A stretch of 64,000 nt of DNA, taken from Myxococcota bacterium. Lineage in GTDB: Bacteria > Myxococcota_A > UBA9160 > UBA4427. Below are positions 1 through 64,000 of this stretch, piece after piece. Numbering within the stretch: position 1 is the first letter of the stretch; every line of letters starts with the position of its first letter. The stretch covers positions 32,001 through 96,000 of the forward strand of contig OZ252299.1 in assembly GCA_965250285.1 (NCBI GenBank), given 5' to 3'. The position numbers and the translations under genes are program-made. The notes under the pieces were generated by a model. It saw only the letters and a list, made by a program, of their open reading frames with translations. It ran no database searches and was not told the origin of the DNA.

Positions 1-1962
1 GTGCTCGTCTCGCGCTTCATCGATCGCTCGATCCGCCCGCTCTTCGCAGACGGCTACAACGACGACACGCAGATCACCGCGACGGTCCTCTCGGCCGACA
101 GCGAGAACTCACCCGACATGTGTGCGTTCATCGGTGCGTCGGCCGCGCTCGCGATCTCGGAGATCCCTTTCCTCGGCCCGATCGGCGCAGTGCGCCTCGG
201 CCGCCAGGACGGCGAGTTCGTGATCAACCCGAGCGTCGAGCAGGTCGCCGAGTGCGACATCGAGCTCATCGTGGCCGGCACGCGCCAGTCGATCGTCATG
301 GTCGAGGGCAAGGCCGACCAGGTGCCCGAGAGCCAGATCGTCGGCGCGCTGCGCGAGGCCCACGGCGAGATCGTGCGCGTCATCGAGACGATCGAGTCGC
401 TCCAGAGCAAGGTCGGCAAGACCAAGCTCGAGATGGGCGAGGCCGACGATCTGACCGAGCTCGAGAGCGAGATCCGCGGCAAGGCCGAGGCGCGGCTGGC
501 GGACGCGTTCCAGATCAAGACGAAGAAGGAGCGCAACGACACGGTCCGGGCGATCGAGAAGGAGATCATCGCCGAGTACGTGGCCGAGTACTCCGCCCAG
601 AAGGTCGCACTCGACAGCCTCGACGCCGTCGAAGAGCGCCGAAACGGCCTCGCGAAGCTGCGAGGCCAGGTGAAGGACATCCTCCACGACCTCGGCGCCG
701 AGCTGATGCGCGACCGAGTGCTGTCGGGCGGCGACCGCATCGATGGGCGCTCGCCCACCGACATCCGCCCGATCGCGTCGGACGTGCGCGTCGTGCCGCG
801 GCCCCACGGTGTCGCGCTCTTCACGCGCGGCGAAACCCAGGCCATCGTCACCGCGACGCTCGGCTCGGGCTTCGACGAGCAGACCATCGACGGCATGGGC
901 GGACGCTTCAAGAAGACGTTCATGCTGCACTACAACTTCCCGCCGTTCTCGGTCGGTGAGGCGCGGCCCCTGCGCGGCCCGGGGCGACGCGAAGTCGGTC
1001 ACGGCACGCTCGCCGAGAAGGCGATCACGCCGGTGCTGCCCGCCCACGAGGATTTCCCGTACACGATTCGCGTCGTGAGCGAGACCCTCGAGAGCAACGG
1101 CTCGTCGTCGATGGCGGCGGTCTGCGGGTCGACCCTCTCGCTGCTCGACGCCGGTGTGCCGCTCAAGGCGCCGGTGGCCGGCATCGCCATGGGTCTGATG
1201 ACCGACGGCGAACGCACCGTGGTGCTGAGCGACATCCTCGGCGACGAGGATCATCTCGGCGACATGGACTTCAAGGTCGCGGGCACGCCCGAGGGCATCA
1301 CCGCCCTGCAGATGGACATCAAGGTCAAGCAGATCGACTGGGACATCCTGACCACGGCCATGAACCAGGCCAAGGACGGGCGCCTGCACATCCTCGACTG
1401 CATGAGCAAGGACACCGAGGAGGCCCTCGGTGGCCTCAACCCGCGTGCCGAGCTGCACGAGTACGCGCCGCGACTCGAGGTGCTGCAGGTCAAGCCCGAT
1501 CGCATTCGCGACATCATCGGCCCTGGCGGCAAGGTGATCCGCGCGATCCAGGAGACGACCGGTACCAAGGTCGACGTCGAAGACTCGGGCCGCGTGTCGG
1601 TCTTCGGTCCCGACGCCGCGTCGGTGCAGCAGGCCATGTCGATGGTCGACGAGCTCACGCAGGAGGCCGAGATCGGTCGCATCTACCTGGGCAAGGTCAA
1701 GCGGGTCGCCGACTTCGGCGCGTTCGCCGAGATCTTCCCCGGCACCGATGGCCTGATCCACATCAGCCACCTCGCCGAGGGCCGCGTCAACGAGGTCACC
1801 GACATCGTGAGCGAAGGCGACGAGGTGCTCGCCAAGTGCATCGACATCGACCCCGCCGGCCGCATCCGCCTCTCGCGCAAGGAGGCGTTGGCCGACATCG
1901 CCGCGCTCGAGGCCGCGACCGCCGAAGGCGACGCGTCGAGCGACGACGGCGACGACGACTGA
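1..1962 (+). CDS. pnp: Polyribonucleotide nucleotidyltransferase (PNPase), 5'-truncated by window edge
   Basis: [28 protein letters not shown] and GDMDFKVAG motifs; KH (IIGPGGKVI) and S1 (FGAFAEI...GLIHIS) domains. Confidence 0.98.
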
Positions 1963-1963
1963 C

Positions 1964-2449
1964 GTGAGCGGAGGCGATCGCGACGCAGCGGGCGACGACC
2001 GACCGGTGGTTCGCGTGCGCGTCGCGAGGCTTCCCCACGCAGAAGGATTGGAACCGCCGCGTCCGGCGACGCCGGGCGCGGCGGGCTCCGATCTGCGGGC
2101 CGCGGTCGAGGCCGAGATCTCGATTGCGCCCGGCGCGCGTGTGCTGGTCCCGACCGGCTTCCGGATCGCGATCCCCGACGGCTACGAAGGGCAGGTGCGC
2201 CCGCGTAGCGGCCTCGCGCTGCGCCACGGCATCACCGTGCCCAATGCCCCGGGGACCATCGACAGCGACTACCGCGGCGAGCTGCAGGTCATCCTGCAGA
2301 ACACCGGCGACGCGCCCTTCGCGGTGAAACGCGGCGACCGCATCGCGCAGCTGGTGATCGCGCCCGTGCCTCGGGTGGCCATCGACGAGGTCGACGCCCT
2401 CGACGACACCGAGCGCGGTGAGGGTGGATTCGGTCACACGGGAATCTGA
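1964..2449 (+). CDS. dut: dUTP diphosphatase
   Basis: Five dUTPase motifs: [39 protein letters not shown]. Confidence 0.97.
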
Positions 2450-2538
2450 CGCGCCGCGCCCCGTGCGCGCGGTGGCCCCCCGCCCGGGTGGTATCATCCC
2501 CACTCGATCGGCGCCGATCGTCGGCGCGAGGAGGGGGC

Positions 2539-3597
2539 GTGAGCGAAGCGAGCGATCGAGAAGCGGTGGAGGCCGCCGAGGCCCAGACGACGCCGTCGAC
2601 CGAGGGAGACCCGGCCACCGTCGAGGCCGCCGAAGTCGAAGACGCGACCGAAGAGTTCGCGAACCGACCCGAGCGCAAGCAGAGCGATCTCTTGTTGCGG
2701 CTGGGGACCGCCGCCGTCCTGATCCCCACCGTTCTCTGGATCATCGTGATCGGCGGCTGGCCGTTCATCGGCGTCGTCATGCTCTTCGGCCTGATCGCAC
2801 AGTACGAGTTCTACAACATGATCGAGGCGAAGGGCGCGAAGCCCCTGCGCCTGTGGGGCATCGGCTTCGGCGCGGGCGTCATGGCGGTCGCCTCGTTCGG
2901 CAGCGAGTACAGCGCCACCCTGCTGATGACGGCGTCACTGCTCGTCATGATGGTTGCGCAGCTGCGCAAAGCGGCGATCCACGACGCCCTGGCGAGCATC
3001 TCGGGCACGTTCTTCGGCGTCTTCTACGTCGCTTGGCTGATCTCGCATGCCATCCTCCTGCGCAACTTCGATACGGCCGTCGGCCAACAGTTCGGCGCCG
3101 ACGCGGTCGCGACGCTCGGCTTCACGCCCGAGACGGGTCTCTTCTTGATGATCTATACGCTTGCCGCCGTGATCGGCTGCGATGCGGGGGCGTACTTCGC
3201 GGGCCGGGCCTGGGGCAAACGCCCGCTGGCGCCCGCGGTGAGCCCCAACAAGAGCATCGAGGGGGCCGTCGGAGGCGTCGTCTTCGGCGTCGCGCTCGCG
3301 GCGTTCTTCAAGCTCTTCTTCGACTTCTTCTGGCCGAGCGCATCGGCCGCCATGCCCTGGTCGATCGTCGCGCCGTTCGCCTTCGTGCTGACGCTCGTCG
3401 GCATCGTGGGCGATCTCGTCGAGTCGCTGCTCAAGCGCGACGCCGACGTGAAGGACGCGGGCTCGCTGCTGCCCGGCATGGGGGGCGTGCTCGACCGCAT
3501 CGACTCGCCGCTGCTCGCCTTCCCCGTCATCTACTACATGCTGATCGGCTGGGTCACCTACAAGATGTCCGGCTTCGACGCGGTCGCGGGCCTCTGA
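2539..3597 (+). CDS. cdsA: Phosphatidate cytidylyltransferase
   Basis: Multi-TM protein with D-x-GAYFAG, SPNKSIEG and GDLVESLLKRDADVKDAG..LPG.GGVLDRIDS; GTG start at 2539 after GAGGAGG. Confidence 0.93.
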   Translation: MSEASDREAVEAAEAQTTPSTEGDPATVEAAEVEDATEEFANRPERKQSDLLLRLGTAAVLIPTVLWIIVIGGWPFIGVVMLFGLIAQYEFYNMIEAKGAKPLRLWGIGFGAGVMAVASFGSEYSATLLMTASLLVMMVAQLRKAAIHDALASISGTFFGVFYVAWLISHAILLRNFDTAVGQQFGADAVATLGFTPETGLFLMIYTLAAVIGCDAGAYFAGRAWGKRPLAPAVSPNKSIEGAVGGVVFGVALAAFFKLFFDFFWPSASAAMPWSIVAPFAFVLTLVGIVGDLVESLLKRDADVKDAGSLLPGMGGVLDRIDSPLLAFPVIYYMLIGWVTYKMSGFDAVAGL

Positions 3598-3691
3598 GCC
3601 CAGCCTCGAATTCGACTGTTCAGGTCGTCTCGGTGATCGGCCGAAGAGCTGGGGTGCACCCGCTCGCTCGCGCGAGCGCCGAGGAGCCCCG

Positions 3692-4270
3692 ATGTCTCGC
3701 AGCCCTGCCGCACGGGCCAGCGCCGCCCGTGACAATCTCGAGTTCGCCGACGTCTACCGCCCGGGCGCCGTCGATCGCATCCGCGCGCTGATCCCCGCCG
3801 ACGTGCTCGACGTGATCGACACCCGCGCGGGCTCGTCGTGGCTCGAGTTCGAGTACGACCACTATCTGATGGACGGGGCGGTCGAGGTGCTCGGGGTCGA
3901 CGACGCGGTGCGCTGCTGGCACCAGTCGATCGGGTTCCTGATCGACAAGCCCCTGCTCCGCAGCTTCGTGCACGGGGCGCTGCGCATGTACGGCGCGCGG
4001 CCGGGCAAGATCCTGAAGCTCGTGCCCAAGGGCTGGACGCTCGCCTACCGCGACTTCTGCGCGCCGGTCTACACGCTCTTCGAAGAGGGCCACGCCGAGA
4101 TCCGCTTCACCGACGTGGCACCCGAGGCCTTCGAGAGCCCGGGCTACCTGCACTGCTGGCACGGCATCTGCCTCGGCGTCTTCGACCTAGAGAAGCCGTC
4201 GAATGGCCGCGTCGAGTTCGAGTTCGACGCAGCGAAGCTCGAGGCCTGCGCGACGTTCCGTTGGGGCTAA
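3692..4270 (+). CDS. Hypothetical protein, possibly DUF2378/V4R-like ligand-binding fold
   Basis: Coding-like codon usage; W-L-E-F-E...W..G and C-terminal C.TFRW pattern resembles myxobacterial DUF2378/V4R-like proteins (by eye). Confidence 0.55.
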   Translation: MSRSPAARASAARDNLEFADVYRPGAVDRIRALIPADVLDVIDTRAGSSWLEFEYDHYLMDGAVEVLGVDDAVRCWHQSIGFLIDKPLLRSFVHGALRMYGARPGKILKLVPKGWTLAYRDFCAPVYTLFEEGHAEIRFTDVAPEAFESPGYLHCWHGICLGVFDLEKPSNGRVEFEFDAAKLEACATFRWG

Positions 4271-4277
4271 GCCGAGG

Positions 4278-5888
4278 CTACTGCTCGACGCAGTAGAACC
4301 GGCGCTCGAAGTTGCAGGCGATGCCGCTGCTCGTGTCGGTCCAGTCCGATGTGAGGGTGCCCGAAAGACCCTGTCGACCGGAGACGCCCGACGAACTCGA
4401 CGTCCAGCCCTGGCAATGACTCGGAGTGCCCGTGCCTCCGCCGCCCACCGCAGCGACACCGGACCACACCGGGACGGGGGTCGAGACCGTCGACGAAGCG
4501 GCTGTGACGCTGATGCCAAAATCGAGCGTGCCGTCGGTGAGATCGGCCCAGTCGTCGGCGATGACCGTTCCCAATGGGTCGATATAGGGCGCACCCGACC
4601 GGCTCTCGCGCGTGGCGGGACTGGCGACCCCGTCTGCCAGCCAGGCCTGATACGTGCCTGTGAGGCCCGCCGCATCGGCTTCGCTCTGGCAGGTCGCATC
4701 GGCTCCGCTGAGTCCCCCCAGATCGCCCATCGATGCGGCAGCCGAGAGGAAGATGGTGCGTGGACTGCCCGTGTTGATCAAGACGCCCGTCCCTGACCAC
4801 GACTTGCCGTTGGGCAGCGTGACCGTGATCAGCGGGAACCCGGGCGGCTCGGTGCCTGCGACGGCGATGTCGAGGCTCGTGGGGGTCACGTTGGTCGGCG
4901 TCGGCGACTGCGTGCCGAACTGAGCGGTCATGCCGGGCTCGAAGTTCGTGCCCGTCAGGGTGATCGTCGCGGCCTGACCTTCGTCGAGGACGTCGGGGGC
5001 GAAGCCGGTCACCGTGGGCTTGATCAGGAAGAACGGGAACGAGCCCGAGGTCGACTCGGCGTTCGGGAGCGTGACCGTCACGCTGGCGTCGCCTTCGGGC
5101 TGTGAGCCGACGGTGACGTCGAAGCTCGTCGGCGTGATGTTCGACGGCGTCGGGTTCTGGCTGCCGAAGGCGACGGTCATGCCCGCGACGAAGCTGGTGC
5201 CCGAGACCGTGACGACCGTGCTCTCGAAGCCGTCTGCCGACGCGGGCGAGAAGCCCGAGATCGTGGGCGTGACGACGTTGATGTTCGAACCCTGTGCCAG
5301 CTCGTCTCCGTCGAGGATGCCATCGCCGTCGTTGTCGGCATCGACGAAGTTCGCGCGACCGTCGCCGTCGGTATCGCCGAGACCTTCATCGGGGTGGAGA
5401 TTTTCGGGGCTCTGCCCGTCGAACTGAAAGTACTCGAGCATCTGCGTGATGTACCCCGACTCGATGCCGCCGACGTTCTCGGCGACCTCGGCACGCAGGG
5501 CGTAGGGGACCATGAGGAGCTGGGTTCGCGGGGTGAGGGTTTCGCCCTCGACGGTGACCTCGAGGTGGATCGCGCCGCCTTCGACGACGGCTTGATCGAT
5601 GGGCGTGATGGCCCCGAGCACGACGTCGTAGACGCCGTCGACGACCTGGACGGCCGGGTGGCTCTCGTACCAGAGGGCGGCGCCGCCGGCGGGAGCGTCG
5701 AAGAGCTCGAACTCCATGGCGACGGTCGCGGTGACCGGATCGCCCTGGTCGTCGAGCAGCAGACCCTGGTAGCTGGTTTCGCCGGGGACGGCGGCGAACG
5801 CGCTGGAGGCGATCCAAGCCGAGGCGACGACTCGGACGAGGAGGGATGAGAAGAGTGAAGCCCGGGATCGGAGCGGGCGAGAAGTCAT
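4278..5888 (-). CDS. Exported surface protein: signal peptide, conserved YQG..D..G.P N-terminal domain, Ca-binding DxDGDG repeats, two IPT/TIG domains, C-terminal DUF1554 (endostatin/C-type-lectin-like) domain
   Basis: AFA signal cleavage; SYQGLLLDDQGDP...VPYALRA; DTDGDGRANFVDADNDGDG; two PT(I/V)(S/T)GF.P...GT(S/N)F..GMT..FG repeats; GDLGGLSGADATCQ..A...YQAWL...W...C.GWTS...C...FYCVEQ. Confidence 0.85.
   Translation of the reverse strand: MTSRPLRSRASLFSSLLVRVVASAWIASSAFAAVPGETSYQGLLLDDQGDPVTATVAMEFELFDAPAGGAALWYESHPAVQVVDGVYDVVLGAITPIDQAVVEGGAIHLEVTVEGETLTPRTQLLMVPYALRAEVAENVGGIESGYITQMLEYFQFDGQSPENLHPDEGLGDTDGDGRANFVDADNDGDGILDGDELAQGSNINVVTPTISGFSPASADGFESTVVTVSGTSFVAGMTVAFGSQNPTPSNITPTSFDVTVGSQPEGDASVTVTLPNAESTSGSFPFFLIKPTVTGFAPDVLDEGQAATITLTGTNFEPGMTAQFGTQSPTPTNVTPTSLDIAVAGTEPPGFPLITVTLPNGKSWSGTGVLINTGSPRTIFLSAAASMGDLGGLSGADATCQSEADAAGLTGTYQAWLADGVASPATRESRSGAPYIDPLGTVIADDWADLTDGTLDFGISVTAASSTVSTPVPVWSGVAAVGGGGTGTPSHCQGWTSSSSGVSGRQGLSGTLTSDWTDTSSGIACNFERRFYCVEQ
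5476..5831. repeat. Direct repeat copy 1 (N-terminal domain of surface-protein paralogs)
   Basis: Aligns without gaps to 6918-7273 at offset 1442; 5509-5641 is identical to 6951-7083. Confidence 0.95.
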
Positions 5889-5977
5889 GCAGGGCCTCGG
5901 TCTGGGGGATTCGGACGGATCGTTTTCGACTCGGCGCTCGCGTGGGTCTCCGCCGTCGCCCGAGCGTCTCGCGCTGA

Positions 5978-7333
5978 CTATTGCTCGATGCAGTAGAGGC
6001 GTGTCGTGCTCGTGCCGCAGGTGAGACCGGACGCGCGGTTGCTCCAGTCGGAGTCGATCTCGCCGATCTCGCCGACGCGTCCCGCGACCCCACTCGAGCC
6101 CGAGGTCCAGCCCGCGCAGTGCAGCGCGCCCGCGCTGGTCGCGCCGCTGGCCGTGACGTTCGACCAGACGAGCCCCGATGCGGCCTGGCCCGATGCCGTC
6201 TTGTCGATGCCTGCATCGAGGGTGCCGTCGGTGAGGTCGGCCCAGTCGTTGGCAATGACCGTTCCGGTCGGGTCGACGAAGACGCTGCCGAGCTGGGAGG
6301 CGCGCGTCGCCGGGCTATCGACGCCATCCGAGAGCCAGGCCTGGAACGTGCCCACGAGGCCCGCGTTGTCGGCGTTGGCTTGGCACGTGGCGTCGGCGCC
6401 GGCGAGGCCGCCGAGGTTGCCGCCGCTGCTCGATCCGGTGACGAAGATGATGCGCTCGGTGCGAAAGTAGTACGACGACGCCGTCGTCTCTCCGTTCACT
6501 CGCGTGACCGTGACCGGCACGGTCGACTCGGTGACCGGGCCCACGGTCACCTCAAACGAGGTCGGAGTGACGTTCGTCGGCGTCGGTGTCTCGGCACCCA
6601 CCGTGACCGTCATGCCGGCCTCGAAGTTGGTGCCCTGGATCTCGATGACCGTGGCCGCTTCTCCGTACGAAAACGGAGGATCGAAGCCGGAGATCGTCGG
6701 CGTGACCATGTTGATGTCGGAGCCCTGATCGACCTCGTCGCCATCGAGCAGGCCGTCATTGTCGTTGTCGGAATCGACGAAGTTCGGGCGGCCGTCGCCA
6801 TCGGTGTCGACCGTGCCCTCGTCGGGGTGGGTGTTCCCGGGCTGCTGGTTGTCGAGATTCACGTACTCGATGATCGCGTCGAAGTAGGCCGCATCGAACG
6901 ATCCCAACGAGCCAGCATTCTCGGCGACCTCGGCTCGCAGCGCGTACGGAACCATGAGGAGCTGGGTTCGCGGGGTGAGGGTTTCGCCCTCGACGGTGAC
7001 CTCGAGGTGGATCGCGCCGCCTTCGACGACGGCTTGATCGATGGGCGTGATGGCCCCGAGCACGACGTCGTAGACGCCGTCGATGACCTGAACCGCGGGG
7101 TGGCTCTCGAACCAGAGCGCCGAACCGCCAGCCGGGGCGTCGAAGAGTTCGAACTCCATGGCGACGGTCGCGGTGACTGGATCGCCCTGGTCGTCGAGCA
7201 GCAGACCCTGGTAGCTGGTTTCGCCGGGTACGGCGGCGAACGCGCTGGCAGCGATCCAAGCCGAAGCGACGACGGAGAAGCTAAAGAGCGAAGACAAGAA
7301 TCGATGCGGGCGAGTCATCATGCAGATCCTCAA
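5978..7333 (-). CDS. Paralogous exported surface protein with one IPT/TIG domain and C-terminal DUF1554-like domain
   Basis: Same architecture as 4278-5888; near-identical first ~120 aa; ends LYCIEQ. Confidence 0.85.
   Translation of the reverse strand: MRICMMTRPHRFLSSLFSFSVVASAWIAASAFAAVPGETSYQGLLLDDQGDPVTATVAMEFELFDAPAGGSALWFESHPAVQVIDGVYDVVLGAITPIDQAVVEGGAIHLEVTVEGETLTPRTQLLMVPYALRAEVAENAGSLGSFDAAYFDAIIEYVNLDNQQPGNTHPDEGTVDTDGDGRPNFVDSDNDNDGLLDGDEVDQGSDINMVTPTISGFDPPFSYGEAATVIEIQGTNFEAGMTVTVGAETPTPTNVTPTSFEVTVGPVTESTVPVTVTRVNGETTASSYYFRTERIIFVTGSSSGGNLGGLAGADATCQANADNAGLVGTFQAWLSDGVDSPATRASQLGSVFVDPTGTVIANDWADLTDGTLDAGIDKTASGQAASGLVWSNVTASGATSAGALHCAGWTSGSSGVAGRVGEIGEIDSDWSNRASGLTCGTSTTRLYCIEQ
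6918..7273. repeat. Direct repeat copy 2 (N-terminal domain of surface-protein paralogs)
   Basis: Aligns to 5476-5831. Confidence 0.95.
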
Positions 7334-7914
7334 CGGCGCACGAGGCGTCGGGTGCGCAGCACGCGCACGGTGGTGAAGCCGACCAGGAGCGCGAGGGCGA
7401 GCTGGCCGATGGCTCCGAGCAGCGGGACGAGCTCGGGCAGCGAGAACGGATCGTTCGGGTCGGTGTTGGCCGTCACCTCGACGCCGTCACCGATGCCGTC
7501 GCCATCGGAGTCGACGATCAACGAGTCGGTGCCCGTATCGGAGGGCGAGGCGAAGACGGCCGTGTTGGTCTCGACGACGTCGTCGAGGCCGTCGCCATCA
7601 TCGTCGCTGTCGAGGAAGTACGCCTCGCCGTCGCCGTCGAGGTCGAGGCTCGGCAGGGCGCCGGCGAGCAGCGGGGGAAAGCCGGGCACGATCGAGGCGA
7701 GATCGACCTCGCTGCCCGACGGGCCCACGGGTTCTGACTGGCCGAGCGCGGCGGTGTTCGAGAATGAAGCGCTCGCCGAGCTCGTGCCGCCGGCCGAGAC
7801 GTGGCCCCCGCGCACCGTGTAGCTGGCGCTCGAGAGATCGCCGAACGCGGGAGGCGCGATCCACAAGACGCCCGCAGCGAGGGTCAGGCCGAGTGCGATG
7901 GATGTGTGCGTCAT
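7330..7914 (-). CDS. Small exported protein with TSP3-like Ca-binding repeats and IPTL-CTERM-like C-terminal anchor
   Basis: Signal peptide; Gly/Ser-rich YTVRGGHVSAGG..S..F..LGQ...G...PGF segment; DLDGDG/DDDGDG/DSDGDG repeats; tail VPLLGAIGQLALALLVGFTTVRVLRTRR; 4-bp overlap with next gene. Confidence 0.85.
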   Translation of the reverse strand: MTHTSIALGLTLAAGVLWIAPPAFGDLSSASYTVRGGHVSAGGTSSASASFSNTAALGQSEPVGPSGSEVDLASIVPGFPPLLAGALPSLDLDGDGEAYFLDSDDDGDGLDDVVETNTAVFASPSDTGTDSLIVDSDGDGIGDGVEVTANTDPNDPFSLPELVPLLGAIGQLALALLVGFTTVRVLRTRRLVRR

Positions 7915-8276
7915 TCGGCCACCCTATCACCCCATTTGGGGGATCGGTGCGAAGAATGGGTGGCGAGCCGTCTTCTTTACCTGTGGATAGATCGGTCGCG
8001 ACCCATTGGCGGGGCCGATTCGGCGAGCCGCGCGCAGCATCCCCCGACACCCCCCATGTCGAACGATCGCTTCATCGTGGCGAAGCCCCTTCGCTGAGGC
8101 ACCCGCCCTACGCTCAATGGCGTCACCTGCAACCGGAGTCATGCGTCGAATGCGACGGCGTGACCGATGCCCCCACAATCGCACGCATGGTCGATTCGAA
8201 TCATCTGGGTTGACCAGTAATCAAACTCGGATCGTGATGCCGGGCGAACCCGATCCGCGGGCGGCGAGCGCCGCGC

Positions 8277-9029
8277 TCAGGCCACCTGGCCCCCATCGAT
8301 GCGCACCGCCTCGCCCGTCATGTAGCCGGCTTCGTCCGAGGCGAGATACGTCACGAGGGCGGCGATCTCTTCGGGCGATCCGAGTCGCGGCATCAAGGGC
8401 GCCGTGCGGGCCATCAGCGCGGGATCGAGATCGTCGACGGCGAAGCCGGCCTGGGTCATGGGCGTGAGCACGCCGCCCGGGCAGATGCAGTTGACCCGAA
8501 CGTTGCGGCGCGCGTACTCGGCCGCGAGCGATTGCGTGAGACCGACGACGCCGGCCTTCGACGCGCAGTACGCCGCGTTGTAGGGCACCCCCTGCAGCGC
8601 CGCGGCCGAGGCCATGTTGACGATGGCGCCGCCGCCGTCGAGCAGGTGGGGCAGGGCGGATCGACACATATAGAAGGTGCCCGAGAGATTGATCGCGACG
8701 GTGCGGTCGAAGAGCTCGGGTGCGAGCTCGGTCGTGTGACCGGGCTGGAGGATGCCCGCGATGTTGCAGAGCGTGTCGAGCCCGCCGAGCGCCTCGAACG
8801 CCGCAGCGACCGCGGCCTCGCACGATGCGAGATCGGCGACATCGACCCCGCCGCTCGCTGCGGCTCCGCCCGAGGCCCGGATCTGCTCGGCCGTCTCCTT
8901 CGCTGCATCGGCAGCGATGTCGGCGCAGAACACCCGGGCGCCCTCTTCGGCGAGTCGGAGCGCGCTGGCGCGTCCGATCCCCGAGGCGGCTCCCGTGACG
9001 AGGGCGCGTCTTCCTTCCATTCGCTCCAT
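8277..9029 (-). CDS. SDR family oxidoreductase
   Basis: TGAASGIG, NIAG and YCASK motifs; ATG at 9029. Confidence 0.93.
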   Translation of the reverse strand: MERMEGRRALVTGAASGIGRASALRLAEEGARVFCADIAADAAKETAEQIRASGGAAASGGVDVADLASCEAAVAAAFEALGGLDTLCNIAGILQPGHTTELAPELFDRTVAINLSGTFYMCRSALPHLLDGGGAIVNMASAAALQGVPYNAAYCASKAGVVGLTQSLAAEYARRNVRVNCICPGGVLTPMTQAGFAVDDLDPALMARTAPLMPRLGSPEEIAALVTYLASDEAGYMTGEAVRIDGGQVA

Positions 9030-9195
9030 GGCTGCTTCGGTCTCCTCCGTTTGGATGGTGTCGTTCGAATCGGACGCGGCGCGAGGGGCGCGCGCCGGCA
9101 CCCGATTGAGCGTACGCTCCCCGGGCCCGCTTCGCCGCGCGGAACGCCCGCGATCGACCCGGCCCTCAACGGAACATCCCATGGAGGAATCCACC

Positions 9196-9675
9196 ATGAG
9201 CGCCCGCGTCCGCATCGGACTGCTTCTGGCCGTCTTGGTCTTCAGCACCCCCTTGCTCGCCTGTGGCCCGCTCGGTCCGATCCCGGGCGGCCGACTCAAG
9301 GGGGAGGTCGTCGATCCGCCGCCCGACGACTGGACCGAGTACGCCGCGGTCGAGACCGCGCAGCTCGAGACCCGCCCCGACGACCCGCATTCGATCAACA
9401 TCTGGCTCGGCGTGGTCGACGGTCGACTCTATGTGACGACGTCGCTGATCCGCGGCCCCGACGACCCGAACGAACGTGACTGGGTGCGGCACGTCGCGGC
9501 CGACCCGCGCGTGCGCCTGCGCGTGGATGGCCGGGTCTACGAGTTGAACGCCGTGCGGGTCGAATCGCCGGAGACGATCGAGGCCGTGCGCCGCGCGATG
9601 ATCGCGAAGTACGACGTCGAGCCCGATGCCCATTCGGATGCAGCCTGGGTGTATCGGCTGAACCCGCGCACGTAG
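9196..9675 (+). CDS. Lipoprotein with split beta-barrel (nitroreductase/deazaflavin-reductase or DUF2255-like) domain
   Basis: GGAGG RBS; lipobox LAC; W.G..DG.LY...W.RHV.ADPRV.L pattern. Confidence 0.7.
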   Translation: MSARVRIGLLLAVLVFSTPLLACGPLGPIPGGRLKGEVVDPPPDDWTEYAAVETAQLETRPDDPHSINIWLGVVDGRLYVTTSLIRGPDDPNERDWVRHVAADPRVRLRVDGRVYELNAVRVESPETIEAVRRAMIAKYDVEPDAHSDAAWVYRLNPRT

Positions 9676-9739
9676 AGGGGTCTCTCGTGCCGCGGACCGT
9701 GGTGCGCGAAGCGTCGAGGGCGGATCGAACGACGACCGG

Positions 9740-10771
9740 CTAGGCGATCCCGAGATGGCTGCGGATGCGCGCCATCGGCTCGCTCGTGTCGGGCTCGAAG
9801 GCGAGGCCGCTCACCTGCTCGTACGCGGCGATGTAGCGTCGGGCTGCCTCGACCCGCACTTCGTCGGGCAGCGGCGGCGGCGGACCGTCGCCCTTGTAGC
9901 CCTGTTCGCCGAGCCAGAGGCGCACGTACTCCTTCGAGATCGCCTTCGGGTCTTCGCCCGCGCTCATCGCCGCTTCGTAGCGGTCGAGGTACCAGTATCG
10001 CGACGAGTCGGGGGTGTGGATCTCGTCGATGACGACCAGCTCATCGTCTTCGGTCAGGCCGAGCTCGTACTTCGTATCGACGAGGATCAGCCCGCGCTCC
10101 TTCGCGAAGTGAGCGCCCGCCTCGAAGAGCGCGGCACACATCGCGGCGGCCTCGTCGAAGAGCGCCTCGCTCAGGATGCCGCGCTCGATGATGTCGGCGC
10201 GGCTCGTGTTCTCGTCGTGGGCGCCCATCTGCGCCTTGGTCGAAGGGGTGAGCAGCGGCTCGGGCAGGCGCTCGTGGCGCTTCATGCCGTCGGGCAGCGT
10301 GTGGCCACAGTACTCGCGCTCGCCACGCTCGTAGGCGGTCCAGATCGACGTGCTCGTCGAGCCGGTGAGATAGCCGCGATACACGAACTCGACGGGCAGC
10401 GACCGGCACTCTCGCACGACCGAGACGCTCGGGTCGGGCACGTCGATCAGGTGATTCGGTGCCACGTCGGCGAGCTTCCTGAACCAGAAGGCCGCCATCT
10501 GGTTGAGGATCTGCCCCTTCAACGGGATCGTGCCGACCACCACGTCGAAGCACGAGACGCGATCGGTGACCACGATCGTGCGCTGGCCGTCGCCGATGTA
10601 GCTGTCGCGCACCTTGCCCGGCTGCTTCTGGCCGAGCGCCGAGAAGTCGGTGTCGTCGATGGTGCGCTGGCAGAGCTCGAATAGAAGTTGGTCGTCGATC
10701 GCCAAAGCGTCGCTCGAAAGGGCTCGGGTGGGTCTGGGGACGGGCGCCGCCTTCGGCGCCTTCCCGGTCAA
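9740..10771 (-). CDS. purC: Phosphoribosylaminoimidazolesuccinocarboxamide synthase
   Basis: GKVRD, TDRVSCFD, PVEFVYRGYLTGS, TPSTKA, LVDTKYE and DEIHTPDSSRYW motifs. Confidence 0.96.
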   Translation of the reverse strand: MTGKAPKAAPVPRPTRALSSDALAIDDQLLFELCQRTIDDTDFSALGQKQPGKVRDSYIGDGQRTIVVTDRVSCFDVVVGTIPLKGQILNQMAAFWFRKLADVAPNHLIDVPDPSVSVVRECRSLPVEFVYRGYLTGSTSTSIWTAYERGEREYCGHTLPDGMKRHERLPEPLLTPSTKAQMGAHDENTSRADIIERGILSEALFDEAAAMCAALFEAGAHFAKERGLILVDTKYELGLTEDDELVVIDEIHTPDSSRYWYLDRYEAAMSAGEDPKAISKEYVRLWLGEQGYKGDGPPPPLPDEVRVEAARRYIAAYEQVSGLAFEPDTSEPMARIRSHLGIA

Positions 10772-10893
10772 TCAAACCTCGCCTCGCGCCGGTCGGCAAG
10801 CCCGGGCGCACGATCCGGCGACCGACGGTCGGAATGCATTAGGATGGCGCTCCCCGGGGCCGTTCGGGCCGCGCCGGGGCACCGGGAGCGCGT

Positions 10894-12702
10894 GTGAGCG
10901 AGGCAGGGCAGGGGCCGTCGGCCGACGAGGCCGGGTCGGCGAAGCCGGCTGGCGAAGGGGCCCGCGACGTTCTTGCGCCGCCCCCGGGTGCGCGCGCCTT
11001 CGGCGCCGGCGACGCTGCCCTCGTCTTCGGCGTCGCCCTGGCCCTGCGCCTGATCCACCTCGCCTACGTCGCCGACATGCCCTTCGTCGAGGTGCCGATC
11101 GTCGACGCCAAGGCGTACGACGAGTGGGGTCAGCGCATTGCCGCGGGCGACTGGTGGGGCGACCAGGTGTTCTACCAGGCGCCGCTCTACCCCTACTTCC
11201 TGGGCAGCTTCTATGCGGTGTTCGGGCACAGCCTGATGGGCGTGCACGTGCTGCAGATGGCGATGGGCGCGGCGTCGTGCGTGCTGTTGGCCCTCGGCGC
11301 CGATGCGCTGTTTCGCGACCGCAGCGTCGCATGGGTCACGGGCCTCGCGATGGCGTTGTACCCGCCCGCGATCTTCTTCGACGGCCTGATCGGCAAGCAG
11401 GGGCTCGGGCTGCTGCTGCTGTCGGCGCTGCTCTGGCTGCTGCTGCGCCAGCAGGCCGGCGGCGCCGAGGGGGCGCGGCGCGGTGAGCTCGTCGGCGCCG
11501 GGGCGCTGCTCGGCCTGCTCTGCCTGACGCGCGAGAACGCGCTGGCCCTCGTCCCGGCGCTGCTCGCCTGGCTGGTGTGGCGCTTCTGGGTGCGCGGGCC
11601 CGGTCGGGTCGCGTCGGTCGTGGCGCTCTTCTCGTTGGGGATCGCGCTCGTGCTCGTGCCGGTCGGCCTGCGCAACCTCGCGGTCGGCGACACCTTCGCC
11701 CTCACGACCTCGCAGATGGGCCCCAACTTCTACATCGGCAACCACGCCGGTGCCTCTGGGCTCTACGAGCCCCTGCTGCCCGGCCGACAGACCCCGCGGT
11801 TCGAGGCGACCGACGCCGAGCTGCTCGCCGAGCGCGCGCTCGGCCGCGAGCTCAACCGAGGCGAGGTGTCCGACTATTGGATGGAGCAGGGCCTGGCCTT
11901 CGTCCGCGAAGAGCCTGTGGCCTGGCTCGGCTTGATGGTGCGCAAGACGGTGCTCACGTGGGGGGCCTTCGAGGTGCCCGACGTCGAGGACATCTACGTG
12001 TTCGGCGACTGGTCGCCGATCGTGCGCTTCGGCCTGCCGGTCTTTCATTTCGGCCTGTTCGCGGGGCTGGCCGTGGCGGGGGCGGTCTTCGCCTGGCCCA
12101 GCCGGCGCGACATCGCCCTGTTGCTCTGGCTCGCCGGGGTGTACACGGGCAGCGTCGCGCTGTTCATGACGTTCGCGCGGTTTCGCTACCCGCTCGTGCC
12201 GATGCTCGCGCCGCTGCTCGGCTACGGGCTCGTCTGCGCCTTCCGCGTGGCCCGCTCGGCCGATCGCGGGCGCGCCCTCGCGCCCGCCACCGCCTGCGTG
12301 CTCGTGGTGGCGCTCTCGAGCATCGACCTGGTCGACCGCGCGCAGATGACCGTGACGTCGTACACCAACCTCGGCGGCATCATGCTGGGCGAGGATCGGC
12401 TCGACGAGGCCGAGACGTACCTGACGCGCGCCGAGGCGGCGCGGGCCGACAACGCCGACCTGCAGCTGCACCTCGCCGTGCTGCGTGAGAAGCAGGGCCG
12501 GCTGGAAGACGCACTGAGGCATCTCGGCGAGATGCGGCGCCTCGCCCCCGAAGACTTCCGCGGCTACGCACTGCTCGCCCGCGTGCTCGAGGCCCAGGGC
12601 CGTCGGGCGCAGGCCAAGCGCGCGCGCTTGCGTGCGCGTGCGCTCAACCCCGACGCACCCCCGATCCGTCCGCGTCGCCAGGGTCGTGACGCAACGCGAT
12701 GA
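10894..12702 (+). CDS. GT-C (family 39/ArnT-like) membrane glycosyltransferase with C-terminal TPRs
   Basis: D...YD.WG..IA.GD, QAPLYPYFLG, multiple TMs, RFRYP, TPR-like tail. Confidence 0.8.
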   Translation: MSEAGQGPSADEAGSAKPAGEGARDVLAPPPGARAFGAGDAALVFGVALALRLIHLAYVADMPFVEVPIVDAKAYDEWGQRIAAGDWWGDQVFYQAPLYPYFLGSFYAVFGHSLMGVHVLQMAMGAASCVLLALGADALFRDRSVAWVTGLAMALYPPAIFFDGLIGKQGLGLLLLSALLWLLLRQQAGGAEGARRGELVGAGALLGLLCLTRENALALVPALLAWLVWRFWVRGPGRVASVVALFSLGIALVLVPVGLRNLAVGDTFALTTSQMGPNFYIGNHAGASGLYEPLLPGRQTPRFEATDAELLAERALGRELNRGEVSDYWMEQGLAFVREEPVAWLGLMVRKTVLTWGAFEVPDVEDIYVFGDWSPIVRFGLPVFHFGLFAGLAVAGAVFAWPSRRDIALLLWLAGVYTGSVALFMTFARFRYPLVPMLAPLLGYGLVCAFRVARSADRGRALAPATACVLVVALSSIDLVDRAQMTVTSYTNLGGIMLGEDRLDEAETYLTRAEAARADNADLQLHLAVLREKQGRLEDALRHLGEMRRLAPEDFRGYALLARVLEAQGRRAQAKRARLRARALNPDAPPIRPRRQGRDATR

Positions 12703-12799
12703 GGCGGCATCCGAGTCCGAGCGACACGCCTGCCGGGCGCGGGCACCCGCGGGCGCGGGCCGCGTAGCGATTCGGTTTCAGCTGGGCGACGCGTCTTCG

Positions 12800-12828
12800 T
12801 TTACGCCACCGTCGCCCTTCGATATCTT
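12800..12828 (+). promoter_or_regulatory. Putative sigma-70 promoter for purF
   Basis: TTTACG-N17-TATCTT in a locally AT-richer patch. Confidence 0.4.
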
Positions 12829-12835
12829 CCCTGCT

Positions 12836-12983
12836 TCTCGACACACACCCGAATCTGGAGCGAGGCCCCCCAGCCCTGGCCGAGACCGTCGTTTCGTGCT
12901 CACTCGTTCGTGCCGACGCCGACCGCGGCGTAGGGGCGACGTGTACGCATGCGGCGTTCGCGCTCCAGACGGCGTGTCGAAGA
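12836..12983 (+). ncRNA. Candidate structured leader RNA upstream of purF
   Basis: Long-range complementarity: TCGACAC 12838-44 with GTGTCGA 12974-80, CCG 12849-51 with CGG 12970-72, TCTGGAGCG 12854-62 with CGCTCCAGA 12961-69. Confidence 0.35.
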
Positions 12984-13071
12984 GTCGATGGATCTGCGAC
13001 GCGGCGCCCACGCCGTTCGATGCAACCGACGAGCCCGAAGGTCGCCGAGGCCCGAAGGCCGTGGAGATGAG

Positions 13072-14622
13072 ATGAGCGACGCGCCCGACCCCAAGCCGCA
13101 AGCCCCCTGCGCCGCCCGGTCCGGTCTCGCCCCGCGGCCCCACGTGTCGGACGGTCTCTCGGCCGTCCAACGCGACGCGCTCCGAACCGAGCGCGAAGCC
13201 GATCGCTTCCATGACGAGTGCGGTGTCTTCGGCATCCACGGCCACGACGAGGCGTCGCACATCGTCTATCTCGGTCTCTACGCCCTGCAGCATCGCGGGC
13301 AGGAGAGCTGCGGCATCGTTTCGAGCAACGGCCGCGAGCACACGGCGCACCGCGCGATGGGACTCGTGGCCGATACGTTCGGTGAGAAGACGCTCAACCG
13401 GCTCAAGGGCCGGCACGCCATTGGCCACGTGCGCTACTCGACCGCCGGAGAGAGCCACCTCCGCAACGCCCAGCCGATCTGCGCGAACACCGACGGTGGC
13501 CCCGTTTCGATCGCCCACAACGGCAACATCGTGAACGCCGTGGCGATCCGACGCGAGCTCGAGGGGCGCGGCGCGATCTTCGGCTCGACGAGCGACAGCG
13601 AGGTCGTGCTGCACCTGCTCGCGCGCTCGCGCGAGGAGCACCTCGAAGACCGCTTCATCGACGCGATCAGTCGGGTCAAGGGCGCCTACTCGATCGTGAT
13701 GCTGACCGACGAGGCGCTGATCGCCGCCCGCGACCCGAGCGGGTTCCGTCCGCTGGCGCTCGGCCGCCTGGGCAATGCCTACGTCGTGGCGAGCGAGACC
13801 TGCGCGTTCGATCTCGTGGGCGCGACGTATGAGCGTGATCTCGAGCCCGGTGAGGTCGTGGTGATCCGCCGCGGAAGGCTGCGCAGCCTGCGGCCGCTCG
13901 CGCGGCAGTCGAAGGAGACGTTCTGCGTCTTCGAGTACATCTACTTCGCGCGGCCCGACTCGAACATCATGGCGCACAACGTCTACGCGTTCCGCAAGGA
14001 GCTCGGGCGTGCGCTCGCGCGCGAACATCCGGTGGCGGCCGACATGGTCGTGCCGGTGCTCGATTCGGGCACGCCCTCTGCGCTCGGCTTCGCCGAAGAG
14101 CAGGGCATCCCCTACGAGACGGCGTTGATCCGCAATCACTACGTGCGGCGCACGTTCATCGAACCGGCGCAGTCGATCCGCAACTTCGGCGTGAAGGTGA
14201 AGCACAACGCGATCCGCTCGTTCCTCGAAGGCAAGCGTGTCGTGCTCGTCGATGATTCGATCGTGCGGGGCACGACTCTGGTGAAGATCGTTGGCATGTT
14301 GCGCCAGGCCGGCGCGCGCGAGGTGCACGTGCGCATCTCGTCGCCGCCGACGAAGGGCCCCTGCTACTACGGCATCGACACGCCCAAGCAGAGCGAGCTG
14401 ATCGCCCACGAGCACACGCCCGAAGAGATCCGCGAGATCATCGGGGCCGATTCGCTCGGGTATCTGACGATCGACACGCTCGGCCAGTCGGCCGCCAAGG
14501 AGCTCAAGCGCGGCATGTGCGATGCGTGCTTCTCGGGCGACTACCCGGTGCCGATCGATGCGAGCGGTGAGACGCCGCAGCTTTCGCTCTTCCGCTCGAT
14601 CGAAGACGAGCCCGAGGGCTGA
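13072..14622 (+). CDS. purF: Amidophosphoribosyltransferase
   Basis: Propeptide then ECGVFG, LQHRGQE, GHVRYST, HNGN, C.FEYIYFARPDS, VDDSIVRGTT, C-terminal CDACF. Confidence 0.97.
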   Translation: MSDAPDPKPQAPCAARSGLAPRPHVSDGLSAVQRDALRTEREADRFHDECGVFGIHGHDEASHIVYLGLYALQHRGQESCGIVSSNGREHTAHRAMGLVADTFGEKTLNRLKGRHAIGHVRYSTAGESHLRNAQPICANTDGGPVSIAHNGNIVNAVAIRRELEGRGAIFGSTSDSEVVLHLLARSREEHLEDRFIDAISRVKGAYSIVMLTDEALIAARDPSGFRPLALGRLGNAYVVASETCAFDLVGATYERDLEPGEVVVIRRGRLRSLRPLARQSKETFCVFEYIYFARPDSNIMAHNVYAFRKELGRALAREHPVAADMVVPVLDSGTPSALGFAEEQGIPYETALIRNHYVRRTFIEPAQSIRNFGVKVKHNAIRSFLEGKRVVLVDDSIVRGTTLVKIVGMLRQAGAREVHVRISSPPTKGPCYYGIDTPKQSELIAHEHTPEEIREIIGADSLGYLTIDTLGQSAAKELKRGMCDACFSGDYPVPIDASGETPQLSLFRSIEDEPEG

Positions 14623-14755
14623 TCGCCGCGCCCGATCCGGGCCACGCAGCCGTACTCCGCAGAGCGAAGCCGCGTCGGTGACAGACGCACCGACGCCTCG
14701 AGAGCGTCGTGGTAGCCTCCCGAGCGTCGAACTCGACCCACGGGAGGCACGCAAC

Positions 14756-16171
14756 ATGGCGGACTCGGCGCACGAGCCGGCGCTCGGCGACCACGGGCTG
14801 ATCGATCGAACGATGCTCGAGCAGGGGATCGCGAACGGCACGATCGAGACGGTGCTGACCGTGCTGCCCGACCTCTACGGGCGCCTCATGGGCAAGCGCA
14901 TCGTCGGTCGCTACTTCCTCGAAGAGATCGCCGGCGACGGCATGCACGCCTGCGACTACCTGCTCGCGAGCGACATGGAGATGGAGCCCACCCCCGGCTA
15001 CGCGTGGACGAGCTGGGAGAGCGGCTACGGCGACATGCGCGCGATCCCCGACTTCTCGACGCTGCGCATGGCCGACTGGATGGACCGCACGGCGATCGTC
15101 ATGTGCGATCTGCTCGAAGAAGAAGAGGACGAACCGGTGGCGGTGTCGCCGCGCCGGATCCTGCAGCACCAGGTCGAGCGAGCGTTGAAGCTGGGCTTCG
15201 AGCCGTTCTGTGCGAGCGAACTCGAGTTCTTCTTGTTTCGCGAGAGCTTCGATGAGGCCCAGGCGAGCGACTACCGCGGCCTGACCACGAGCCGGGCGTA
15301 CAACGAGGACTATCACGTGCTCTCGGGCGGGTTCAGCGAGCACGTGATCGGCGCGATTCGCCGCCACGTCGACCGATCGGGCGTGCCGGTCGAGTTCAGC
15401 AAGGGCGAGGCGAGCCCGGGCCAACACGAGATCAATCTGCGCTACGGCGCGGCGGTCGAAATGGCCGACCGCCACGTGATCTACAAGCTCGCTGCCAAGG
15501 AGATTGCCGCTGCACACGGCGCGTCCCTGACGTTCATGGCGAAGTGGGATACCGACCATGCCGGAAACAGCCTGCATGTGCACATGAGCCTGCGTGACCT
15601 CGCTGGGCAGCCCGTGTTCGCCGGCGACGGAAAGCCGATCGAGGGCACCCAAGCGAAGCCGTCCGAGACCTTCAAGCACGCGGTGGGTGGCATGCTCGAA
15701 CACGCCCGCGCGCTCTCGATGCTGTTCGCGCCGAACCCCAACTCGTACAAGCGCTACGTCGAGGGCACCTTCGCACCCACGCGCATCGCGTGGAGCTACG
15801 ACAACCGCACCGTCGGGTTCCGCGTCGTCGGGCACGGTGAATCGCTTCGCATCGAATGCCGGATCCCGGGCGGCGACGCGAACCCGTACCTCGTCTACGC
15901 CGGGCTGATTGCAGCCGCACTGGACGGCATCGAGCACCAGCGGGATCCCGGCCCGCTCTTCACCGGCGACGGCTACATGGCCACCGACCTGCCCCGCGTG
16001 CCCCTCAACCTGGGCGAGGCGATCGGCTGCTTCAGCGAGAGTGCGTTCACGCGAGCCGCCTTCGGGGAGGAGGTGGTTCAGCATCTCGCCCACTTCGCGC
16101 GCGCCGAGCTCGAGGCCAGCGAGCGGGCCGTGACCGACTTCGAGCGCCGACGCTGGTTCGAGCGGGGCTAG
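14756..16171 (+). CDS. Glutamine synthetase family protein (gamma-glutamylpolyamine synthetase-like)
   Basis: D.YGRLMGKR, ASELEFFLF, E..PGQHEIN, GNSLHVHMSL, NSYKRY, RIECRIPGGDANPY. Confidence 0.9.
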   Translation: MADSAHEPALGDHGLIDRTMLEQGIANGTIETVLTVLPDLYGRLMGKRIVGRYFLEEIAGDGMHACDYLLASDMEMEPTPGYAWTSWESGYGDMRAIPDFSTLRMADWMDRTAIVMCDLLEEEEDEPVAVSPRRILQHQVERALKLGFEPFCASELEFFLFRESFDEAQASDYRGLTTSRAYNEDYHVLSGGFSEHVIGAIRRHVDRSGVPVEFSKGEASPGQHEINLRYGAAVEMADRHVIYKLAAKEIAAAHGASLTFMAKWDTDHAGNSLHVHMSLRDLAGQPVFAGDGKPIEGTQAKPSETFKHAVGGMLEHARALSMLFAPNPNSYKRYVEGTFAPTRIAWSYDNRTVGFRVVGHGESLRIECRIPGGDANPYLVYAGLIAAALDGIEHQRDPGPLFTGDGYMATDLPRVPLNLGEAIGCFSESAFTRAAFGEEVVQHLAHFARAELEASERAVTDFERRRWFERG

Positions 16172-16244
16172 CGACCCGCCGGCCAGGCGTGACTCACGGT
16201 ACAGGAAAGTCCAATCAATCCGGACATTTGGCAGCTGGACCCCG

Positions 16245-16272
16245 TCAGGTTCCCGGCGCTGCTCGCCGATAC
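16245..16272 (+). promoter_or_regulatory. Possible sigma-28-type promoter
   Basis: GCCGATAC (7/8 match to GCCGATAA) with TCAGGTT upstream at about the expected spacing; weak -35. Confidence 0.3.
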
Positions 16273-16412
16273 GAGAGACAGGATTTCGTCTGCGCGCGTG
16301 GCGAAGATCACACGTTTGCCGAAAGGCAAGCCCGGGTGATTTCAAGAAACGACGCGGTGGATCCGGGTAGGTCGGCGACTCGTGCGGCGCGAGCGTCGCC
16401 GGCGATCGAGGT

Positions 16413-17753
16413 GTGCGCATGACGATGGGCCAGGCACTTCAGGTCCAATACTCGACGCAGGAAGCGTTCAGAGCCGAGTACGCGAGCAATATCTCGCGCG
16501 GCGGCATCTTCATCGCGACCACCGAACCGTTCGAGGTCCGTGACACGGTCGAGGTCGAGCTGTCGCTGCTCTTCTGCGACGAGCACCTGTACCTCGAGGG
16601 CGAGGTCGTGCACTGCATCGTGCCCGAGATGGAGTCGGCCGGCGCGACCCCCGGCATCGCCGTTCAGTTCACCATCTCGGTCAAGGAGCTGCGCGAGCGC
16701 CTCGGAGAGCACGCCGGGGCCCAGGCTTCGCCCGACGAGCGTGTGACCAAGACCGGGCGCCGCGCGGCGCCGCGTTCACGTGCGCGCGTGCGGGCGACCG
16801 TCGAACGCAGCGACGACGAGCAGATCGAAGCGCAGACCCGCGACGTCAGCGCATCGGGCCTGCTGCTCGAGGTCGAGGGCGAGCCGTTGCCGGTCGGTGA
16901 GTCGATCCAGCTGAACCTCGATCACCCTGTGACCGGTGAATCGATGCCGATCGAGGGCAAGGTCGTGCGTCACGTGACTTCGGCCTCCGGGCGGGTCACG
17001 GCGATGGGCGTCGAGCTGGCGCACTCGGACGCGCGCCAGACCGAAGTCGCGAGCTTCATGAACGACGTGCAGGCGACCGAGCACAGCAAGCGGCTGGGTG
17101 CAATCAACGGACCGATCGCCGAGCTCGGTATTGCCGATCTGCTGCAGATGTTCGCTTCGACGATGCCCCTCGGCACGCTGTCGATCACCGGTGAGGCCGC
17201 AGAGGGCTCGATCGGTTTCGAAGCCGGGCAGCTGTTGTGGGCCGAGATCGATGGGCTCCATGGCCAGCCGGCGCTCGAAACGATGCTCGCGCTGCGCACC
17301 GGTCACTTCGAGCTGCTGACCGAACTCGTCGATCCGCTCTCGGGTCGGGCCGAGCCGGTTGCGCTCGAGGGCGCGATCCTCGAGGCCCTCTGCGCGCTCG
17401 ACGAGATCAATCACGACGGTCGTTCTTCGGCGACTGCCAAGGCGCCGGCGCCCGGATCTCCCCCCAGGTCGAAGTCGAAGCCGACGCGCAAGAAGAAGTC
17501 GAAGCCGCGCGCCGACGAGGCCGCGGCGAGCGAGGCGCCCGGTCGAATCCCGGCGACCGCCACCTTCCGGATCGACGCCGACGCGGCCGAAGAGGCCGCG
17601 GACCAGCTCGACCAGACCGAGAGCGCCGTGCTCGAGCTCGCGCAGGTCGGCATGAGCGTCGGCAAGATGCTCGAGGTCATCCCCGAGCCCGAGATCGGTG
17701 TGCTGCTGGCGATCGACTCGCTGCTGGCGCGCGGTGTGCTCGAGCTCGACTAG
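16413..17753 (+). CDS. Tandem PilZ + DUF4388 domain protein
   Basis: NISRGGIFI (PilZ 1); RRAAPR...DVSASG (PilZ 2); GPIAELGIADLLQM...G.L.I...G.I.F..G (DUF4388-like). Confidence 0.82.
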   Translation: MRMTMGQALQVQYSTQEAFRAEYASNISRGGIFIATTEPFEVRDTVEVELSLLFCDEHLYLEGEVVHCIVPEMESAGATPGIAVQFTISVKELRERLGEHAGAQASPDERVTKTGRRAAPRSRARVRATVERSDDEQIEAQTRDVSASGLLLEVEGEPLPVGESIQLNLDHPVTGESMPIEGKVVRHVTSASGRVTAMGVELAHSDARQTEVASFMNDVQATEHSKRLGAINGPIAELGIADLLQMFASTMPLGTLSITGEAAEGSIGFEAGQLLWAEIDGLHGQPALETMLALRTGHFELLTELVDPLSGRAEPVALEGAILEALCALDEINHDGRSSATAKAPAPGSPPRSKSKPTRKKKSKPRADEAAASEAPGRIPATATFRIDADAAEEAADQLDQTESAVLELAQVGMSVGKMLEVIPEPEIGVLLAIDSLLARGVLELD

Positions 17754-17760
17754 GCGCCGT

Positions 17761-17822
17761 CGCCGTCACCCCAGGCCGAAGTGCGCGGCGCGCCCGCCGC
17801 CGTCACCCCAGGCCGAAGTGCG
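17761..17822. repeat. 25-bp direct repeat, two copies, 37-bp period
   Basis: CGCCGTCACCCCAGGCCGAAGTGCG at 17761-17785 and 17798-17822. Confidence 0.9.
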
Positions 17823-18618
17823 AAGCGACCACGCGCGTGGCAATCGAGTCGGGCAGGATCCGCTTGGCGATCCCGACGAGCAGCGCCTCGTTGCCGACGG
17901 CGTAGCGCATGCGCGGTTGCGCCGCGTCGAGCGCCTGCTCGACCGCGCGCACGACGATCTCGGGACCGGGCGCTTTCGGTAGAGATTCGCGGATCACCTT
18001 CTCGCACTTCGCGAGCTGCTCGGCGTAGGCCGACGCGTCGGGACTCGAATCCCAGGTCATTGCATCGTTGAACGGGGTCGAGATGTCGCCCGGCTCGATC
18101 AGTACGACGTCGATGCCGTGGCCGCGCAACTCGCTTCGCATGGCCGAGACGGTCGCTTCGAGGGCCGCCTTGCTCGCCGAGTAGTGCGACTGAAAAGGGA
18201 TCGGCGCGCGGCCGGCCAGCGACCCGACCACGAGCAGTCGGCCGTGCCCCTGGGCACGCATCACGGGGAGCAGCGCACGCAGGCAGCGCAGCACGCCGAA
18301 GTAGTTCGTATCGAACTGCTGCTGCGCGGCCTCGATCGTGACGTCCTCGACGCTGCCGAAGATGCCGAACCCCGCGCTGAGCACGGCGGCGTCGATGGTC
18401 TCGGTGCGCTTCGAGAGCTCGTCGATGGCCGCATCGACGCTCGCATCCTGCTGCACGTCGAGGGCGAGCCACTCGATGCCGTCCGCGTCTTCGCGCGCGC
18501 TGCGGCTGGTTCCGAAGACGCGATCCCCTCGGTCGGCGAGACGCCTCGCGACGGCCTCACCGATGCCCGAAGAGGCGCCCGTTACGAGGATGGTCTGGGG
18601 TGTTCGAGAAGGCGGCAT
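17803..18618 (-). CDS. SDR family oxidoreductase
   Basis: TGASSGIG and YSASK motifs. Confidence 0.92.
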   Translation of the reverse strand: MPPSRTPQTILVTGASSGIGEAVARRLADRGDRVFGTSRSAREDADGIEWLALDVQQDASVDAAIDELSKRTETIDAAVLSAGFGIFGSVEDVTIEAAQQQFDTNYFGVLRCLRALLPVMRAQGHGRLLVVGSLAGRAPIPFQSHYSASKAALEATVSAMRSELRGHGIDVVLIEPGDISTPFNDAMTWDSSPDASAYAEQLAKCEKVIRESLPKAPGPEIVVRAVEQALDAAQPRMRYAVGNEALLVGIAKRILPDSIATRVVASHFGLG

Positions 18619-18633
18619 GGGATGGCTCCTGGC

Positions 18634-19452
18634 TCAGCGCTCAGTGGGCGATGTCAGCGCTCGCTCGATCGCGAGGGTCTCGGTCAGCAGGGCATCGAAG
18701 GCGGCTGGGGTGATCTGGCACGGCCCGTCGACGGGTGCAGCGTCGGGGTCGGGGTGCACCTCGATGAACAGGGCATCGACGCCTGCGGCGATGGCGGCGC
18801 GGGCCAGCGGCGCGACGACCTCGCGCGCGCCGCCCGACGCGCCGTCGCGTGCCCCCGGGCGCTGCGCTGCGTGCGTGGCATCGAAGCAAACGGGCGCGAA
18901 CTGCCGCATCGCTGCGAGCCCCCGAAAGTCGACGACGAGATCGTGGTGGCCAAAGCTCGTGCCGCGCTCTGTGACGAGGACGTCGTCGCAGCCGAACGTC
19001 GCGAGCTTGTCGACGGCGTGGCGCATGTCTTCGGGCGCGACGAACTGACCCTTCTTGAGATTCACGGCGCGGCCGGTCTCGGCGCAGGCGCGCAACAGAT
19101 CGGTCTGGCGACACAGGAAGGCCGGGATCTGCAGGCCATCGACGACCTCGGCGACGCGAGCCGCCTGCGCGGTTTCGTGGACGTCGGTGACGACGGGTAG
19201 GCCGGTCTCGGCGCGCACTGCTGCGAGCATCTCGAGCCCCGCGTCGAGCCCGGGCCCTCGAAACCCGTCGACCCGGGTCCGGTTCGCCTTGTCGAACGAG
19301 GCCTTGAAGACGACGGGCCGGCGGTGCGCGCCCCCGAGCCGGGCGACCGTGCGCGCGACGTCGAGCGCGCCCTCGAGCGTTTCGAGCACGTTCAGCCCGG
19401 CGATGAGAGCGAGCGGATTTCGATCACCGATGACGACGTCGCGCAGCTTCAC
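18634..19452 (-). CDS. kdsA: 3-deoxy-8-phosphooctulonate (KDO8P) synthase
   Basis: KASFDKANRT, LQIPAFLCRQTDLL, KKGQF, ERG and FDATHA motifs; GTG start at 19452. Confidence 0.94.
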   Translation of the reverse strand: MKLRDVVIGDRNPLALIAGLNVLETLEGALDVARTVARLGGAHRRPVVFKASFDKANRTRVDGFRGPGLDAGLEMLAAVRAETGLPVVTDVHETAQAARVAEVVDGLQIPAFLCRQTDLLRACAETGRAVNLKKGQFVAPEDMRHAVDKLATFGCDDVLVTERGTSFGHHDLVVDFRGLAAMRQFAPVCFDATHAAQRPGARDGASGGAREVVAPLARAAIAAGVDALFIEVHPDPDAAPVDGPCQITPAAFDALLTETLAIERALTSPTER

Positions 19453-19499
19453 CTGACCCCACTCCCGGCCGCTCGTTCGGGTACCGAGCGCCCGGGATG

Positions 19500-20681
19500 C
19501 TAGCTCGATTCGCCGGACGGCTTCGCGCGCGGGCCGTTCGCCGGCCCCAGGGCCAGTGCGACCTCGGCGGCGATGGCGTGATAGCCGGCCGCCGTCGGGT
19601 GGGTATCGGCCGAGCGCAGATAGATGCGCTCGCGCATCGAGGCGGCGTGGAGCGGAGGAAATGCGTCGATCCACTCGACGCCGAGGGCGTCGAGCCGTTG
19701 CGTCACCTGGCGAACCGCTTCGAGCTCGCCGGTCACGAGCTGGTCGAGCAGGGTCCGGCACTCGGCCGCGAGCGGCCCGGCGCGGTCGGCCAGGACGTGT
19801 TCCTTACCCGGGATCAGCACGACGACCAGCTCGATGCCTGCAGCCTCGGCGGTGCTCGCCATCTGCTCGACCAGCGTGAGCGTGAGCGCCAGGCCGGTGG
19901 TGACCCCGTCGCTTTCGAGTTCGATCCCGATACGCCTTGTTTCGAGCTTCAACACGGTGGCGAACGGCGATTCGATCGCCACGTTGCAGTGGGCCCCGTC
20001 CGCTTGCTTCGGCCGCGCGTCGCCGATGGCGTTCAACCGCTGACCGAGTGGACTGGCCTCGAACGATCGCACCAGCATGCTGCGGCCACGCAGCCAACGC
20101 CGCGGGGACATCTCGTCGACGAACTGGACGCTGTGGGTCGTCTCGATGTTCGGATCGTCTGCTGCGGGCCAATCGGCCGGAGTGGTCGCGCGCAGCGAAC
20201 GCCAGTGCGGGCGTCGCAGCACCGAGATGTATGCGTTGTGAAGATCGTTGCCGAAGTAGAGGCCGACGAGCACGCGCCGGGGTTGCAGCGCGATCACTTC
20301 GGTTTCGAGCAGGTACGCGTACTCGGCGGGGCCGTAGCCGCCGACGCCCATGTTGTAGACGACGTCACCCGTCAGCTCCCCGAGCTGGCTCGGCCAAGAC
20401 TCGCGCATGCGTGCCACGAAGCCGTACGTGATCGAGTCGCCGAGCACCACGACATCGGCCCGGTCGGGAACGTTGGGATTGCGGTAGCCACGTGCATCGT
20501 GTCCACCGGTCTCGGGCGCAATCGCATGACCGAGCACGTCGTGGCGTATTCGGTCGGGCTTCAGAAGGTCGATGGGGTCGCGGATGATGCGCAGCGCGAT
20601 CTCGAGGACGCCGATGCAGAGGACGGTCGTCGCCAACACCGTGATCACGGCGAAGAGCGTCTTCTGACCGGCTCGGTTCAT
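19500..20681 (-). CDS. SGNH/GDSL hydrolase-like protein with N-terminal anchor
   Basis: GDSITYG, NMGVGGYG, GND and DTHP motifs. Confidence 0.8.
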   Translation of the reverse strand: MNRAGQKTLFAVITVLATTVLCIGVLEIALRIIRDPIDLLKPDRIRHDVLGHAIAPETGGHDARGYRNPNVPDRADVVVLGDSITYGFVARMRESWPSQLGELTGDVVYNMGVGGYGPAEYAYLLETEVIALQPRRVLVGLYFGNDLHNAYISVLRRPHWRSLRATTPADWPAADDPNIETTHSVQFVDEMSPRRWLRGRSMLVRSFEASPLGQRLNAIGDARPKQADGAHCNVAIESPFATVLKLETRRIGIELESDGVTTGLALTLTLVEQMASTAEAAGIELVVVLIPGKEHVLADRAGPLAAECRTLLDQLVTGELEAVRQVTQRLDALGVEWIDAFPPLHAASMRERIYLRSADTHPTAAGYHAIAAEVALALGPANGPRAKPSGESS

Positions 20682-20865
20682 GGGCGCGCACGCTAGCAGA
20701 GCTCCGGGCCCGAGATTCGACCGGAAGAGCCGTTTCGAGACGTTCTGGCCGGTGCCGGACAGAGGGGGGCAGACTCACTACGATCCACCCCGGCCGACCC
20801 GCCGAGTGAACGCGCGGGTGGACCGCGCCCTTCGGGCGCGCTCCCGACGGCCGCCCGCAGGAAGG

Positions 20866-22020
20866 ATGAGCATGCGCAGAGAGATCTTCTCCGACGAGCA
20901 CGAGCAGTTTCGAAGTGAGTTTCGGCGCTTCGCCGCGGCCGAGATCGAGCCGCGCATCGAGGCCTGGAACGCCGCCGGGATCAGCGACCGAGAGACGTGG
21001 CGCAAGATGGGGGAAGCCGGCTTCCTGGGGCCCGATATGCCCGAAGAGTACGGTGGGGCTGGCGCCGACTTTCTCTACGACGCGATCGTGATGGAAGAGC
21101 TCGCCTACCTTCGCGCGCACGCGCTGCAGACGTCGCTCCACGTCGACATCTGCCTGCCCTACCTGCGCGACTTCGGCACGGAGGCGCAGAAGCAGAAGTA
21201 CCTCGTGCCCGCGATCACCGGCGAGTGCCTCGTCGCAATCGCGATGACCGAGCCGGGCACGGGAAGCGATCTGGCGAACGTGCAGTCGCGCGCGATTCGC
21301 GATGGCGATCACTACGTCTTGAACGGCGCCAAGACCTTCATCTCGAACGGCCAGAACTGCGATCTCGTGATCGTCGTGTGCAAGACCGACCCCGACGCGA
21401 GTCCACCCCACGCCGGCGTCAGCCTGCTGCTCGTCGAGGCCGATGCCGCCGGCTTCGAGCGCGGACGCAATCTGAAGAAGCTCGGGCTGAAGGGGCAAGA
21501 TACCAGCGAGCTGTTCTTCAATGATTGTCGCGTGCCGGTCGAGAATCTGCTGGGGCAGGAGGGGCAGGGCTTCAAGATGCTCATGCAGAAGCTGCAGCAG
21601 GAGCGCCTCTGCATCGGGATCAGCTCGATGGCGAGCTGCCGCCGCGCGCTCGACGACACGATCGCCTACGTCAAGGATCGAAAGGCGTTCGGTCAGTCGA
21701 TCGCCGGCTTTCAGAATACGCAGTTCAAGCTCGCCGAGCTCGAGACCGAGGTGCAGATCGGCCAGGCGTTCGTCGATCGTCTGCTCGCGGCTCACGTACG
21801 CGGTGACGACATCGTGAGCGAGGTCAGCATGGCGAAGTGGTGGACCACCGATCTGCAGAAGAAGCTCACGAGCGAGTGTCTGCAGCTGCACGGTGGCTAC
21901 GGCTTCATGGACGAGTATCCGATCAGCCGCGACTACGCCGACGCCGCGGTCCAGTCGATCTACGCGGGCACCAACGAGATCATGAAGGTGATCATCGCCC
22001 GCCGGATGGGGCTTGGCTGA
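20866..22020 (+). CDS. Acyl-CoA dehydrogenase
   Basis: AMTEPGTGSDL, GAKTFISNG, QLHGGYGFM, IYAGTNEIMK. Confidence 0.96.
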   Translation: MSMRREIFSDEHEQFRSEFRRFAAAEIEPRIEAWNAAGISDRETWRKMGEAGFLGPDMPEEYGGAGADFLYDAIVMEELAYLRAHALQTSLHVDICLPYLRDFGTEAQKQKYLVPAITGECLVAIAMTEPGTGSDLANVQSRAIRDGDHYVLNGAKTFISNGQNCDLVIVVCKTDPDASPPHAGVSLLLVEADAAGFERGRNLKKLGLKGQDTSELFFNDCRVPVENLLGQEGQGFKMLMQKLQQERLCIGISSMASCRRALDDTIAYVKDRKAFGQSIAGFQNTQFKLAELETEVQIGQAFVDRLLAAHVRGDDIVSEVSMAKWWTTDLQKKLTSECLQLHGGYGFMDEYPISRDYADAAVQSIYAGTNEIMKVIIARRMGLG

Positions 22021-22789
22021 GCGCGCCGCGAACCCGGCGCCCGAAGGCGAGATTGGCCGGCTCGAGGCGATCGCGGCGGCGGCCTGGCCGGCCGCGCGCG
22101 TCGAGACCGTCGACGGCTGGCGGCTCTACGAGAGTGGCGGTGGGCCGCGCCGGACCCAGTCGGTGCAGACGTCGGCGTGGCGAGGGGACGCAGTCGACGC
22201 GTCGATCCAAGCGTGTGAGCGCTTCTACGAGGCGGTCGGCGAGCCCCCGGTGTTCAAGATGACTGAGGCGAGTGAGCCACGCGGGCTCGACGATGTGCTC
22301 GCCGGGCGGGGCTACGCGCGGCGCGACGACACGATCGTGCAGACCGCATCGCTCGACTCGATCGGGGCGGGCGGCGAGTGCCTCGTCGACGGCCGCCCCT
22401 CGCGTGCGTGGGTGGCGCTCTGTCTCGAGGTCTCGGGCGGGAGCGAGCGCGACCGGGGCGCACACGGCGAGATCCTGAAGCGCGTGGCTGCGCGGCCAGG
22501 CCCGTCGGCCTTCGCGTCGATCGAGGTCAACGGCGGCCTGGCGGCGATCGGGCTCGGTGCCATCGAAGCGGGCGTCTGCTTCGTGGGCGAGGTGGCGACG
22601 CACCCGGCGCATCGACGCGCCGGCCACGCCCGCGAGATCGTGCGTGGCCTGATGGCGTGGGCTGCGGGCGAGGGCGCGCATGAGGCGCTCTTGCAGGTCG
22701 TGGCTGCGAACGCCCCGGCGCGCCGCATCTACGCCGAGCTCGGCTTCTGCGATCGCTACGTCTACTGGTATCGACAGCCGGCTGTGTGA
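22013..22789 (+). CDS. GNAT family N-acetyltransferase
   Basis: VATHPAHRRAGHA acetyl-CoA motif; N.PARRIY.ELGF. Confidence 0.85.
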   Translation: MAERAANPAPEGEIGRLEAIAAAAWPAARVETVDGWRLYESGGGPRRTQSVQTSAWRGDAVDASIQACERFYEAVGEPPVFKMTEASEPRGLDDVLAGRGYARRDDTIVQTASLDSIGAGGECLVDGRPSRAWVALCLEVSGGSERDRGAHGEILKRVAARPGPSAFASIEVNGGLAAIGLGAIEAGVCFVGEVATHPAHRRAGHAREIVRGLMAWAAGEGAHEALLQVVAANAPARRIYAELGFCDRYVYWYRQPAV

Positions 22790-22882
22790 GCAGGTATGAC
22801 GCGCCGCTCGATTCGACCGCCGCCCGCGTGACGCACGCCTCAAGCGCCGCTCGATTCGACCCAGGGCCGCGTGACCGCCGCG

Positions 22883-23875
22883 CTACACGCCGCCTGACTC
22901 GACCCACGGCAGCGCACCGAGATCGACGTTGCCGCCGCTTGCGACCCACGCCACGCGTCGGCCGGCGAAGCGCTCGCGGTGGGCGAGCACACCGGCGAGC
23001 GGGACGGCCCCCGACGGCTCGACGACCTGCTTCATGCGCGAGAACACGAGGCGCATCGCCTCGATGATCATGTCGTCGTCGACGGTGACGATGTCGTCGA
23101 CGTGCTTCTGGATCAGCTCGAAGTTGATCTGGCCCAGGGACGTCAGAAGGCCATCTGCGATGGTGTCGGGGGCGAGCTGGGCGACCCACACGCCGCTGCG
23201 AAAGCTGCGCGCGGCGTCGTCTGCGCCGATCGGCTCGACCGCGATCACCTCGCAACCGGGCAGCAGGCTCTTGATCGCGACGGCCAGACCGGCGAGCAGC
23301 CCGCCGCCGCCGACCGGAGCGAGCACGACGTCGGGTTCGGTCCCGCCCATCTGAAAGGCGATCTCGACGCCGACCGTGCCCTGGCCGTTGATCACGCGTG
23401 GATCCTCGTATGGATGGACGGGCTCGGCGCCGGTTCGCTCGATGACGCGAGCGAGGGTCGACTCGCGCGCGTCGAGGGTCGGCTCGCACCAGATGATCTC
23501 GGCGCCGTAGCCCTCGACGGCGACCTTCTTCACGATGGGCGCGTTCTCGGGCATGACGACGTAGGCGGGGATGCCGCGGTTGCGGGCGGCGAGGGCCAGG
23601 GCCGCGGCATGGTTGCCCGATGAGTGGGCGGCGACGCCGCGGCGCGCGGCTTCGTCGTCGAGCTGCAGCACGGCGTTGTGGGCGCCCCGCGCCTTGAAGG
23701 CGCCCACGCGCTGCAGATGCTCCGACTTCATGTGCAGGTCGCATCCGGCGATTTCGTCGATCGCGCGGCTCGTCAGGATCGGCGTGCGGTGCACCCAGGG
23801 CTCGATGCGCGTCGCCGCCTCGTGAATCGTGTCGATCGAGACGAGGTCGCTCGCCGCCGGGCGCTGCGCACTCAC
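22883..23875 (-). CDS. PLP-dependent threonine/serine dehydratase or serine racemase family
   Basis: K.EHLQRVGAFKARGA, SSGNH, PVGGGGL, EPSGA, SGGNVD; GTG start overlaps upstream stop. Confidence 0.92.
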   Translation of the reverse strand: MSAQRPAASDLVSIDTIHEAATRIEPWVHRTPILTSRAIDEIAGCDLHMKSEHLQRVGAFKARGAHNAVLQLDDEAARRGVAAHSSGNHAAALALAARNRGIPAYVVMPENAPIVKKVAVEGYGAEIIWCEPTLDARESTLARVIERTGAEPVHPYEDPRVINGQGTVGVEIAFQMGGTEPDVVLAPVGGGGLLAGLAVAIKSLLPGCEVIAVEPIGADDAARSFRSGVWVAQLAPDTIADGLLTSLGQINFELIQKHVDDIVTVDDDMIIEAMRLVFSRMKQVVEPSGAVPLAGVLAHRERFAGRRVAWVASGGNVDLGALPWVESGGV

Positions 23876-24981
23876 GTCGACGCTCCGAACAGCGCCGCCG
23901 CCGCGCGCGACAGCACGCGGCGGCCATGCTCGACGACGGCGGCCTCCCAGGCGCGGTCGTCCGGGATGCTCGCGACCCGATGGCCCCACGCGATCTCTCC
24001 GCCCAGGCGGGTCATGTGGTTGCCCTTTCGATGCAGCCAGTGCTCGCGCCGCTCGGCGAGGATCATCGTCGTGTCGTCGACCGTTCCGATCTCGAGCGTC
24101 ACGGCGGCGCAGCGCGCGCTCTGCACGCGTTCGCAGAGCCCGATCGAGAGCTGGCCGCGCTTGTGGGGGGTGGTGGCGCCGGGGTTGTCGATCGTGCGCT
24201 CGATCGTCTCGCCCTCGAAGGCGGCGCGCACCATCGCATCGCCGGTGCTGCCTTCGGGTTCGCCCGAGAGCAGGGTACAGGCTGCGTGGGCGCCGTGTCC
24301 GGTATGCAGGTCGACGACGAGCATCGCCTCGCAGTCGACCAGGTGCTGCGCCGCCAGCGTGTCGAGGATCTGCGTCGACGCCTCTCGGCGATGGCCGCCG
24401 TAGTAGAGGCCGTCGGCGTACTCGTACTGGCCCACCGTGATCGATTCCTTGACCCAGTCGTAGCCGCGCTCTTCGATGAAGCGCGACGTGGCGTCGAGGA
24501 ACGCCCGGTCTGTCTCGTCGTCGATCACCTCGGGGCAGAGCCAGGGGTGCAGCTCTCGGTAGCCGGCGTTCTCGGGTGGGGGGGCTCCGAAGTCGATCCA
24601 GTTGCGGTTGAGGTCGACGTTCGACTCGTTCTGGCGTCGCCACCACGCCATGCCCCATGGATTGACCGCGTGCACGTGCATCACCGAGCAGCCCGGCGGC
24701 ACGTCGGCCGCGATCGCATCTCGGAGCACGTCGGTCTGGATCGCCGAGCCGGCAAAGCCCTCGATTCCGTGCACGCCCGACATCACCACCAGCGTGCGCG
24801 TCGCGTCGGGGTCGCCGAGCAGCGCGACGTCGACCGAGAGCCGCTCGCCCTCGGGTCCACGGGCCTCGATCGGGCGGCGTTCGTGTCGCGCGCCGGCCCG
24901 CCCGGCCGCCTGCATGAACCGAGCGCGGCACTCGACGAACGTCAGGGGAAAGGCCCCGGTCGAATCGGACGCTGGGTTCAC
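23872..24981 (-). CDS. DUF2817 / M14-family zinc metallopeptidase
   Basis: SGVHGIEG, NPWG...RRQNESNVDLNRN, DLHTG, LEIGT. Confidence 0.85.
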   Translation of the reverse strand: MNPASDSTGAFPLTFVECRARFMQAAGRAGARHERRPIEARGPEGERLSVDVALLGDPDATRTLVVMSGVHGIEGFAGSAIQTDVLRDAIAADVPPGCSVMHVHAVNPWGMAWWRRQNESNVDLNRNWIDFGAPPPENAGYRELHPWLCPEVIDDETDRAFLDATSRFIEERGYDWVKESITVGQYEYADGLYYGGHRREASTQILDTLAAQHLVDCEAMLVVDLHTGHGAHAACTLLSGEPEGSTGDAMVRAAFEGETIERTIDNPGATTPHKRGQLSIGLCERVQSARCAAVTLEIGTVDDTTMILAERREHWLHRKGNHMTRLGGEIAWGHRVASIPDDRAWEAAVVEHGRRVLSRAAAALFGAST

Positions 24982-26360
24982 GCGCCGTCTCCCAGGCCCG
25001 GCAGAATCTCAGCGGCCCAGCGGTCGAGCCCCCGGCGAAAGCGCGCGAGCACCTCGTCGATCTCGTCTTCGGCGATCACGAGCGGCGGGCACAGGGCGAG
25101 GTGATCGCCGAGCGCGCGTGAGACGACACCCTCGCCGAGCAGGGCACGGTGGAGCGATAGCCCGCTCTTCCATTCGGGGGGCAGGGCCCGCCCGCCGTCG
25201 GCGACGAGTGAGGCCCCCGCGATCAGCCCCTCGCCGCGAATCTCGCCGACGTTCGGGTGGCCCTTCAGCACATTGCGAAGGCGCGCCTGGAACTCGGGCC
25301 CGAGCTCGCTGGCCCGCGTGAACAACCCCTCGCGTTCCATGATGTCGAGGTTCGCGAGCGCTGCGGCCGCGCCGACGGGATGCATGCTCGTCGTGTGCCC
25401 GTGGGCGACCGGGCCTTGCTGCGGCGAGGCGGCCGCGAGCTCTTCGTAGATCGCGTTCGAGACGATCGCCGCCGAGACCGGGAAGTACGCGCTCGAGATC
25501 GCCTTGGCCACGATCATGAGATCGGGCTCGATGCCGTAGTGCTGCGATGCGAAGGGCGTCCCGACGCGACCGAAACCCGTGATCACCTCGTCGGCGACGA
25601 CGAGCACGTCGTGGCGACGGCAGACGGCCTGAATCGCAGGCCAGTAGCCTTCGGGCGGCGTGAAGACGCCGCCGGCGCCCATGACCGGCTCGCCCCAGAA
25701 GGCGGCGACGGTCTCGGGCCCCTCGCGCACGATGAGCGCCTCGAGCTCGTGTGCGCAGCGCTCGGCGAACTCTGCCTCGGTCTCGCCTTCGCGCCCCTGG
25801 CTTCCGAAGTGGGCCTGGGTGGTGTGCAGGAAGCGATCGAGCGGCGCGTCGAAGAGGGCGTGCATGTAGGGCAGCCCGGACAGGCTCGTCGCCGCGAGCG
25901 TCACGCCGTGATACGCCCCCTCGCGTGAGATGATCTTCTTCTTCTCGGGCTGGCCCCGGAGGTTACGGAGCAGCCAGACGAGCTTGACGGCCGTGTCGTT
26001 GGCCTCCGAGCCCGAGTTGCAGAAGAAGAAGTGATCGAGGCCGTCGGGGGTCCACCGCGAGAGCCGCCGCGCGAGCTCGATGCCCGGCTCGTTGCTCTGA
26101 CCGAGAAAGCTGTGGCCGTAGCCGAGCTGCTTCGCCTGCGCGGCCATGGCGTCGGCGATCTCGTCGCGCCCGTAGCCGACGGCCACGCACCACAAGCCGG
26201 CCATGGCGTCGATGATCTCGTTGCCGTCGGTGTCGGTGATCCACACGCCGCGCCCGGCGCGCAGGATGCGTCCGTCCTGCCCGCGCTGCTCGGCGATCGA
26301 CGTGTAGGGATGAAAGACGTGGGCGCGGTCGGCGCTTCGGAGATCGTGCGAACTGCTCAT
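24978..26360 (-). CDS. Class III aminotransferase (omega-amino-acid transaminase-like)
   Basis: AGLWC, NSGSEAND, YHG, EPVMGAGG, ADEVITGFGR, AK.I.S. Confidence 0.94.
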   Translation of the reverse strand: MSSSHDLRSADRAHVFHPYTSIAEQRGQDGRILRAGRGVWITDTDGNEIIDAMAGLWCVAVGYGRDEIADAMAAQAKQLGYGHSFLGQSNEPGIELARRLSRWTPDGLDHFFFCNSGSEANDTAVKLVWLLRNLRGQPEKKKIISREGAYHGVTLAATSLSGLPYMHALFDAPLDRFLHTTQAHFGSQGREGETEAEFAERCAHELEALIVREGPETVAAFWGEPVMGAGGVFTPPEGYWPAIQAVCRRHDVLVVADEVITGFGRVGTPFASQHYGIEPDLMIVAKAISSAYFPVSAAIVSNAIYEELAAASPQQGPVAHGHTTSMHPVGAAAALANLDIMEREGLFTRASELGPEFQARLRNVLKGHPNVGEIRGEGLIAGASLVADGGRALPPEWKSGLSLHRALLGEGVVSRALGDHLALCPPLVIAEDEIDEVLARFRRGLDRWAAEILPGLGDGA

Positions 26361-26462
26361 CCTGGGCCATCCTCGATGACGAGGGCCGAGGTCGGCGCCC
26401 GTCCTGCAGGATTGTCGGCCGACGTCTCATGGGTGGTCAAGGCCGACGCGGACGAAGCCTGC

Positions 26463-26891
26463 TCAGCTCGAGATCCCATCGAAGGCCTGGACCTTCGCCG
26501 GCACCAGCTCCCAGACGAGCTCGTCATCGCCGCCGTTGCGCTCGCCAAACTCTTCGGCCCGGTCTTCGCCCATGTATCGCCGTCCCGTCTCGGTAGCGAC
26601 GTGGCGTACGAGCGTGGGGTCTTCATTCAGGCGAATCTCGCCGTCGACGCGCACGAACGCGTAGGGCGGATGCTCGAGGTCGACGACGAGGCTGGCACGA
26701 GGCTCCTTGCGAAGGGCGCGTGCCTTGGCCGAAGCCTTGGTGGTCTGCCCGCGGAACACGCCGTCATCTTCGAGGATGAACCAGACGGGGGTCACCGCCG
26801 GTCGGCCGCTCGGCAATACGATCGCGAGCTTGGCAGTGCGCGTGCCCTCGCGGACGAACGCCTGCCACTCGGCTTCGCTCATGGGTTGCAT
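26463..26891 (-). CDS. PPOX-class (split beta-barrel) F420-dependent oxidoreductase family
   Basis: RTAKLA....G.P.VTPVWF, K.RAL..EPR.SL.VD, PPYAFV, GRRYMG. Confidence 0.85.
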   Translation of the reverse strand: MQPMSEAEWQAFVREGTRTAKLAIVLPSGRPAVTPVWFILEDDGVFRGQTTKASAKARALRKEPRASLVVDLEHPPYAFVRVDGEIRLNEDPTLVRHVATETGRRYMGEDRAEEFGERNGGDDELVWELVPAKVQAFDGISS

Positions 26892-27077
26892 CGGTCGGCC
26901 TCCAGGTCGGTGCGGCGTGCCTGACGTTTCGCCCGCTCCGGGGCATCGTGGTCACGCGCGAACGCTCTCTTGCCCTCGGGCACCCCGGGGCAGGCGCGAG
27001 ATGCCGCTCGCCTCGGTTCGGGCACGCTCTATTCTCTCCGATCACGCGGCCGCGCGCCGCGCACAGAGGACATCGCC

Positions 27078-28154
27078 ATGGACCGCATGAACGAGATCGC
27101 CTTCTACACCCTCGCCGGTGCGCCGAAGTCGCCCCGCGACCTGATCGACGAGGTGCAGCAGGCCGAGTCGCTGGGCATCGGCGGCTGCTTCATCTCGGAG
27201 CGATTCAACATCAAGGAAGCGGCCACGCTGTCGGGCGCCGTCGGCGCCGTGTCGAGCGAGATCGGCATTGCAACCGCGGCGACGAACCACAACACACGAC
27301 ATCCGATGGTCACCGCTGCGTTTGCAATGACGATGCACAAGCTCACCGGGGGTCGCTTCTCGCTCGGCCTCGGTCGCGGCATCGCGCCGCTCTTCGACGC
27401 CTACGGCCTGCCCCACATCAAGACGGCCCAGATCGAAGACTTCGTGGGTCTCATGCGACGCATCTGGCGCGGCGAGATCGTCGTCGGCCACGACGGCCCG
27501 GCGGGCCAGTACCCGCTGCTCACGATGGGCCCCGACTACGACGAACACATCCCGATGACCTTCACGGCGTTCGGGCCGAACTCGCTCGCCCTCGGCGGAC
27601 GCGCTTTCGATGCGGTGGTGCTGCACACCTTCTTCACCGACGAGACGACCGCGCGGTGTGTCCAGACGGTGAAGCGCGCCGCCGAGGAGGCGGGTCGCGA
27701 TCCGGCGACGGTGCGCGTGTGGTCGTGCTTCGCGACCGTCGGCGACCATCTGCCCGAAGCCGTCCGTCTCAAGAAGACGGTCGGTCGCATGGCGACGTAT
27801 CTGCAGGGCTACGGTGATCTGATGGTCGAGACGAACCGCTGGGATCCGGCCGTGCTGCAGCGATTTCGAGAAGACGAGCTCGTCGCGGGTTTCCGCGGCG
27901 CGCTCGATGCGACGGGCACGACCGAACAGCTCGAGCACGTCGCTTCGTTGATCCCGGAGGCGTGGCTCGCGCCCGCCGCTACGGGCACGCCCGAGCAGTG
28001 CGTCGCGAAGATCCAGGGGCAGTTCGACCTCGGCTGCGACGGCGTGATCATGCACGGCGCGAGCCCGGCCGAGCTCGAGCCGATCGTGGCCGCCTATCGC
28101 AAGGCGCGGCCGGCGGGTCGCTTCGACCACCTGGCCGCCAATCCGGCGGGCTGA
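27078..28154 (+). CDS. Luciferase-like (LLM) class F420-dependent oxidoreductase, TIGR03857-like
   Basis: ISERFNIKEA, ATNHNTRHP, GRFSLGLGRG; AGGA RBS before ATG 27078. Confidence 0.87.
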   Translation: MDRMNEIAFYTLAGAPKSPRDLIDEVQQAESLGIGGCFISERFNIKEAATLSGAVGAVSSEIGIATAATNHNTRHPMVTAAFAMTMHKLTGGRFSLGLGRGIAPLFDAYGLPHIKTAQIEDFVGLMRRIWRGEIVVGHDGPAGQYPLLTMGPDYDEHIPMTFTAFGPNSLALGGRAFDAVVLHTFFTDETTARCVQTVKRAAEEAGRDPATVRVWSCFATVGDHLPEAVRLKKTVGRMATYLQGYGDLMVETNRWDPAVLQRFREDELVAGFRGALDATGTTEQLEHVASLIPEAWLAPAATGTPEQCVAKIQGQFDLGCDGVIMHGASPAELEPIVAAYRKARPAGRFDHLAANPAG

Positions 28155-28205
28155 GCGCTACGCTTCTCTTGAATTTCATCGGGCGATTCGCCCGGGGAGG
28201 AAGCC

Positions 28206-30134
28206 GTGCGACCCGGCCTGTACTCGTTCGTTCTCGTGTTCGTGCTCGGGATGGCGACCGACGCGACCGCGCAGATTCCGTCCCCGCCCGCCGGCGAAGA
28301 GGGGCTGGCTCAGCAGTACACCGGGCGCGTGTACTCGCCCTACGCCGAGCGCGACTTTCCGAACGGTCTCTACTGGGGCGACACGCACCTGCACACGGCG
28401 TACTCGATGGACGCCGGTGCGTTCGGCAATCGACTCGGTCTCGACGACGCCTACCGCTTCGCTCGCGGCGAGCAGGTGACGTCGAGCACCGGCCAGGCGG
28501 TGCGGCTCGCGCGTCCGCTCGACTTCCTCGTCGTGAGCGACCACAGCGACAACATGGGTTTCTTTCCCGACCTCGCCGCGGGAAAGCCGCACATCCTCGC
28601 CGACGAGACGGGCCGCGACTGGTACGACCGGATCGAGGCGGGGGAGGGCGTCGCGGTCGCGCTCGAGTTGATCACCCTTTTCTCTCAGGGTGAGTTCCCG
28701 ACCGGTCTCATCTATACACCCGACTCGAAGCCGTACCGTTCGGCCTGGGACGCGACCGTCGACGCGGCCGAGCGCTACGACGACCCGGGAACGTTCACCG
28801 CGTTCATCGGCTACGAGTGGACATCGCTCGTACGCGGCAACAACATGCACCGCGTCGTCCTCTATCGCGACGGCAAGGACAAGGGGGCCCAGCAGGTGCC
28901 CTACACGACGTATCCGCCTCACGGCAGCCCGAACCCGCGCGACCTCTGGACGTGGATGGAGGGCTACGAGACGGCGACCGACGGTCGGGTTCTCGCCATC
29001 GCGCACAACGGCAACCTCGCCAACGGCATCATGTTTCCGCTCGAGATGCAGTACGACGGCAAACTGCTCGATCAGGAATACGTCGAGACCCGCGCGCGGC
29101 GCGAGCCGCTCTACGAGGTGACCCAGATCAAGGGCGACGGCGAGACGCACCCCTTCCTCTCCCCAGACGACGAGTTCGCCGACTACGAGACATGGGACAT
29201 CGGCAATCTCGATGTTTCGGAGGTCAAGACCGACGACATGCTCGCGGGCGAGTACGCGCGGGAGGCCCTGAAGCGTGGCCTCGCGCTCGAGACGAAGCTC
29301 GGCACGAACCCCTATCGGTTCGGGATGATCGGCTCGACCGACAGCCACACGTCGCTGTCGACGGCCGAAGAGAACAACTTCTTCGGCAAACACTCGGGTG
29401 CCGAGCCTGGACCCGAGCGCATGATGCACCCGTTCATGGAGAACGAGAACGGCCAGATCATGGGCTGGCAGACGGTGGCTTCGGGGCTCGCGGCGGTCTG
29501 GGCGCGCGAGAACACCCGCGAAGCGATCTTCGACGCGATGGAGCGCAAGGAGGTCTACGCGACCACCGGCTCGCGCATGGGCGTGCGATTCTTCGGCGGC
29601 TGGAGCTATACCGACGCCGACGTGAACAGTCGCGAGCCCGCCTTCGCTGGCTACGACAAGGGCGTGCCGATGGGTGGCACGCTGCCGGCGCGCGCCGAGG
29701 GGGACGAAGCGCCGACCTTCATGGTCTATGCCCTGCGCGATCCGATCGGGGCGAATCTCGACCGCATCCAGATCATCAAGGGTTGGCTCGATGCGGCCGG
29801 CGAGACCCATGAACGGGTCTACGACGTCGCCTGGGACGGTCGACGCAAGCGCCTCTTTGGCGACGGCCTGCGACCGGTCGGTGACACGGTCGATGCGGCG
29901 ACGGCGAGCTGGACGAACACGATCGGTGCATCGGAGCTCGCCTCGGTCTGGACCGATCCCGAATTCGATCCCAGCGAGAAGGCCTTCTACTACGCGCGGG
30001 TGATCGAGATCCCCACGCCCCGGTGGTCGACGTACGAGGCCTATCGGCTCGGGCTCGAGCTGCCCGAGGGCGCGCCCGTCAGCACGCAGGAGCGCGCCTA
30101 TACCTCGCCGATCTGGTACGACCCCGGCGAGTAG
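28206..30134 (+). CDS. DUF3604 domain exported protein (PHP-like metallohydrolase)
   Basis: Signal peptide; [48 protein letters not shown]. Confidence 0.9.
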
Positions 30135-30137
30135 AGC

Positions 30138-33100
30138 TCAGGCGGGTGCGCGCGTCGGTGCGGCTGATTCGTCGGCCTCGACTCGAGCGTCGCGGCCGAA
30201 GAGCGCCGCCTTGACGTCCTCGACGATCAGATAGATGGCTGGAACGAGCAGCAGCGTGATCGCCGTCGCCGCCAACACGCCGAAGCCGAGCGAGATGGCC
30301 ATCGGGATCAGCATCTGCGCCTGCACGCTCGTCTCGAGCAGCAGCGGTGTCAGGCCAGCGAACGTGGTCAGAGACGTCAGCAGGATCGCTCGAAAGCGTG
30401 CGCGGCCGGCGACGCGCACGGCGTCTTCGAGCCCCTGGCCTTCGCGACGTCGTCCGTTGACGTAGTCGACCATGACGAGGCTGTCGTTGACGACGACGCC
30501 CGAGAGTGCGACCAGCCCAATCAGCGAGAACATGCTGAAGTCGTGGCCCATCAGCGCGTGGCCCCAGACGGCGCCGACGAGGCCGAAGGGGATCGCCGCC
30601 ATGATGATGAAGGGTTGGGCGTACGACCTGAGCGGGACGGCCAGCAGCGCATAGATCGCGAGCATCGCGATCAGCCAGCCTCGGCCGAGGCTCGACAGGA
30701 ACTCCGACTGCTCGCGCTGCTCGCCGCCGAACGAGAAGACGACGTCGGGATGCGCGCGCTCGAGGGCATCGAGGCGACCTGCCGCGGCGAGGTCGGCGAC
30801 GATCTCGTTGGCCGTCACGACGTTCTCGTCGACCTCGGCGGTCACGGTCACGATGCGTCGGCGATCCTTGCGGCTGATCGACGAAAAGCCCTCGACGAGC
30901 GTCGCGCCAGCCACGGCCGAGAAGGGCACCGCGTCGCCTTCCCGCGTGCGGATGCGCATCTGCTCGAGCGAGCCGAGGCTGTGCCGGTCTTCGGCCGGGT
31001 ACCTCACCATGACCGGGACATCGGCGCGTCCGCGCTGCAGCCGCTGCGCTTCGGCCCCGTAGAAGGCCTGGCGCACCTGGCGTCCGAGGTCTTCGTCGGT
31101 GAGGCCGAGCAGCTCGGCGGCGGGCTTCAGCTCGATCTCGAGCTCCTGCTTACCGCCGCGAAACGTATCGGTGATGTCGAGCACGCCGGGGTAGCCCGCC
31201 AGTGCCTGGGTCAAGCCATCGGCCGCCGCGCGCAGCGCGTCGAGATCGTCGCCCGCGACCTCGACGGCGAGGGGCGACCCGGCCGACAGGATCGAAGAGG
31301 TGAAGCCGAGCTCCTCGGCACCTGGAATCGCGCCGGTGGCGGCGCGCCAGCGCCGCGTGATCTCGGCGACGCTGACGGCGCGCAGCTCGCTCGGCACGAC
31401 CTCGAGCTGGACCTCGCCGAGATGGCTGCCGGTCTGCATCGCGGCCGCGTAGGCCGAGGGGCCGGTCGCCTGCTTGAGCTTGTAGGGCTGCTGGCCCACG
31501 GTGGTCAGCACGTGCTTGAACACGGCGGCATCGTCGCCGTGGGCGCCGCCCTCTGCGGCGATCTCGGCCGCGACGCGGGCGGCGGCCTGCTCGATGTGGT
31601 GGACGGCCTCGGCCGTGGCTTCGGGCGGTGTGCCGAGAGGCATGTTCACATACGCCACGGTCACGTCGCCTTCGACGTCGGGCTGAAAAACGAAGCGCAC
31701 CCAGCCCCCTTGGAGCAGCCCGGCCGTGACGACGAGCGTGGCCACGGCCACGGCGGCCGTCAGATAGCGCCACTCGAGAGCGCGGTCGAGGAAGGGCCGG
31801 TAGTGGATCTCGAGGAAGTGCTCGAGACCATGGGCGATGGCGTTCTGCAGGGCGCGCCATCGCCGCGAGACGGGGTGGGTCGGCGTGTCTTCGTCTGCGT
31901 TCTTTGCGCCCTGGCCATGGCCGAGGTGAGCCGGCAGGACGAAGAGTGACTCGATCAACGAGAAGACGAGGCAAGCGCATACGACGAGCGGAATGACCCG
32001 CGCGATGCGGCCCATGGGCCCCGGCACGAAGAGCATCGGGGAGAACGAGGCGATGGTCGTCAGCACGCCGAAGATCACGGGCGTCGCGACGCCCTGGACG
32101 CCGCGGATCGCGCCGGCCAGCCGCGAGCCGCCGCGGGCCTGCTCGGTGTACGTGTTCTCGCCGACGATGATTGCGTCATCGACGACGATCCCGAGCACGA
32201 CGATGAACGCCATCAGCGAGATGAGGTTGATCGACACGTCGAGCGCGGGCATGACGGCGAGCGCGCCGAGGAAGGAGAGCGGCACGCCGAGGCTCACCCA
32301 GAACGCGAGGCGCAGCCGGAGGAAGAGCGCCAACACGAGGAGCACGAGCAGAAAGCCCGACTGGGCGTTGCGCGTGAGGGTGTCGATGCGACCCCGCAGA
32401 AAGAGCGAATCGTCCTGGGCGAGCGTCAGTGAAACGCCGCTCGGCAGACCGGGCTCGGTGGCCGCGACGTACTCGCGCACGCGATTCGAGATCTCGATCG
32501 CCGACTGATTGCCGACGCGATCAACCTGCACGATCACGGCGGGGGCTCCGTCGAAGAACGCCCGCCGCTCCGTCTCTTCGAAGCCGTCGTCGAGGGTGGC
32601 GACGTCGCCCAGGCGAAGCTGCGTGCCGTCGCGCTGGCTGATCAGAGGGATCCGCGCGAAGTCGTCCTCGCTGCGGGCCTGACCACGCGTCCGCAGCAGG
32701 ATCTCGCCGCCCCGCGTCCGAACGCTGCCCCCCGCCATGTCGATCGACGAGCGCTGGACCGCCCGCACGACGTCGTCGAAGGTGACGCCGTGGCGCAGCA
32801 GCGCGGCCTCGCTCACCTCGATCGAGATCTCATAGGGACGCGCCGCGACGAGCTCGACGTCGCTCACGCCAGGGAGCGTCGCGATCTCGTCGCGCACCTG
32901 CTCCCCGAGCCGCTTGAGCGTCTTCTCGTCGACCAGGCCCGAGACGGCGACGTCGACGACCTGCATGCGAATCGCGACCTGCTCGATCTCGGGTCGCTTC
33001 GCCTCGGCCGGGAAGCCCTCGATCCGATCGACCCGGGTCTTCACGTCGCCGAGTCGTTGACCGACGTCCTCGCCGGCGCGCAGCTCGATGCTGACGCTCC

Positions 33101-33368
33101 CGCGCCCCTCGTGCGCCGAGCTGTGCAGGCGCTTGACGCCGCTCATGCCCTGCAGCGCCTCTTCGATGCGCACGCAGATCGCTTCTTCGACCTCGGTCGG
33201 CGACGCGCCCGGGTAGTCGACCGTCACGGTCAGCACCGGCAGGTCGACCGAGGGGAAGACCTCCTGGCGGATCGTCGGCAGCGCGACGATGCCGCACGCT
33301 ACGATCATCGCCATCAAGATGTTCGCGGCGACGTGGTTCTCGGCGAACCAGCTGAGCGCACGCTTCAC
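30138..33368 (-). CDS. RND efflux transporter permease subunit
   Basis: N.VAAN, GIVVDDAII.GEN, GVVVNDS, RFRAILLTSLTT; GTG start overlaps MFP stop. Confidence 0.95.
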   Translation of the reverse strand: MKRALSWFAENHVAANILMAMIVACGIVALPTIRQEVFPSVDLPVLTVTVDYPGASPTEVEEAICVRIEEALQGMSGVKRLHSSAHEGRGSVSIELRAGEDVGQRLGDVKTRVDRIEGFPAEAKRPEIEQVAIRMQVVDVAVSGLVDEKTLKRLGEQVRDEIATLPGVSDVELVAARPYEISIEVSEAALLRHGVTFDDVVRAVQRSSIDMAGGSVRTRGGEILLRTRGQARSEDDFARIPLISQRDGTQLRLGDVATLDDGFEETERRAFFDGAPAVIVQVDRVGNQSAIEISNRVREYVAATEPGLPSGVSLTLAQDDSLFLRGRIDTLTRNAQSGFLLVLLVLALFLRLRLAFWVSLGVPLSFLGALAVMPALDVSINLISLMAFIVVLGIVVDDAIIVGENTYTEQARGGSRLAGAIRGVQGVATPVIFGVLTTIASFSPMLFVPGPMGRIARVIPLVVCACLVFSLIESLFVLPAHLGHGQGAKNADEDTPTHPVSRRWRALQNAIAHGLEHFLEIHYRPFLDRALEWRYLTAAVAVATLVVTAGLLQGGWVRFVFQPDVEGDVTVAYVNMPLGTPPEATAEAVHHIEQAAARVAAEIAAEGGAHGDDAAVFKHVLTTVGQQPYKLKQATGPSAYAAAMQTGSHLGEVQLEVVPSELRAVSVAEITRRWRAATGAIPGAEELGFTSSILSAGSPLAVEVAGDDLDALRAAADGLTQALAGYPGVLDITDTFRGGKQELEIELKPAAELLGLTDEDLGRQVRQAFYGAEAQRLQRGRADVPVMVRYPAEDRHSLGSLEQMRIRTREGDAVPFSAVAGATLVEGFSSISRKDRRRIVTVTAEVDENVVTANEIVADLAAAGRLDALERAHPDVVFSFGGEQREQSEFLSSLGRGWLIAMLAIYALLAVPLRSYAQPFIIMAAIPFGLVGAVWGHALMGHDFSMFSLIGLVALSGVVVNDSLVMVDYVNGRRREGQGLEDAVRVAGRARFRAILLTSLTTFAGLTPLLLETSVQAQMLIPMAISLGFGVLAATAITLLLVPAIYLIVEDVKAALFGRDARVEADESAAPTRAPA

Positions 33369-34642
33369 GGCGCGGGGCTCGGCTTGGGCGAAGTCATGGC
33401 CGTCTCGACTTCGACTTCGACTTCGATCTCGGCCTGCGGCGCGATTCGCGCTTGCTGCTCTTCTTCTCGCACGTACGCCATGTCGACCACCGTCTCGACC
33501 TGCATCCCGTCGACGGTGATCGAGAGCGGCGTGGTGCAGAGACGGTCGCCGGGCTCGAGGCCGCCGGTCACGAGCACTTCGTCTCGATTGCGCTTGAGGA
33601 CGTCGACCTCGCGCATGCGGATGCGTCCCGCCCGATCGACGGCGATCACGGTGGTCGCGCCTCGCATCGCGCTGCGCGGCACACGCACCACCTGCTCGAT
33701 CTCGCGACCCATGATCTCGGCCTCGACGAACAGGCCGACCGAGAGCGGCGGGCGATCGGGCGCATCGCCGCGGCCATAGGGGTCTTCGACCCGCGCGACC
33801 GTGTGAATCATGCGCGTGCGCGCGTCGAGCTCGCCCTCGGTGCGCACGATGCGGCCGTGCCACACGTGCCGTCGACCGGCGAACTCGGCGCGCAGCACGA
33901 CTTCGGGCGCAGGCGCGGCGTCGCCCCCGTCGCGATACGCGATCGGCAGATCGACGTAGGCAGCCTCGGCATCGGCGATCGGGAGCCGCACCTCGGCGTA
34001 GTCGACGGCGTACAGCCGGGCGATGGGGGCTCCGCGCGCGACGAACTGGCCGACGTCGACCCGCTTCTCGCGGACGCGGCCCAGGTAGGGCGCGCGCACT
34101 TCGGTTCGCTCGAGGTCGCGCCGCGCCTGCTTGACCGCGGCTTCGGCTTCGACGACGGCGGCCTCGGCGACTTCTCGGGCGTTGATCGACGCTTCGAGGT
34201 TCGACGTGCTCTCGACGCCGCTGTCGGCGAGACGACGATGTCGCCCGAGGTTCGCTTCGGCCAGCGACCGCTCGCTGCGCGCGCGGCGCAGCGCCGCTTC
34301 GGCGCGGGCGAGCGCGATTTCGTAGTCGGTGGCGTCGATGCGCAGCAGCAGCTCATCGGGCTCGACGAAGCCGCCCGCGGCGAGCGATGGAGACACCTCG
34401 AGGATGCGTCCGGTCACCTCGGCGACGAGGTCGGTCTCGGTGCGGGGGACGACGGTGCCCTGGGTCCGGACCGAGAGGCGCACGCGCTCGGGGACCGCCG
34501 GCGTGACCCGTACGGTCGGATGCACCACGACCGGCTTCGCCGCTTCGACGCCGGGACGCGCCACGACGAGCCCCGCCGCCGCGACGAACGCGGTCGCCAG
34601 CACCGCGAGGGGCCAGGCGAGCTTGGGGGGCAGGCGTGTCAT
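33365..34642 (-). CDS. RND periplasmic adaptor (membrane fusion protein)
   Basis: N-terminal TM; EVTGRI, coiled coil and RAPYLGRV lipoyl-like motifs. Confidence 0.92.
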   Translation of the reverse strand: MTRLPPKLAWPLAVLATAFVAAAGLVVARPGVEAAKPVVVHPTVRVTPAVPERVRLSVRTQGTVVPRTETDLVAEVTGRILEVSPSLAAGGFVEPDELLLRIDATDYEIALARAEAALRRARSERSLAEANLGRHRRLADSGVESTSNLEASINAREVAEAAVVEAEAAVKQARRDLERTEVRAPYLGRVREKRVDVGQFVARGAPIARLYAVDYAEVRLPIADAEAAYVDLPIAYRDGGDAAPAPEVVLRAEFAGRRHVWHGRIVRTEGELDARTRMIHTVARVEDPYGRGDAPDRPPLSVGLFVEAEIMGREIEQVVRVPRSAMRGATTVIAVDRAGRIRMREVDVLKRNRDEVLVTGGLEPGDRLCTTPLSITVDGMQVETVVDMAYVREEEQQARIAPQAEIEVEVEVETAMTSPKPSPAP

Positions 34643-34875
34643 TTTCAGGGGGTCCTCGATGGGCGCGGCGCCGGCTCGAGGGCGCCCCATGCGGGCCGCT
34701 GGCCTCGAGTCACGAACGCGGCATCGGCTGACGCATCGGGGACTTGAGCGCGCTTCGGCATCTCGACGAGCGGCCGCGGGCGTCGCGCGCGAGGCGATCG
34801 AAGCTGTGTCGAATTCGGTCGATGACCGGCCGGAGGTTCCCGGGCGAGCGCGTCGACGCGCCCCTTGCCAGGCGC

Positions 34876-35106
34876 CTAGGAGAGGGGTTCCAAGCAAGCC
34901 CGGCCAGGGCGCTCGTCGAGCGCGGGATCGCGTACGATCTCCACCGTCGGCAGGCCCAGTGCCGCTGCGACGAGGTCGCCCACCTCGGTCTCGTCTTCGC
35001 TTTGATCGCAGGCCCACAGCACGGCGTCGACGACCGACAGCTCGGCGGGCAGCGCGCCCGCATTGCGAGCCGCTTCGGCCAGGTCGACTTCGTTTGATTC
35101 GCGCAT
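34876..35106 (-). CDS. Small acidic hypothetical protein (76 aa)
   Basis: MRESNEVDLAEAARNAGALPAELSVVDAVLWACDQSEDETEVGDLVAAALG...; coding-like composition; sigma-54 motif just upstream. Confidence 0.55.
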   Translation of the reverse strand: MRESNEVDLAEAARNAGALPAELSVVDAVLWACDQSEDETEVGDLVAAALGLPTVEIVRDPALDERPGRACLEPLS

Positions 35107-35132
35107 CCTCGACGCCCCCCAGACCCGCCGAA

Positions 35133-35150
35133 TTGCAGGGGGCATGCCAG
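35133..35150 (-). promoter_or_regulatory. Sigma-54 (-24/-12) promoter
   Basis: Minus strand CTGGCATGCCCCCTGCAA = GG-N10-GC, close to TGGCAC-N5-TTGC. Confidence 0.65.
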
Positions 35151-35411
35151 CTTGCAGCGCGCGCGGGGTCGTTCGTGAAGGGGCCTGTTTTCGCGAGATG
35201 CGACAGGGGTTTGGGGCGGATCCGGCCGCGCGGGCGAGCGCCCGGCCGAGCCGGCCACAGCCCCCGGAGCGTCGGAGAACCGGCGCCTGCGACGCGTGGA
35301 TGACACCTCTCGAAAGTTGCAAACGGGTCGGACCGAAGTGGATCGCCCCGCGCAGCGAGGCATCCAAGTCGGCGGCCGAGGGGGCTTCTGCTGAACGGGC
35401 GGACCAAGGGG

Positions 35412-35714
35412 ATGACGCGCGTGCAAACGACCGAAGAGACCGGCGAGGGATGTCAACGGGGCTTGTCGCTCTACCAATTCGACTCGTGCCCATTCTGCGC
35501 ACGCGTGCGAAACGCGGCCGATTCGCTCGGGATCCGACTCGAGCTGCGCGACACGCTGGCCGATCCCGACCACGCTCGAGCGGTCGTCGAGGCGACCGGC
35601 CGGCGCACCGTCCCCGTCCTGCGCATCGAGGGGGACGACGGGGCCGTCCAGTGGCTTCCCGAGTCGGCAGATATCGTCGAATACCTGCGAGATCGTTTCG
35701 GGAATCACGCCTGA
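35412..35714 (+). CDS. Glutaredoxin-like protein
   Basis: CPFC, TVPVL and ESADIVEYL motifs. Confidence 0.88.
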   Translation: MTRVQTTEETGEGCQRGLSLYQFDSCPFCARVRNAADSLGIRLELRDTLADPDHARAVVEATGRRTVPVLRIEGDDGAVQWLPESADIVEYLRDRFGNHA

Positions 35715-35906
35715 GGCTTCGGACCGCGCCGGCTGCCGCCGCCGACACACAGCGGCGTCGGCTGTCGCCGCGTCGCTTCACGATCGATCCGAGCGACCGA
35801 CGCCGCGTCGCTCACCCCTCGCACCGAGCTACAGACGATGGTCCGGGCCTCCGAAGAAGGGGAGGCACGCACACTTGCGTGTTGCCTGCCCGGAGGACCT
35901 CCCCCG

Positions 35907-36206
35907 ATGTCGCATCGGATTCGTCGCTTCACGGCCGTGCTCGCGGCCGCCCTCATGCTCGCGAGCGTCGCGCCGACCACGGCGCTCGGCGCCAACAATG
36001 GTGAGGACGCCAACGTCCCGGTCACGTTCGACGTGATCATGCTTCGTCCGGTCGGCTTCGTGACGCTGGGCGTGGGGACCGGGCTCTTTCTCGGTTCGCT
36101 GCCGCTGCTGCTCGTGACCCGACCGATGGACATCGACAAGTCGGCGAACAACCTGGTCGCCAAGCCGGCGCGCTTCCTCTGGAAGGACGAGCTCGGCGGT
36201 CACTGA
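35907..36206 (+). CDS. Small exported/membrane hypothetical protein
   Basis: Signal peptide, then D...RP.G....G hydrophobic hairpin. Confidence 0.7.
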   Translation: MSHRIRRFTAVLAAALMLASVAPTTALGANNGEDANVPVTFDVIMLRPVGFVTLGVGTGLFLGSLPLLLVTRPMDIDKSANNLVAKPARFLWKDELGGH

Positions 36207-36212
36207 TCCGCG

Positions 36213-36253
36213 CGCGCTCGGCGGAGCGCCTCGCTCGTGCTCGCCAGAGCGCG
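36213..36253. terminator. Imperfect hairpin between convergent genes
   Basis: CGCGCTC-GGCG ... CGCC-A-GAGCGCG; no U tract. Confidence 0.3.
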
Positions 36254-36532
36254 TCAGTCGTGCTCCCAGTCCTCTTCGTCTTCCCAGCCGGCCTCGTCTT
36301 CGCCGTCGAGGTCGGCTTCGCCGTGCGCTTCTTCCCATTCATCGTCGACCGCGTCTTCGCGGCCCGCGACGGCCCGCCGTCGGCTCTGAATCGCGGCGGC
36401 GACCCAGAAGCCCAGCACCCAGCCGGCGCACGCGAGCAGGATCTCTCGCTGCGTGTTCGGCGTGCGCACGAGCCACGCCCCGAACCCGCCGGTCGCGAAG
36501 AGCGAGAGCAGAATGAGAAACGGACGCTTCAC
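36254..36532 (-). CDS. Small membrane protein with acidic C-terminal tail
   Basis: Two hydrophobic segments and a D/E/W-rich tail. Confidence 0.6.
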   Translation of the reverse strand: MKRPFLILLSLFATGGFGAWLVRTPNTQREILLACAGWVLGFWVAAAIQSRRRAVAGREDAVDDEWEEAHGEADLDGEDEAGWEDEEDWEHD

Positions 36533-36560
36533 GCGTCTCGTTCCGTTCGCGGGGGCCGCG

Positions 36561-37226
36561 TCAGAAGCGGAAGACCGCACCCCACGTCAGATTCGTGGAG
36601 CGCAGATCCTTCAGGTCGCCCGTCGGCAGATTGAAGATCGCGTCGACCACCAGCGCGAGATCCTCGTTCAGCCACAGCTCCACGCCGCCGCCGAACTTCG
36701 ACACGAAGGCGCCGGCGTTGCCGAGCTGGGTGTACGTGCCGGTGCAGTACCAGAAGAACGGATCGCAGACGATGCCCGTCGCGTTGGTGGTGCGCAGCTG
36801 CGCCCATTGCCCGCCGATGCCTGCGAGGCCATAGGGCTGGATCCGGCCGAACCAGGGGGCGTAGAGCTTGACACTGGCTCCGCCCATGCCGCCGTCGACG
36901 GTCAACGACACGTCGGTCGGCTGCGGGAGCAGCGGCGGCTCGACGAGGTAGTCGACTTCGTAGCCCGACAGGAACTCGAGAAACCCCTCGACTGCGAGGA
37001 ACTCGTTGAACCGGTAGCCACCGCGCACCGAGAAGCCCCAGCTGTTGCCGAAGTCGTTCTCGCCGGTGTCCTGGAAGTGCTCGAACGAGTTGATCGCGCC
37101 GAGCAGGATATAGGGCGCGGGCTCGGTCCACTCTTCCTGGGCCACGGCGACGCCCGGCAGCGCGAGCCAGAGCGAGCCGACCACCAGCCACCAGCGGTGG
37201 AGGGCGTGAGGGCGAGATGCGCGCAT
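36561..37226 (-). CDS. Outer-membrane beta-barrel (OmpA/OmpW-like) protein
   Basis: Signal peptide; GGYRFNEFLAVEG, QPYGLAGIG; terminal FRF. Confidence 0.85.
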   Translation of the reverse strand: MRASRPHALHRWWLVVGSLWLALPGVAVAQEEWTEPAPYILLGAINSFEHFQDTGENDFGNSWGFSVRGGYRFNEFLAVEGFLEFLSGYEVDYLVEPPLLPQPTDVSLTVDGGMGGASVKLYAPWFGRIQPYGLAGIGGQWAQLRTTNATGIVCDPFFWYCTGTYTQLGNAGAFVSKFGGGVELWLNEDLALVVDAIFNLPTGDLKDLRSTNLTWGAVFRF

Positions 37227-37293
37227 GTTCGTTCTCCTTCGGGCGTTCGAGCGCAGGTCGACCCGGTGCCTGCGAACGTCGAGCTTCGAGCAG

Positions 37294-38520
37294 CTAGAGC
37301 GGCAGGTTCCCGGTCGCCGCGTTCAGGTTGCCTTCCTTCTGCCAGGCGTCGATGGCGCGCTGGGCGATGCGCCACTGGTGCACCTCGTCGGCGCCGTCGG
37401 CGAAGCGCGCCCAGCGGGCCTGCTTGGCCATCTCGGCCAGCGGTGTGTCGGTCGAGTAGCCGAGCGCGCCGTGCACCTGGATCGCGCGGTCGATCACGCG
37501 ACCGAGCGTGTTGGCGACGAAGTGTTTTGCCATCGACGCCTCGCTCTTGAAGTCTTCCTGGCGGTCGATGCGGTAGGCGCAGTGCAGGATCATCAGCTTG
37601 CACTGATAGATCTCCATCGTGCTGTCGGCGATCATCCACTGAATGCCCTGCTTCTCGGAAAGCAGCGAGCCGTGCGCGAATCGCTTCGTCGCGCGGTCGA
37701 CCATCATCTCGAGCGCGACCTCGGCCTGACCCAGCCAGCGCATGCAGTGCGCGAGTCGCGCCGGCCCGAGCCGCGCCTGGCCGAGCAGATGGCCTTCGCC
37801 GCGGCCGCCGAGCATCTTGCTGTCGGGCACGCGCAGGTCGGTGATCCGGATCTCGCAGTGATTGTGGCCGCCGCTCATGGTCTCGACGTCGCGAACGATC
37901 TCCCAACCCGCGCTCGGGATGTCGACCAGGAACGCGCTGTTGCCCGCCTGGGGGATCGTGGGGTCGTCTTCGGTGCGCGCGATCAGGATCGCGAACTGCG
38001 CGCCGCGCGCGCCCGAGATGAACCACTTGTGGCCGTTGATGACCCAGTCGTCGCCGTCCTTCACCGCCCTCGTCTGGATCAGCGTGGGGTCGGAGCCCGC
38101 GACCTCGGGCTCGGTCATCGCGAAGCAGCTGCGCGCGCGCCCCTCGCAGAGCGGTCGCAGATACTGCTCCTTCTGCTCGTCGGTCGCCCAGTGGAGCAGC
38201 GTGTGCATGTTGCCCTCGTCGGGGGCCTGGGCGTTGAGCGCAAACGGGCCGAAGCGGGTCTTGGCCGCCTCGGCGCTGACCGCCGCCATCTCGACGTGAC
38301 CGAGGCCCATGCCGCCCCATGCTTCGGGCATGTGGGGCAGCCACAGGCCGGCCTCCTGCGCGGCCCTGCGCATGATGACGATCTGCTCGACCAGCGTGTC
38401 GCGGTCGTCGGGGTGGTCGGCGATCACCGTCTCGGCCGGGCGCACGACGTCGTCGAGGTAGCCGCGGACGCGCTCGATGACGAACTGAACGTTGTCATCG
38501 AACGTGAAGTCGATCGCCAT
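37294..38520 (-). CDS. Acyl-CoA dehydrogenase
   Basis: FAMTEPEVAGSD, GHKWFISGA, QVHGALG, DGADEVH. Confidence 0.95.
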   Translation of the reverse strand: MAIDFTFDDNVQFVIERVRGYLDDVVRPAETVIADHPDDRDTLVEQIVIMRRAAQEAGLWLPHMPEAWGGMGLGHVEMAAVSAEAAKTRFGPFALNAQAPDEGNMHTLLHWATDEQKEQYLRPLCEGRARSCFAMTEPEVAGSDPTLIQTRAVKDGDDWVINGHKWFISGARGAQFAILIARTEDDPTIPQAGNSAFLVDIPSAGWEIVRDVETMSGGHNHCEIRITDLRVPDSKMLGGRGEGHLLGQARLGPARLAHCMRWLGQAEVALEMMVDRATKRFAHGSLLSEKQGIQWMIADSTMEIYQCKLMILHCAYRIDRQEDFKSEASMAKHFVANTLGRVIDRAIQVHGALGYSTDTPLAEMAKQARWARFADGADEVHQWRIAQRAIDAWQKEGNLNAATGNLPL

Positions 38521-38719
38521 CGGGAGGGGTCCTCTCGGCGCGCTCGGCACGCCTTGCTCATTCGGCCGCTTGAATTGGGCCTGAATGAGCATAGAGCGCG
38601 CCAACGACGAGCACCCGCGCCTGAGTCAGGCGCGGGTGCCGTGTGCGTGCGTCGAGAGGTGGGTCGGGGGCAGGGCGCTCGGCGCGGCCGCGAGGCGGCG
38701 CGCCGAATCGCAGAGCGCC

Positions 38720-38875
38720 CTACTTGGTGAGGATCAGCCGGCCGTTGCGCGTGAGTCGAAGCAGATAGACCTCTTCGCCGTGGGCGATGCGAAGCGTACG
38801 GTCTCCGGCGAGGAGCTTGCGGCTGCTGACGGTGCGGACGGCGGCGGGCGGACAGGCGGTTCGGATGACTTCCAT
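38720..38875 (-). CDS. hemP: Hemin uptake protein HemP (copy 1)
   Basis: SSRKLL.G...L.I.HGEEVY.LRLTRNGRLILTK signature. Confidence 0.9.
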   Translation of the reverse strand: MEVIRTACPPAAVRTVSSRKLLAGDRTLRIAHGEEVYLLRLTRNGRLILTK

Positions 38876-38937
38876 CGGATGAATCCTCTGGCCGAGAGGC
38901 CGTGGTGGGTCGGTGGATCTGGGCAACGATCGGATCT

Positions 38938-38963
38938 TATTGAAACTGAAATTCGTTTTCAAC
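38938..38963. promoter_or_regulatory. Fur-box-like operator A
   Basis: TATTGAAACTGAAATTCGTTTTCAAC; AT-rich island containing 7-1-7 TGAAATT-C-GTTTTCA. Confidence 0.8.
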
Positions 38964-39048
38964 TAAAAAGAGTGAACCCTTCGGGGGCGGCGTCGCCTCC
39001 GCGTGGTCAGGCCCTTCTGAACCATTCCACCGGACTGGGGTTGCTCTC

Positions 39049-39070
39049 AATGAAAACGAATGTCATTTTC
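39049..39070. promoter_or_regulatory. Fur-box-like operator B (inverted relative to A)
   Basis: AATGAAAACGAATGTCATTTTC; reverse complement GAAAATGACATTCGTTTTCA matches operator A at 18/20. Confidence 0.78.
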
Positions 39071-39204
39071 GTCTTTGCCTCGGGTCGGCCCATCGACTCG
39101 AGCGCCCCTCGAGCACGCCAACGCCAGCCAGGGGGTCGGAGCCCGCCATCGCGGGCACGCGCACTCGTGCGCGCAGACCACCACCTGGCTCGACGACCAC
39201 GCGG

Positions 39205-41403
39205 ATGCTCGACCCGAGACCCCAATCTCCCAGCCACCGCGCGCTGCTTTGCATCGCCACCGTGCTCTTGTGCGCGGCGGCTGCGTTGCCGGCGCGCGGC
39301 GAAGACGAAGACAACGACGACACCGTTCTGCGCGCTGAGACGATCGACGTGCGCGCCGAGCGGCCCGACGCCGTCGTGTTTCGGATGGAGCCGATCGAGA
39401 AGCAGCGGGTCGACCGGGAGGTCGTGAAAGCAATCCCCGGCAACGACGCCTCTTCGATCGTCGCGACGCTGCCGGGTTTTCGGATCCAACAGCGGATCCA
39501 GGGCCAGCAGGCGGCGGTGAGCATCGAAGGCATGCCACCGGAGAACACGCTGATCCTCGTGAACGGTCAGCGCTACACCGGTGCGATCGGTGAGGTCGCC
39601 GACCTGCGCGACGTGCCGATCACGAACATCGACTACATCGACGTGCAGCGCGGCTCGCAGGTGCTTCGCAACAGCAGCGACGCGGCGGGCGGGGTCATCT
39701 CGGTCGTGACGCGCCCGCCGCCGGCCGAAGACGGCTTCAGTCTCAATGCGGAGGGCGGCGGCGGCACCGATGGCCGCTACCTCGGCATGGTGACGGGCGG
39801 CGGGCGCATGGGGCCCGTCGGGCTCACGCTCTCGTACACGCGCGACCAGATCGACGGGTACGACCGACGTGGTTCGGGGGCCCGATTCGTCGGGCTCGGC
39901 GGCGACGACTCGAAGACCGTCATCGACGACTACTACGCACGGCTGAGCGCCGAGATCAGCGACTCGGCGACGATTCGCGGGTCGCTGGGCTGGCGCGTCC
40001 GCGACGACGACTACGTCGGCCAAGGGGCGTTCGACAGCGTCGATCTCGGCACGCGCACGACGCACCGCGTGCTCGGCGGTCTCGGTGGCCGCTGGGACTT
40101 CGCAGACTTCGGCGCGTTCGACATGGAAGTCTTCTACTACGACGACCGGGTTCGAGACACGGTGGGCCGCGAGATCATCCTCGACGAACGAGAGATTCGC
40201 CTCGATCCGAAGTTCGACTTCTTCTTCTCGCTGGGCTCGACAGATCATACGTTCAGGGTCGGCGCCGATATTCGATACACCGACGTCGATCTCGAGACGG
40301 GGTCGGTCGAGTTCGACCCGGTGAGTGGTGCACAGCAGCTGCAGACGCAGACGCAGACGCAGGAGTCGATCGCCCACGGCGGCCCCTTCGTCGAGTGGGA
40401 GGCCTCGCTGCTGCCGTGGCTCGATCTACTCGCCGGTGTGCGGGCCCAGTTCGATACGCGCTACGAGCCCGTCTGGACACCCCAGGTCGCGTTACTCGCG
40501 CGGGCCCACTCGACGCTGTCGTTTCGCGCGCAGTACGGGCGCAGCCGCCGAACGCCCTCGCTGCGCCAGATGTATCTCCCCGAGATCTCGCAGAACGGCG
40601 GGGCGTACTACCTGCGCGGCAACGACGAGCTCGAGCCCGAAGACACCCACACGTACCGCCTCGGCTTCGAGTGGCAGCCGCGGGATTGGGCGGTGGTGGC
40701 CGCGACCGGTTTCTACAACGACATCGAAGACCACATTCGCGCGGTCAACGCATACTCGGTCCAGGTCGCGACGAACGAGGTCTCGGTCGTGCGCGATCCG
40801 AACGACGTCGCGCTCGTCTGTCAGTCGATCCCCTTCGAGGAGTGGCCGAACTTTCCGTTCTGCGCGGGGGAGGTGCTCGTCGTGCCTTCGCCCGTCTATG
40901 CCGACGTATCCGTGTACCAGAACATTCAGGTGGCGCGCACGGCCGGAATCGAAGTGCAGAGCGTGCTGCACCCGCACGAGCTGGTCGACCTTCGCTTCGG
41001 GTACACGTTCCTCAAGTCGTACGTGGAGTACGACGGTCTTCCCGATCTGAGCGAGCTGCCGAACGAGCCGCGGCACACGCTGAACCTCAACGGGCAGTTC
41101 CGCGCGCCCCGCATTTCTCCCGCGATCGGCAAGCCCCAGCTCGGCGTCGATGTCCGCTATCGCGGCGCGTCGCTGCAGGAGCTCAGCGGCACAGGCTTCG
41201 CCAGCTTCACGAGCACGTCGCGCACCGATCCTTCATGGGAGGTCGACATGCGGCTCACGCTGCCCTTCCTCGAAGGCGACCGCGCCGCGGTCTACTTCGA
41301 TGTCTACAACGTCACCAACGAGGCGACCGTCGATTCGTACGAGATTCGGGGTCGCAGCTACTTCGCGGGCGTGCGCTTCGCCCTCGGCAGCCAGCCTCGC
41401 TGA
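39205..41403 (+). CDS. TonB-dependent outer-membrane receptor
   Basis: Signal peptide; TonB box ETIDV; plug ...NIDYIDVQRG....SSDAAGGVI; GNDELEPE; YNVTN...GRSYFAGVRF. Confidence 0.93.
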   Translation: MLDPRPQSPSHRALLCIATVLLCAAAALPARGEDEDNDDTVLRAETIDVRAERPDAVVFRMEPIEKQRVDREVVKAIPGNDASSIVATLPGFRIQQRIQGQQAAVSIEGMPPENTLILVNGQRYTGAIGEVADLRDVPITNIDYIDVQRGSQVLRNSSDAAGGVISVVTRPPPAEDGFSLNAEGGGGTDGRYLGMVTGGGRMGPVGLTLSYTRDQIDGYDRRGSGARFVGLGGDDSKTVIDDYYARLSAEISDSATIRGSLGWRVRDDDYVGQGAFDSVDLGTRTTHRVLGGLGGRWDFADFGAFDMEVFYYDDRVRDTVGREIILDEREIRLDPKFDFFFSLGSTDHTFRVGADIRYTDVDLETGSVEFDPVSGAQQLQTQTQTQESIAHGGPFVEWEASLLPWLDLLAGVRAQFDTRYEPVWTPQVALLARAHSTLSFRAQYGRSRRTPSLRQMYLPEISQNGGAYYLRGNDELEPEDTHTYRLGFEWQPRDWAVVAATGFYNDIEDHIRAVNAYSVQVATNEVSVVRDPNDVALVCQSIPFEEWPNFPFCAGEVLVVPSPVYADVSVYQNIQVARTAGIEVQSVLHPHELVDLRFGYTFLKSYVEYDGLPDLSELPNEPRHTLNLNGQFRAPRISPAIGKPQLGVDVRYRGASLQELSGTGFASFTSTSRTDPSWEVDMRLTLPFLEGDRAAVYFDVYNVTNEATVDSYEIRGRSYFAGVRFALGSQPR

Positions 41404-41474
41404 CCGAACCCGAGCCGCCACGGCTCGCGACCCGACGGCGCCGGCTCGGCGGCGATCGTCGAAAGGATGCATCC

Positions 41475-42230
41475 GTGAACCGAATGAGCTCGCTCGACCG
41501 GATCGAACGCCTCGGGCTGATCCTGCTGTCTGCCCTCGTCGTCTTACTGACTGGCTTGCCGCGCAGCGCCCAAGCCGCGGTGTTCGACCTGATGCCTGGA
41601 CCCGCCGGCGAGGATACGAGTCCCTACTCGTTCATCCCGTCCCTCGTACGCGGGAACTACACGACCATGTATGCGATGACGGGGGAGGACGAAGACGGCA
41701 TCGCCCACGACCAGATCGCCTATCTGAAGTTCGAGCTGCCGCCCGGCCTGCTTCAGCCCGGCGAGACGGTCATCGCGGCGTCGCTCTTCATGGTCTTCAG
41801 CTTCACGTTCTCGCACGATGGCACGCCGCCGCCGCCGGGCGGGGAGATGTACGTCCACGAAGTTCCGTCCCCGTGGAACGAGCAGACGATGACGTGGAAC
41901 AACAAGCCCGCCGTCGGGCCGATGATCGCGTCGGAGACGAACATTCCCGATTTCGGGTCGTACGAGTTCGACGTGACCGACACGGTTCGGTTCTGGGCGC
42001 ACGGCACGACGCCGAACAACGGCTTCGCCGTGACGAACCCGAGCGATACGCCGATCGGGTTCCATACGTGGGACGCGACGAGCGTCGATCCACTGCTGAT
42101 GAATCGCCTGGTGATCGTGACGGGCCCGGGTGATCCGCCGCCTTCGGTTCCGGTGCTCGGTCCGCTCGGAGCAGCGGCCTTGGCGTTCGGGCTCGGCGCG
42201 ATCGGCTGGCGGCGCGCCCGAGTCGTTTGA
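41475..42230 (+). CDS. Exported DNRLRE/CBM96-like domain protein with IPTL-CTERM-like anchor
   Basis: Signal peptide; AYLKFEL, WNE..MTWNNKP, FDVTD.V..W..G..PNNGF; tail VPVLGPLGAAALAFGLGAIGWRR. Confidence 0.8.
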   Translation: MNRMSSLDRIERLGLILLSALVVLLTGLPRSAQAAVFDLMPGPAGEDTSPYSFIPSLVRGNYTTMYAMTGEDEDGIAHDQIAYLKFELPPGLLQPGETVIAASLFMVFSFTFSHDGTPPPPGGEMYVHEVPSPWNEQTMTWNNKPAVGPMIASETNIPDFGSYEFDVTDTVRFWAHGTTPNNGFAVTNPSDTPIGFHTWDATSVDPLLMNRLVIVTGPGDPPPSVPVLGPLGAAALAFGLGAIGWRRARVV

Positions 42231-42291
42231 GGGCGGCGCGCCCGCGCCGATTGAGGGCGGCGCGCCCTCGCCGATCGACGGCGGCGCGAGG
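42227..42291. repeat. 24-bp tandem repeat (about 2.7 copies, plus a degenerate upstream copy)
   Basis: TTGAGGGCGGCGCGCCCGCGCCGA / TTGAGGGCGGCGCGCCCTCGCCGA / TCGACGGCGGCGCGAGG. Confidence 0.8.
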
Positions 42292-42409
42292 TCGACTTCG
42301 GCTCGGCGAACATCCCGTGCGTGATAGGCTCGGGGTGCTCGTCTGGCCGGGCGTCGATGGCGGCGTAGGGCTGACCGAACGACGACGGCCGGGCACCGGG
42401 AGGCCCGCC

Positions 42410-43390
42410 GTGTCTCTGCGCATCGTCGCGCTCTTGCTGCTTGCGCTCGGCTGCAGCGACGCCTCCGATCGGTCCGAGACGCTCGACTTCGGTCCGATCG
42501 AGCGCGGCTATCCGCAGGCGACCGAACTCGAGACGTTCGAAGCGCGCGATGGCGCTTCGCTTGCGCTGCGCCACTACCCAGCCGCCGCACCGGTCGCCCT
42601 GGTGCTCTTCCATGGCTCCGGGGGGCACTCGCTCTATTTGTCCGAGCTCGCTGCCTCGATCGCGAACGCCGGCGTCGCCGAGGTCTACACGCCCGACCTG
42701 CGCGGTCATGGCGCCGACCCCGAGCGTCGGGGCGACATCGACTACATCGACCAGCTCGAGCACGATGCGGCCGACCTGATCGCCGAGATCCGACGTCGAA
42801 GCCCCGGCGCAGCGGTCGTCGTCGGAGGGCACTCTTCGGGTGGAGGCCTCGCGATTCGGCTCGCCGGGGCCGACGTGGCCGAGGCGCCCGATGGCTATCT
42901 GCTGCTCGCGCCGTTCTTGCAGCACGATGCGCCGACCGTTCGACCGAACTCGGGAGGATGGGCCAAGCCGAAGACGGGGCGCATCGTCGTGCTGTCGATC
43001 CTCAACGGGTTCGGTGTGACGGCCCTCAACGGGCTGACGGCGCTCGAGTTCGATCGTCCGCCCGGAAGCCGGACCGGCCTCGAGACCGACGCCTACAGCT
43101 ATCGCTTGATGACGGGCTTCGCACCCCGCGACTACCGGACCGACCTGCAGCGTCTGCGTGCGCCGACGCTCGTGCTGGTGGGCGACCGCGACGAAGCGTT
43201 CGTCGCCGATGCGTTCGCCGGCGTATTCGGAGAGTGGGCACCCCACGCGCGCGTCGATCTCGTGCCGAGTGCGGGGCACATCGGCCTCGTGTTCGAACCC
43301 GCGGTGCGCGAAGCCGTCGTGGCGTGGCTCGCCGAGGTCAACCTGAGTGCCGGCTCTGCACGTGGCGCGGTTCAGCTGTCGAGCTGGTAG
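42410..43390 (+). CDS. Alpha/beta hydrolase lipoprotein
   Basis: Lipobox LGC; HGSG, DLRGHG, GHSSGG, G..D, AGH; GGAGG RBS. Confidence 0.88.
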   Translation: MSLRIVALLLLALGCSDASDRSETLDFGPIERGYPQATELETFEARDGASLALRHYPAAAPVALVLFHGSGGHSLYLSELAASIANAGVAEVYTPDLRGHGADPERRGDIDYIDQLEHDAADLIAEIRRRSPGAAVVVGGHSSGGGLAIRLAGADVAEAPDGYLLLAPFLQHDAPTVRPNSGGWAKPKTGRIVVLSILNGFGVTALNGLTALEFDRPPGSRTGLETDAYSYRLMTGFAPRDYRTDLQRLRAPTLVLVGDRDEAFVADAFAGVFGEWAPHARVDLVPSAGHIGLVFEPAVREAVVAWLAEVNLSAGSARGAVQLSSW

Positions 43391-44115
43391 CGCACGGGGA
43401 CCTCGATCCACGACACGCCCTCGGGTGGCGGCGGGAAGTCTCCGACCCGCTCGACGGCGCTGCGCGTGGCCTTCTCGAGCAGCTTGTGGGCCGGGTCGAC
43501 CATCTCGATCGCGCCGACGAGCCCGCCCGCCGTCAGCTGCAGCCGCATCAGCACCGTGCCTTCGACGCCGCGCCGCTCCGCTTGGCGCGGGTACCGCTTG
43601 CGATCGTCGATCAGCCGGCGGACGCGGCTGACATACAGGTTCACCTCGTCGGGATGGGCTTGCCCCGCGGTTTCGACGGTCGGGGCCGGAGCCGCGACCG
43701 CCGGGAGCGCCTGGGCCGGTGCTGTCTCGGGTTCGTTCGCCGGTTCGGCGGCCGGAGGTGGGGTTTCGACGATCTCGACGACTTCGGTGCGTTCACTGAC
43801 CTCGACGACCGGCTTCGGTGTCGGCTCGACCACCGGCTCGGTCACTGGTTCGAGTAAGGGCTTCGATACGGGGGCCGGCGCAGGTAAGGTGTCGGGCTCT
43901 GCGGGTGCGGTGGTCGTCTGGATCAGCGCGACCGACATCGCAGCGGGCGCATCTGTGAGTCGCACGGGCGTCGGCTCGGAGCCGAGCATTGCCCAGGCGC
44001 CGATCGCCACGACGTGCAGCGCGAGACTGACGGCCCACGCGACCGCTCGCCCGGAGTGCGGCGGCGTCGAACGCGGCCGCGTCGGGATGGATGCAAGAAG
44101 GGTCGCCTCCGCCAC
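43372..44115 (-). CDS. tonB: Energy transducer TonB
   Basis: S.ALH TM motif, Pro/Glu-rich linker, YP.QA.RRGVEG.V C-terminal domain. Confidence 0.92.
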   Translation of the reverse strand: MAEATLLASIPTRPRSTPPHSGRAVAWAVSLALHVVAIGAWAMLGSEPTPVRLTDAPAAMSVALIQTTTAPAEPDTLPAPAPVSKPLLEPVTEPVVEPTPKPVVEVSERTEVVEIVETPPPAAEPANEPETAPAQALPAVAAPAPTVETAGQAHPDEVNLYVSRVRRLIDDRKRYPRQAERRGVEGTVLMRLQLTAGGLVGAIEMVDPAHKLLEKATRSAVERVGDFPPPPEGVSWIEVPVRYQLDS

Positions 44116-44133
44116 AGGGGTCTGCTCCGGTGC

Positions 44134-44508
44134 CTACTTGGTGAGGATCAGGCGGTCGTTGCGGGTGAGGCGCAGCGTGTAGATCTCGCCCGCGTGCTCG
44201 ATGTGCAGCACCCGGCCGTCTCCGAGCAGCTCGCGCGCGTCGAGCGTGCGCGGCAGGATCGTCGGTCGCAGGGCGGCCTCGACGTCGAGCTCGTTCTCTT
44301 CGGGGCGAGGCGACGATTTCGGGGCCGCGGTGGGCTCGGGGCGAGGCGACGAATTCAGGGCCGCGGTGGGCTCGGGGCGAGGCGACGATTTCGGGGCCGC
44401 GGTGGGCTCGGGGCGAGGCGACGATTTCAGGGCCGCGGTGGGCGCCGCTGATTCGGGCGCCTCGGATCGTTCGCTGGGTTGGCCATCCGGTTCGCGATCG
44501 CGCGTCAT
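44134..44508 (-). CDS. hemP: Hemin uptake protein HemP (copy 2) with repeat-expanded N-terminus
   Basis: DARELLG....L.I.H.GEIYTLRLTRNDRLILTK; four 12-aa repeats PTAA(L/P)(K/N)SSPRPE. Confidence 0.88.
   Translation of the reverse strand: MTRDREPDGQPSERSEAPESAAPTAALKSSPRPEPTAAPKSSPRPEPTAALNSSPRPEPTAAPKSSPRPEENELDVEAALRPTILPRTLDARELLGDGRVLHIEHAGEIYTLRLTRNDRLILTK
44300..44443. repeat. 36-bp tandem repeat x4, in-frame in hemP copy 2
   Basis: TCGGGGCGAGGCGACGAWTTCRGGGCCGCGGTGGGC repeated head-to-tail with no spacers. Confidence 0.95.
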
Positions 44509-44623
44509 CGCGGGCCTCCTCGTGCGGGTCGAAACCCGGGTGGGGGAGGGGGCTCGCGTTTCGGGCTGGCGGATGGCTGGCCACGAGACTCCCGGCGCAC
44601 CTGTCGCGGTGCGCCGAGCATAC

Positions 44624-44649
44624 TATTGAAATTGACAATCGTTTTCAAC
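44624..44649. promoter_or_regulatory. Fur-box-like operator C
   Basis: TATTGAAATTGACAATCGTTTTCAAC; 23/26 identical to operator A. Confidence 0.82.
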
Positions 44650-44772
44650 GATGTAGAGTGATTGGCGAGCCAGCCGGGGCCCTTCCCCCGCCAGCCGAAT
44701 CCAGACGCACGCGAGCCTCTCCCTCCGCCCGGCGCACATGCCAGCGGCGGCCAGGCTCGTCTTGGAGACGGC

Positions 44773-45231
44773 ATGGCGAATCCGACCCCCCCTGGCGCGG
44801 CGACCCCGCTCGAAGCGGAGCCCACCCTCGAAGCGCTCTTCGATCGTCTCATCGGCCTCGGTCCGTTCCGGATCATCCATCAGGTCGGGCCGAGCACGTT
44901 CGAGGCCATCGCGCGCATCGTCCCGATGACGGTGGTGGGTCCGTTTCTGAACGTCATCTGTGACGACTACCACTGGCACTTGAAGCTCGACGGCATCGGC
45001 CACGCACAGAGCTTCGATCAGACGCACGCGCGCAGCGGCCGGCGCGTGCTCTTTCTCGCGCTCGCTGACCGCGCGCCGGGCGAGGGCGGCGAGGTGTTCA
45101 CCCGCCTCTACGTCCACCGCGCCAAAGGCGCCGAGTTCGACCCCGACGTACTCGAGGGCTTCCTGGCGCTGCACGGCCGGCTGAAGGGCGGGGTCACCCT
45201 CGCCGCTCCCGAACCCACTTCGGACCGCTAA
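44773..45231 (+). CDS. ChuX/HutX-family heme carrier-like protein
   Basis: LG.FRII......FE, G.FLNV...HWHLKLD.I, LYV.R..G.E pattern; GGAG RBS; heme-locus context. Confidence 0.72.
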   Translation: MANPTPPGAATPLEAEPTLEALFDRLIGLGPFRIIHQVGPSTFEAIARIVPMTVVGPFLNVICDDYHWHLKLDGIGHAQSFDQTHARSGRRVLFLALADRAPGEGGEVFTRLYVHRAKGAEFDPDVLEGFLALHGRLKGGVTLAAPEPTSDR

Positions 45232-45256
45232 CGCGAAACCGACGGAGACTCGAACC

Positions 45257-46189
45257 GTGACCTTCCAACGATGCGGGCGCTGCGCGCTCGCCTCATTCCT
45301 CCTTGCTCTCAGCGTGTCGGTCGCGCTGCCGGTGGCGGCGGTCGACGACTCGGAGTCGGTGCGCTGGGCGTCGCTGCTGCCCTTCGTGGGCACCGCGCTT
45401 CGTGGAGCCGGGCCCGAGTACGCGCCCGTCGCCGAGGTGCGCGCATCGATGCATCAACCGCCGCCCGCTGGCGCGGCCGATCTCGGTTCGGCCCATCAGC
45501 CGAACTTCGAGGTGCTCGTCGGGTCGCGGCCGGCGTTCGTCGTCGGCGACCGCGTGCTGCATGCGTCGCTCGTGTCGAAGCTCGAGCCGGCCGCGGTCGA
45601 GCTGGTGCTGCTCGACACGTCGAGCATCGACGGCACGCTCGACGGGTTGGCGCGGGTCGCCGAGCGAGTCGGCGCTTCAGGGGTGATGGCGACCGATCTC
45701 ACGCACGTCCGTCAGGCGCTCGCAGAGATCGAGATCGAGGGCGATCCCGAGGTGCTTCCGCTGTACGGCGTGCCCGGCCGCTACCTGCTGCTCACCGAGC
45801 AGACCTGGGTGGGCGATCTCATCACGTCGAGCGGGGGGAGACTGACGTCGCCCGAAGGCCTCGCTCCGCCCAGCGACGCGTCGTCGAAGCGACGCGCGCG
45901 GCACCCCGGCTACATCCAGGTCAGCGATGAGTGGCTGACCGCACAGCGCCCCGACGCCGTGCTGCTGCTGAGTCACGGCGACCCCGCCGCGATCGCAGCT
46001 TCATTTCGAAAGCGCATCGCCGAGGGCGGGGCCTGGGCACCGCTGGCCGAGTCGACGGGTGGCCGCGTCTACGCGCTGTCGCCCGCGCTGTTCTCGACCA
46101 ACCCGGGCCTCGGCCTGGCCGAGGCGGCGCAGGAGCTGCGGCGGGTGCTCGGCGCGCCCCCGGCCGTGGCGGCGGGGCCGACGCAGTGA
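45257..46189 (+). CDS. Heme/iron ABC transporter substrate-binding protein (IsdE/HtsA-like)
   Basis: Signal peptide; LGSAHQPNFE, GVPGRYLL.T..TWVGDLI...GG, RPD.VLLLSHGDP. Confidence 0.85.
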   Translation: MTFQRCGRCALASFLLALSVSVALPVAAVDDSESVRWASLLPFVGTALRGAGPEYAPVAEVRASMHQPPPAGAADLGSAHQPNFEVLVGSRPAFVVGDRVLHASLVSKLEPAAVELVLLDTSSIDGTLDGLARVAERVGASGVMATDLTHVRQALAEIEIEGDPEVLPLYGVPGRYLLLTEQTWVGDLITSSGGRLTSPEGLAPPSDASSKRRARHPGYIQVSDEWLTAQRPDAVLLLSHGDPAAIAASFRKRIAEGGAWAPLAESTGGRVYALSPALFSTNPGLGLAEAAQELRRVLGAPPAVAAGPTQ

Positions 46190-47226
46190 ACGTGGGGGTC
46201 GCACGCTGGCTGCCCCGCAGCTGGGCGCTCGCGCTCGGCTCGGGCGGCTTCGTGCCCGCCGGGCTCGCGTTTGCGGCCGGCGCGGCCGCGCTCGGCGTGT
46301 CGATCCTCGTCTCGCTGTCGATGGGGGCGGCTGACGTGCCGCTGACCGAGGTGCCGACGGCGCTACTGACCGATGCGCACCCGCTCTCGGCCGTCGTCCA
46401 GCAGGTGCGCGCGCCGCGCGTCTTCGCGGGCGTCTTCGTCGGCGTCGCGCTCGCCACCGCGGGTGTGCTGATGCAGACGGTCGTCCGCAATCCGCTCGCC
46501 GATCCCGGGCTCCTCGGCGTCACGGCGGGCGCCGGTCTCGGCGTGTTGCTCGCCATGCTTCTCTGGCCCGAGCTCGTGGCGCTGCGCCCGGTGCTCGGCC
46601 TCGGTGGCGGCCTGCTGGCCGCGGGCGTCGTGGTCGCGCTCTCGTGGGGGCACTCGATTCGGGCCGTCCCGCTGCGCATCGTGCTCTCGGGCGTGGCGAT
46701 GCAGGCGATCTTCTTTTCGGCCATCGCGCTGCTCACGTTCATCTTCGCCGACCGTGCCCCGGCGTTCGTCGCGTTCACCGTCGGCTCGGTCTCGGGGCTC
46801 GGGTGGGCCGACGTGTGGCTCGTGGGGCTGCCTTCGATCGTGGGGGGGCTGCTCGCCTTCGCGCTGATCCCGGTGCTCGACCTGTTGTTGCTCGACGATG
46901 CGTCGGCAGCCGGCGTCGGCATGCCGGTCCGTCGCGCCCGGCTCGGTGTCTCGATCGTCGCTGCGTGCCTCGTCGCGAGCGCGGTGTCGGTCGCCGGGCT
47001 GATCGGTTTCGTCGGTCTCGTCGTGCCGAACGCGGCGCGACTGCAGGTGGGTCCGAGCCATCTCGCGTTGCTCGGAACGTCGGTGCTCTTCGGCGGAGCG
47101 CTCGTGGTGTTGGCTGACAGTGCGGCCCGGCTTCTGCTGTCGCCGGTCGAACTGCCGGTCGGCGCGCTGCTCGCCGCGATCGGCGGGCCGTACTTTCTCT
47201 GGCTGCTCTGGCGAGGGGACGTATGA
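46186..47226 (+). CDS. FecCD-family ABC permease
   Basis: R.PR, Q...RNPLADPGLLGV, GLIGFVGLVVP, ELPVG, IGGPYFLWLL. Confidence 0.94.
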   Translation: MNVGVARWLPRSWALALGSGGFVPAGLAFAAGAAALGVSILVSLSMGAADVPLTEVPTALLTDAHPLSAVVQQVRAPRVFAGVFVGVALATAGVLMQTVVRNPLADPGLLGVTAGAGLGVLLAMLLWPELVALRPVLGLGGGLLAAGVVVALSWGHSIRAVPLRIVLSGVAMQAIFFSAIALLTFIFADRAPAFVAFTVGSVSGLGWADVWLVGLPSIVGGLLAFALIPVLDLLLLDDASAAGVGMPVRRARLGVSIVAACLVASAVSVAGLIGFVGLVVPNAARLQVGPSHLALLGTSVLFGGALVVLADSAARLLLSPVELPVGALLAAIGGPYFLWLLWRGDV

Positions 47227-48065
47227 CCTCGCAGGCCTCGACGACCAGCACGCCGCCGCCCGGCGGCAAGGGGCTGCGCGCCGAGCGCGTCCATGTTCGC
47301 CACGACGGCGCCGACCGCGACGTGCTGCGCGACGTGACCGTGTCACTCGAGCCCGGTGAGATCCTCGCGCTCGTTGGGCCGAACGGGTCGGGCAAGTCGA
47401 CGCTCCTCGCCACACTGGCCGGTGAGCTCGTTCCGCACAAGGGCACGGCGACGCTCGATGGCGTGGCGTGTCACCGCGTACCGCGCCGGACCTTTGCACG
47501 TCGTGTCGCGCGACTGCCCCAAGAGCCTCAGGCGCCGCCGGGCCTCACGGTACGCGAGCTCGTGCGTCTCGGTCGCTTCGCACATCGGTCGCCGATCGCG
47601 CCGCTCCGTGCAGAGGACGAGCACCGCGTGCAGTGGGCGCTGCGTCGACTCGAGATCGATGACTTTGCGTCGCGGCCCGTGATGTCGCTCTCGGGCGGTG
47701 AGCGGCGACGCGCGTGGCTGGCCATGGTGCTGGCTCAGGGGGCGCAGATGCTGCTGCTCGACGAGCCGACGTCGGCGCTCGATCTGTTGCATGAGTGGGA
47801 GATTCTCGAGCTACTCGTCGAGCTCAACCGCGAAGAAGGCATCGCCATCGTCGTCTCGCTGCACGACCTCGCGCACGCCGCGCGCATTGCGCACCGCGCA
47901 GTGGTGCTTCACCGCGGTCGTATCTACGACGTCGGCCCGCCCGAGGTCTGCCTCGATCCCGACCTGCTCCGCGACGTGTTTCGCGTCGAGGCGGCGCTGA
48001 TCGGCGACGGAGCCGATCGGCGCATTCACGTGAAGGGGCGGGGCTTGCCCGTCCGCAGCCTCTGA
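47223..48065 (+). CDS. Iron-chelate ABC transporter ATP-binding protein
   Basis: GPNGSGKST, LSGGE, LLLDEPT and LHDL motifs. Confidence 0.95.
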   Translation: MTSQASTTSTPPPGGKGLRAERVHVRHDGADRDVLRDVTVSLEPGEILALVGPNGSGKSTLLATLAGELVPHKGTATLDGVACHRVPRRTFARRVARLPQEPQAPPGLTVRELVRLGRFAHRSPIAPLRAEDEHRVQWALRRLEIDDFASRPVMSLSGGERRRAWLAMVLAQGAQMLLLDEPTSALDLLHEWEILELLVELNREEGIAIVVSLHDLAHAARIAHRAVVLHRGRIYDVGPPEVCLDPDLLRDVFRVEAALIGDGADRRIHVKGRGLPVRSL

Positions 48066-48085
48066 CACTCGATCAGGAGACCGAG

Positions 48086-48715
48086 ATGAATTCGTTCGAC
48101 AAGGGTCCCGACATGCCGCGCGAGGTGATCGACTGGCAGGTCGACCTGCGCATGCACACGATGGAAGAGCGCGCGGGCGCCCCCCACGCTGGCGTCTGTC
48201 CGCTGGTCACCGTGCGGCACGGTCGCGGGCCCGCCGACTTCACGAGCTACTCGATCGTCTGCGGTCTACTGCCTCACCGCGACGTCCTCGAAGAGAAGAC
48301 GAAAGAGTTTCGGCAGCTCTACGAAGAGCACCAGGGGCTCGGCGCACGCGCTCTCTACGACGCCGGTCTCGAGTACCTGAAGGGCTACTACACCGACGCC
48401 TCCAAGTTCGACGCCGCGAGCATTACGACGCTGTTGCCCGAAGACGCGCCGGTGGTCGACGCGCTGAAGAAGACCCCCGAATGTGGGCTCGTCTTCTACG
48501 TGCCGGATCTGACCGAACAGCGCGACGTCTTGAAGTTTCGTTGTCTTCACATGGAGGCGTTTGCCCATGTGCTCGACTCGGGTGCCGTCTACGACAACGT
48601 GTGGTGGCACAACACGCTCTTTCACGGGATGGCCGAGGACCACGTGGTGATCCACTTCCGTCACCGCGCCACATGGGATACGCGCTTCGGTCGCCTCGAG
48701 GCGATGAGGGGCTGA
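48086..48715 (+). CDS. Uncharacterised cytoplasmic protein, possibly split beta-barrel (PNPOx-like)
   Basis: AGGAG RBS; coding-like codon usage; ..LK.TPECGLVFY.. resembles the PNPOx N.....P...L.F element; His-rich C-terminus. Confidence 0.65.
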   Translation: MNSFDKGPDMPREVIDWQVDLRMHTMEERAGAPHAGVCPLVTVRHGRGPADFTSYSIVCGLLPHRDVLEEKTKEFRQLYEEHQGLGARALYDAGLEYLKGYYTDASKFDAASITTLLPEDAPVVDALKKTPECGLVFYVPDLTEQRDVLKFRCLHMEAFAHVLDSGAVYDNVWWHNTLFHGMAEDHVVIHFRHRATWDTRFGRLEAMRG

Positions 48716-48850
48716 CCCCTGGGCCGCGATGAATCCAGCCCGCGAGCGTCCACGAGACGCCCAGCCAGCGAACAACCCTGGAGGGGGTCCGCGATGGCCC
48801 CGAGAACGCCGGCGCGAGTCGTTCGAGCCGGCGAAACGAAGGAACCGAAG

Positions 48851-49552
48851 ATGTCTGGCAAGTCGATGATGATGAAGACGGCGCTCGCTGGGGCGCTCGT
48901 TCTGGTATGGGTAGGCAGCGCGCAGGCGCTGACCGTACCGTTCGAAGAAACGTTCGAAGGCGGCGACGCAGGTTGGACCAACGCGATCAACGCGCCGCTG
49001 AACTATGTCGTCGGGGGCGGCTCTGACGGCGGCAACTACGTGTCTCAGGAGTACAACTACTTCGAGTACGAGAGCCCGTTCGGCGGTGGCCCGGTGCTGT
49101 TCCGCGCGAACGGTGGCACGGGTGCGAGCGGCGGTGCGTTCGTCGGTGACTGGCTCGCGGCGGGCGTGACCGAGGTGTCGATCCGGTTCCGGCACGACGC
49201 GCCGGTGCCGCTCGAGCTCTTCATGCGTGTGGCGACGCTGGGCAACTTTCCGGGCGCGATCGTCCCGTTCTTCGGCGTCGCACAGCCCGGGGTGTGGAAC
49301 GAGATCTCGTTTCTGGTCGACCCCGATAGCCCGGCCTGTATCCCGGAAGGCGGGACCTGCGCGGCCGCGTTCTCCAACGTGGGCAACCTGCAGTTCGGAT
49401 CGAACGCGCCCGCCGCGCTCGTCGCGACCGATCAGGCCTGGACGATCGATCTGGATCAGGTCTCGGTGATCCCCGAGCCCGGAACGGCGCTGCTCGTCGG
49501 CTGCGGTCTCGTCGCCCTCGGCGCGCGCCGCCAGCGGCCGCGGTCGGTGTAG
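48851..49552 (+). CDS. PEP-CTERM sorting-domain protein
   Basis: Signal peptide ending AQA; C-terminal VIPEPGTALLVGCGLVALGARRQR. Confidence 0.92.
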   Translation: MSGKSMMMKTALAGALVLVWVGSAQALTVPFEETFEGGDAGWTNAINAPLNYVVGGGSDGGNYVSQEYNYFEYESPFGGGPVLFRANGGTGASGGAFVGDWLAAGVTEVSIRFRHDAPVPLELFMRVATLGNFPGAIVPFFGVAQPGVWNEISFLVDPDSPACIPEGGTCAAAFSNVGNLQFGSNAPAALVATDQAWTIDLDQVSVIPEPGTALLVGCGLVALGARRQRPRSV

Positions 49553-49554
49553 TC

Positions 49555-49604
49555 CCTCGACGCGGAGACGGAGCCGCTCGAGCGGCCCCGTCTTCGCGCC
49601 GAGG
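49555..49604 (+). terminator. Long stem-loop directly after the PEP-CTERM gene (terminator or mRNA-stabilising hairpin)
   Basis: 23-position stem 49555-77 / 49582-604 with two mismatches and one G-U; loop TCGA; no U tract. Confidence 0.6.
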
Positions 49605-49642
49605 CATCCGGTGTGATTCGTGGCCGGACTCGAGAGTGAAGG

Positions 49643-50758
49643 GTGCCTGAGATGACCCAGCGAAGTGCCGCGCATTCGGCCGACAGCCAGGTCCAGCTCG
49701 ACTGGATCGATCGACTCGCTCTGCTCTGCTTCTGCGCAGCGACCGCGCTCATCGTCGTCACGATGGGCGCGGGCGAGGCGCGAGCCGAGTTCGGCGACTC
49801 GGCCGCGCCGCCCCTGCGGCTGACGGCGGACGAGGCCGATGCGCAACCGGCGGCGACCGCGCCGGCGACGACGGGGGTGCCCGACGTCGCGGCCGAAGTC
49901 GTCGCAAGCGCGGTCGATCGACCGGCACCGAGCGAGTCGGACGCAGCTGCGGGCGAGACTTCGAACGCAGCGGGCCAGGCTCTGAACGCAGCGGGCGCCG
50001 AGGGACCCGAGGCGACGCCGCCGGGGCCGGCGATCGTCGTCGAGGAGGAGGAGCTCATCGGCGCGTCGGCGGCATCGGCGGCTCGAACGGCGCCCGACGT
50101 GTCTGCGGCTCCCGTAGACACGATCGTGCCCGATGAGATCGAGCGTCGAATCGTGCAAGGCGGCTGGGTGATGGGCGCGCTGTTCGGGTGCTCGCTCCTC
50201 GTCGTGGCCGTGGCCGTCGAACGGTGCATCGCAACGCGACGCGCGCTCGTCTGGCCTGCGCGGCTCGAGGCGCTGATCTCGCGCGCCGACGGCGTCGATC
50301 GAGACGCCCTGCGTGTCGAGGTCAAGTCGGGCGCCTCGGTGGGTGAACTGCTCGTGCGAGCCGGTCTTCGTGCGGAGGAGAACGGCGCCGCGGATGCGGC
50401 CGGCGTCGTTGCGGAGATCGGTTTGCGCGAGGTCGCTCGACTGCGCACGGGCCTGCCCCTGCTCGCCACGCTGGCGAACATGGCGACGATGCTGGGCCTC
50501 TTCGGCACCGTGCTCGGAATGATCGATGCATTCGAGCTGATCGCGGCGCAGGGGACGGGCGATCCTCGGGTCGTGGCCGACGGCATCTTCAAGGCGCTGG
50601 TGACGACCGCGGCCGGGCTCGGGATCGGCATCACCGCGCTGGCCATCCACGCCGCGCTCGGTGCCCGTGTGAATGGGCGGGTGCGTGAGCTCGAAGACGG
50701 CTTGGGTGCGATCTTCGACCCCGCTGCGGCCGCTCCGTCCCCGGCGAACGCGTCGTGA
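49643..50758 (+). CDS. exbB: MotA/TolQ/ExbB proton channel with long N-terminal extension
   Basis: GGWVM..L, LATLA..A.MLGLFGTV.GMI.AF, GI..ALVTTAAGL. Confidence 0.92.
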   Translation: MPEMTQRSAAHSADSQVQLDWIDRLALLCFCAATALIVVTMGAGEARAEFGDSAAPPLRLTADEADAQPAATAPATTGVPDVAAEVVASAVDRPAPSESDAAAGETSNAAGQALNAAGAEGPEATPPGPAIVVEEEELIGASAASAARTAPDVSAAPVDTIVPDEIERRIVQGGWVMGALFGCSLLVVAVAVERCIATRRALVWPARLEALISRADGVDRDALRVEVKSGASVGELLVRAGLRAEENGAADAAGVVAEIGLREVARLRTGLPLLATLANMATMLGLFGTVLGMIDAFELIAAQGTGDPRVVADGIFKALVTTAAGLGIGITALAIHAALGARVNGRVRELEDGLGAIFDPAAAAPSPANAS

Positions 50759-51171
50759 AGCTCGACGCGCCGGTCGAGAACGATCCCAGCCTGGGCGTCG
50801 CACCGCTGCTCGACATCGTCTTCCTGCTGCTCGTGTTCTTCATGGTGACGACCAGCTTCACGACGGCCGAGCTGCCCCTCGATCTCGCCGATGCTGAGAG
50901 CGCTGCGGCCAACCCCGATCCGCAAGAGCCCCTGATGGTCGAGATTTCGGTCGAGGGGGTCCCCCACATCGACGGCGAGCCGGTCGAGGAGGTCGCGCTC
51001 ACCGGGATCATCGAGGCGCGATCGGAGTCGGGCGAGACGCGCATCGTCGTGCGCGCCGACGAAGCCACGCCCCACGGCGCCGTCGTCGGCGTGCTCGACC
51101 TGGCGCGCAGCGGCGGGCTGCGCGACGTGGCGATCGCGGTCGACGCGCCGGCAGCGGCCGCCGCTCCTTAG
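50755..51171 (+). CDS. exbD: Biopolymer transporter ExbD
   Basis: APLLDIVFLLLVFFMVTT; RAD....G.VV.VLD. Confidence 0.94.
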   Translation: MKLDAPVENDPSLGVAPLLDIVFLLLVFFMVTTSFTTAELPLDLADAESAAANPDPQEPLMVEISVEGVPHIDGEPVEEVALTGIIEARSESGETRIVVRADEATPHGAVVGVLDLARSGGLRDVAIAVDAPAAAAAP

Positions 51172-52367
51172 GAGCGGTCGTCGCGCCTCTGGCTGCGCTG
51201 CTTCACGTCCTCGTAGGTGAAGCGCGGGCGGCCGCTTCGATTCACGTCGGCGGGGGCGAGCGCCCCGATCCGTTCGAACCGCCCTTCATCGAGGGCGCGC
51301 CGAAAACCGACGATGCGCGCGCGCAGGTCGTCGGGCTTGCCCGTGCCGCCCGAGCCGAGTCCGTCGGTCACGAAGTGGTTGACCGTGGCCTGAAAGCCGA
51401 GACGCGCCAACAGCTTCGGGCTGGCCCGGTCGAGCACGTCGGGGTGGACCGTCAGCTGCCAGTTCTCCTGGGTCGTCATCCAGGGCTTCACACAGCTGTT
51501 GGTGAGGATGATGCGTTCGTGGTCGCTGCGGTTGGCGCCCGTCCCGTGCAGCAACCGGCCGTCCATGAGCAGCACGGTCCCGGCCGGTGCCTCGGTATTG
51601 ATCGCAGGCGGCAGGGCACCCACGGCTTCTCGACGCGTCACGGCTTCTGCGATCGTGCGGTGTGAACCCGGGATCACGAGCGTGCCGCCATTTCGCTCAT
51701 CGACATCGTCGAGCAGGCTGATCACGTTGACCAGCACAGGCGCTTCGACCATCACCCAGGGCAGGATCGCCGTTTGATCGAGATGCAGACCCTGCGGATG
51801 ACACCCCGAGAACGCGATGTTCGAAATGAAGCTGTAGAAGCGAAAGCCGGGACCGAGCGTCTCCTTCAACATCTGCTCGACGAGGGCGGACGCCTGCATC
51901 GCCTCGGGGTCGAACTCGAGCACGCGCCCGAAGATCTCGCCCTTGTTGATCAGGGACCACACGAGCTGCAGGAAGGGCGTCGGCTCGGAGAGCTTCGCGA
52001 TGCGCTCGGCCTCGGCCTGCTCGGCGACGCGAGTGCGCAGCATGTCGGTCTGTGCAGCCGAGTATCCCTGCTCGACCAGCGCATAGCCCCACGCGTGCAG
52101 ATCGTGGCGAATGCGGTCGATGTCCTTCGTCGGCCGGGGCAGGTCGACGTGCTTCCAATGCGGGTGCTTTCGGCCTGTCGTGGTGTCCCAGTACCCGCCC
52201 GACTCGGGCAGAGGCTTCGCGTAGTCGGGGGGCTGAAGCCAGGGGTTGTTCGCGATCATCGACGCATAGGGCTCACGCGAGCTCAGGAACGGCACATAGG
52301 CCTGGTCGGCCCCATCGCCCGATCGGGCGCGCACGTGCTCGGGTGTGAACTCTTCGGGGATGCTCAA
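51168..52367 (-). CDS. Phytanoyl-CoA dioxygenase family protein (Fe(II)/2-oxoglutarate)
   Basis: QGLHLD, NGGTLVIPGSH, AGTVLLMDGRLLHGTGAN. Confidence 0.88.
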   Translation of the reverse strand: MSIPEEFTPEHVRARSGDGADQAYVPFLSSREPYASMIANNPWLQPPDYAKPLPESGGYWDTTTGRKHPHWKHVDLPRPTKDIDRIRHDLHAWGYALVEQGYSAAQTDMLRTRVAEQAEAERIAKLSEPTPFLQLVWSLINKGEIFGRVLEFDPEAMQASALVEQMLKETLGPGFRFYSFISNIAFSGCHPQGLHLDQTAILPWVMVEAPVLVNVISLLDDVDERNGGTLVIPGSHRTIAEAVTRREAVGALPPAINTEAPAGTVLLMDGRLLHGTGANRSDHERIILTNSCVKPWMTTQENWQLTVHPDVLDRASPKLLARLGFQATVNHFVTDGLGSGGTGKPDDLRARIVGFRRALDEGRFERIGALAPADVNRSGRPRFTYEDVKQRSQRRDDRS

Positions 52368-52403
52368 CGCGACCTCCGAATTCGGTGGCGCGGACAGGAG
52401 CGC

Positions 52404-53162
52404 CTACTGAAGCCCCATCGCCTGACCGCCGTCGATGGGCACGGCGGCGCCCGTCATGAAGCGGGCGTGTTCGCTGCACAGGAACGCGGCGACATGGCCG
52501 AAGTCGCGCGGGTCGCCGATCTCGCCGGCCGGGACGCCCTTGGCCAGGTCGGTCACCGCACCCGGACTCATCTGGCTGAGCCGGTCGGTCAGGTGCACGC
52601 CGGGCTGAACCGAGTTCACGGTCACGCCCCGCGGCGCGACCTCGGTCGCCAGCGTCTTGAGAAAACCCGTCACACCGGCCCGCGCCGTGTTGGACAGGAT
52701 CAGTGTCCCGATCGGCTGCCTCACCGAGATCGACGTGATCGCAACGACACGCCCCCAGCCGCGCTCACACATGTCGGGCACCGCCGCCTTGCACATCGCC
52801 ACGGTCGACAGCAGGTTCAGCTCGAGCGCGGGCAGATAGGCGTCGAGGTCGGTCGACGCGAAGCCACCGAGCGGCGGCCCACCCGCATTCGGCACGAGAA
52901 TGTCGATCTCGCCGAGCGCCTTGGTCGCCTGTGCGACGAAGTCGGTGGCGCCCTCGGGCGTGCTCACGTCGGCGATGAGCGGCGTCGCGAGCTCGCCCAT
53001 CTCGTCGGCGGCCGCCTGCACGCGTGCGCCGTCGCGACCGCAGATGGCGACCTGCACGCCCGCCTCGACCAATGCTCGCGCGGTGTGCATGCCGAGTCCG
53101 GCCGACGAGCCGGCGACGGCCGCACGCCGCCCAGCGATTCCGAGATCCATCTTGGCTCCCAT
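52404..53162 (-). CDS. SDR family oxidoreductase (atypical, no catalytic Tyr)
   Basis: GSSAGLG, NAGGPP, LSNTARAG. Confidence 0.9.
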   Translation of the reverse strand: MGAKMDLGIAGRRAAVAGSSAGLGMHTARALVEAGVQVAICGRDGARVQAAADEMGELATPLIADVSTPEGATDFVAQATKALGEIDILVPNAGGPPLGGFASTDLDAYLPALELNLLSTVAMCKAAVPDMCERGWGRVVAITSISVRQPIGTLILSNTARAGVTGFLKTLATEVAPRGVTVNSVQPGVHLTDRLSQMSPGAVTDLAKGVPAGEIGDPRDFGHVAAFLCSEHARFMTGAAVPIDGGQAMGLQ

Positions 53163-53304
53163 GTCGTGGCGGCACCGGTGCGTGGGCCGCGCGATTTCGT
53201 CGAGCCGACCCGTGCCGGCCCGACCGATTGTCGCTCAGGTGAGCGCGTTGCAAAGCCCCCGTCGACCCTCTCGCCGGTCGGCAGGTCGGGTCGAGTCGCT
53301 CCGC

Positions 53305-54069
53305 TCAGGCGAACGTGACGCCGAGCCCGAGGCCGCCGTCGACCTCGAGCACTGCGCCCGTCGTCCACTCGGCGCGGGCCAGGTACTCGATCGCCTCGGC
53401 GATCTCTTCGGGCGTACCGATGCGGCCGAGCGCGTGCATCCCCGACATGCCTTCGAGGCGTTCGCGGGCGGCCTGGTCGTCGAACAGGCCGGCGCGCTGG
53501 TTGATCTCGGTCAGGACGGCGCCCGGAACGACGCAGCCGACGCGAATCCCCGCACCCCCGAGCTCGGCCGCCAGCACCTTCGTGAGGGCTTCGAGCGCGC
53601 CCTTGGTTGCGGCGTAGGGAGAAGCGCCCGGAAAGGCGCGTCGGTTGTGCACCGAGCCGATGAAGATCACGCAGCCGTTCGCATCGGCGAGCGCGTCGTG
53701 CGCGGCGCGGGTCAGCATCATGCCGCCGACGACGTTCGAGTTGAAGACGTCGAGCAGCGCCTGCTCGCTGTACTCGGTGACCGCCTGACGCAGCATGTTG
53801 CCGGCATTGTTCACGAGCAGGTCGAGACGACCCCCGTGCTCGGTCGCGCGAGCGACCATCGCCGTGCGATCGGCCTCGTTCGTGACGTCCCCGGCCACCG
53901 CGGCGCAGCCGGCGCCGATGTCCCGGGCGACCGCCTCGATCTTGTCGGGTCGCCTGCCGCTGATCGTGACGCGCGCCCCCCGCGCTGCGAAGTGTCGCGC
54001 CATCCCTTCACCCAGCCCCGAGCCTCCGCCCGTGATGAGCACGTTCATGCCTTCGATCGGGCGCATCAA
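53305..54069 (-). CDS. SDR family oxidoreductase
   Basis: TGGGSGLG, NNAG and YAATK motifs. Confidence 0.92.
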   Translation of the reverse strand: MMRPIEGMNVLITGGGSGLGEGMARHFAARGARVTISGRRPDKIEAVARDIGAGCAAVAGDVTNEADRTAMVARATEHGGRLDLLVNNAGNMLRQAVTEYSEQALLDVFNSNVVGGMMLTRAAHDALADANGCVIFIGSVHNRRAFPGASPYAATKGALEALTKVLAAELGGAGIRVGCVVPGAVLTEINQRAGLFDDQAARERLEGMSGMHALGRIGTPEEIAEAIEYLARAEWTTGAVLEVDGGLGLGVTFA

Positions 54070-54788
54070 TGGTCTCCGATTTCTGCGTCGCGACCGAGCA
54101 ACCAGAGCGCGGCGCGGGCGAGGATGCGTGCATGCGTGGGCTCGATCAGCGACGCCACGTCGTGTCCGAGGGCGTCGTAGACGACCCGACCCGCGCCGTA
54201 CGGGCGCGCCCAGAGCAGCGGCTGAGGTGGCGCGCCGTCGCCGGGCAACGCCTCGATCAGCCCTCGCACGTCGTCGCGCAGCGACAGCCGCGTGTAGACC
54301 TCATCGTTCAGCTCGAACGCGCCGGTGCCGGCGGTGATCGGGTGTGCGTCGTCGGTCGGTGTCACGCGAACCGGGCCGAGCGGCGGATGATAGGACTCGC
54401 CCCAGACCCAATCGGCGCCGAGCACATCGCCCCAGCCCGACCACGAATCGAAGCAGATGGAGGCCGTGTGCAGGCCGAGCAGACCGCCGCCCCCCTCGAC
54501 ATGCTCTGAGATCGTCTTGCGGCCGGCCTCCGACAGCTCGAAGAACCACTCGTCGCGGTAGAGGTCGTACTTCTCGCCCGCCATGCGCCAGCGCAGCAGA
54601 TTGACGGTCAGCAGGTCGGGCCGCGTCTCGCGCGCGTGCGCGAGACCCGCCTCGACGTCGTCGAAGATCATCGTCTCGACGCCGAGCGAGGCCAGCGACT
54701 GCGAGAGATGCGACGACGTGCCGTGGAACGGGTGGAAGATGCCGCCCGTGACGAGCACGTTCTTCTGCGGTCGGTCGGGCGCAGTCAT
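54066..54788 (-). CDS. ThuA-like domain protein (class I glutamine amidotransferase-like fold)
   Basis: GGGLLGLH, HP, HPIT, DEVY, WARPYGAGRVVY.ALGH. Confidence 0.85.
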   Translation of the reverse strand: MTAPDRPQKNVLVTGGIFHPFHGTSSHLSQSLASLGVETMIFDDVEAGLAHARETRPDLLTVNLLRWRMAGEKYDLYRDEWFFELSEAGRKTISEHVEGGGGLLGLHTASICFDSWSGWGDVLGADWVWGESYHPPLGPVRVTPTDDAHPITAGTGAFELNDEVYTRLSLRDDVRGLIEALPGDGAPPQPLLWARPYGAGRVVYDALGHDVASLIEPTHARILARAALWLLGRDAEIGDH

Positions 54789-55552
54789 TCGGTCTGCTCG
54801 ACGCTCTTCGGTCGCGGCAGCTGGCCGATGATGCCCATCGTCACGCCGCCGTCGACGAGCAGGTTCTGGCCCGTGATGTAGCTCGCGCCCTCGCCGGCGA
54901 GAAAGAGCACCGCGTCGGCGATGTCGTCGGGCACGCCGAGGCGGCCGAGCGGCACCTTTGACTCGCGCGCCTGGCGGGTCTCGGGGTCGGCGTAGATCGG
55001 CGCCGACATGCCGCCGTCGATCAGCCCTGGCGCAACCGCATTGACGCGGACGCCTTGCGGTCCCCACTCGAACGCCATCTGCTGGGTGAGCAGGGCCACG
55101 CCGGCCTTGGTCGAGCCATAGGCGCCGGCATTCGGACCCGGAGCGACGCCGTTCATCGACGTCACGTTCACGATGGCCCCGCCACCCCGGGCGACCATAC
55201 GTTTCGCGGCGGCCCGCGCGACCACGAACGTGCCGGTGAGGTTGACGTCGACGACCGCGCGCCAATCCGAGGTCGAGAGGTCGAGCAGCGGACCGAAACG
55301 CACGATGCCCGCGTTGTTGACGACGAGGTCGGGCACGTCGCCGAACGCGTCGAACGCCGCTTCGACGGCCGGCTCGTCGCTCACGTCGGCGACGAGCGGC
55401 ATCGCGCCCTCGATGCGCGCCGCGCAGGCCTCGGTCGGCTCACGCATCAGATCCAGCACGCCGACGCGATAGCCGGCCGCGGCGCAGCGCTCGGCGATGC
55501 GCGCGCCCAGGCCGGCCGCGGCGCCGGTGACGATGGCGGTCGGGGTGGTCAC
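54785..55552 (-). CDS. SDR family oxidoreductase
   Basis: TGAAAGLG, NNAG and YGSTK motifs; 4-bp overlaps at both ends. Confidence 0.92.
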   Translation of the reverse strand: MTTPTAIVTGAAAGLGARIAERCAAAGYRVGVLDLMREPTEACAARIEGAMPLVADVSDEPAVEAAFDAFGDVPDLVVNNAGIVRFGPLLDLSTSDWRAVVDVNLTGTFVVARAAAKRMVARGGGAIVNVTSMNGVAPGPNAGAYGSTKAGVALLTQQMAFEWGPQGVRVNAVAPGLIDGGMSAPIYADPETRQARESKVPLGRLGVPDDIADAVLFLAGEGASYITGQNLLVDGGVTMGIIGQLPRPKSVEQTE

Positions 55553-56838
55553 GAGAGCGGGGCCTCCGGTGGGTGGGCGTTCGAAGAGGGCGGCTTCGCC
55601 TCGTCCGCGACGGCGAGTGTGGCGTCGAAGCGAACCGGGTAGCGGCCCCAGTTGCCTCGGCTGGTCGCCGCATCGCGCGTCGCTGGGTCTTCTGGGTCGG
55701 GCCGCGCGCCGCGCTGCAACAGCGTCCAGGCGAGGCGGGGCACGGTGCCGAGCAGGTGTCCCTCGTCGTGCTCGCGCGATGAACCCGGCACGAGACCGGC
55801 CGCGAGATCCTGGCCGAGACAGGCGTGCAGGCCCGTCCCGAACCCGAGGCCGAAGGGTTTCTGGCCTTCGGCGATCTCGCGCTCGGGGTCGAAGAGGTCG
55901 GGGTTTCGGCCGAACACGTCGGGGCTGCGGTTCGCGTACTGCAGCTCGAGGACGACGAGGTCTTCGGGCCCGAGCTCGATGCCATCCGGGTGATCGCGGC
56001 ACTCGAAGCGAATGCGCTTCGTCGGGCGCCGCCACGCCACCGGACTTGCCGGATGCAGACGCATCGCCTCGTGCACGCAGCGCTGCACGAAGATCGGATC
56101 GCGCTGGAGGCGCTCGGCATCGGCCGGTCGCGCCTCGATCCACATGAAGAGCGCATGCATCGCGTGAGCGGTTGAGTTGACCGTGCTGTGCGCGCCGGCT
56201 TGCAGATAGAAGGCGATCTCGCGTCGGAGCGTCTCGTACGGCAGATGGAGCGCGTCTTCGTTGCGCAGCAGCACCGTGAGGACGTCTTTCGGGAGCGCCT
56301 CCTCGTCGATCGCTCCGGCTTCGAAGCGGTCGATGAGCGCGCGGCGGCGCTCGATCGAATCGCCGAGAAAACGCGCCTCGAGCACGTCGAGGGCCTCGAC
56401 GCACTCGGCCCGCACCTCGTCCTTGTCGCGGGTCGAGTGGACGAGGGTTGCCCCTTCGCTGAACTTGCGGACGAGCGCGAGCAGCGCGTCGGTCGCGTCG
56501 TCGTCGCCGGCGGGCAGGTCGACGCCCGAGAAGTGCGCCGTGAAGTTCATCGAGGTGCGATAGCCGAGCTCGATCAGGTCGGCGTGGCCCACGGCGAGGA
56601 AGGGCGCGAGGCTTCGTTCGATCAGCTGAGGGATCACCTCGCGCTCGTAGTACGCGAACACACTGCGATTGAACACGCGATTGACGAGCTTTCGGCGGGC
56701 CTTGTGCTCGGCGCCGTGCAGGTTCAGCAGCACGTCCTTCATCACGACCCAGCCTTCGTCGTACATCGCCTGTCGCAGATCGCGGTGGCGATACGCGCGG
56801 ACGAGGTCGTCGAACGTGGTGAGGGTGAGGGTGGTCAA
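55549..56838 (-). CDS. Cytochrome P450
   Basis: H...R, EAMR (ExxR), ANR.P..F, FGTGLHACLG heme-thiolate motif. Confidence 0.93.
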   Translation of the reverse strand: MTTLTLTTFDDLVRAYRHRDLRQAMYDEGWVVMKDVLLNLHGAEHKARRKLVNRVFNRSVFAYYEREVIPQLIERSLAPFLAVGHADLIELGYRTSMNFTAHFSGVDLPAGDDDATDALLALVRKFSEGATLVHSTRDKDEVRAECVEALDVLEARFLGDSIERRRALIDRFEAGAIDEEALPKDVLTVLLRNEDALHLPYETLRREIAFYLQAGAHSTVNSTAHAMHALFMWIEARPADAERLQRDPIFVQRCVHEAMRLHPASPVAWRRPTKRIRFECRDHPDGIELGPEDLVVLELQYANRSPDVFGRNPDLFDPEREIAEGQKPFGLGFGTGLHACLGQDLAAGLVPGSSREHDEGHLLGTVPRLAWTLLQRGARPDPEDPATRDAATSRGNWGRYPVRFDATLAVADEAKPPSSNAHPPEAPLS

Positions 56839-56848
56839 CGCACCGCGC

Positions 56849-58195
56849 TCAGTCAGCGGCGCCGAGGTCGTTCGCGCGCTGCCAGGTGAGCGCCTGCTCG
56901 CTCCAGACGCCGATCTTCTCGCCGGGCAGCGGGTCGCGCGTCGGCCAGGGCTCGGTGAGGTCGACGGCGCGCCCCTTCGAGATCACGGCGCGCAGCCGGC
57001 TGCGATCGCCGAGGATTCGGATGTCCTGCAGTGGGTCGCCGTCGACGACGATCACGTCGGCCTTCATGCCGTCGGCGACCACCCCGATCTCGCCTTCCAT
57101 CTTGAGCGCCCGGGCGCCCTCGCTCGTCGCGGTGCGGATCGCTTCGAGGGGCGTCAGGCCGAGGTGCTTGACGAAGACCTCCATCTCGCGCGCGTGCCAG
57201 TGGCCGTAGGGTGTGAGCGAGAAGCCGCTCTCCGAGCCCGACACCATCGGCACGCCGAGGTCGTATGCCTTGCGCAGCCATCCGCTCGAATCGTCGATCT
57301 CGCGCCGGAACAGGTCGATCAGGGCCGGTGTGGCGCCGACCTTGTGACCGAAGTCGGCCAGGTTGGCCTGGAACGTGAGCGTCGGCGTGATCGCCACCCC
57401 GTGCTCGACGACGGCTTCGAGCGCTTCGTCGTCGAGGTTGGTCGCGTGCAGGATCATGTCGACGCCGGCGCGGGCGCAGTCTCGCGTCGACGAGGCATTG
57501 CGGCAGTGCGCCACCACCGGGATCCCGAGATCGTGGGCGGTGTCGCAGACGGTGCGCAGCTCGTCGAGCGTCCACACCTGGATCTCGCCCTGGGCCCGCT
57601 GCCGGGGGATGAGCCCGGTGGCGTGGATCTTGATCCAGTCGACGCCCGATTTGATCTGGCGCCGCGTCGTCGTGATCATCTCGTCCTTCGTGTTGACGAT
57701 CTGGGCGTAGCCGCGGTTGCCTTCGTTCGGGATCAGCAGCCCGGCCGTGCCGCCGACCGCGGTGAGCAGCGCGTTGCCGCCCGTGGCCATGCGCGGCCCC
57801 GGGATCACGCCCGCCTCGATCGAGTCGCGCAGATCGACACCGAGGTTGAACAGTACGTCGGCGTCGAGAAAGCCCGTCACGCCGGCGAGCAGCAGCTTCT
57901 TCACGCTCTGGGTCGCGACGAGGGCGGCCAGGCCCTCGCGTCGGTGGAAGAAGAGCTCGTCGTTCGACTGGGGCTCGGCGAACGTGACGTGGCAGTGGGC
58001 GTCGATGAGACCGGGCATCACCGTGCACCCGCTCGCGTCGATGCGCTCGACGTCTTCGCGCCCCTTGGCTGCATCGCGCGCGCCGAAGCCGACGGCGACG
58101 ATCTCGTCGCCGTCGATCAGCAGCGCTTCGAGAGCCCGCGGCTCGGCCCCGGTCCCATCGATGAGCGTTCCGTTCTCGATCAGGATGGCCGACAT
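56849..58195 (-). CDS. Amidohydrolase family protein (prolidase-like)
   Basis: MPGLIDAHCH, GVDWIKI, VAH, ILHA, G..AD..VVDGDPL. Confidence 0.9.
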   Translation of the reverse strand: MSAILIENGTLIDGTGAEPRALEALLIDGDEIVAVGFGARDAAKGREDVERIDASGCTVMPGLIDAHCHVTFAEPQSNDELFFHRREGLAALVATQSVKKLLLAGVTGFLDADVLFNLGVDLRDSIEAGVIPGPRMATGGNALLTAVGGTAGLLIPNEGNRGYAQIVNTKDEMITTTRRQIKSGVDWIKIHATGLIPRQRAQGEIQVWTLDELRTVCDTAHDLGIPVVAHCRNASSTRDCARAGVDMILHATNLDDEALEAVVEHGVAITPTLTFQANLADFGHKVGATPALIDLFRREIDDSSGWLRKAYDLGVPMVSGSESGFSLTPYGHWHAREMEVFVKHLGLTPLEAIRTATSEGARALKMEGEIGVVADGMKADVIVVDGDPLQDIRILGDRSRLRAVISKGRAVDLTEPWPTRDPLPGEKIGVWSEQALTWQRANDLGAAD

Positions 58196-58218
58196 CGCGA
58201 ACCCCCGGGCGCTCCGCC

Positions 58219-59955
58219 TCAGGCGGTGGTCTTCGTCTCGAACAGCTCGTCGCGCAGCGGGAAGCGCTCGTAGACACGGGCGACGATCTCGTCGGGCACG
58301 TCCCACACGGCCTGCTGCGGGCCGACGGCGTCGGTCGTCATCCACTCGGGCAGCCGGTCGTCTTCGGGCTTGAAGCCGGCCCTGCGATTGAACGCCCACT
58401 CCTCCTCGAGGATGCGCCAGCCGAGATCGGCGATCGCTTGGCGGCTGACCTCTTTGCCGTAGAGGTGCGAGTAGAACCCGCGCAGGTCGTCGAGCGTCGT
58501 CTGCAAGAAGTGGCAGCAGCCCGACGAGTCGTTGGTCGCGATCACGAGCTGCAGCTCCTGCGAGCGAATCGCGAGCTCGCTCTGCGGCACCGACGGATCC
58601 ATGATCAGGCCGGCCGTATGGTCGGCGCCCTGCGCGCTGGTCGCGTAGCACATGCCGGTCGCGTGCAGCGTCCGCGGCTCCCACGCCGCGATCGCTTGGC
58701 CCTTCACCACGGGCAGGCGCTGGTGGCCGGTGTACTCGCCGGTCGTCTGGGCGCCGTCGCCGATGGTGCGGCCGACCTCGCTGCCCGCCGAGATCTCGTC
58801 GAAGAGCTTCTTCATGCCCGAGAGGTCGCCGTACTCCATCCGGCCGGCGTCCATGTAGACGCCGATCGCGGCGCCGGTCTCGATCGTGTCGAGGCCGACG
58901 TCGTCGCAGAGCCGGTCGAGCTCGGCGACCGCGTCCCACTCGTAGATGCCGCAGTTCGACCCGAGCAGGGCGAGTGTCTCGAACTCGAGCGCGCTGGTGC
59001 GGTAGCTGCCGTCGGGCGCATGAACCTCGTTGCTGCACTGGACGATGCACCCTGTCATGCAGTTGTGCATCTCGCCGCCGCGCTCCTCGAAGCTCGCCAT
59101 GATGCCGCTGCCGTCGAGGCCCTCCCACTGCTCGCTCTGCACGCCCTCGCGGTTGTTCGTGGGCAGGGAGGCGAGGGCGTTGGCGGCGCCCACGAAGGCC
59201 GAAGTGCCGCCCGCGAAGATCTGCGGTGCGTCGAGGGTCGCGCGGCTGAAGCTCTTGACGAGCGCCATGAACTCCTTCATCTCGGCGGGCCTGCGCACGG
59301 GCAGCTTGCCAGGGTCGACCGAGACGTACTTGAGACCCTTGGCGCCCATGACGGCACCCATGCCACCGCGCGCCGCGTGGCGCGTCGGGTAGCGGTTGCC
59401 CTGATCGGTGCACGCAATCGATGCACCCTTGAGGCCGAGCTCGCCCGCCGGGCCGATCACGATGAACGAGGTCGTGTCGGTGGCCTTCTGGCCGAGCCCC
59501 TCGACGAGCTCGTAGTTCCACTTGCCGGTCGTCTCGGGGGCCTCGACGAGCCGTGCGCCGTCGGCGTCGATATGCAGGCCGTAGCGCTGTTCGCGGTCGG
59601 CGGCCTGCCCCTTCACCACGATGCCGCGAATGCCGAGCTTCATCAGATGCTGGCCGGGCTCACCGCCGGCGTTGGCTTCCTTGATGCCGCCGGTGAGCGG
59701 GCTCTTCGCGCCGAAGCTGATGCGGCCACTGGTCGGGACCGCGGTGCCCGAGAGCACGCCCGGGGCCATCACGAGCACGTTGTCGGGGCCGAGCGGGTCA
59801 CACGTCGGATCGCACTCTTCGGTGAGCACGCGCGAGATGAGCGCCCGCCCGCCGAGCAGCTGCCACTCGGAGGGATACGGCGTGAACTCGATCTCGCCGG
59901 TGGACATGTCGACGCGCAGCAGTCGGTCGTCGCTCGGGTCGGCGCCCTTGGCCAT
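58219..59955 (-). CDS. Aldehyde:ferredoxin oxidoreductase family (W/Mo-pterin, 4Fe-4S)
   Basis: KSPLTGGIKEANAGG, AARGGMGAVMGAK, CMTGCIVQC, EFET, CDDVGLDTIE, GADH, DSSGCC. Confidence 0.93.
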   Translation of the reverse strand: MAKGADPSDDRLLRVDMSTGEIEFTPYPSEWQLLGGRALISRVLTEECDPTCDPLGPDNVLVMAPGVLSGTAVPTSGRISFGAKSPLTGGIKEANAGGEPGQHLMKLGIRGIVVKGQAADREQRYGLHIDADGARLVEAPETTGKWNYELVEGLGQKATDTTSFIVIGPAGELGLKGASIACTDQGNRYPTRHAARGGMGAVMGAKGLKYVSVDPGKLPVRRPAEMKEFMALVKSFSRATLDAPQIFAGGTSAFVGAANALASLPTNNREGVQSEQWEGLDGSGIMASFEERGGEMHNCMTGCIVQCSNEVHAPDGSYRTSALEFETLALLGSNCGIYEWDAVAELDRLCDDVGLDTIETGAAIGVYMDAGRMEYGDLSGMKKLFDEISAGSEVGRTIGDGAQTTGEYTGHQRLPVVKGQAIAAWEPRTLHATGMCYATSAQGADHTAGLIMDPSVPQSELAIRSQELQLVIATNDSSGCCHFLQTTLDDLRGFYSHLYGKEVSRQAIADLGWRILEEEWAFNRRAGFKPEDDRLPEWMTTDAVGPQQAVWDVPDEIVARVYERFPLRDELFETKTTA

Positions 59956-60113
59956 CGTGCTCTCCTTGATCTATGTGACTCGGTGTCGGGCTCGCAGACC
60001 GACACGGGTACCTTCTGCGGCTCGTCCAGTGCGACCGGATCGAGCCCCTTCACACCCCTCTCGGCGTGCGAAGCCGTCGCGAGAGTCTATCACTCGATCC
60101 GCTGCGGCGGCGC

Positions 60114-61106
60114 TCAGGCGATGCGCAGCAGTCGCCGCGCGTTCGCTGCCAGCTTTGGCGCCAGATCGCCCAAGCCTTCGTGAACGCCCTGATCCCAGCC
60201 CGCGAAGTTCGTGCCCCAGACGAGACGCTCGTCCCCGACCGCGGCGCGCAGCAGCTCGAGGCTGCGCGGATCGTGCACATGCACGTCGAACCAGATACGC
60301 GACATCTCGGCCTCGAACGCGCCATCCGGGCGCAGCCGTTCGGGCGACCAGGGGCGCTTGCGCGCGGCGCACGCCATGCGGCCCTGCAGGAAGGGCGCGC
60401 CGCCGCCGCCGTGGCTCAGGCAGACGTCGAGCGACGGGTGGCGATCGAGCACGCCGCCGAAGACGAGAGTCGCGACGGCGAGGCTCTCTTCGGCCGCAAA
60501 GCCGAGCACCAGGTCGAGGTCGAAGCGCCGCAGGCGCGGGTCACCGGCAGGGCCATCGATGCCTGCCGGCGCCGGGTGCAGGAAGAGCGGCACGTTCTGC
60601 GCGACGACGGCGGCGTAGAAGTCGTCGAGCTCGGGTGCGTCGAGCTCGAGCCCGAACTCGGTGCCGACGTAGGCACCGACCAGTCCCAGGTCGCCGCAGG
60701 CGCGTTCGAGCTCGCGGGCCGCCTCTTTGGGCGATTGCATCGGCAGCGCCGCGAACCCGGCCAGCCGCTCGGGGTGACCGGCGACGAGCTCGGCGAGCAC
60801 GTCGTTGTGTTTGCGACAGAAGTCGAGGGCTTCCCCCGGATCGATGTGATGGAAGTACGTGAGCGGGTTCGGCGAGAGCACCTGCAGGTCGATGCCGGCT
60901 GCGTCCATCGCGGCGAGCCGAAGATCGACATCCATGAACGGCGAGCCGCGGTACTTCACGCCGTCGAGTCGATACTCGCCGACGCGAAACCAGGGCACGC
61001 CGCAGTCGTCGGCGCCGAGCTCGGGCCCGTGCGCGCCCGCCGCGCCCATGACTTCTTCGAGGACGACGTGGGCGTGCACATCGATCGTGGTCGGACGTGA
61101 GGCCAT
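60114..61106 (-). CDS. Amidohydrolase_2 family (ACMSD/decarboxylase-like)
   Basis: IDVHAH, LFLHP, SHGGG..P, GTNF. Confidence 0.88.
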   Translation of the reverse strand: MASRPTTIDVHAHVVLEEVMGAAGAHGPELGADDCGVPWFRVGEYRLDGVKYRGSPFMDVDLRLAAMDAAGIDLQVLSPNPLTYFHHIDPGEALDFCRKHNDVLAELVAGHPERLAGFAALPMQSPKEAARELERACGDLGLVGAYVGTEFGLELDAPELDDFYAAVVAQNVPLFLHPAPAGIDGPAGDPRLRRFDLDLVLGFAAEESLAVATLVFGGVLDRHPSLDVCLSHGGGGAPFLQGRMACAARKRPWSPERLRPDGAFEAEMSRIWFDVHVHDPRSLELLRAAVGDERLVWGTNFAGWDQGVHEGLGDLAPKLAANARRLLRIA

Positions 61107-61261
61107 CAGCGCCCACGAGGGTACCGCGAATGCGACGGTGCGTAGGGGGCGACTCGGTGACCGAGCGGGACACGGGCCCGGGTGAATCCGGCATGCCCCG
61201 GGCCATAGCCCGGCTCGATCTCGGCGGACTAGACTCTCGCACCCAACGGGAGACCTTGAAC

Positions 61262-61792
61262 ATGGCCGACGAGACCATCCAGAACTACGAAGACGTGACC
61301 GTCTATCCCCTCGACGACGACGTGCGCGAGAAGCTGCTGCTCGAACAGAACGAGTGCAGCTTCTTGTGGGGCACGAAGGATCACTGGCCCATGGGCGTGA
61401 TCATGAGTTACGTCTGGCAGGACGGGAAGTTCTGGCTCACCGCGACGAGTCAGCGCGCGCGGGTGAAGGCGCTGCGTCGCGACCCCCGCTGCTCGGTGAT
61501 CGTGTCGGGCGTCGGCACCTCGATCGGTCCGTCGCGCTCGATCACGGTGAAGGGACGCGTGACCTTTCACGACGACGACGAGGTCAAGTCGTGGTTCTAT
61601 CCGAAGGTCGCGGCGGCGATCCTGCGCGGCGCACCGCAAGAGATGATCGACCACTTCGTACAGATGCTCGACAGCGAGCGTCGACTCGTCTTCGAGGTGA
61701 CGCCCGAGAAGTGGATCACGTATGACGCCTCGAAGATGATGATGGCATCGATGGCCTCGGCGAAGGCCGGCGGCGGCGCCCAGCTCGACTGA
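61262..61792 (+). CDS. Pyridoxamine 5'-phosphate oxidase-like (split barrel; possibly F420-binding) protein
   Basis: W.TKD.WP.GV.MSY, R.KALRRDPRCSV.V, TPEKW.TYD. Confidence 0.78.
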   Translation: MADETIQNYEDVTVYPLDDDVREKLLLEQNECSFLWGTKDHWPMGVIMSYVWQDGKFWLTATSQRARVKALRRDPRCSVIVSGVGTSIGPSRSITVKGRVTFHDDDEVKSWFYPKVAAAILRGAPQEMIDHFVQMLDSERRLVFEVTPEKWITYDASKMMMASMASAKAGGGAQLD

Positions 61793-61817
61793 CGATCACA
61801 ACCGGGTAGGAGACGAG

Positions 61818-62642
61818 ATGCAGCAGCTCGACGGGAAGGTCGCCGTGATCACGGGCGGCGGCAGCGGCATCGGCCGAGGCATGGCGCTCGCGTTCGGCGA
61901 ATCGGGGATGAAAGTGGTCCTGGCCGAGATCGACGGTGCCGCGGCGTCGGCCACGGCATCGGAGCTCGAAGGCAAGGGCATCGAAGCAGTGGCCGAGCAC
62001 GTCGACGTCACCGATCGCGAGTCGGTGCGCGGCCTCGCAGATCGCGTCTACGACCGGTTCGGTGAGGTCCACCTCCTCTGCAACAACGCCGGCGTGTCGG
62101 CCTGGGGCACCCTCGACAGTGTCGACGAGACCGAGTTCGACTGGGTCATGAAGGTGAACCTCGACGGGGTCGTGAACGGCCTGCTCACGTTCGTCCCGCG
62201 TATGGCCAAACAGCCGGGTGAGAAGCACGTCGTGAACACGGCCTCGACGGCGGCGCTCAGCGGGATCCCTTCGCTCGGTCACTACGTGGCGAGCAAGCAC
62301 GCCGTGCTCGGCATCAGTGAGACGCTGTCGGTCGAAGGGGCGGTCTACGGCCTCGGGTGCTCGGTGCTTTGCCCGGGGGCGACCAACACGGGCATCGTCA
62401 AGGCGGCACGCAACCGCCCCGATGCGTTCGGGGGCAAGAGCGACGAGTTCAACCCACTGGTGCAGAAGGCGATCGAGCGCGGCTTCGACGCCGAAGAGGT
62501 CGGTCGCATCGTCCGGCAGAGCGTGCTCGACGGCGATCTCTTCATCTTCACGCACGCCGAGAGTCGCGACGCGATCGAGAAGCGCTACGCCGCGATGATG
62601 GCCGCGCAGGAGAAGGCCGAGCAGCGAGAGCGGGTCGGCTGA
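61818..62642 (+). CDS. SDR family oxidoreductase
   Basis: TGGGSGIG, NNAG and YVASK motifs. Confidence 0.93.
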   Translation: MQQLDGKVAVITGGGSGIGRGMALAFGESGMKVVLAEIDGAAASATASELEGKGIEAVAEHVDVTDRESVRGLADRVYDRFGEVHLLCNNAGVSAWGTLDSVDETEFDWVMKVNLDGVVNGLLTFVPRMAKQPGEKHVVNTASTAALSGIPSLGHYVASKHAVLGISETLSVEGAVYGLGCSVLCPGATNTGIVKAARNRPDAFGGKSDEFNPLVQKAIERGFDAEEVGRIVRQSVLDGDLFIFTHAESRDAIEKRYAAMMAAQEKAEQRERVG

Positions 62643-62677
62643 GCCAATATCAGCCCCCAACCCGGGGGAGCCCCACC

Positions 62678-63079
62678 ATGAAGATCGTTCGGTATCTGCT
62701 GATCGCCCTCGTCGTCTACGTCGGCATCGTCGTGGCCTTCGAATCATTGCTCGGCGTGATCCAGCCCCGGCCCGAGGGCGTGATGGTGCTCACGACGTTC
62801 GACGCCGACGGTACGGCCCACGAGCGCGTGCTCTCACGCGTGGACGATGGCGACCGGCTCTACGTGGCCGTGAACCACTGGCCGCGTCAATGGTTCTGGC
62901 GACTGCAGGCGCAGCCCGAAGTCGAAGTGACGATCGACGGCGAGAAGACCGACCGCACGGCCGTGGTGATCGAAGGGGACGAGCTCGCCCGGGTCGATGC
63001 GATTCGGCCACTCGGGCCGGTCTTTCGCACGCTGACGGGCTTTCCGCCCCGCCACTTCGTTCGACTCGATCCGCGCTGA
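62678..63079 (+). CDS. Membrane-anchored nitroreductase/deazaflavin-reductase-like protein
   Basis: N-terminal TM; LTT.D..G..H.RV, W..L.A.PEV.V, RLDPR. Confidence 0.72.
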   Translation: MKIVRYLLIALVVYVGIVVAFESLLGVIQPRPEGVMVLTTFDADGTAHERVLSRVDDGDRLYVAVNHWPRQWFWRLQAQPEVEVTIDGEKTDRTAVVIEGDELARVDAIRPLGPVFRTLTGFPPRHFVRLDPR

Positions 63080-63196
63080 GGCGGTCGTTCCCCACCGGTC
63101 ACCGGTCACCGGTCACCGGCCTGTTGAACCGGCGGCGCGGCCACGCGGGACGCGGCACACTGCGCGCGCGCGGTCGAGCTGCGCCGGAGGTCGGTC

Positions 63197-64000
63197 TTGG
63201 TTCGCATTGCATCTGCTTCGACGATCTTCGCACTCGCGTTGGTTTTTTCGGCCTGGCTCCCCGGCATGGGGTGGGCGGAGCCGAGCGCGTCGCCTCGCAG
63301 CGTGATCCTGATCATCGGCGACGGCATGGACGACACGCAGGTCACCATCGCGCGCAACTACCTCGTCGGCGCGCGCGGCCGACTCGGCCTCGACGCGATG
63401 CCCGTCCGCGGCGCGGTGCAGGTCTTGACCGTCGCCGAAGACGATCCACAGCAGCCGGTCTATGTGGCCGACTCGGCCAACAGCGCGACGGCCATGGCGA
63501 GCGGGATCGTGACGAGTCGAGGTCGGCTCGGCACGACGGCGGGGACGGACGAAGACGTCGTCACGATCGTCGAGCTCGCCCGCGACGCGGGCCTCGCGAC
63601 GGGGCTCGTCACGACGAGCAGCATCACCGACGCGACGCCCGCAGCCTTCGCCGCGCACGTGCGGCGCCGCTCGTGCGAGAGCCCCGAGTCGATGGCGCCC
63701 GGCTCCGAGTTTCTGGGCGGCGCCACCGGGGGCTGCCCCGACGATCTGATCTCGAAGGGGGGGCTCGGGTCGATCTCGGAGCAGCTGGCCGCCTCGAATG
63801 TCGACGTGCTGCTCGGCGGCGGCGCTGACGAGTTCGCCCCGACCGTCGAGGACGGCTCCGAGACCGTGCGCCAGCGCGCGGTGGCGAACGGCTACCTGGT
63901 CGTCGACGATGCGGTCGCACTCGCGGCCGCGCCGATCGGTCGGAAGATTCTCGGGCTGTTCGCGCCGGGAAACCTCCCGCCTCGTTGGCGCGGCGAGGAC
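63197..64000 (+). CDS. phoA: Alkaline phosphatase, 3'-truncated by window edge (absent from ORF track)
   Basis: Read manually: TTG start after GGAGG; signal peptide; VILIIGDGM, VADSANSATAMASG, TGLVTT..ITDATPAAFAAH, DVLLGGG. Confidence 0.93.
   Translation, partial: MVRIASASTIFALALVFSAWLPGMGWAEPSASPRSVILIIGDGMDDTQVTIARNYLVGARGRLGLDAMPVRGAVQVLTVAEDDPQQPVYVADSANSATAMASGIVTSRGRLGTTAGTDEDVVTIVELARDAGLATGLVTTSSITDATPAAFAAHVRRRSCESPESMAPGSEFLGGATGGCPDDLISKGGLGSISEQLAASNVDVLLGGGADEFAPTVEDGSETVRQRAVANGYLVVDDAVALAAAPIGRKILGLFAPGNLPPRWRGED

Follow-up and report, generated by a model that had tools for sequence, protein, structure and literature searches.

A predicted surface-sorted small protein that likely holds two putative interchangeable adhesins through a proposed plug segment also found in CPR tip pilins

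In several well-described systems, an anchored partner recruits interchangeable proteins via a conserved docking module, as follows: cohesin-dockerin scaffolds, T9SS type B CTDs with PorP-like proteins, and phage RBP docking peptides. To our knowledge, none of the three has a counterpart of a one-chain, pseudo-trimeric plug. Type B CTDs with PorP-like partners are described in PMC9143113. Two other systems are closer to the locus presented here. The mosaic adhesive trimer (MAT) fibres of Bdellovibrio (NF053851) are trimers, and their N-terminal domain, MAT-N, is expected to bind a surface element, the identification of which awaits further study (PMC10769870). A search of largely open-access literature found no description of a partner for MAT fibres. 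In CPR bacteria, the Pam pilus has a tip pilin, PamT (NF058579), which is described as consisting of one truncated Ig domain; the tail-fibre-like gene adjacent to it is left unexplained (PMC13278184, a preprint).

The window is a 64,000-nucleotide stretch of a Myxococcota genome. As the sequence-only reading had it, three co-oriented genes are present, all on the minus strand: gene 1 at 7330–7914 (194 aa), gene 2 at 5978–7321 and gene 3 at 4278–5888 (536 aa). We consider it fairly probable, from the sequences, that gene 1 encodes a surface-sorted receptor, and that a segment of it plugs the N-domain of the gene 2 and gene 3 products, holding these predicted adhesins on the cell. A 4-bp overlap of genes 1 and 2, also proposed earlier, is probably absent, as it requires that gene 2 start at TTG 7333 (451 aa). 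The ATG at 7321 (447 aa) has a GAGG element at a spacing identical to that at the gene 3 start. With this ATG as the start, genes 1 and 2 are separated by an 8-nt gap.

The gene 1 product begins with what looks by eye like a signal peptide. The putative plug segment follows (residues 26–85; 7660–7839, minus strand); it is Gly/Ser-rich, with three pseudo-repeats about 19 residues apart, and this copy has no Pfam or NCBIfam match. Next is a spacer of DxDGDG, i.e., bacterial TSP3, Ca-binding repeats (7447–7647, minus strand), of which residues 135–156 match PF18884 (E 2e-7) and further repeats are seen by eye. Thus the exported start, Gly/Ser segment and Ca-binding repeat noticed at first sight are all there. 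The sorting tail that was also claimed is present as an IPTL-CTERM-like tail (7348–7428, minus strand) with motif, hydrophobic helix and Arg cluster, although it scores 14.4 and 18.2 bits against TIGR04174, under the 20.5-bit cut-off. The genome has nine similar tails by pattern and one match to an XrtH-like exosortase (80.3 bits against a cut-off of 86, E 6e-22).

The products of genes 2 and 3 share one architecture: signal peptide, N-domain, TSP3-like motif, IPT/TIG stalk, and DUF1554 tip. In gene 2, the N-domain (YQG...PYA) is at 6923–7234, the single TIG (PF01833, E 2e-8) at 6473–6700 and the endostatin-like tip at 6068–6424; in gene 3, the N-domain is at 5481–5792, two TIGs at 4803–5267 and the tip at 4362–4733, all on the minus strand. 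Pfam confirms the reported difference in stalk number, and the tips narrowly pass the PF07588 gathering score of 27.5 bits (28.2 for gene 2, 28.5 for gene 3). The DxDGDG motif, TSP3-like but under cut-off, is found in both. Neither protein has an anchor of its own, as had been claimed: by eye, a C-terminal membrane segment and a lipobox are both missing. The N-domains, described earlier as near-identical over about 110 aa, are 97% identical over 104 aa, but the similarity extends further: over 289 aa the proteins are 71% identical, and the last TIG together with the tip (251 aa) still shows 51% identity. A domain search of genes 2 and 3 found no collagen, S74, phage-fibre or other trimer marker. 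DUF1554 is common to these tips, by the narrow pass, and to the Leptospira LenA–F endostatin-like proteins. Unlike genes 2 and 3, however, the Len proteins are lipoproteins, and whole-protein Len models, including the LenA/B/F-like match of the gene 2 tip, fall far below cut-off (16–27 bits against 300–400).

The N-domain is a full-length homologue of MAT-N (hhalign probability 98.6, E 6e-16, 107 columns), so the link to Bdellovibrio fibres that had been suggested earlier holds; the scores against NF053851, 37.0 and 37.3 bits, do not reach the cut-off of 60. In both systems a beta-rich N-domain stands directly after the signal peptide, stalks and tips are swappable, and the fibre has no anchor of its own. 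The window N-domains differ in lacking the Cys-bearing MAT insertion, and their TIG stalks and DUF1554 tips contrast with the phage-like ones of MATs. Relatives carry collagen or S74 domains. The predicted structure is a beta sandwich of six strands (pLDDT 86, core near 97, alignment depth 86). Foldseek gave no match at E<=1e-3, only generic sandwiches; weak neighbours include strand-complemented sandwiches of the CnaB/SpyCatcher type (E about 0.1). VIA likewise gave a generic sandwich (best Z 7.4, rmsd 2.7, 82 aligned), a viral fold library one weak match, an uncharacterised phage protein (E 7e-4, TM 0.41), and the ESM Atlas 0.92–0.94 to unnamed clusters. The best PDB sequence had E 0.41, and two N-domains searched against plasmids had no match.

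The plug segment belongs to an unnamed family of about 55 residues with a 19-residue internal repeat. Its self-similarity is highest at a lag of 19 residues (z 11 versus shuffles; related genomes inflate z-scores as well as counts), and in the window's own copy the second and third repeats have diverged. Predicted alone, at the alignment depth of the N-domain (86), the segment has a pLDDT of 47, a low value that may mean a weak alignment and not disorder. Carriers of the segment were collected (115), and 77 were scanned for anchor types: 18 of the 77 are over the cut-off for a T9SS type A CTD, three for PamT and one for IPTL-CTERM. Some of the remaining carriers look by eye like lipoproteins that have the segment at the C-terminal end. 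Those of Chloroflexota are mini-proteins of about 100 aa, with little beyond a signal peptide, the segment and a conserved short tail. The anchors joined to the segment differ between lineages (T9SS C-terminal domains, IPTL/PEP-CTERM-like tails, lipoproteins, the N-terminus of PamT); the segment moves from one unrelated anchor to another, which is what a docking module should do. Word-index searches are weak for the segment, one giving two matches and another five, four of the latter T9SS-CTD proteins; the best ESM Atlas value, 0.78, is a lead at most. No full natural fusion of N-domain and segment was found; in the sole chimera, L115, both the N-domain and the segment are incomplete, the former being truncated, and a deletion may have produced it.

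The linkage of the two families across genomes, whose absence had been named earlier as a refutation, proved strong in five phyla and so did not refute the idea. In 80 of 99 loci from these phyla, none of them used for building profiles, the segment has an N-domain gene no more than about 9 kb away. By phylum, the counts are 12/17 in the window's own phylum, 27/30 in Bacteroidota, 22/26 in Chloroflexota, 6/6 in Verrucomicrobiota and 13/20 in Patescibacteria, where the 20 loci were chosen by the PamT model. Chance linkage from copy numbers is about 1–4%, and about 12% for G238, a 32-copy genome. L216 and L221, apparent false segment matches, are retained in the count as misses. In the forward direction, a segment is detectable in 21 of 74 cross-phylum N-domain loci, most being without one. 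In a held-out test, a profile made from own-phylum seeds alone found five of the 74 at >=14 bits (0.33 Mb), against a background of one match in 6.25 Mb. Among held-out loci from multi-copy genomes, 2/19 pass a lipoprotein-type profile, and about eight more are candidates by eye only. Five genomes have at least 24 N-domains; a segment search of these gave no match in two, a clear one in one and marginal ones in two. Segment genes versus N-domain matches number 1 and 7 in G040, 1 and 5 in G159, and 2 and 32 in G238: the pattern is few plugs, many sockets. The genome of the window (6.25 Mb) has a single segment copy, and it adjoins the only two close N-domain genes, genes 2 and 3; this pairing is therefore not chance. 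The third N-domain of this genome has diverged; it is surrounded by Tc-toxin-like genes, and its neighbourhood lacks a segment. Covariation between the genes (86 paired rows) has a top-5 mean z of 4.89, not above 25 within-lineage shuffles (4.51 +/- 0.27, maximum 5.09).

We suggest the following arrangement. All three proteins would be exported via their signal peptides. The tail of gene 1, judging from family scores just under both cut-offs, is likely processed by an exosortase and would so tether gene 1's product to the envelope. The segment folds poorly when predicted by itself; each of its repeats would likely donate a beta-strand to one of the three N-domains in a trimer. Thus an anchored plug would capture the N-domains of the adhesins, probably at a ratio of one plug to three chains, as deduced from the 19-residue repeat and from the MAT fibres being trimers. 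As genes 2 and 3 have no trimer marker and the window's repeats 2 and 3 are diverged, 1:3 is not established at the window. Given the 97% identity of the N-domains, either adhesin, with its different stalk length and tip, could take the same plug. Such a system would work like the cohesin-dockerin, type B CTD/PorP-like and RBP docking systems; searches by sequence and by fold turned up no match to these docking modules, which is weak evidence.

A 1:1 complex is the best surviving alternative, although we think it improbable. The segment would then be, e.g., an added strand or hairpin completing the sandwich, with the window adhesins as monomers, in keeping with the six-stranded model, its CnaB/SpyCatcher-type neighbours and the missing trimer markers. 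The threefold internal repeat suits a trimer better, as do the trimeric MATs (PMC10769870) and the relatives with collagen or S74 domains. Slightly less probable still is that the segment is a transient aid to assembly or export, a nucleator of trimer folding or a secretion carrier (e.g., on a T9SS CTD), and not a lasting anchor. The export or sorting signals on the carriers are indeed those of the respective lineage, and many unlinked adhesins can go with a single plug gene. Several carriers, however, belong to types that anchor permanently (lipoproteins, sorting tails, the tip pilin PamT), and although MATs of the S74 type come with a trimer chaperone, one of them, L417, still has the lipoprotein upstream. 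That the proteins make no contact, being co-kept for co-regulation with the segment as its own adhesive or self-polymerising strand, is very unlikely: surface-protein genes cluster generally, forward linkage is incomplete and covariation does not exceed shuffles, but in five phyla the linkage stays with the 55-residue segment whichever of the unrelated proteins carries it, including the Chloroflexota mini-proteins that hold little else.

Fibres with which relatives of Bdellovibrio grab prey, and fibres at the pilus tips of CPR bacteria, are possibly held by the anchored plug as well. In Bdellovibrionaceae, a lipoprotein is encoded upstream of 9/49 MAT genes, and 39/49 MAT-type N-domains are without it in the DNA examined. 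Its hhalign match to the segment family is weak (probability 1–9%, E 0.004–0.045), the score being reached by 0/100 column shuffles for each of three templates, and its repeat period is 22, not 19. None of 41 homologues returned by this query is named B. bacteriovorus, and a search against viral contigs gave no match. A candidate partner for the MAT-type N-domain is named here.

In CPR bacteria, the segment family corresponds to the N-terminal region that follows the signal peptide in PamT, where four of five over-cut-off PamTs score 17–26 bits; 9/38 segments of relatives match PamT weakly. The pam operons adjoin N-domain fibre genes. The segment is common to PamT and gene 1, but gene 1, unlike PamT, is without a pilin domain: it matches neither PamT nor the Pam pilins, does not reach the NF058579 cut-off and lacks the Pam pilin C-terminal acceptor domain. 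The earlier label of neither pilus nor autotransporter is right for the window locus and too narrow for the family, because in CPR bacteria the segment begins a tip pilin.

More broadly, and as a tentative reading that we place somewhat short of even, one plug-and-socket module would serve at least five phyla. A 55-residue, one-chain, pseudo-trimeric plug, set on any lineage's anchor (T9SS CTD, exosortase tail, lipoprotein or pilus tip), would capture the threefold base of a trimeric adhesin fibre, be the missing MAT anchor of Bdellovibrio and, via PamT, arm CPR Pam pili with a host-binding tip fibre. If true, this gives a testable answer to what holds MAT fibres on Bdellovibrio, a gap stated in PMC10769870, and to why a tail-fibre-like gene lies beside the pam operons (PMC13278184). 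It would also provide a small natural connector for surface display and account for a very common unannotated domain, which occurs in 127 of the 201 genomes from the window's phylum; about 2600 stored GTDB stretches match one narrow pattern of this domain.

The three minus-strand genes are present in the window as the sequence-only reading described them: gene 1 (7330–7914), encoding the small protein with a predicted anchor, and gene 2 (5978–7321/7333) and gene 3 (4278–5888), encoding predicted adhesins that lack an anchor. The 4-bp overlap it gave for genes 1 and 2 is probably a longest-ORF start artefact, since ATG 7321, where a GAGG element is spaced as in gene 3, is the likelier start of gene 2. 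In a Pfam scan, gene 1 matches TSP3, and genes 2 and 3 match TIG and DUF1554. The IPTL-CTERM-like tail of gene 1 and an XrtH-like exosortase encoded in the same genome both score slightly below cut-off. The products of genes 2 and 3 are 97% identical across the 104-aa N-terminal domain (N-domain); the figure is 71% for the first 289 aa and 51% for the final TIG plus tip. At the DNA level, identity goes from 87–99% in the N-domain down to about 50–75% in the tip. A 192-aa gene (3692–4270, plus strand), with no match in Pfam or NCBIfam, converges on gene 3, leaving 7 bases between the stops.

In relatives, genes adjoining N-domain genes encode a 50–60-residue Gly/Ser segment resembling residues 26–85 of gene 1. 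The segment is a threefold pseudo-repeat, with a self-similarity maximum at lag 19 (z 11) and, by alignment column counts, three aromatic-x-Leu-x-x-Gly units. Modelled alone, it gives no confident fold (pLDDT 47). Its carriers vary by lineage. Among the 77 scanned of 115, those above cut-off comprise 18 with a T9SS type A CTD, three PamT (the tip pilin of CPR Pam pili), and one IPTL-CTERM. By eye, some carriers are lipoproteins in which a long acidic linker precedes the segment at the extreme C-terminus, those at loci L011 and L017 are PEP-CTERM-like, and those of Chloroflexota (~100 aa) consist of a signal peptide, the segment, and a short conserved tail, likely a lineage-specific sorting signal. 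About 20 of the 26 Chloroflexota carriers at L493–L518 have a short terminal tail, aromatic-Leu-Pro-Leu...Arg.

Linkage of the two families was tested in two directions to avoid circularity. In the forward, held-out direction, a segment profile seeded from the window's own phylum was applied to 74 N-domain loci from other phyla, of which 5 reached at least 14 bits, with one background match in the window's 6.25-Mb genome; a trained profile matched at 21 of the 74. In the reverse direction, the segment profile was run against whole genomes, and the surroundings of its matches, training loci excluded, were examined for an N-domain gene within about 6–9 kb. The conserved linkage, which the sequence-only reading had set as a check, is present in five phyla (labelled by the record titles of seed loci): 12 of 17 segment matches in the window's own phylum, 27 of 30 in Bacteroidota (30 of 32 places examined), 22 of 26 in Chloroflexota (26 of 43 places examined), 6 of 6 in Verrucomicrobiota, and 13 of 20 loci, picked by the PamT model, in CPR. 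Related genomes are among those counted and do not provide independent observations, so the linkage is reported without a p-value. Several non-linked matches are situated at contig ends, and chance linkage, estimated from copy number, is about 1–4%, or about 12% in the genome richest in copies. At five loci (L003, L007, L008, L301, and L362), the paired genes lie on opposite strands; thus, the linkage does not depend on a shared transcript.

Because the module retains its neighbour while the anchors change, the segment would most simply be a receptor for the neighbouring N-domain protein. We regard the putative binding of segment to N-domain as quite probable, and a lasting anchor with one plug (segment) per trimer as somewhat favoured. 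Covariation between the two genes over 86 paired rows stayed within the range of 25 within-lineage shuffles (top-5 mean z 4.89; shuffles 4.51 ± 0.27, maximum 5.09). The 1:3 stoichiometry is less sure for the window than for the family, as no trimer marker was seen in the window's adhesins and the segment of gene 1 is diverged. Cohesin–dockerin and type B CTD–PorP are displays built of an anchor plus a docking module; the window system would work like them, a likeness of operation rather than of demonstrated family membership. The plug family and its N-domain linkage appear to be undescribed in the literature searched.

N-domain loci with a detectable segment are a minority. Among held-out loci from multi-copy genomes, 2 of 19 pass and about eight more have a by-eye candidate; a segment profile search of five copy-rich genomes gave no match in two. 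Segment-less loci may reflect low sensitivity, one plug common to many adhesins, or other receptors. At G684:C568:4439–4768, one 1668-aa frame has two segment matches, of 21 in that genome. Locus L115 (268–996) encodes a natural chimera, possibly a deletion product, in which a truncated N-domain is joined to two repeats of the segment and the end resembles a dockerin.

Outside the window, the same genome has one more N-domain gene, its third and a diverged one (G000:C1, 780293–781348, region 776602–788610), flanked by 1297-aa and 2414-aa open frames that, by eye, we take to resemble Tc-toxin-type components. No segment was found nearby. Similar neighbours occur at L122–L125 and L099. Such Tc-toxin-like surroundings are a second context for the N-domain, segment-less in this genome.

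The N-domain is found in 127 of 201 own-phylum genomes, with 24 or more copies in some, and at loci titled Bacteroidota, Chloroflexota, Verrucomicrobiota, Zixibacteria, Omnitrophota, WOR-3, Elusimicrobia, and CPR. AlphaFold2 predicts with confidence a sandwich of six strands (mean pLDDT 86), for which sequence and fold searches gave no close relative among solved structures. The window N-domain matches NCBIfam Bdello_MAT_N, the model for the mosaic adhesive trimer (MAT) fibre of Bdellovibrio, at 37 bits (cut-off 60), and 80 of 86 relatives also match this model; true MAT loci from a metagenome scan exceed the cut-off in 7 of 7 tested cases (94–232 bits). Profiles of the true MAT loci and the window N-domain align over 107 columns (probability 98.6), the MAT N-domain having an extra Cys-bearing insertion. 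The window adhesins are thus distant relatives of the MAT fibres and fall outside the NCBIfam family. The consulted sections of PMC10769870 describe the MAT N-domain as without a PDB homologue and presume that it binds some element of the cell surface yet to be identified; those of a 2026 review (PMC13689555) name no anchor.

A ~100-aa lipoprotein lies immediately upstream of 9 of 49 MAT-type N-domains, in a few related lineages, and 3.5 kb from a tenth; it was not found within the DNA examined around the other 39. Its homologues (n = 41) include records named Bdellovibrionaceae. The C-terminal half of the lipoprotein repeats with a period of 22; it matches the segment weakly (probability 1–9%), yet with every one of three templates it scores above all of 100 shuffles. 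The best match to the lipoprotein profile outside its own loci is a Chloroflexota segment (10.2 bits vs. 9.2 background). The lipoprotein is a candidate MAT anchor, with weak similarity to the segment.

NCBIfam PamT is matched by 9 of 38 segments and is above cut-off in 5 of 201 genomes. Four of these five PamT proteins score 17–26 bits to the segment profile, directly after the signal peptide and N-terminal to the pilin domain; in the fifth, a partial repeat is visible by eye. An N-domain fibre gene is the last gene of the pam operon in G603 and G639, whereas in G582 the operon and the fibre gene are 7.7 kb apart, with the ATP synthase genes between; in G603 and G582, that copy is the sole one in the genome. 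The N-domain copy of G561 is on a different contig from the operon, and none was found in G622. PMC13278184 places PamT at the pilus tip in its model and reports, without explanation, that a tail-fibre-like protein consistently adjoins the pam operon. We infer that PamT docks the neighbouring N-domain fibre at the pilus tip. The broadest reading, which spans the phyla and takes in both MAT and PamT, is tentative. At L286 (G249:C5), a pam-like operon is directly followed by a 443-aa N-domain protein. G666 (L330) has an expanded pilin family, with 13 matches to the Pam pilin domain, mostly within 860–1080-aa frames.
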